Assembly (NCBI GenBank): GCA_036689235.1
Contig: CP144769.1
Span: 207,865 to 239,864 of the forward strand
Origin: Candidatus Saccharimonadota bacterium
Lineage (GTDB): Bacteria > Pseudomonadota > Gammaproteobacteria > Enterobacterales > Enterobacteriaceae
DNA length: 32,000 nt
Direction: 5' to 3'
The position numbers and the translations under genes are program-made. Below, in pieces: positions 1 through 32,000 of the stretch. Within the stretch, counting starts at the first letter, position 1; each line of letters begins with the position of its first letter. The notes under the pieces are model-generated. The model searched no databases. It was given only the letters and a program-made list of their open reading frames with translations, and was not told the origin of the DNA.

Positions 1-428
1 ATGCTTCAGATATATCAAAAAAAGCTTTAAAGATAACTAAAAAAAATATTTTTTTACATAAAAAGAATAAAAAAATTAAAATAATAAAATCAAATATATA
101 TAAAAATATAAAAAATAAAAAATATGATTTAATAATATCTAATCCTCCATATTTAAGTAAAAATGAAATAAAATATTTACCTAAAGAATATCATTATGAA
201 CCAAAAATAGCATTAATAACAAAAAATAATGGATTATATATAATTCAAAAAATAATTAATAAATCATATAATTATTTAAAAAAAAATGGATATTTAATAT
301 GTGAAACAGGCCATCAAAAAAAAAAAATAATAAAAAATAATAAAGGAATAAAATTTAATTGATTTAAATTTAAAAATAAAAATAATAAAGTATTTTATAT
401 AAAAAAAAAAAAATTAAATTTTAAATAA
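1..428 (+). CDS. prmC: Release-factor glutamine N5-methyltransferase (PrmC/HemK family). This is the 3' part; the 5' end lies outside the window.
   Basis: Frame 3 is open from the window edge to TAA at 426-428 if TGA at 360-362 is Trp. The translation contains YDLIISNPPYL (NPPY motif at 141-152), then YEPKIAL..NGLY...YLKKNGYLICETG, the HemK/PrmC C-terminal pattern. Confidence 0.75.
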
Positions 429-1196
429 ATTAATAAAATTATTATAACAAATATTTAATATAAAATTAAAATCTAATTTTTTTAGTAAAAAAACTTTTTT
501 TTTGATTATAAAAATAATTTTACTTGAATCATTTTTTTATATCTATAAAGTTTAGGAGTTAAATAAGAAAAATTAGTTTTAAACAATAATTTATCTAAAG
601 AAATATATTTTATAATTTTTTGTAAAAAAAAATTATTTTTAAAAGTTATTAAATCTAATAATGAAATATATAAATCTAAAAATTTATATAAAATTTTTTA
701 TTTTAATAACTAAAACAATATAATACAACACCAAAATTTAAAATATTAAATTTTTTAATTATATTTAAAATATCTAAAAAATATAATATAGAATTTATAA
801 TAAATGATTTATTATATTTATTTGATAAATATAATTGATTAATAAATATTTCAATTTATTTATTTTTATTAAAATTTTTATTACTAATATATTTATAATT
901 TAAACCACATTTACCTATAACTACAATATTTTTAAATAATATAATTTTTTTTTAAACAATATAAATCATCTTTTTTTATAAATTCTATATATAAAGGATA
1001 AATTCCATAAGATAATTTAATTATATCTTAATTAATATAAGATAACATAAAAAATATATTAAAAAATTTTTAATAATAACAGAAACAAATAATATTTTTT
1101 TTTTTTTTTTTTAAATAATAAAAAATATTTTATATTTTTAAATGAAAAATGTAAAAAAATTTTATCTATATGATAATGTAAATCAAATAAATATAT
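414..1196 (-). pseudogene. Degraded TatD/YcfH-family metal-dependent hydrolase gene with multiple frameshifts and in-frame TAA stops
   Basis: Six minus-strand ORF fragments in different frames are colinear with E. coli YcfH. In order: LFDLHYHID (HxH motif, 1164-1184), YGIYPL, VVIGKCGLNYKY (GExGLDyy-like, 889-915), FGVVLYCF, KFLDLYISLLDLITFKN, LDKLLFKTNFSYLTP (ETDsPYL-like), and NNFINLFKI-stop at 414-416. The total span of 783 nt is about the length of YcfH. Position downstream of holB matches E. coli holB-ycfH. In-frame TAA at 856-858 and 703-705. Frame breaks occur at or near T18 (1095-1112), T9 (945-953) and A9 (624-632). Metal-ligand residues are replaced (GE to GK, LHCF to LYCF, ETD to KTN). 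Confidence 0.7.
1095..1112. repeat. 18-nt T homopolymer (A18 on the coding minus strand)
   Basis: Counted directly in the sequence. It lies where the N-terminal frame of the tatD-like gene (FDLHYHID...) switches to the next homologous frame (ILFVSVIIKNF...). Confidence 0.9.
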
Positions 1197-1201
1197 TTAA
1201 A

Positions 1202-2188
1202 TTACTTTTTATTTAATTTAATTAATAAAAAATTTATTAAATCATATAACAAAATATCTTTATTTATATTATTAATATTTTTAATAATTGATAAACAAAA
1301 AATAATTTTATTTAAAATTAAATATATATCATTTATATTTAAAAAACAAATATTTTTATTAAAAAAAATATATATATCTAAATTATATAAATATTTAATA
1401 ATTTTATATTTATATTTAATATAATCTAAAAATAAAGTAATTAATATATATAAATTAATTTCTAAATTATCATTATTTATAATTCTTACTATATTATTAA
1501 TATTAAATTTATTTAAATTTAATATTAAATTAATAATTTTTTTTTTAATTAAAATATTTTTTTTAATTCAAATTAAAGAATTAATTGGAGAATTATTACT
1601 TAATCTAATACAAGATAAAAAAATATTTTTATTAAAATTATTTTTAAATTTATTTAATAATCATTTTAATATAATGTTTTCTTTAGGAAATTTAATTCTT
1701 AATAAAAATGATCTACTTAATATAGTATTAGGTATAAATATATTATCTGAACAACTAAATATAAAAATAATTTTTCCATTATTTTCTTCTAATATTTTTA
1801 ATAAAAAATTATTAACATAATAATTATCAAATTTAAAATTATCAAAAAAAATTATTTTAATATCATTAATACTAATATTAATTAATAATTTATTATATAT
1901 TTTTTTAATTAAATTAATATTTATATTATTATTAATATAATAATAATTAAAATAATTTTTATTTTTAAATGAAATACAATTAAAACATTTATTACATGAT
2001 AAATATTTTTTTTTATTTTTACAAAAAATTCATTTTATTAAACAAATTATTAAAATATTAATATTTAAATTACAAGAATATTTAAATATAAAATTAAAAA
2101 TATTTAATCTATTAATATTTAAAATATTTATTATATAAATATAATTACTTTTAAATCAAGAATAAATAATATTTTTATTAAATAACAT
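1202..2188 (-). CDS. holB: DNA polymerase III delta-prime subunit
   Basis: ATG at 2188, TAA at 1202-1204, 328 codons with 4 in-frame TGA read as Trp. The translation has a Cys cluster (CKNKKKYLSCNKCFNC) and NFLLKILEENNGKIIFIFSCSDNIFIPNTILSRSFLL, matching the clamp-loader box LLKtLEEPp...iLi....llpTI.SRC. There is no standard-code ORF in the track because of the TGA codons. Confidence 0.75.
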
Positions 2189-2280
2189 AATTTTAATAAA
2201 TATAATATAAGAAAATAAAATAATTATTATATAATTATATAATATATATATAACATAAATAAAATAGGATATAAAAAAAA

Positions 2281-2877
2281 ATGTTAGTAACTTTTAAATC
2301 TCCAGATTTTACAACTAAAGGTATTGATACAAATAATAAAATTATTAATTTTAATTTATATAAAAATACAAAAAATAAAAATATATTATTATTCTTTTGA
2401 CCTTTAGATTTTACATATATATGTCCATCAGAAATAATAGCATTAAATAATAGATATAATGAATTTAAAAATAAAAATACAAAAATTTTTGGAATATCTA
2501 TAGATTCTGTTTATACACACATAGCATGAAAAAATACACCTATTAAAAAAGGAGGAATAGGATTAATAAAATTTATTATTTTATCAGATATAAATAGAAA
2601 AATACAAAAAAAATATAAAATAAAAAATAATAAAATATTTAATTCATTAAGAACAACTTTTATAATAGATACTAATAAAATAATAAGACATGAATCAACT
2701 AATGATTTACAAATAGGTAGAAATATTGATGAATTATTAAGAATAATAGATGCAATAAATTTTAATAATGAAACTAAAATGATATGTCCAGCACAATGAA
2801 ATAAAAATAAAAAAGGAATAAATGAAACAAATAAAAGTATATGTAATTTTTTAAAAAAAAATTATAAAAAAATATAA
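2281..2877 (+). CDS. ahpC: Typical 2-Cys peroxiredoxin (AhpC/Tsa family)
   Basis: ATG at 2281, TAA at 2875-2877, 198 aa. Motifs: LLFFWPLDFTYICPSEI (peroxidatic Cys), SIDSVYTHIAW, and ICPAQW (resolving Cys). The Trp residues in HIAW and CPAQW are encoded by TGA. AGGA lies 11 nt upstream of the start. Confidence 0.9.
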
Positions 2878-2879
2878 AT

Positions 2880-2921
2880 ATATACATAATATATATATAT
2901 ATATATATATATTATGTATAT
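2880..2921. terminator. Perfect 42-nt palindrome with an (AT)n core. Candidate bidirectional intrinsic terminator between convergent ahpC and rpmB-rpmG.
   Basis: Arms ATATACATAAT / ATTATGTATAT flank an (AT) repeat. Every position i pairs with 5801-i from 2880 to 2921. It starts 3 nt after the ahpC stop and is followed by T-rich sequence on both strands. Confidence 0.5.
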
Positions 2922-2976
2922 TTATATTATTAATATTTTATTCTATAAAAAATTAATATATTTATAATTTTAATAA

Positions 2977-3144
2977 TTATTTAAATTTAATTTCATTATA
3001 TATAAAATGTTTTCTAAAAATAGGATCATACTTTTTTATAGATAATTTTTTTTTTGTATTATTTAAATTTTTAGAAGAAGTATAAAAATGACCACTTCCT
3101 GAAGAAGATAATAATTTTATATTAATTCTTTTATTTTTTGACAT
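2977..3144 (-). CDS. rpmG: 50S ribosomal protein L33
   Basis: ATG at 3144, TAA at 2977-2979, 55 aa: MSKNKRINIKLLSSSGSGHFYTSSKNLNNTKKKLSIKKYDPIFRKHFIYNEIKFK. Typical L33 sequence, located after rpmB as in the rpmB-rpmG operon. Confidence 0.9.
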   Translation of the reverse strand: MSKNKRINIKLLSSSGSGHFYTSSKNLNNTKKKLSIKKYDPIFRKHFIYNEIKFK

Positions 3145-3162
3145 AAATTTTTCCCTAATAAT

Positions 3163-3378
3163 TTATTTATTAATTAAAACATTTTCAATACCAATTTTAT
3201 TTATAATTCTTATAGCTTTACAAGTTAATTTTAATTTAATAAATTTATTTTTATTAGATAATCAAAATTTATGATTATGTAAATTTGGTAAAAATTTTCT
3301 TTTAGACTTATTCATAGAATAAGATCTTTTATTTCCAAATAAAGGTTTTTTTTTAGTAATAAAACAAAATTTAGACAT
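3163..3378 (-). CDS. rpmB: 50S ribosomal protein L28
   Basis: ATG at 3378, TAA at 3163-3165, 71 aa: MSKFCFITKKKPLFGNKRSYSMNKSKRKFLPNLHNHKFWLS... One TGA is read as Trp. Confidence 0.9.
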
Positions 3379-3409
3379 AAATTTTAAACTTAATTTAAAA
3401 TTATAAAAA

Positions 3410-6400
3410 TTATTTTTTTAATAATTTTATATATTTAGCTAAAAAAACATTTTTATAATTATTATTTTGATATTTCAAATAACCATTTATAATAATAATA
3501 TTATATAATTCTAAAATATAATAATATTTTTTGTATATATTTTTAAAAATTAATACATCTATATTATTAGTATTATCATCTAAATTTAATATACAAATAC
3601 GATAATTTTTTTTAGTTAATATAAATTTTATATCAGTAATTAAACCAAATATATTTATTAAATTATTATTATTAATATATTTTTTTTTTTTTTTAAATAA
3701 ATCTTTTATATAAATAAAATTAATTTTACATTTAACAAAATTAATAAATTTATTAACAGGATGATTAGTTAAATAAAAACCTAAAGATTCTTTTTCTTTA
3801 TTTAATATAATATCATCATTTAATGAAGGAATAGATTTTTTAATTTTTTTATAAATATAAGAATCTAAAATATTATTATTTTTAAATAAAGATAATTGTT
3901 TAAAATTTAAATTATAATTATTTTTTTTTATAATAGACAATATTTCTTTAATATTATCAAATAATATTGATCTATTAATATTAAAAATATCTAATGAACC
4001 AGAAAAAATTAATTTTTCTAAAACTAATTTAGTTATTTTATTATTATATATTAATCTACAAAAATCAATATAATTTTTAAATAAACCATATTTATTACGT
4101 ATACTTATAATATGTTTAATAGAACTTTTTCCTATACCTTTAATAGCTCCTAAACCATATACTATTTCTTTTTTATCATTTATATAAAAATAATAAGAAC
4201 TTAAATTAATATTAGGAAAAATTATTTTAATATTTAATAATTTAATTTCATTAATAATTAAAATTACTTTTTTAATATTATCTATATCAGAATTAATTAT
4301 AGATATTAAAAATTCAGAAGTAAAATTAGTTTTTAATCATAAAGTCTGATATGCTAATAAAGCATAAGATACTGAATGAGATTTATTAAAACCATAACTA
4401 GCAAAATTTTGCATTAAAGAAAATATTTTTAAAGAAAAATTACCATCTATTCCTAAAGAAATAGATCCTTTACGAAATATTTCTTTATGAAATTCCATTT
4501 TTTTATAATCTTTTTTAGTCATAGCTAATCTTAATTCATCTGCTTTTTCTAAACTATAATTAGCTAAAACTTGAGCTATTTTCATTACTTGTTCTTGATA
4601 TAAAATTATTCCATAAGTATATTTTAATATAGGTATTAATAATTTATGTTGTCAATTTTTATCAGGATAATATACAGTTTCTTTTCCTTTTTTACGATTA
4701 ATAAAATTATCAACCATACCTGATTGTAAAGGACCAGGTCTAAATAAAGCTAATAATGATATAATATCATTAAAATTATTTGGATTTAATTTATTAATTA
4801 ATTTTCTCATTCCATTAGATTCTAATTGAAAAACTCCTATAGTTTTAGATTTTTTTAATAAATTATAACTATTTTTATCATTTAATGATATTTTATTAAT
4901 ATTAAATTTATTATTAAAATATTTTTTTTTATTTATTATTTTAATAGTATTATGAATAATAGTTAAAGTTTTTAAACCTAATAAATCAAATTTTATTAAA
5001 CCAATATATTTTATATCATTTTTATCAAATTGTGTAATTAATCTATTAGTATCCTTATCACAATAAGTAGAACAATAATTCTCTATTAAATTAGGAGATA
5101 TAACTATTCCTCCAGCATGTTTTCCTATACATTTTATTATACCTTCTAATTTATATGAAATATTAATTAAATATTTAACATCTTTATTAGAATTATATAA
5201 AATATTAATTTTCTTTTCTAAAATTAATGCTTTTTTTAAAGTTATATTAATATCAAAAGGTATTAATTTAGCTAAATAATCAACAAAACGATATGAATAT
5301 CCTAATACTCTACCTACATCTCTTAAAACTGATTTAGCTGTCATAGTATTAAAAGTTACAATTTGAGCTATAGAATTATAACCATATACATTTTCTAAAT
5401 GATAAAATACTTTATCACGATTTTTCATACAAAAATCAATATCAAAATCAGGCATAGAAATTTTTTCAAGATTTAAAAATCTTTCAAAAATTAAATCAAA
5501 TTTAATAGGATCAATATCAGTTATATATAATAAATATGCTACTAATGATCCAGAACCTGAACCTCTACCTGGACCAACATAAATATTATTATCTTTTGAT
5601 CATTTAACAAATTCCATAACTATCAAAAAATAATTAGAAATATTTAATTTAAATATTACTTTTAATTCCTTTTTTATACGTAATAAATATTTATTTTTTA
5701 ATTTAATATTATTATTAAATAATAATCTCATTTTAAAACCAATAAAAACTTTTTTTCTTAAATAATTATTAGAAGAATATTTACCTTTATAAGGAAAACT
5801 AGGTAATATTATTTTTTTTTTTTTTTTAATTAAAAAATTACAAATATAAGAAATTTTAATAGTATTAAATAAAATATCTTGCATATCATAAAATAAATTA
5901 AACATTTCTTCTTGAGATTTAAAATAATATTGATCTGTATAATATATATAATTAGATATTTTATCTAATTTACAATTATAATATATACAAGAACGAATTT
6001 TATTTATATAAAAATCATCCTTTTTGAAAAATAATACTTTATTTGTACAAACTAATAAAATTTTATTTTTTTTAGAACATTTTATTATATCTTTTAAATA
6101 TAAATTTTGATTTTTATGATTTAATTTAAATATATCTAAATATAAATTATTATTATAATATTTTTTTAAAAAAAATAAATGTTCATTAACTTTATTAATA
6201 TCATAAAAAAAAAATTTTTTTACATTATAAGAATAATAATTTATAGAATATATTAATATTAATCCATCACTAAATTTACATAATAAATTAATATCAATAT
6301 ACAAAAAATTTAATTTATAATAATTTTTATAAGCAATAGAAATTAATTTAATTAAATTATAATATCCAATTTTATTAATTACTAATAAAGTAGAAAAATT

Positions 6401-6640
6401 AATACTATTGATATCATTATAATATATACCTATATCAGCACCAAATATAGGTTTTATACCATAAAATAAAGATTTTTTATAAAATTTAATAATACCAGAT
6501 AAGCTAAAATAATCAGTTAAAGCTATAGCAGGCATATTAAAATTATATGCTTTTTTTAAAATATCATTTATTTTACATATACTATCTTTAATAGAATAGT
6601 CACTATGAACACTAAGATGAATAAATTTAGGAAAAGACAT
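3410..6640 (-). CDS. dnaE: DNA polymerase III alpha subunit
   Basis: Track ORFs 3410-3940, 4337-4585, 4652-5455 and 5600-6640 are all in one frame (3231 nt, 1076 aa) and are joined through TGA codons only. I checked the 3941-4336 junction by translation. N-terminal PHP domain ([15 protein letters not shown]), palm/fingers ([28 protein letters not shown]) and a HhH region (GLGAIKGIG). Confidence 0.93.
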
Positions 6641-6873
6641 AAATAAATAATTATTATAATTATTTTAAAAAAAATTAAATCATTAATATACTTAACATTA
6701 TAATTAATAATTAAAATATAATTATATTTTAATTAAAAATTATTTAATTATTAATAAATATTTAATTTAAATTACTTTATATATTTATCTAAAATAAATT
6801 ATATATTTATATTTAATACTTATCAATATTATATTATATATAATATATAATTTTTTAAAAATAAATTAAATTT

Positions 6874-9351
6874 TTATTTATAACTATTTTTATTAAATAA
6901 ACTTTCAATATTAAATTGAAAATAATTAATTTCATTATTATTAATATAATTTATAGGAAAACCAATAGATAATTTAATAAAACCAATAGGAGTTATAATT
7001 TTAAAACAAAATCCAATAGATGATTTTAAAATATTTTTATAATAATTAATATTCAAAATATTATAATTATTAATATTATTAATATTTTTAAATATATTAT
7101 TTAAATTATTATTTAATATAATACCATTATCTAAAAAAAAAGAAATACGTAAATATTTAGAATAATATTTATTTAAAAAATAATTATTTGGAATTATAAT
7201 ATCCAAATTATTTGATAAAATAAAATTTCCTCCAGAAGAATTATTTAAAAAACATATATTTCTTTTATTTTTACATATATAATTTTTAGAATTTATAAAT
7301 ATTTTACTTATACCTATACTTTCATAATTAAAATTACGAATAAAATTATTATTTTTACCAAAATAAAAATATTCATAAAAAGGTATATTTTTATTATTTA
7401 AACTATTAATATATCCTATATTATTATTAATAGAAAATATTCATTTTTTATATTTATTAAAATAAAAATAATTAGAAAAAGAAAAATTTAATTTAAAATA
7501 ATTATTATTATATAAATTTAATAAATTATATTTTATATATAAATTAATATAATATCCAAAATTAGGAAAAAAATTATTATTATCTAATTTATTTAAAAAA
7601 AAATTATTTATTAAAAATAAATTATTTGAATAAAAATTATTATTTAAACAATTTAAATTATATTTTTTATTTATAGAATTAAAATATTCTATATATAATA
7701 ATTGAGATTTAATATTATATAAAAAAATATTATTATATTTTAAAGATAAATTATACTCTATATTTTTATTAAAAATAAAAATAATACTATTTTTTATAAT
7801 ATACTTAGAACTTAAATAATCATAATTATTAAAATTATTATTATTAAAATAAAATTTATGTTTAAAATATATATTATTTTTATTAAAAGGATAGATAAAA
7901 AATATATTTATAGATTTATTTAATATATTTTTAAAAAATTCAATAAATAAATCATTATTATAAAATAAAAAATTTTTCTTAAATAATTTAATATTATAAT
8001 TTATAATATTATTATTTCCATAACCTAAATTAATATTAAATAAATTATTATTTTTTTCTAAAAATTTATATATTATATTTATTTTATTTGATTTATTAAT
8101 ATTAATAAATTTTTCTTTATACTTTATAAATTTAAAAAATCTAGTATTTTTTAAATTTAAAACTCCTTTTCTTATTAAAGAAATATTATATAATTTATTT
8201 TCTAATAAAGGTATTTTTTTTTTTATAAAATTAACATCTATTTTTTTAATATTTTTAAATAAAATTTTATTTATATAAAATTTTTTATTAAAATTAATAT
8301 TAATAAAAAATACAATTTTATATTTATATTTTTTATATTTTATATTAAAATTTATATTAGCATAACCTTTTTGTTTAAAAAATATATTTATATTATTTAT
8401 AATATTTTTAATTTTATTATATTTATAATATATATTATTTTTAATTATTTTATTTTTAATTAAATATAAAATTTTATTAAAATTTAAAATATCACTTTTA
8501 AATAAAATATTATATATTTTATATCTTTTACCTTCATTAATTTCTATAAAAATATTAATTATATTTTCTTTATAAAACTTAATTTTAATTTTTTTTACAT
8601 AAAAATCAAAATAACCATTATTTAAATAATAATATTTTATATTATTTAAATCTTTTATAAATTTATTATAATTAAAATAATTTTTAAAAAAAATATCAAA
8701 AATAAAATTAAATTTTTTAGTTTCCATTAAATAAAAAATTTTATTTTTACTAATATTATTATTTCCTAAAATATTTATTTTATTTATTCTTAAATAATCA
8801 CCTTCTTTTATAATTATTTTTAATAAAAAATTATTTCTATAAAAATTAATTTTTAAAAAATTTATATTAATATTATATTTTCCTATTTTTTTATATTTAT
8901 TTATTAAATACATTTTAAATTTTAAAAGATTATAATTATTTAAAAATTTATTATTAGATATATTAAATTTATTTAAATAACATAATATTTTATTATTTTT
9001 AAATATTTTATTTCCAATAAAATAAAAATCATTAATTACAATTTTATAATTCAATAAAAATAATATATTATTATTATTTTTTACGTAAAATACTTTAATA
9101 TTATTAAAATGATTTAAATTATATAAAAAAAATTTAATTTTTTTAATATCTTTTCAATTTATAAAATTACCAAATTTCTTTTTTAATAAATTTTTATAAT
9201 AATATGAATTAATATTATTATTTTTAATATTTAAAATAATATTATTCATTTTATAAATATTTTTAGCAAAACAATTGTAATTAAAAAATAAAAAAAATAA
9301 AAACAATAAAATTTTTTTTATTTTTAATAAATCAAAAATATAAAATAACAT
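6874..9351 (-). CDS. bamA: Outer membrane protein assembly factor BamA (Omp85 family)
   Basis: Track ORFs 6874-7206, 7441-9054 and 9154-9351 share one frame (2478 nt, 825 aa). I translated both junctions and they contain only TGA. Hydrophobic N-terminal signal-like segment (LLFLFFLFFNYNCFA), repeated POTRA-like segments, and a C-terminal barrel ending pattern (FYFGKNNNFIRNF, FFLDNG). Conserved position after uppS. Confidence 0.8.
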
Positions 9352-10071
9352 TTAATTTTTTCCAAATCTTCTATTTCTTAAAAAAAAATTATTAAGTATA
9401 TTTTTAAAATCAATACATTTAAAATCAGGTCATAAAATATTTATAAAAAAAAATTCAGCATATGCTATTTGTCATAATAAAAAATTACTTATTCTTTTTT
9501 CACCACCAGTTCGTATTAATAAATCAACTGGAGGTAAACTACCTAAACATAAATTTTTTTTTACTAAATTTTCATTAATTTTTTTCGTATAAAAAATATT
9601 TTTATTACTTTTTTTAATTATCTTTTTTATACAATTTACAATATCTCATTTACCTCCATAATTTATAGCAATATTTAACTTTAATCCTTTATTATTTTTA
9701 GTTAAAATTTGTATTTTTTTTATATTTTCTTGTAAATTAAGATGTAATTTACTTTTATTACCTATAATATTTACACAAACATTTTTATTATGTAAAATAT
9801 ACATCTGATTTTTTATACTTAAAGAAAATAATTTCATTAATTTTGATATTTCTAAATCAGATCTAGACCAATTTTCAGTACTAAAAGCATATAAAGTTAA
9901 TATATTTAATTTGTTAATAATAGAAAAATTAATAATTTTTCTTAAAGATTTTAATCCCTTTTTATATCCTAATATACGAGATAAACCTTTTTTAATAGCC
10001 CATCTACTATTACCATCCATAATAATAGCAATATGTTTTATATCACTATAATTATTATTATTTCTAAACAT
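9352..10071 (-). CDS. uppS: Undecaprenyl (ditrans,polycis) diphosphate synthase
   Basis: ATG at 10071, TAA at 9352-9354, 239 aa. Track ORF 9646-10071 extends through TGA codons. Motifs: [50 protein letters not shown]. Confidence 0.92.
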
Positions 10072-10080
10072 TTTCTAAAT

Positions 10081-10665
10081 TTATATATTTAATATATTAT
10101 TTTTTTTTTTATAAAATAAAATATCTAATTTACTTATATATAAATCAGTTAATTTTTGTAACAAAATATTAAATTTATTTATTTTATCTTTATTATAATT
10201 AAAATTTCTAATTAAAGATTTATATTTTATTTTAAAATATTTTCTTATATTTCTAATAGAAATTTTAGATAACTCAAATTCTTTTTTTAATAATTTAACA
10301 AAATAAAATCTTTTTTCTTCTGTTAAAGGAGGTATATATATTAATATATCATCTTTATCTTCATTAATATTTAAATCTAAATTTAAAGATAAAATAGTTT
10401 TTTTAACAATATTTTTAATATTTTTATCAAATAAAGATATTCTACAACAATTATTTTTTTCTATAAATATATTTGATAATTTATATAAAAAAATTTTTTT
10501 ATTATAATAATCTATTAATAAATTAGATATAATATTAGTATCTAAAAAATGAATATTAAATTTATTAATATTTTTTTCAAAATTTATTAAACATAATTTC
10601 ATTTTTTTTTTTATATCTTTTTCATTTATATTTTGTAATATATTCATATATAAAATATTATACAT
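10081..10665 (-). CDS. frr: Ribosome recycling factor
   Basis: Intact 194-aa ORF in the track. RRF-like pattern (IYIPPLTEEKR, IRNIR) and conserved frr-uppS adjacency. The true start may be an internal Met. Confidence 0.85.
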   Translation of the reverse strand: MYNILYMNILQNINEKDIKKKMKLCLINFEKNINKFNIHFLDTNIISNLLIDYYNKKIFLYKLSNIFIEKNNCCRISLFDKNIKNIVKKTILSLNLDLNINEDKDDILIYIPPLTEEKRFYFVKLLKKEFELSKISIRNIRKYFKIKYKSLIRNFNYNKDKINKFNILLQKLTDLYISKLDILFYKKKNNILNI

Positions 10666-10670
10666 TATAA

Positions 10671-12158
10671 TTAATCATATAAAAAACTTTTTAATAAATA
10701 TGATCTACTAGGATGACGTAATTTACGTAAAGCTTTAGATTCTATTTGTCTTATTCTTTCTCTAGTAACATCAAATTGTTTACCAACTTCCTCTAATGTA
10801 TGATCACTATTCATATCTATACCAAAACGCATTTTTAAAACTTTAGCTTCTCTTGGAGTTAAACTAGATAAAACATTATTAGTTACAAATTTTAAACTTT
10901 CAGAAGTAGCTGATTCTAAAGGTAATTTTGAAGAAGAATCTTTTATAAAATCACTTAAATGTAAATCTTCATCTTCGCCAACAGGTGTTTCAATTGATAT
11001 AGGTTCTTTTGCTATTTTTAATATTTTCCTAATTTTATCTTTAGAAATAGACATATACATAGATAATTCATTAAGAGTAGGTTCTCTACCAATTTCTTGA
11101 AAAATTTTTCTAGATATTCTATTTAATTTATTTATTGTTTCAATCATATGAACTGGAATTCTAATAGTTCTAGCTTGATCAGCTATAGATCTAGTTATAG
11201 CTTGACGAATTCATCAAGTTGCATATGTAGAAAATTTATAACCTCTTTTATATTCAAATTTATCAACTGCTTTCATTAAACCAATATTTCCTTCTTGTAT
11301 TAAATCAAAAAATTGTAATCCTCTATTAGTATATTTTTTAGCAATAGAAATAACTAATCTTAAATTTGATTCAATCATTTTTTTTTTAGCTAATTTCGTT
11401 TTAATTTGACTATTTACTAAATATTTATTTATAATTTTAATATCTGATAAACTTAATTTATAATATTTTTCTATAAATAATAATTTTTTTAATTTAATTT
11501 TTAATTTATTTATTATTTTATTAAATTTATTAAATCAAAATTTATTATTTTTATTTATTTTATATATTCATATATAATTAGTTTTATAATTATTATAAAA
11601 ATAATAAAAAATCCTTTTAGGAATTGAACAATAATTAATACATAAATTATATATTTTTTTTTCTTCAATTTTTATATAATTTATTACATTATTAATTTTA
11701 CACAATAAAAAATTTAATTGTTTAGGAGCTAATTTAAATCTCATAAACAATTTTATTAATTTATTTAATTCATATACAGTATAAGGATGATTTATAGTAT
11801 ATTTATTTATAATTTTTAATAATAAAATATATTGAATATATAAACAATTAAATTTTCTTTTAATTATATTAAAATCTGAATATTTTAAATTTGATATATC
11901 TTTACTATTATAATTATAATTATAATTACTATTTATAAATGATAAATTATTTATTTTGTAATCAAAAAAACCCACTATTAAATCTGATAAACGTAATTTT
12001 CCTTTTTTTACTAAAGAATATTGACTTAAAAAAAAATATATAGATTTAAATAATTTAGCTAAATAAAATTGAGTTTTATATATACCTTTTTCAATACATT
12101 TAGCTATATTAATTTCATCATCTCTAGTTAATAAATTTACTGTATTTATTTCATTCAT
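10671..12158 (-). CDS. rpoD: RNA polymerase sigma-70 factor
   Basis: Track ORFs 10671-11147 and 11568-12158 are in one frame (495 aa). The junction translates to [78 protein letters not shown], with WW encoded TGA-TGA (complement of 11211-11216). Region 4 reads [29 protein letters not shown]. Confidence 0.95.
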
Positions 12159-12163
12159 ATAAA

Positions 12164-12168
12164 TCCTT
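12164..12168 (-). promoter_or_regulatory. Shine-Dalgarno-like AAGGA upstream of rpoD
   Basis: Complement of TCCTT at 12164-12168, 5 nt upstream of the rpoD ATG (12156-12158). Confidence 0.4.
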
Positions 12169-12318
12169 AAAAGAGATTTTTGATAATATTTATATTATAT
12201 ATTTTAATATTATATTATTTATTTTTTTTATTTATTTAAATATTAATTTAAATAAAATTATTAATTATTTTAAATTTTAAATATTAATATATTTAATAAT
12301 TTTAATATATAAAAATTA

Positions 12319-14052
12319 TTATAAATTAAAATTTTTTAATTTTATTAAATTTCATACTTTTTTTTTTCTTTTAATATTTCATCCTAAAATAGATGATTTT
12401 AAATAATAATACTTAATTTTTTTATTAATTAAAAAAATTTTTAACTTATTTAAAATATTTAAAAAAACAATTTTTTCATTATTTTTCTTAATATATATAA
12501 AATCATTAATATATAAATATTCTATATAAAATTTAACTCTATAATTATTAAAATATTTTAAAATATTAAATATATTAATATTATTATTATTTAAACAAAT
12601 TCTAACAATTCTTAAAAATAAAGATAAAAAATATATATTTTTAAAATTAAATATATTATCTTTTAAATCTATAAAATTACATAAATATTTATATTTTAAT
12701 AATATACTTATCAAATAACGAAAAATATTTTTATTTTTTATAATTTTCTTATTAATAGAATAATTTTTTAATATACTAACTATTTTATTTTGGTTTAAAC
12801 CAATATTTTTAAATAATTTGTGATATAAAAAAATTTTTATTATAGGAGAATTAATTTTTTTTATAATAAATAAAAAATAATTTAAAAAATCAATTTTATT
12901 TTTATTAAATAAATAATTTTCATTTTTATAAAAAAAAAAAAATAATACTTTATATAAAGATATAGCATTATTAATTTTAATTTTAAAATTTAAAATACCA
13001 TAATTTTTAACAAATGAATCTGGATCTTCATTATTTTGTAAAAATATAAAATAACATTTTTTATTTTCATTAATATATTTTAATAATAAAAATGAAGTTT
13101 TTTTAATAGAAAATAAACCAGATTTATCACCATCATAACAAAATATAATTATATTAGTATAATAATATAAAAAATTAATTTGTCTATCACATATAGATGA
13201 ACCTAATAAACTTATTACATAATATATACCATATTTATTTAAAGTTATAACATCAAAAAAACCTTCTACAATTAAAATTTTTTCTAATTTAATTTTTCTT
13301 TTTTTTATAAAATTAAATCCATATAAACATTTATTTTTATTAAAATATAAATTTTTTTTAATATTTATATATTTATATTTATTATTAATATTTATAGAAC
13401 GACCACTAAAAGCTATAATTTTATTATATATATCATATATAGGAAATATAATTCTATTATATAAATTATCATAAATTTTATTATTAATTTTAACTAAAAA
13501 ACCTAATTTAATTAAAAAATTTAATTCATTATTATTAAATAATTTAAAAAAAATATTAACAATATTTTTAGAAGAATAACCAATAAAAAAATATTTTATT
13601 AAATTTAAATTAAGTCCTCTATTAAATAAAAAATTTTTTATATAATAATTATTATTATTAATTAATAAACATTTATGATAAATATAACCTAATTTAAACA
13701 TTAACTTAAAATAATATTTTTTTTTACTAATTATTTTTTTACTATTAAAAATACTATTTAATTTTAAATTTATTCCAGACATATTAGATAATTTTTTTAT
13801 ACTTTCTAAAAAACTTATATTATCAAAACGCATTAAAAAATTTATTACATTACCATAAGTTTTACATCCAAAACAATAATAATATTTTTTATCTTCATTA
13901 ACTATAAAAGAAGGATTTTTTTCTGAATGAAAAGGACAAATAGATATATATTTATTTCCAATTTTTTTTAAATTAATTCTTAAAGAAATTATTTCAACTA
14001 TATTAGTACAATATAAAACTCTATCTATAATATTACTAGAAATATAATTCAT
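12319..14052 (-). CDS. dnaG: DNA primase
   Basis: Track ORF 12379-14052 (557 aa) ends at TGA. Under table 4 the frame runs 20 more codons, with one further TGA, to TAA at 12319-12321 (577 aa). Zinc-ribbon motif CPFHSEKNPSFIVNEDKKYYYCFGCKTYGNVINF, Toprim region (LIVEGFFDVI, CYDGDKSG). Sits in rpsU-dnaG-rpoD order. Confidence 0.9.
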
Positions 14053-14066
14053 AATAATTTTTCAAA

Positions 14067-14279
14067 TTATATATTTTTTTTACTTTTATTTTTAAAAAAT
14101 TTATTTTTAATATTTCTTTTTATAGCAGAAGTCTTAGCTTTTTTTCTTTTAGTTGTAGGTTTTTCATAAAATTCTCTTTTTTTAACTTCAGTTAAAATAC
14201 CACATTTTTCACAACATCTTTTAAATCTACGTAAAGCTATATCAAATGGTTCATTTTCTTTTATTATAATATTAGGCAT
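14067..14279 (-). CDS. rpsU: 30S ribosomal protein S21
   Basis: Intact 70-aa ORF: [47 protein letters not shown]. Typical S21, located upstream of dnaG. Confidence 0.93.
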
Positions 14280-14378
14280 AAATTAAAATCTCATAATTAA
14301 AATAAATTATTTATACAAAATTATTATTTTATATTATAAAATAATATTTAATATTAACATAATTAATAAATAAAAAAA

Positions 14379-15395
14379 ATGATTATATTTGGTATAGAAA
14401 CATCATGTGATGAAACTAGTATAAGTTTATATAGTAATAAAAAAGGAATAATAATTAATGAAATATATAGTCAATCATATATACATTCAAAATATGGAGG
14501 TGTAGTTCCTAATATAGCATCAAAAAATCATTCTAAAAAAATTATAAAAATAATTAAAAAAGTAATAAAAAAAACATCAATTAATATAAAAAATATTAAA
14601 GCAATTGCATTTACAGCAGGACCAGGATTATCAAGTTCATTAATAATAGGTTCTACTGTAGCAAATACATTATCATTCTTATATAAAAAACCATGTATAC
14701 CTATAAATCATATAGAAGGACATATATTATCTATAATGATATCAAAAAGAAAACCAAAATTTCCTTTCATATCATTAATAACATCAGGAGCACATACAAT
14801 ATTAGCAATAATTTATAATTTTAATAAATATAAAATTATAGGAAATTGTTTAGATGATTCAGCAGGAGAAATATTAGACAAAATAGGAAATATAATAAAT
14901 TTAAAATATCCAGCAGGAGAAAAAATTTCAAAATTTGCAAAATATAAAAAAAATAAATATACCTTTCCAAAACCAATTATTTGAGATAAAAATAATTTTA
15001 ATTTTAGCTTTTCAGGCTTAAAAACACATATAATTAATTTTATAAAAAAAAACAAAATTACATTACAATTTAAATATGATATATCATATTCATTAGAAAA
15101 AACAATAATAGATATTTTAATTATAAAAACTATTAATGCAGCAAAAAAATATAATATAAAAAGAATTAGTATAGTTGGAGGAGTAAGTTCAAATATTAAA
15201 TTAAGAAAAAAAATGTATAAAAAAGCTAAAAAATATAAAATAAATACATTTTATCCTAATAAAAAATTATGTACAGATAATGCAGCTATGATAGCATATA
15301 CAGGATATATAAAATATATTACAAAAAAATTTAAAAAAAAAAATAATTTTTTAATAAAAATTAAACCTAATTGAAAAATAAATGAATTATTTTAA
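14379..15395 (+). CDS. tsaD: tRNA N6-adenosine threonylcarbamoyltransferase (Kae1/Gcp/YgjD family)
   Basis: Track ORF 14379-14984 continues through TGA codons to TAA at 15393-15395 (338 aa). Motifs: IFGIETSCDETS, GGVVPNIASKNH, FTAGPGLSSSLIIG, NHIEGH, VGGVSSN, CTDNAAMIA. Divergent from rpsU, as in E. coli. Confidence 0.92.
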
Positions 15396-16586
15396 TTTAT
15401 TTAAAAATAAATTTTTTAAAAAAAAATATATTTTTTTATATCTAATAAATCTTATTCTTCTACCTATTAATTTACCTTTATAACCTAATTTAATTAAATA
15501 CTTACTTTTTATACTATTAGTAATATTATAAATAATATATATATACTTTAATATAAAATATAAGATTTTAATTTTTAATGGCAAAAATATAATAACTTTA
15601 ATAAATTTATATAAAAAAAATAAAATCTTAGAATTTCTTCATACATTAATAATATTTAATAAATTTAAAAAAAATATAGATAATATTTTTTTTTTAAAAT
15701 AAAAAATTTTATGTAAAAAAAAATATATATATTTAAATATAATAAAAAATTTTTTTGGTAATTTTAATCTATTACAAAAATTTAAAATTAAATTTAATAT
15801 ATAATTTTTATTATAAAAATATTTTTTAGAAAATATTGAATAACCAAAAAAAGAAAATAAACAAATTAAATTAATTTCTAAACCTAATTTATAACTATTA
15901 AAATTATTAAATAATAATTTAAAATATTTTTTTAATTTTTTATTATTAAATATATAAAATATTTCAGGATAAATAAATTTATTTACACCATAAATATTTA
16001 ATAAATTAAAATAAATATATAAATTTCCTTTAGAAAAAACCTTTTTAGTTTCTAATCAAATTCTTTCTGGTTTTATATATAAAAGTTCTCCAGAAATAAC
16101 TATTTTTTTAATAAAATTTAAAGTTTTTTTATGAATATAAAAACCAAATTTTTTATAAAAAGAATAAATTTTAATAACTCTTAAAACTCTTAATGGATCA
16201 TCAGAAAAATGATGAGAAACATGTCTTATAATTTTATTTTTAATATCATTAATACCTCCAAAAAAATCATAATATATACCTTTTTTATAAGCTATAGCAT
16301 TTATAGTTAAATCTCTTCTATATAAATCATCTTTTAAAGTAATTTTTTTAGAAAAATTACATAAAAAACCTTTATATCCTTTACCTATTTTTTTTTCTTT
16401 ACGAGCTAATGCATATTCTTCATACGTGAGAGGATGTAAAAATACTGGAAAATATTTACCAATAGGTATAAAACCAAAATTTAACATTTGTTTATAAGAA
16501 GATCCTACTACAACTCAATCTCTATCTCTTATATTCAATTTTAATAATTTATCACGTACAGCTCCTCCAACAAGATAAATTTTCAT
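15387..16586 (-). CDS. cca: tRNA nucleotidyltransferase (CCA-adding enzyme)
   Basis: ATG at 16586. The frame continues through TGA codons, joining track ORFs 16056-16487 and 15387-15584. I translated every codon between them and found no TAA or TAG. 399 aa. N-terminus MKIYLVGGAVRDKLL, then DRDWVVVG, RRDLTINA, DPLRVLR. Confidence 0.88.
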
Positions 16587-16597
16587 TTTAAATTAAA

Positions 16598-16828
16598 TTA
16601 AAAATTATTATTTTTATTATTAAAAATAATATCTAATATATTATTATCTATTAAATTATTTTGTATTTCTTTTAATGCTAAAATCGTACATTTATCTTTT
16701 TTTAATTTTTTTAAATAATCATCTTTTAATACAATTTGTATTTGTCTAGCACGAAAAGAAGCTATTAAAACAAGATCAAATTTATTACCTATTTTATTAA
16801 TTATATTTTGAATAATTAAATTGCACAT
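16598..16828 (-). CDS. rpoZ: RNA polymerase omega subunit
   Basis: 76-aa ORF. IINKIGNKFDLVLIASFRARQIQ and CTILALKEIQNNLIDNNILD align with E. coli omega ([22 protein letters not shown] ... VIALREIEEGLINNQILD). Confidence 0.88.
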   Translation of the reverse strand: MCNLIIQNIINKIGNKFDLVLIASFRARQIQIVLKDDYLKKLKKDKCTILALKEIQNNLIDNNILDIIFNNKNNNF

Positions 16829-16834
16829 TTTATT

Positions 16835-18466
16835 TTATTTATTAAAAAATTTATTTAAATTATCTTTATTTATATATTTATAAATTTTTTTATATTTATT
16901 TATTCTATGATTTAACAAAGGAATTTTAATTTTTTTTCAATATAATTTAGTATTTAAAAATTTTTGTATTTTTTTAAAAATATTAGGTATAATAGGACTT
17001 AAATATATAGAAACAATAGCAAAAACATTTATTATTGTAGTACAAAAATTATGTAATTCATATTTTTTTTTAATATTTTTACAAATTAACCAAGGTTTAT
17101 AATCATTTATATATTTATTTATTAAACTAATTAGTTTATTATTTTCTAGTATAACTTTATAATAATTAAAATTTAAAAAATAATTATTAATTAAATTATA
17201 CTTACTTATAAAAAAATTATAAAAATTATAATTTAATAATTTATTAGATAAATTGTTATTATAATATATATTTAAAAAATAATATATTCTAGATGGAATA
17301 TTAATAAAATTATTTATAAGATTACAATTAATAGTTTTAATAAAATCATCTATACACAAATTTATATCATTTATTTTATAAGATAACTTACTAGCAAAAT
17401 AATATCTTAAACTATCAGAATCAAAAAAATCTAATCATTTTTCTATGCTAATAAAATTATTTTTTGATTTAGACATTTTAATACCATTTATTTTGACATG
17501 CCCATGAACTATAATATTAGTAGGTTTTCTAAAATTTAATACATCTAATATTATAGGTCATAATAAACCATGAAAATATAATATATCTTTTCCTATAAAA
17601 TGATATATTTCATAATTACTGTCAATTTTTCAAAAATCATAAAATTTAGAATAATTATTTAAATAACAATATTTTTTAAAAATACTAATATAACCTAAAG
17701 TTGCATCTAATCATACATAAAATCATTTATTAGAAATATAAATATTAGGTATTTTAAAACCAAAATAAGGATAATCTCTAGAAATATTTCAATCAATTAA
17801 ATTATTATCTAACCAAAATAACAATTGATTTTTAATTTCACTTTGAAAATTAGAAATTAATATTCAATCAAATAATATTTTTTTATATTTCTTAATACTT
17901 ATAAATAAATGATTAGTTTTCTTTAAAATAGGAGTAGTATTAGATAATAAAGAAATAGGATTAATTAAATCATAAGAATTATATATTTGATTACAATATT
18001 CACATAAATCACCATTTTGATTATAACTTTTACATTTAGGACATTGACCTTTTAAAAATCTATCAGGTAAAAAAATGTTTTTATTTAAATCATAAAATTG
18101 ATAAATATCTTTTTTATATATTAAATTTTTAATTTTTAAATAATTTAATAATAATAAACAATAATAATAATTTATATTATTATGAGTAGTATAATAAAAA
18201 TCATGTAATATATTAAATTTTTTAAATTGTACTTTATGTTCATTTAATATATTATTTATCATAATTTCTGGAGATAAATTTAATTCATTGGATTTAATTA
18301 TAATAGAAGTTCCATGAGAATCATCTCCACATATAAAAAAAACATTATTACCTAATGATCTTTGATATTTTACTCATATATCAGCTTGTATATGCTCTAA
18401 TATATGTCCTATATGAATAGGACCATTAGCATAAGGAAAAGCACAAGTAACTAAAATATTTTTCAT
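16835..18466 (-). CDS. metG: Methionyl-tRNA synthetase (core enzyme, no C-terminal appended domain)
   Basis: ATG at 18466, TAA at 16835-16837, 543 aa. Track ORFs 16937-17359 and 17864-18262 are in frame; I translated 17700-17863 and the 16835-16936 tail (only TGA), while 17360-17699 I only scanned for in-frame stops. N-terminus [36 protein letters not shown], zinc knuckle [26 protein letters not shown], and a KMSKS-like KMSKS segment. Confidence 0.93.
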
Positions 18467-18490
18467 AACAAAATAAAAAAATAAATAAAA

Positions 18491-18564
18491 TCGGCGAGAG
18501 AGGATTTGAACCTCCGACCTACTAGTCCCAAACCAGTTGCGCTACCAAACTGCGCTACTCACCG
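18491..18564 (-). tRNA. tRNA-Pro (anticodon UGG)
   Basis: Minus-strand sequence CGGTGAG..ACTGG-TTTGGGA-CTAGT..GGTTCAAATCC..CTCGCCG-A folds as a cloverleaf with a 7-bp acceptor stem and a TTCAAAT T-loop. No 3' CCA is encoded. Confidence 0.9.
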
Positions 18565-18572
18565 ATAAAATA

Positions 18573-18646
18573 GGTGGTTAATGGGATTTGAACCCATGAC
18601 ATCTAGAACCACAATCTAGAGCTCTACCAACTGAGCTATAACCACC
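18573..18646 (-). tRNA. tRNA-His (anticodon GUG), with encoded G-1
   Basis: G-GTGGTTA-TA-GCTC-AGTTGGTA-GAGC-T-CTAGA-TTGTGGT-TCTAG-ATGTC-ATGGG-TTCAAAT-CCCAT-TAACCAC-C. The extra 5' G pairs with C73. No CCA is encoded. Confidence 0.9.
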
Positions 18647-18701
18647 AATTAATTAATTAATTATATATTATAATAATATAAAATAAAATAAAAAAAATAA
18701 A

Positions 18702-19961
18702 TTAATATCTTTTCATCATATCAAAAAATTCACTATTAGTTTTTGTCATAGATAATTTTTTAATTAAAAATTCCATTGCATCAATTTCACTCATTGGTTG
18801 AATAATTCTTCTTAAAATTCAAATTTTTTGTAATTCATTTAAAGAAGTTAATAATTCTTCTTTACGTGTTCCAGATCTATTATAATCTATAGCCGGAAAT
18901 ACTCTTTTTTCTGCTATTTTTCTAGATAAATGTAATTCCATATTTCCAGTACCTTTAAATTCTTCATAAATTACTTCATCCATTTTAGAACCAGTATCAA
19001 CCAAAGCAGTAGCTATTATAGTTAAACTTCCCCCTTCTTCAACATTTCTAGCAGCACCAAAAAATCTTTTAGGTCTATGTAAAGCATTTGAATCTATACC
19101 TCCTGTCAAAACTCTTCCAGAAGAAGGAACAATAGTATTATAAGCTCTTGCTAATCTTGTTATAGAATCTAATAATATAATAACATCTTTTTTATGTTCA
19201 ACTAATCTTTTTGCTTTTTCAATTACCATTTCAGAAACTTGTATATGTCTTAAAGCAGGTTCATCAAAAGTTGAAGCAATTACTTCTCCTTTAACTAATC
19301 TATACATTTCAGTTACTTCTTCAGGTCTTTCATCAATTAATAAAACAATTAAAACACAATCAGGATAATTATAACTAATACTTTTTGCAATATTTTGTAA
19401 TAAAATAGTTTTACCAGCTTTAGGTGGAGCAACAATTAAACCTCTTTGACCTCTTCCTATTGGTGAAGCTAAATCTAATACACGAGAAGTAATATCATCT
19501 TTAGAACCATTACCAGTTTCCATATATAAACGAGAATTAGTATGTAAAGGTGTTAAATTTTCAAATAAAATTTTATTTTTAATATTATCAGGTTTATCAT
19601 AATTAACAGTATTAATTTTTAATAAAGCAAAATAACGTTCAGTTTCCTTAGGAGGACGTATCTTACCAGATATAGTATCTCCAGTTCTTAAATTAAATCT
19701 ACGTATTTGACTTGGAGAAACATAAATATCATCAGTACCAGATAAATAAGAACTATCAGAAGATCTTAAAAAACCAAATCCATCTTGTAAAATTTCTAAA
19801 ACACCATTACCAAAAATATCTTCTCCACCTATACAACGATTTTTTAATATAGAAAAAATAATATCTTGTTTACGCATTCTAGATAAATTTTCTAATCCAT
19901 TTTTTTTACCAAGAATAACTAATTCAGGAACTGACATATTTTTTAATCGTGTAAGATTCAT
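18702..19961 (-). CDS. rho: Transcription termination factor Rho
   Basis: Track ORF 18819-19961 continues through one TGA to TAA at 18702-18704 (419 aa, same length as E. coli Rho). Contains [20 protein letters not shown], Walker [13 protein letters not shown] and [19 protein letters not shown]. Very strong conservation and locally raised G+C. Confidence 0.96.
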
Positions 19962-20020
19962 AATAAATAATAATAATTAATTACTAATTAGGAATAAAAT
20001 AAAAAAATAATATAAATTAT

Positions 20021-20347
20021 TTAAATATATAAATTTAAAAATTTTATTATTTCTTCTTTACTTAAAACACCTATTTTACTAGATAACAAAATACCTTTAT
20101 TAAATAAAATAATTGTAGGAACATTTATAATATTATATTTCTTAATTATTAAATCAGATTTATTTACATTTAATTTAACAAACTTAATTTTATTAATATA
20201 ATTTATATAAATATCTTTTAATAAAGATATTAATAATTTACATGGACCACAAAATTCAGATCAAAAAATAACTAAAATATATTTTTTATTTAAAATAACT
20301 TCATTATTAAATAAATTATCATTAATATCTATAATTTTTTTACACAT
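20021..20347 (-). CDS. trxA: Thioredoxin
   Basis: ATG at 20347, TAA at 20021-20023, 108 aa. Active site VIFWSEFCGPCK, with Trp encoded by TGA (20261-20263), and VPTIILF. Absent from the standard-code track because of that TGA. Confidence 0.9.
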
Positions 20348-20757
20348 AAAACCTCTATTTAAATAACAATAAAATATATTTTACTACATTTAATTAAAAA
20401 CATAAATAATAAATATAATAATAATATTTAATTTTAAATAAAATTTATTAATAATAAATATTTAAAATAATAAAAATAAAATTTAAATATACTATTTTAA
20501 TTATAATATTATAATAATAAAATTAATTTAATATATTAAAATAATAATATTAAATATTTAAATAAAATAAATAATAATAATAAATTATATATATATTAAA
20601 ATATTATTATTAATATATATTATATTTGTATATATTTAAATATTTAAATAAAATTTAATAATATTAATTAAATAAAAAAAAATAATATATTAAAATTATA
20701 CTTAATAATATAATAATATTATATTATAAAAAAAAATAATATTAAAAAATAAATAAA
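20348..20757. other. 410-bp almost pure A+T spacer between divergent trxA and hspQ. It must carry both promoters and is a candidate DNA-unwinding or origin-like region.
   Basis: Between 20402 and 20757 I find only three G/C bases (20492, 20628, 20701). The stretch 20493-20627 (135 nt) has none. No ORF of any length on either strand. Confidence 0.5.
20352..20355 (-). promoter_or_regulatory. Shine-Dalgarno-like GAGG upstream of trxA
   Basis: Complement of CCTC at 20352-20355, 4 nt upstream of the trxA ATG. Confidence 0.35.
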
Positions 20758-21072
20758 ATGATAATATCAAGTAAATTTAATATAGGACAACAAATAAGAC
20801 ATAAATCATTAGGATTTTTAGGAGTAATAATAGATATAGATTTTAAATATAATTTAACAAAAAATAAAGAAAAACATATTAAAAAAAAAAGTAAAAAATC
20901 TTTATGATATCATATTATTATTGAAGATAATAATGGATATCCAATATATACATATTTAGAAGAAGATAAAATAATAATAGAATATAAAAAAAATCATCCA
21001 GATCAACCTTCTCTAGATAAACTTTCAAAAAAAATAAAAAAACAATTTAAAATTAAAAGAAATAAAAATTAA
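20758..21072 (+). CDS. hspQ: Heat-shock protein HspQ (YccV, hemimethylated-DNA-binding domain family)
   Basis: ATG at 20758, TAA at 21070-21072, 104 aa, one TGA Trp. [47 protein letters not shown] and [17 protein letters not shown] are colinear with E. coli HspQ ([64 protein letters not shown], recalled from memory). Confidence 0.85.
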
Positions 21073-21452
21073 TGACAATATTAGGAATTGGAATAGATAT
21101 ATTAAAAATAAAAAGAATAAAATATTTATATATAAATAATAAAAAAAAATTTATAAAAAAAATATTAACAAAAAAAGAAATAAAAGAATATAAAACAAAA
21201 AAATTTAAAATAAAATATTTAGCAAAAAAATTTACTTCTAAAGAAGCAGCATCAAAAGCGTTGGGTACAGGAATTAAAAAAGGTATAAATTTTAAAAATT
21301 TTGAAATTTACCATAATAAAAATGGAAAACCAAAAATAAAATTATTAAACAAAGCTTTATTAATGTTTAAAAAAAAAAATGCTAAAAATATAAATATTAG
21401 TATAACAGATGAAAAAAAATATACACAAGCTATAGTAATAATTAGTAATTAA
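21072..21452 (+). CDS. acpS: Holo-[acyl-carrier-protein] synthase
   Basis: 126-aa ORF. ILGIGIDILKIKRI (GiGxDi motif), FTSKEAASKALGTG, NGKPKI. Its ATG overlaps the hspQ stop (TAATG). Confidence 0.85.
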   Translation: MTILGIGIDILKIKRIKYLYINNKKKFIKKILTKKEIKEYKTKKFKIKYLAKKFTSKEAASKALGTGIKKGINFKNFEIYHNKNGKPKIKLLNKALLMFKKKNAKNINISITDEKKYTQAIVIISN

Positions 21453-21482
21453 TATATATATATTTTAATAAAATATAAAAAA

Positions 21483-21773
21483 ATGATAAAAATAAATTTA
21501 AAAGTAAAATATAGAAAAAAAATTGGATCAAATTATAATAAAAAAATTAGAAATAAAAATATAATACCTGGAATTATATATGGTAAAAAAAAAAAAAATA
21601 TATTAATAAAAATAAATCATAACGATATATATAATAAAATAATGAAAAATCAAAATAACAAAAAAATTATATTTAATTTAAAATTAAAAAATAATATAAT
21701 AAAATCAAAAATTAAAGATATACAAAAACACCCTTATAAAAATAAAATATTACATATAGATTTTATTTATTAA
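21483..21773 (+). CDS. rplY: 50S ribosomal protein L25 (short form)
   Basis: 96-aa ORF. IPGIIYGKKKK and IKDIQKHPYKNKILHIDFIY match E. coli L25 (FPAIIYGGKEA ... [20 protein letters not shown]). Confidence 0.85.
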   Translation: MIKINLKVKYRKKIGSNYNKKIRNKNIIPGIIYGKKKKNILIKINHNDIYNKIMKNQNNKKIIFNLKLKNNIIKSKIKDIQKHPYKNKILHIDFIY

Positions 21774-21778
21774 TTTAA

Positions 21779-21850
21779 TGAGTCGTACAGGATTTGAACC
21801 TGTGACCAATTGATTAAAAGTCAATTGCTCTACCACTGAGCTAACGACCC
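21779..21850 (-). tRNA. tRNA-Lys (anticodon UUU)
   Basis: GGGTCGT-TA-GCTC-AGTGGTA-GAGC-A-ATTGA-CTTTTAA-TCAAT-TGGTC-ACAGG-TTCAAAT-CCTGT-ACGACTC-A. Good cloverleaf. No CCA is encoded. Confidence 0.9.
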
Positions 21851-21940
21851 ATATTACATTAATTAATAATATATTATAATTTATAATTTATAAAAAATAA
21901 AATATTAATTTAATTATTTTAATAATTAATTTATATATAT

Positions 21941-23242
21941 ATGATAAACATAATTAAAAAAAAAATAAATATTTTATCAAGAAAATATAAAAAATTTTTA
22001 ATTGCATTTAGTGGTGGTATAGATTCAACTACATTATTACATAATTTAATAAAAAATAAAAATATAAAAAAAAAAAATATAAGAGCAATACATATAAATC
22101 ATAATTTATATAAAAATTCAAAAAAATGAGAAAAAAAATGTATTTATATATGTAAAAAATGAAATATAAAATTAATTATAAAAAATATATTTATAAATAA
22201 AAAAAATAATATAGAAAATAAATGTAGAAATAAAAGATATAAAATTTTATTAAAAAATTTAATAAATAATGAAATTTTATTAACAGCACATCATAAAAAT
22301 GATCAATGTGAAACAATATTATTATCAATAAAAAGAGGAAGTGGATTAGATGGTTTATCAGGAATTAAAAAAAAATATAAAATAAAAAAAAAAATTATCA
22401 TTAGACCTTTATTAAATATTGAAAAAAAAATAATAATAAAATATGCAAAAAAAAATAATTTAATTTGAATTAACGATAAAAGTAATAAAAATATTAAATT
22501 TGATAGAAATTTTATTAGAATAAAAATATTACCTAAAATAATTAAAAGATGACCATTTTTTTTAAATTCTTTAATAAGAGTTTCAAAAATATGTTTAAAA
22601 CAATCATTATTATTAGAATATTATATTAAAAAAAAATTTAAAAAAATATTATTTAAAAAAAAAAATATAAATATAAAATATTTAAATAAATGAAAAAAAG
22701 AAGAATGAATTTTAATATTAAGAAAATGAATTAAATTAAATAAAAAAAAAATGTTATCATATAAAAATATAAATATATTATTAAAAAATATAATTAAAAA
22801 AAAAAATGATAATTATTTTAAATTAATATTTAAAGAATTTATTATTTATAAATATAAAAATTTATTATTTTTAAAAAAAAAAAAAATAAATAAAAATTAT
22901 ACAATAATTTGAAAAAATATAAAAAAAAAAATAAAATTACCTAATAACATTGGTTATCTATATATAAAAAAAAATAAAAAAAATAAAATTAATGTAGTAA
23001 GGAAACCAAAAAAAAATGAAATAATATATATAAAATTTAATTATAAAGGATATATAAATTTATTAAATAAAAATATAAAAATTAAAAAAATATGACAAAA
23101 ATATAAAATATATCCATGAAAAAGAAATAATATTCCAATAATTTTTTATAATAAAAAACCAATAATATGTCCAAATATATTTAAAACAAAATATTCTAAA
23201 TCAAAAAATAATAATTATATAAATATAAAATTTAAAAAATAA
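21941..23242 (+). CDS. tilS: tRNA(Ile)-lysidine synthase
   Basis: Track ORF 21941-22129 continues through many TGA codons. I translated the whole frame to TAA at 23240-23242 (433 aa) and found no TAA or TAG. PP-loop LIAFSGGIDSTTLL, LLTAHHKNDQCETILL, IIRPLL. Confidence 0.88.
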
Positions 23243-24937
23243 TTATTTATATTTAAAATACAAAAAATTAAATATATCATATTTATTAATATATTTAATA
23301 TTATTATTCAATCTATCTTTAAATTCTATTAAATTTAATAATAACATTTTATTACTAATAATTAAAATATTAGGTATACCTATAAATTCAAAATCAGTTA
23401 ACATTTTTCCTATATATAATTTTCTATCATCAAACAATACATTAATTTTATTAAATAATAAAAAATTATAAATTTTAAAAGATATATTATATACATTAAT
23501 ATTATTATACATATCTATAGGTATTAAACCTATTTTAAAATGAGATATAGATAAAGGTAAAACAATATTATTATTAATACTATATTTTTCTATAATACTA
23601 AAAACTAATCTAGTAATACCAATACCATAACAACCCATAAATATATTTTTATTTAAAATATTTTTATTTACAAAAATATTAGAATAATAATTCATTAATT
23701 TAAAAGTATGAGCTATTTCTATAGAACTATATTTATATAATTTTTTATTACTTATTTTTTTTTTAACAAAAAAAAAAATATTTTTACATATATCAAAAAA
23801 ACCACTAACATTTATATTTTTAAAAAAATTTACATTGTAACAAACAACATTTTGAATATTAGATCCAAATATAAAATTTTTTCAATTTAATAAAGAATAA
23901 TCAGCTATAATTTGATAAAAATAACCAAAAGGACATATAAAAAAACTATTTATATTAAATTTTTTATTTATATATTTTTTTTTTAAAATTTTTATATTAA
24001 TAATAAAAGGAAAAATTTTATATAATTTATTTATATCTATTTTTTTTTTATAAGGAATTAAAATAAACATAAAATAATTATATTTTTTAGTATAAATTTT
24101 TATTAATATTGATTTAACAAAAAAATTAACATTTATAAAATCTTTTATATTTCTATTATATATTTTTTTAGAAATATTAAATAATTTTATTTTTTTTAAA
24201 TTATTTTTATTTTTACTTTTTTTAAAATACAAATTATTATTATTAATAATATTTTTAATATATTTATAATAATAAATTTTATTATCTCCATAAGAAGAAT
24301 TAATATGAAATTCATGAGATAATATTCCACCTATATTACCACATTTTGCTTCTTTATAAAAAAAATCTATACCTATATAATTAAATATATTTTGATACAT
24401 TAATAAAACATTTTCATAAAAATTATTTAAACATTTTTTACAATTATGAAAAGAATATCCTTCTTTCATAATAAATTCAATAGATCTTAAAATATTATAT
24501 CTAGGTCTTATTTCATCTCTAAATTTATTTTGTATTTGATAATAAAATTTGGGATAATAATTATTTTTTACCTCATTACATATTATATTAGTTATAATTT
24601 CTTCATTAGTAGGAGATAAAATAAATAATTTATTATATCTATTATATAATTTAAATAATTCTTTACCATATAAATTATATCTATTACTTTTTTTTAAAAA
24701 AGTAGAATTTTGTAATATAGGAATATATAATTCTATACCATTTAATTTATCCATATATTTTTTAATAATTTTATTAATATTATTTATTATTTTTAAACCA
24801 TTTGGTAATCATATATATATTCCAGAAGATAATTTTCTTATTATACCCCCTTTAATCATTAAATTATATATTTTATTATCATCATAATTATTAAAAATAT
24901 CTTTTTTAGTAAATAAATAATATTGTTTTATTTTCAT
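23243..24937 (-). CDS. proS: Prolyl-tRNA synthetase
   Basis: ATG at 24937, TAA at 23243-23245, 564 aa. Track ORFs 23243-23695 and 23882-24754 are in frame. N-terminus MKIKQYYLFTKKD...LMIKGGIIRKLSSGIYIWLPNG, YQIQNKFRDEIRPRYNILRSIEFIMKEGYSFH, GNIGGILSHEF, GCYGIGITRL. Colinear with E. coli ProRS. Confidence 0.92.
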
Positions 24938-24952
24938 ATAATTAAATAAAAT

Positions 24953-25321
24953 TTAAAATATATTATATTTTTTTTTTAAATTAACAATTTGACCTAAAAA
25001 ACATCCACCTAAAAGATGTAAATGTAAATAATTAATTTCTTGACCAGAATCTTTATTACAATTAAAAACTATTCTATATCCACTTTTATGAATATTATTT
25101 TTTTTAGCTAACAAAGAAGATACTAATAACATTCTACCTAATATTAAAATATGATCTTTAATTATATAATTTAAATTTTTTATATATACATTAGGAATTA
25201 TAATAATATGAACAGGACATTTAGGATTAATATCATTAAAAGCTGTAACATATTTATCTTTAAAAATTTTTTTTATTTTTATTTTATTATTAATAATTTT
25301 ACTAAAAATATTTTCTTTCAT
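24953..25321 (-). CDS. hinT: Histidine triad (HIT) family nucleotide hydrolase
   Basis: 122-aa ORF. CIF-like NIFSKIINNKI, VHIIIIP, and the histidine triad YLHLHLLGG. Confidence 0.85.
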   Translation of the reverse strand: MKENIFSKIINNKIKIKKIFKDKYVTAFNDINPKCPVHIIIIPNVYIKNLNYIIKDHILILGRMLLVSSLLAKKNNIHKSGYRIVFNCNKDSGQEINYLHLHLLGGCFLGQIVNLKKKYNIF

Positions 25322-25325
25322 TTTT

Positions 25326-25330
25326 TCCTT
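25326..25330 (-). promoter_or_regulatory. Shine-Dalgarno-like AAGGA upstream of hinT
   Basis: Complement of TCCTT at 25326-25330, 4 nt upstream of the ATG (25319-25321). Confidence 0.35.
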
Positions 25331-25411
25331 ATAAAAATATATTTATTGATATATATATTTAATATTATATAATATAATCTATTATAATAATATTATAATA
25401 TTATTAAATAA

Positions 25412-25483
25412 AGGTCTATAGCTCAGCGGTAGAGCACACCCCTGATAAGGGTGAGGTCAGTGGTTCAAATCCTCTTAGACCTA
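25412..25483 (+). tRNA. tRNA-Ile (anticodon GAU)
   Basis: AGGTCTA-TA-GCTC-AGCGGTA-GAGC-A-CACCC-CTGATAA-GGGTG-AGGTC-AGTGG-TTCAAAT-CCTCT-TAGACCT-A. Perfect acceptor stem, one T:T mismatch in the T stem. No CCA is encoded. Confidence 0.88.
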
Positions 25484-25493
25484 TAATTAAAAT

Positions 25494-25566
25494 AGGGATA
25501 TAGTTTAATCTGGTAGAACGATGGTCTCCAAAATCATAAGTTAGGGTTCAAATCCTTATATCCCTG
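25494..25566 (+). tRNA. tRNA-Trp (anticodon CCA)
   Basis: AGGGATA-TA-GTTT-AATCTGGTA-GAAC-G-ATGGT-CTCCAAA-ATCAT-AAGT-TAGGG-TTCAAAT-CCTTA-TATCCCT-G. Overall similar to E. coli tRNA-Trp (AGGGGCG..GUUC..GAGC..CUCCAAA). D-stem pair 11:24 is U:A. No CCA is encoded. Confidence 0.9.
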
Positions 25567-25594
25567 ATAAAAAAAAATATTTATATTAAATTTT

Positions 25595-25834
25595 ATGAAT
25601 AAAAAAAAAATTTTTAAAGAAATTAATAAGTTTATAAAAAAAGAAATAAATTCAGTTTTAAATAAACATAATGGATCATTAAAATTATTAAATATAGATA
25701 AAAATAATAATATTTTATTAAAATTTGAAGGTAATTGTAATTTATGTAATTTTAAAGAAAATACATTCACAAATTTTATATTAAATAAATTAAAAATTAA
25801 TTTTCCAGAAATTAATAATATAAATTATAAATAA
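25595..25834 (+). CDS. Nfu/NifU C-terminal-domain Fe-S cluster carrier protein (single domain)
   Basis: 79-aa ORF. INSVLNKHNGSLKLLNIDKNNNILLKFEGNCNLCNF resembles the Nfu domain (irP.l..hGG...l.ei....v.l.f.GgC.gC) with a CxxC pair. Confidence 0.7.
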   Translation: MNKKKIFKEINKFIKKEINSVLNKHNGSLKLLNIDKNNNILLKFEGNCNLCNFKENTFTNFILNKLKINFPEINNINYK

Positions 25835-25842
25835 AATTTTAA

Positions 25843-26388
25843 TTATAAACGAGATACATAACATTTTAATTTTGTATTTATTTTAATTAAATCTCCATAA
25901 TTTATAAATTTTGGAATTTTAATTTTTAAATTATTATTTAAAATGACTATTTTATTATTTTTATCTTTTTTATTTAATATATTTTTAACTTTAATATAAA
26001 TATACTTTGGAATAATTATTTTTATTGGTTTATTATTTCAAAAAATAATATTATAAGTATTATTTATATATATAAAATCTATATACCTTAGTATTCTTTT
26101 TTTATTTAAAAAAATTTGATTATAATTATTTTTATTAATAAAAAATCAATTATCTTTTAATTTATAAATATAATTATAATTATCTATAAAAATATTAGCT
26201 TTTTTAATATTATTAAATAATTTAAAATTTTTATTAATTAATTTATTATTAATTAAATTTCTTAATTTAGTTTTTATAAAAGAATTTCCTTTTCCAGGTT
26301 TAATAAAACTTAAAAATTCTATTTTATAAGGTTTATTTAAATAAATTATATTATTTCCTAAAAAAAAAACATTTTTAATATTTATCAT
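25843..26388 (-). CDS. efp: Elongation factor P
   Basis: Track ORF 26146-26388 extends through TGA codons to TAA at 25843-25845 (181 aa). The loop FIKPGKGNSFIKTKLRN matches E. coli VKPGKGQAFARVKLR. The tip residue is Lys. Confidence 0.88.
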
Positions 26389-26693
26389 ATAATATTATAA
26401 TTAAAATTCAATATAAAAAAATAAAATTAAGTAATATTAAAAAAAATATTTAAATATATAATAAAATAATTTTAATAAAAATTCATTAAAAATATAATAT
26501 AATTAAAATATTAATAAAATTTTTATTAATATTATAAAATAATATATAAATTAGTTATATTAAATAAAATAAATTTAAAATATACTAAATAATAAAATTT
26601 ATATAATATAAATATTTTAATTAATATATTATTATACATTTATTTAAAATATTAATATAACTTCATAAATATAACAAAATAACAAATTAAAAC

Positions 26694-29246
26694 ATGTTTA
26701 AAAAATATAATTTATTTAATAAAGAAAAAAAAATATATAATTATTGAAAAAATAATAATTTTTTTAATCCTAATACAAATAATAAAAAAAATAATAATTT
26801 TTCTATAATTATGCCTCCTCCTAATATTACTGGTAATTTACATATAGGACATGCTTTTCAACAAACTATTATTGATATAATAGTAAGATACAATAAAATG
26901 AAAGGTAAAAATATTTTATGAATAATGGGAACAGACCATGCAGGTATATCAACACAAATTTTGGTAGAAAATTATCTTAAAAAAAAAAAAATAAAATTAT
27001 CAAAAAAAAAAATAATAAAAGAATTATGAAAATGAAAAAAAAAATATGAAAATAAAATTAATAAACAAACAAAATTAATAGGAAGTTCTATATATTGAAA
27101 AAAAACATTTTTTTCTTTAGATAAAAAATTTAAATATGCTGTAAAAAAAGCTTTTATAAAATTATATAATAAAAATTTAATATATAAAAAAAAAAAAATA
27201 ATTAATTGAGATAAAAATATAAAATGTTCATTATCTAATTTAGAAATTAATACTAAATTTAAAAAAGTAAAAAATTATTTTATAAAACTTAAAATATTTA
27301 AAAAAAATAAATATATAATAATATCTACTACTAAACCAGAAAAAATATTATCTATAACTGCATTAATAATTAATAATAATAATAAATTTTTAATAAATCC
27401 AATAACAAAAAAATTAATTAAAATAATAAAAAAAAAAAATATCAAAAATAAAAAATATATAAAAATAATTCCAAATTATTATAATAAAGATTTTAAATTT
27501 GCTAAAAAAAATAAATTAAAATTAATAAATGTATTTAATAAAAATGGAAACATTAATAATAATATAAAAATATATAATTATAAAAATAATAAAAAAAAAT
27601 ATTTAAAATTTAAGAATTTAAATTGAATTAAAAATAAAAATTATTTAATAGCAAGAAAAAAAATAATTAATTTTTTAAAAAAAAAAAAATTAATAAAAAA
27701 AATAAAATATAAATATATAAAAATTAAATATAGTAATAAAACAAACTCTATTGTTTTACCAATATTAACTAATCAATGATATTTAAAAATTTCTAAAATA
27801 TCAAAAAAAATAATAAAAAATATAAAAAAAAAAAAAATATTAATATTTCCAAAAAAATATGAAAAATTATTTTTCTACTGAATAAAAAATATAAAAGATT
27901 GATGTATATCAAGACAAATATATTGAGGACATAAAATACCTATTTGATATGATAATAATGGAAATAAATATGTAGGATATAATATAAAATATATAAAAAA
28001 AAAATATCCACATTTAAAAAATAAAAAATTAAAACAAGATAAGAATATTTTAGATACATGATTTTCATCTTCATTATGAAGTTTTACATCATTAGGATGA
28101 CCTAAAAAAAAAAATAAATTAAAAAAATTTCATCCTTTAAATTTAATAGTAAGTGGTTTTGATATAATTTATTTTTGAATTTGTCGTATGATAATAATGA
28201 CATTACTTTTAATTAAAAAAAAAAAAAAAATACAATTACCATTTAAAAAAATATTAATAACTGGGTTAATAAGAGATGAAAATGGTAAAAAAATGTCTAA
28301 ATCTTTAGGAAATGTAATAGAAATATCAGATTTAATAAAAGGAATAACTTTAAAAAAATTATTAAAAAAAAGAATTAAGAATTTAATTAATAATAATAAA
28401 ATAAATAAAATAATAAAAAATACAAAAAAATTTTTTCCTAAAGGAATTAAACCAAATAAAATTGATACAATAAGATTTTATTTAACATCTATATATAATT
28501 CAACATTAAAAATTAATTTTAATAGAAATGAACTAATTTTTGCATATAATTATTGTAATAAATTATGAAATGTTTGTATATACATTTTTGATATATTAAA
28601 AATAAATAAAAAAAAAATATATAATAAAATTAATATTAATAAATTAATATTAATAGAAAAAATAATTTTATATAAATTTAATAATTTAATATTAAAATTT
28701 AATAAAAATATAAAATTATTTAAATTTAATTTATTATGTAAAAATATTTTTAATTTTTTAAAAAATTATTTTTGTGATTGATATATAGAATCAATAAAAT
28801 TAATAAAAATAAATAAAAATAATAAATTATTTTTAATTTATATAATTAAAAATTTTCTAAAAATATCACATATAATAATACCATTTATTACAGAATATAT
28901 ATGAAAAAAAAATTATAAAAATTCAATCTTAAAAGAAAAATTTCCTAGTATAAAATTTAAATTAAATAATTTAAAAAAAAATAAAAAAATATTTATTTTA
29001 TTAAAAAAAATTATATTAACTATAAGAAATTTAATAAAAATAAATAACAATAAATTAATAAAAAAATTATTCATATTAAATTTAAATTTAGAACAAAAAA
29101 AAAATATACTAAAAAATAAATATTTATTTAAAATTACAAAAATAAATAATATACTTTTTTTTAAAAAAAAAAATTTTTTAAATACATATAAAAATAATAA
29201 AATATTTTTTATTAAAAAAAATATTTACATATCTATAAGCGAGTAA
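26694..29246 (+). CDS. valS: Valyl-tRNA synthetase
   Basis: ATG at 26694. I translated the whole frame to TAA at 29244-29246 (850 aa) and found about 19 in-frame TGA and no TAA or [25 protein letters not shown] (HIGH), [61 protein letters not shown]. Track ORF 28188-28568 is an internal fragment. Confidence 0.94.
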
Positions 29247-29309
29247 CGGGATTCGAACCCGTATCTTCAGCTTGGAAGGCTAAAATAATAACCATTATAA
29301 AATACTCGC
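29238..29309 (-). tRNA. tRNA-Gly (anticodon UCC)
   Basis: GCGAGTA..AATGGTT..TTAGC-CTTCCAA-GCTGA-AGAT-ACGGG-TTCGAAT-CCCGT-TACTCGC-T. Colinear with E. coli glyT. Weak A/T-only D stem. No CCA is encoded. Confidence 0.85.
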
Positions 29310-29324
29310 AAAAAAAAAATAAAA

Positions 29325-29409
29325 TGGTGGGAGAAGGATTTGAACCTTCGAAGTTATAAATAACAACAGATTTACAGTCTGTCTCCTTTAACCACTCGGA
29401 AATCCCACC
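29325..29409 (-). tRNA. tRNA-Tyr (anticodon GUA), class II with long variable arm
   Basis: GGTGGGATTTCCGAGTGGTTAAAGGAGACAGACTGTAAATCTGTTGTTATTTATAACTTCGAAGGTTCAAATCCTTCTCCCACCA (85 nt). Colinear with E. coli tRNA-Tyr. Confidence 0.9.
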
Positions 29410-29415
29410 TTATAA

Positions 29416-29488
<73 letters not shown>

Positions 29489-29493
29489 AAAAA

Positions 29494-29566
29494 TGGAGTT
29501 AAGCGGAATTGAACCGCTAACCTTCTACTTGCAAAACAGATGCTCTACCATTTGAGCTATAACCCC
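29494..29566 (-). tRNA. tRNA-Ala (anticodon UGC)
   Basis: GGGGTTA-TA-GCTC-AAATGGTA-GAGC-A-TCTGT-TTTGCAA-GTAGA-AGGTT-AGCGG-TTCAATT-CCGCT-TAACTCC-A. The G3:U70 alanine identity pair is present. Confidence 0.9.
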
Positions 29567-29829
29567 AAATAATTTAAAATTATTATTTTAAATAAATATA
29601 TTAAATATAAATATATCATATATTTTATATATTATATATTATTTTTTTTTAAAATATTACAAATAAAATAATATATAAAAAATTAAAATAATTTAGATAC
29701 TTAAAATAATAATTTTAATATTTTATAAAAAAAAAATAAAATATATTAAAATATATTAGTTATTTTTTTTTTAATTTTTAATAATATAATAAAAATTTAA
29801 AAAAAAATATTAATTAATAAATATATTAT

Positions 29830-31704
29830 TTAAATTAATTTATTTTTTTTTATATATATTAAGATAGATATTATTGAAGCAGGAGTAATTCCTGAAATAT
29901 TATATATATCACTTAAATAAATAAATTTATGTTTATATTTATTTAATTTCTGTTTTATTTCATTAGAAATATTAGGTATTAAATTAAAATTTATATTTTT
30001 AGATAAAATTATATTTTTATAAAAATTTAATTTTAATATTTCTATTTTCTGTTTATTTATATATCCATTATATTTTATAAGTATTTTAGTTTCTTTTAAA
30101 AATTTTTTTTTTATTTTATTAATATCAAATTCTTTTATTATTTTATTTAAAGATAATGAATAATTACATATTAAAGATTTTATACTTATTTTTTTATTTA
30201 AATATTTATTTAAAAAATATTTTTTCATAATATTTTTATGCTTTTTTTTTATAAACACAAATTTATTTTTTAAATATTTATAATTATTATTAATAATATT
30301 AATTTTTTTTAAAAAATATTTTCATTTATTTTCATTAATTAATTTTAATTTATATGCATATGGAGTTAATCTATAATCAGCATTATCTTCTCTTAAAAAT
30401 AATCTATATTCAGATCTTGAAGTAAACATTCTATATGGTTCATCAATTCCTTTATAACATAAATCATCTATTAATACCCCTATATATGAATTTAATCTAT
30501 TAAATATAAAATTAGATTTATTATTTATTTTTAATCCTGCATTTATACCAGCAACTAATCCTTGAGCTGCAGCTTCTTCATATCCAGTAGTACCATTTAT
30601 TTGTCCTGCAAAAAATAAATTATTTATTATTTTACTTTCTAAATTTAAATTTAATTTTTTTGGATTAAAATACATATATTCAACAGCATATCCTGGTTTA
30701 ATAATTTTTGAGTTTTCTAAACCTTTAATAGTTCTAATAAATTTAATTTGTATATTAATAGGTAAACTAGTAGATATCCCATTAGGATATATAATTTTAC
30801 TAAATAATCCTTCTTTTTCTAAAAATATATTATGACTATTTTTATTAGGAAAATTAACTATTTTATCTTCTATTGAAGGACAATATCTAGGACCTATACC
30901 AATTATATTACCATTATATAAAGGACTATATTTTAAATTATCTTTAATTATATTATGAGTTTTTTTATTAGTATTTGTTATATAACATTTTATTTGAGGT
31001 AAATAATTATATTTTTTTAAATTGCTAAAAAAAGAAAAATAACCATTTTTATTACCTTTTTGTTTTTCTAAAACTTTATAATTTATAGAATCTTTTAATA
31101 TTCTTGGTGGAGTACCTGTTTTTAAATAACCAAATTTAAAAGGATATTTTTGTAAAAAATTTGCTAATTTATAAGAAGAATGATCGTTAATTCTTCCTCC
31201 AATTTTAATTTTATTTCCTATAAAAATCTTAGAATTTAAAAAAGTACCAGTAGTTAATATAACAATTTTACTATATATTTTTTTATTTAATAATGTTACA
31301 ACACCATTAATATAATTATTTTTATTAATAATTAAATTTATAACTTCATCTTGATAAATTGTTATATTTTTAATTTTTTTTATTATACGTAAAGAATTAT
31401 ATTTATATAAATTTTTATCTATTTGTACTCTAGTTGATCTAACAGCTTCACCTTTACTTAAATTTAAAATTTTATATTGTATACAAGATAAATCCGCTAA
31501 TTTAGCTATTAATCCACCAAATGCATCAATTTCCTTTACTAAATGACTTTTTCCTAAACCTCCGATAGAAGGATTACATGACATTTTTCCTATATTATTA
31601 ATATTATAAGTAATTAATAAAACTTTTTTAACCATTTTAGAAGAAATATAACTTGCTTCTATACCAGCATGTCCTCCACCAACTATAATTATATCAAAAA
31701 ACAT
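29830..31704 (-). CDS. mnmG: tRNA uridine 5-carboxymethylaminomethyl modification enzyme MnmG (GidA)
   Basis: Track ORFs 29830-30258 and 30322-31704 are in frame (624 aa) and joined through one TGA. N-terminal FAD fold FDIIIVGGGHAGIEAS, MSCNPSIGGLGKSHLVKEIDAFGG, TGTPPR, GPRYCPSIEDK, FAGQINGTTGYEEAAAQG. An AAGG lies 5 nt upstream of the ATG. Confidence 0.95.
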
Positions 31705-31837
31705 ATAAACCTTTTAATAAATAAAGAAAATTTAACTTATTATATTACATAATCATTTTTTTTTAAATAGAATTTATATTTTTTTTTAATAATTTAATAT
31801 ATTGATTTTCAATGAAAAATATATTACAATTTAAAAA

Positions 31838-32000
31838 TTATAAACTTTTAATATTAAAGAAAAAATTAAATATATAATAAATAAAATTTGTAAAGAAAAA
31901 ATTTTTATAATTGATAGTAATATATATATATATAAATCTTTTTATATAATAAATTATAAAAAAAAAATAATAAATTTTAAAAAATCATTTAAAATCTTTT
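31838..32000 (-). CDS. 3' end of an unidentified ORF entering from the right edge (aromatic and hydrophobic-rich)
   Basis: A minus-strand frame is open for 53 codons (one TGA) from the window edge to TAA at 31838-31840: [53 protein letters not shown]. An open frame this long is unusual in DNA this A+T-rich. I recognise no motif. Confidence 0.3.

Follow-up and report, generated by a model that had tools for sequence, protein, structure and literature searches.

The tryptophan tRNA of the bacterial symbiont Candidatus Stammera capleta has been found in the current analysis to carry the base pair U11:A24, the state of the classical Hirsh suppressor of UGA, both in strains that read UGA as tryptophan and in strains that use the standard code. 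As the pair is common to standard-code and recoded strains, it cannot be what distinguishes the recoded strains, and the comparison of the tRNA genes suggests that A24 is at most a permissive pre-adaptation and not the recoding switch. Additional changes in the body of the tRNA, in the D loop and at pair 27:43, are associated with the reading of UGA.

The recoding of Stammera with a CCA anticodon only is already published. The Hirsh pair in its tRNA-Trp, the fact that this pair predates the recoding, and the further body changes in the recoded lineages appear to be new; in the searchable literature there is no mention of A24 in Stammera or of a comparison between the tRNA-Trp of its code-4 and code-11 strains. 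For Stammera there has been no answer to the question of what makes a CCA anticodon sufficient when about 95% of the Trp codons of a genome are UGA.

Source of the DNA and use of UGA as a tryptophan codon

The window, by which is meant the whole stretch of 32,000 nucleotides that was analysed, has a G+C content of 13.0% and belongs to a recoded strain of Candidatus Stammera capleta, a pectin-digesting symbiont of tortoise beetles. The ProS protein encoded in the window is 100% identical to a protein of GCA_015142155.1, and 40 Stammera ProS proteins share 82-47% identity with it, after which the identity drops to 39% (Buchnera and others). The gene order is Enterobacterales-like (trxA-rho, tsaD/rpsU-dnaG-rpoD, frr-uppS-bamA and tilS-proS), and the order of genes and tRNAs matches that of the deposited Candidatus Stammera capleta genomes. 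Zinderia insecticola was considered as a source in view of the 13% G+C of the window and UGA as a Trp codon, and was rejected on the basis of its different tRNA-Trp sequence and the Enterobacterales-like gene order of the window.

In larger Stammera genomes efp/nifU and leuS have as their flanking genes pepA and a pair encoding a response regulator and a histidine kinase. These flanking genes have been seen in L127, L128, L130, L131, L133 and L256 and are absent from the window at 25567-25842 and 29247-29830, which illustrates the ongoing gene loss in this 240-kb lineage.

The genome from which the window comes reads UGA as tryptophan. Under the standard code the genes of the window are fragmented, and the open reading frames are continuous only with TGA read through. 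With TGA taken as a sense codon, all the 22 ORFs of at least 100 residues end in TAA, and UGA is not a stop. UGA is by far the preferred Trp codon, as had been claimed in the original prediction, with 70 in-frame TGA against 4 TGG in the 17 long ORFs. On alignment with the orthologues of standard-code Stammera, 174 of 205 TGA codons of the window stand opposite TGG. Columns with TGG in all the standard-code strains are occupied in the recoded strains by TGA (204 times), TGG (19) and other codons (20). TGG is still present at 19 of the 223 conserved Trp codons of the recoded strains, and since these strains still use it, one tRNA-Trp must read both UGG and UGA.

No special 3' context of UGA is evident in the window, with A following 54% of the UGA codons as compared to 51% of all codons. 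The gene leuS (26694-29246, + strand) has 19 in-frame UGA and no UGG and is an essential gene that depends on the decoding of UGA. Another gene with many such codons is tilS (21941-23242, + strand), which encodes the tRNA-Ile lysidine synthetase with PF01171 and PF11734 domains and has 10 in-frame UGA. The Cys codons of the long ORFs are TGT in 105 cases and TGC in none.

The tRNA-Trp gene and its neighbourhood

The gene of tRNA-Trp with anticodon CCA is 73 nt long and is situated at 25494-25566 on the + strand (AGGGATATAGTTTAATCTGGTAGAACGATGGTCTCCAAAATCATAAGTTAGGGTTCAAATCCTTATATCCCTG). It is one of nine tRNA genes of the window, and has been identified by ARAGORN, which calls tRNA-Trp(cca) at 25493-25567 (+), by Rfam family RF00005, which matches 25494-25566 (64.4 bits, E-value 5.6e-12), and by synteny in 13 Stammera genomes. 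Direct reading of the sequence gives an acceptor of AGGGATA/TATCCCT and the discriminator G73; U8, A9 and G26 are present in the structural parse. The 5' strand of the D stem is G10 U11 U12 U13 (25503-25506, +; sequence read and structural parse) and the 3' strand is G22 A23 A24 C25 (25516-25519, +; sequence read). The D stem is GUUU/GAAC, and pair 11:24, with T at 25504 and A at 25518, is U:A, the Hirsh state. The CCA anticodon together with U11:A24, on which the original prediction was built, is borne out by ARAGORN, Rfam and the sequence read.

The D loop at 25507-25515 (+) has 9 nt in the structural parse, AATCTGGTA, or AAUCUGGUA in RNA letters. Its extra base lies at about 25510-25511, before G18-G19, and is not found in standard-code Stammera or E. 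coli. The anticodon arm at 25521-25537 (+; sequence read and structural parse) is composed of the stem ATGGT/ATCAT and the loop CTCCAAA, with the anticodon C34 C35 A36 at 25528-25530. The stem has five pairs, namely A27:U43, U28:A42, G29:C41, G30.U40 and U31:A39, and an anticodon stem of four base pairs is ruled out as an explanation for the window. A variable region of 4 nt and a T arm of UAGGG-UUCAAAU-CCUUA complete the structure. The CCA end is absent from the gene sequence. Since CCA ends are not encoded in the tRNA genes, a gene for the CCA-adding enzyme is needed, and cca is found as an ORF at 15387-16586 on the - strand; the identical gene in L125 has PF01743 (PolyA_pol) and PF12627.

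A tRNA-Ile(GAU) gene (25412-25483, +; ARAGORN and Rfam) is located 10 nt upstream of tRNA-Trp and the two are probably co-transcribed. The genes of hinT, tRNA-Ile(GAU) and tRNA-Trp(CCA) occupy the same place in all the 13 Stammera loci. Upstream of the tRNA pair is a promoter-like site, TTGATA-16-TATAAT, at 25346-25373 (+) with 11 of 12 matches; 14 such sites were found against 8.2 +/- 3.1 expected, which makes it weak evidence in DNA of 87% A+T. An ORF of 79 residues with a NifU domain (25595-25834, +) begins 29 nt past tRNA-Trp on the same strand, and this promoter-like site may serve for its co-transcription with the two tRNAs. Elsewhere in the window, tRNA-Gly(UCC) at 29238-29309 (-) has a mismatched D stem in the ARAGORN drawing, and the leuS ORF of the opposite strand runs into this gene with its last 9 nt.

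Codon use and kinship of thirteen Stammera loci

The syntenic 21-kb region has been taken from 12 further Stammera genomes with ProS homologues as handles, and the loci were classed by the counts of TGA and TGG in their long ORFs. Seven loci are heavily recoded: the window (TGA/TGG 70/4), L123 (CP144856, 57/3), L124 (CP144796, 57/10), L127 (CP144853, 59/3), L134 (CP144810, 54/2), L135 (CP144808, 51/7) and L257 (CP144848, 46/6). The standard code is used in L128 (CP144774, 3/64), L130 (CP144777, 4/63), L131 (CP144787, 1/62), L132 (CP144793, 0/59) and L133 (CP144771, 2/60). L256 (CP144790, GCA_036689315.1) is lightly recoded, with counts of 5/48 and a UGA share of about 9% of the Trp codons of the locus. 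Aligned genes contain four of its in-frame TGA, each of which is at a conserved Trp column.

Kinship of the strains was derived from a neighbour-joining tree of six proteins with bootstraps. The recoded strains form one clan in 71 of 100 bootstraps, and with more taxa in 111 of 200. Of these strains the main six are together in 200 of 200 bootstraps, with L127 added to them in 111. In 178 of 200 bootstraps L256 is grouped with L131 and L132, a pair of standard-code strains. According to the gTranslate preprint (10.64898/2026.05.24.727570), five basal Stammera genomes have code 11 and have kept prfB, and GCA_036689315.1 has code 4 though it is near the code-11 genomes; a larger tree in the same preprint sets it beside the code-11 clade without support. 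The number of independent recoding events in Stammera is about one or two, and at most two or three.

The release factor RF2 is absent from most of the recoded Stammera. Stammera has been described as a code-4 symbiont that keeps trnW(CCA) and is without prfB (PMC10540940), and in a survey every one of 49 Stammera genomes has tRNA-Trp(CCA), none has tRNA-Trp(UCA) and 15 have prfB (PMC13462651, Table 2), the five of code 11 being among these 15. Some recoded Stammera still carry prfB (PMC13462651 and the preprint). The loss of RF2, which the original prediction had named as a condition, is borne out for the majority of the recoded strains. The window with its flanks, about 35 kb out of about 240 kb of the genome, contains no prfB.

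Two other differences have been observed among these loci. In three standard-code strains tRNA-Leu(CAA) adjoins tRNA-Gly(UCC) (L128:1667-1749(-), L130:1824-1906(-) and L132:3249-3330(-)), and it is missing from this place in the window (about 29230-29320) and in every recoded locus. It is possible that the lineages differ in a second tRNA as well, by the loss of this C34 tRNA for the G-ending codon UUG. The tilS gene of the standard-code strain L131 (CP144787.1) seems to be split into two ORFs at 11675-12058 and 12782-12973, with pieces of 127 residues (TilS_C) and 63 residues (ATP-binding), and the decoding of AUA in that strain would then need an explanation.

Pair U11:A24 is shared by recoded and standard-code strains

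The mutation G24A of E. coli tRNA-Trp results in U11:A24 and allows UGA reading (PMC7954030, PMC11805395), the hinge region being made to flex or bend differently (PMC7954030, PMC11805395, PMC13092985). The identification of A24 with the Hirsh state agrees with this literature. E. coli trpT has U11.G24, as had been assumed; the reference sequence matches 5,426 of 5,426 complete E. coli genomes, and the three listed E. coli trpT records are 100% identical and annotated as tRNA-Trp.

U11:A24 is present in the tRNA-Trp genes of all the 13 Stammera loci regardless of code. It had been proposed that A24 is the feature that explains the recoding; the same pair is however found in five of five standard-code lineages, and when position 24 was compared, A24 proved to be equally common in the standard-code relatives L128, L130, L131, L132 and L133. 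What stands of the earlier reading is that UGA is tryptophan, that the only tRNA-Trp known in the genus has a CCA anticodon and that it is in the Hirsh state, while A24 as the cause is not supported. From the distribution of the pair, A24 is ancestral to the genus Stammera.

The prediction had contrasted A24 with E. coli only. E. coli does differ, but U11:A24 is not rare elsewhere. A background sample of 117 tRNA-Trp(CCA) genes was collected from metagenome contigs using a pattern that ignores the D arm, and pair 11:24 is C:G in 107 of them, U:A in 7 and U.G in 1. Among 119 tRNA-Trp(CCA) genes of viral contigs the pair is C:G in 97, U:A in 19 and U.G in 3. U11:A24 is thus present in 6-16% of the sampled tRNA-Trp(CCA) genes. 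The partner of U11 is A in 26 of 30 sampled genes, and U.G of E. coli is the odd one out. A change of G24 to A fits an A+T mutation bias and converts a wobble pair into a Watson-Crick pair. In nature U11 is usually paired with A, and the Hirsh-state pair by itself therefore calls for caution and is no evidence of suppression.

These observations bear directly on the explanation that A24 is itself the switch, in which a constitutively Hirsh-type tRNA-Trp turns UGA into a Trp codon. The pair is present and G24A is the classical UGA-suppressor change, as this explanation expects; but the five standard-code lineages with U11:A24 use TGG and three of their five loci (L128, L130 and L133) have ORFs that end in TGA, and the pair is common in ordinary bacteria and phages. 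We regard this explanation as quite improbable. A24 is evidently tolerated alongside RF2. It is not sufficient for recoding and may be neutral, or it may contribute as a permissive background.

Features of tRNA-Trp that follow the genetic code

Two features of the tRNA body are associated with the reading of UGA. The D loop has 9 nt, with the pattern AAU-Y-N-GGUA, in seven of seven heavily recoded lineages, as against 7-8 nt in the five standard-code lineages and 8 nt in L256 and in E. coli. The extra nucleotide is therefore found in 7/7 heavily recoded and 0/6 other Stammera lineages, and its neighbours G18-G19 make up the elbow together with the T loop. In all five standard-code lineages pair 27:43 is U:A, and in E. 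coli it is C:G. In the heavily recoded lineages it is A:U in five, G.U in L134 and U:A in L127. With the unpaired U27.U43 of L256, four states are found in UGA-reading lineages as compared to one in the five code-11 lineages.

The tRNA-Trp of L256 (9308-9381(-)) has, besides U27.U43, the pair G30.U40 and A24. From its sequence it can be described as a tRNA with a 4-bp anticodon stem on the A24 background, and L256 looks like an early or independent stage of recoding that has used the 4-bp-stem solution.

Comparison of the nine tRNAs common to the 13 loci singles out tRNA-Trp. It has 29 variable columns as against 7-23 in the others, and its identity between the code groups is 0.81, the other shared tRNAs having 0.91-0.95. 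The D-loop insertion is the only code-diagnostic column in any of the nine. By these measures tRNA-Trp is the fastest-evolving of the shared tRNAs, both within and between the code groups. Since the recoded strains form one clan, the D-loop association amounts to about one evolutionary event, and the D-loop and 27:43 correlates are leads from one or two evolutionary events and not proof. D loops of 9 nt are also present in 17 of the 117 background metagenome genes, though in none of the seven genes of that sample that have U11:A24.

A third feature, a G.U pair in the anticodon stem (G30.U40 or G27.U43), was found in 6/6 recoded against 0/5 standard-code strains among the first 11 genomes. It has been ruled out as a correlate of recoding by L257, in which recoding goes together with an anticodon stem of Watson-Crick pairs only, and by the frequent occurrence of G.U pairs in other tRNAs of both codes.

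The main rival explanation, which also concerns these features, holds that RF2 loss by itself suffices. Without a competing release factor every tRNA-Trp(CCA) would read UGA slowly through near-cognate pairing while the ribosomes wait, and A24 and the D-loop and 27:43 changes would be drift, neutral or slightly deleterious in a fast-evolving A+T-biased genome. Wild-type E. coli tRNA-Trp is indeed described as reading UGA at low efficiency (work cited in PMC12213064). The presence of A24 in code-11 strains, the recoding of L257 with a fully paired anticodon stem, the variation of D-loop length and stem G.U pairs in other tRNAs and the small number of independent recoding events, only about one or two, all speak for drift. 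This explanation does not account for the way in which tRNA-Trp is singled out among the nine tRNAs in variability, between-code identity and the code-diagnostic column, nor for the four states of pair 27:43 in UGA-reading lineages as against one in code-11 lineages. Genes with as many as 19 UGA, such as leuS, need near-complete reading at each of them, and prfB is still carried by some recoded Stammera. Loss of RF2 alone is an unlikely explanation, though it deserves serious consideration.

Reading of UGA by a tRNA with a CCA anticodon

UGA is almost certainly read by the one tRNA-Trp(CCA), with a mismatch of C34 and A. The anticodon is CCA in all the 13 Stammera loci, and tRNA-Trp(UCA) has not been found in the window or the 12 other loci. 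As no tRNA-Trp(UCA) is present in any sequenced Stammera, the CCA tRNA must read UGA; and with RF2 lost from most recoded Stammera, little or nothing competes with it for this codon. This one tRNA must serve UGG as well as UGA, and on UGA its C34 would face the A of the third codon position in a near-cognate pairing.

The existence of a cognate tRNA-Trp(UCA) elsewhere in the genome, or its import from the host, has been considered, as only about 35 kb of the genome of about 240 kb was scanned. No such tRNA is reported from any Stammera genome in two independent surveys (PMC13462651 and the preprint) or in PMC10540940, and the import of tRNAs into bacteria is not established. We find a cognate tRNA of this kind hardly credible.

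A different solution would be a chemical modification of C34, to a lysidine-like, acetyl or formyl derivative that pairs with A, in which case the body of the tRNA would be irrelevant. This is compatible with the sequence. The gene of tilS, the sole C34-modifying enzyme encoded in the window, is kept near tRNA-Trp at 21941-23242. TilS is needed anyway for the decoding of AUA, most code-11 strains carry it too, and the window shows no sign of an enzyme dedicated to such a modification. Lysidine at C34 would abolish the reading of UGG, and UGG is still used in the recoded strains. A modification of C34 is improbable on these grounds.

The account that we favour, and consider somewhat more likely than not, is that A24 is a permissive pre-adaptation on which second-site changes in the D loop and at pair 27:43 have raised the reading of UGA. 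On the A24 background a leaky tRNA-Trp would have made the loss of RF2 survivable, and the second-site changes may then have raised UGA reading to the level required for a genome-wide reassignment. In the heavily recoded lineages the candidate change is the one extra D-loop nucleotide just before G18-G19, and in the lightly recoded L256 it is the unpaired 27:43 on top of the anticodon stem. The analysis shows directly the states of the sequences, how they are distributed over the 13 genomes and the use of codons, and from these we infer the effects of A24, of the D-loop insertion and of the 27:43 changes on decoding. A broader wobble is described for E. coli and Blastocrithidia on disruption of pair 27:43 (PMC13092985).

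A more detailed order of events can be put forward tentatively, as a possibility. A24 would have been fixed while RF2 and UGA stops were in use. Different second-site changes would have followed in two separate lineages while RF2 decayed and UGA-Trp codons became more numerous, namely the D-loop insertion in the main clade and the unpaired 27:43 in GCA_036689315.1. The positions of these changes are among those at which the decoding by tRNA-Trp can be loosened, according to E. coli genetics. If this stepwise route is true, mutations of the tRNA body and not a change of the anticodon are the evolutionary driver, and Stammera is a test bed for the ambiguous-intermediate model. With standard-code, lightly recoded and heavily recoded strains that have a syntenic single-copy tRNA-Trp, Stammera is a rare natural series from which the order of tRNA body changes, RF2 loss and codon turnover can be read. 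It may be looked upon as a natural case of near-cognate UGA reading by a body-altered tRNA-Trp, in which a supporting role of A24 is plausible.

Comparison with known systems

The Stammera tRNA-Trp resembles the Hirsh suppressor (E. coli trpT G24A) in its CCA anticodon, U11:A24, A9 and anticodon loop of 7 nt. It differs in its D loop of 9 nt, its A+T-rich anticodon stem and its D stem, in which no more than one pair is G:C. The Stammera state is moreover natural and genus-wide, unlike the laboratory mutant, is known from sequence alone, and coexists with the standard code in sister lineages. Bacillus subtilis tRNA-Trp also has U11:A24, and UGA is read as Trp at a few per cent in this organism. 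Such natural low-level reading of UGA as tryptophan in B. subtilis is attributed to Lovett et al. 1991, as cited in PMC2704378. Unlike the strain of the window, B. subtilis has RF2 and the standard code, with no reassignment.

Zinderia insecticola and Fastidiosibacteraceae XS4 (PMC13092985, PMC12213064) are similar to the recoded Stammera in using UGA as tryptophan throughout the genome with a CCA anticodon and without tRNA-Trp(UCA). In a 2026 NAR paper the UGA reading of these two has been explained by an anticodon stem of 4 bp, and Stammera has been placed among the recoded bacteria with a 5-bp stem, the mechanism not being given (PMC13092985). The window differs from the 4-bp-stem class in its Watson-Crick pair A27:U43 and five stem pairs. 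The tRNA-Trp of Zinderia has C11:G24 and an A27/C43 mismatch (PMC13092985, supplementary table), unlike that of the window, and the published table has C11:G24 kept in both Carsonella and Zinderia, which are extremely A+T-rich. Only the lightly recoded L256 has an unpaired 27:43 like the Zinderia/XS4 class. The definition of the 4-bp-stem class excludes A9C and G24A (PMC13092985), and the window keeps A9 but has A24. A9C and/or G24A occur in 2,414 of 3,438 tRNA-Trp genes with a 4-bp stem, nearly all from standard-code bacteria (PMC13092985).

Mycoplasmatales, Hodgkinia and Nasuia share with Stammera the use of UGA as tryptophan, the loss of RF2 and small A+T-rich genomes. They have tRNA-Trp(UCA), unlike Stammera, in which the anticodon is unchanged. 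A distal mutation of tRNA-Trp that permits an A-C mismatch during recoding has been part of the model for Hodgkinia, with reference to Hirsh (PMC2704378).

A parallel to the early stage is provided by Candidatus Providencia siddallii PSAC, which is like Stammera a symbiont belonging to Enterobacterales that has kept trnW(CCA), with an early-stage use of UGA as tryptophan (PMC10540940). In the model proposed for PSAC, distal tRNA mutations allow the A-C mismatch (PMC10540940). PSAC keeps prfB and has few UGA-Trp codons, and in this it resembles the lightly recoded Stammera L256 rather than the strain of the window.
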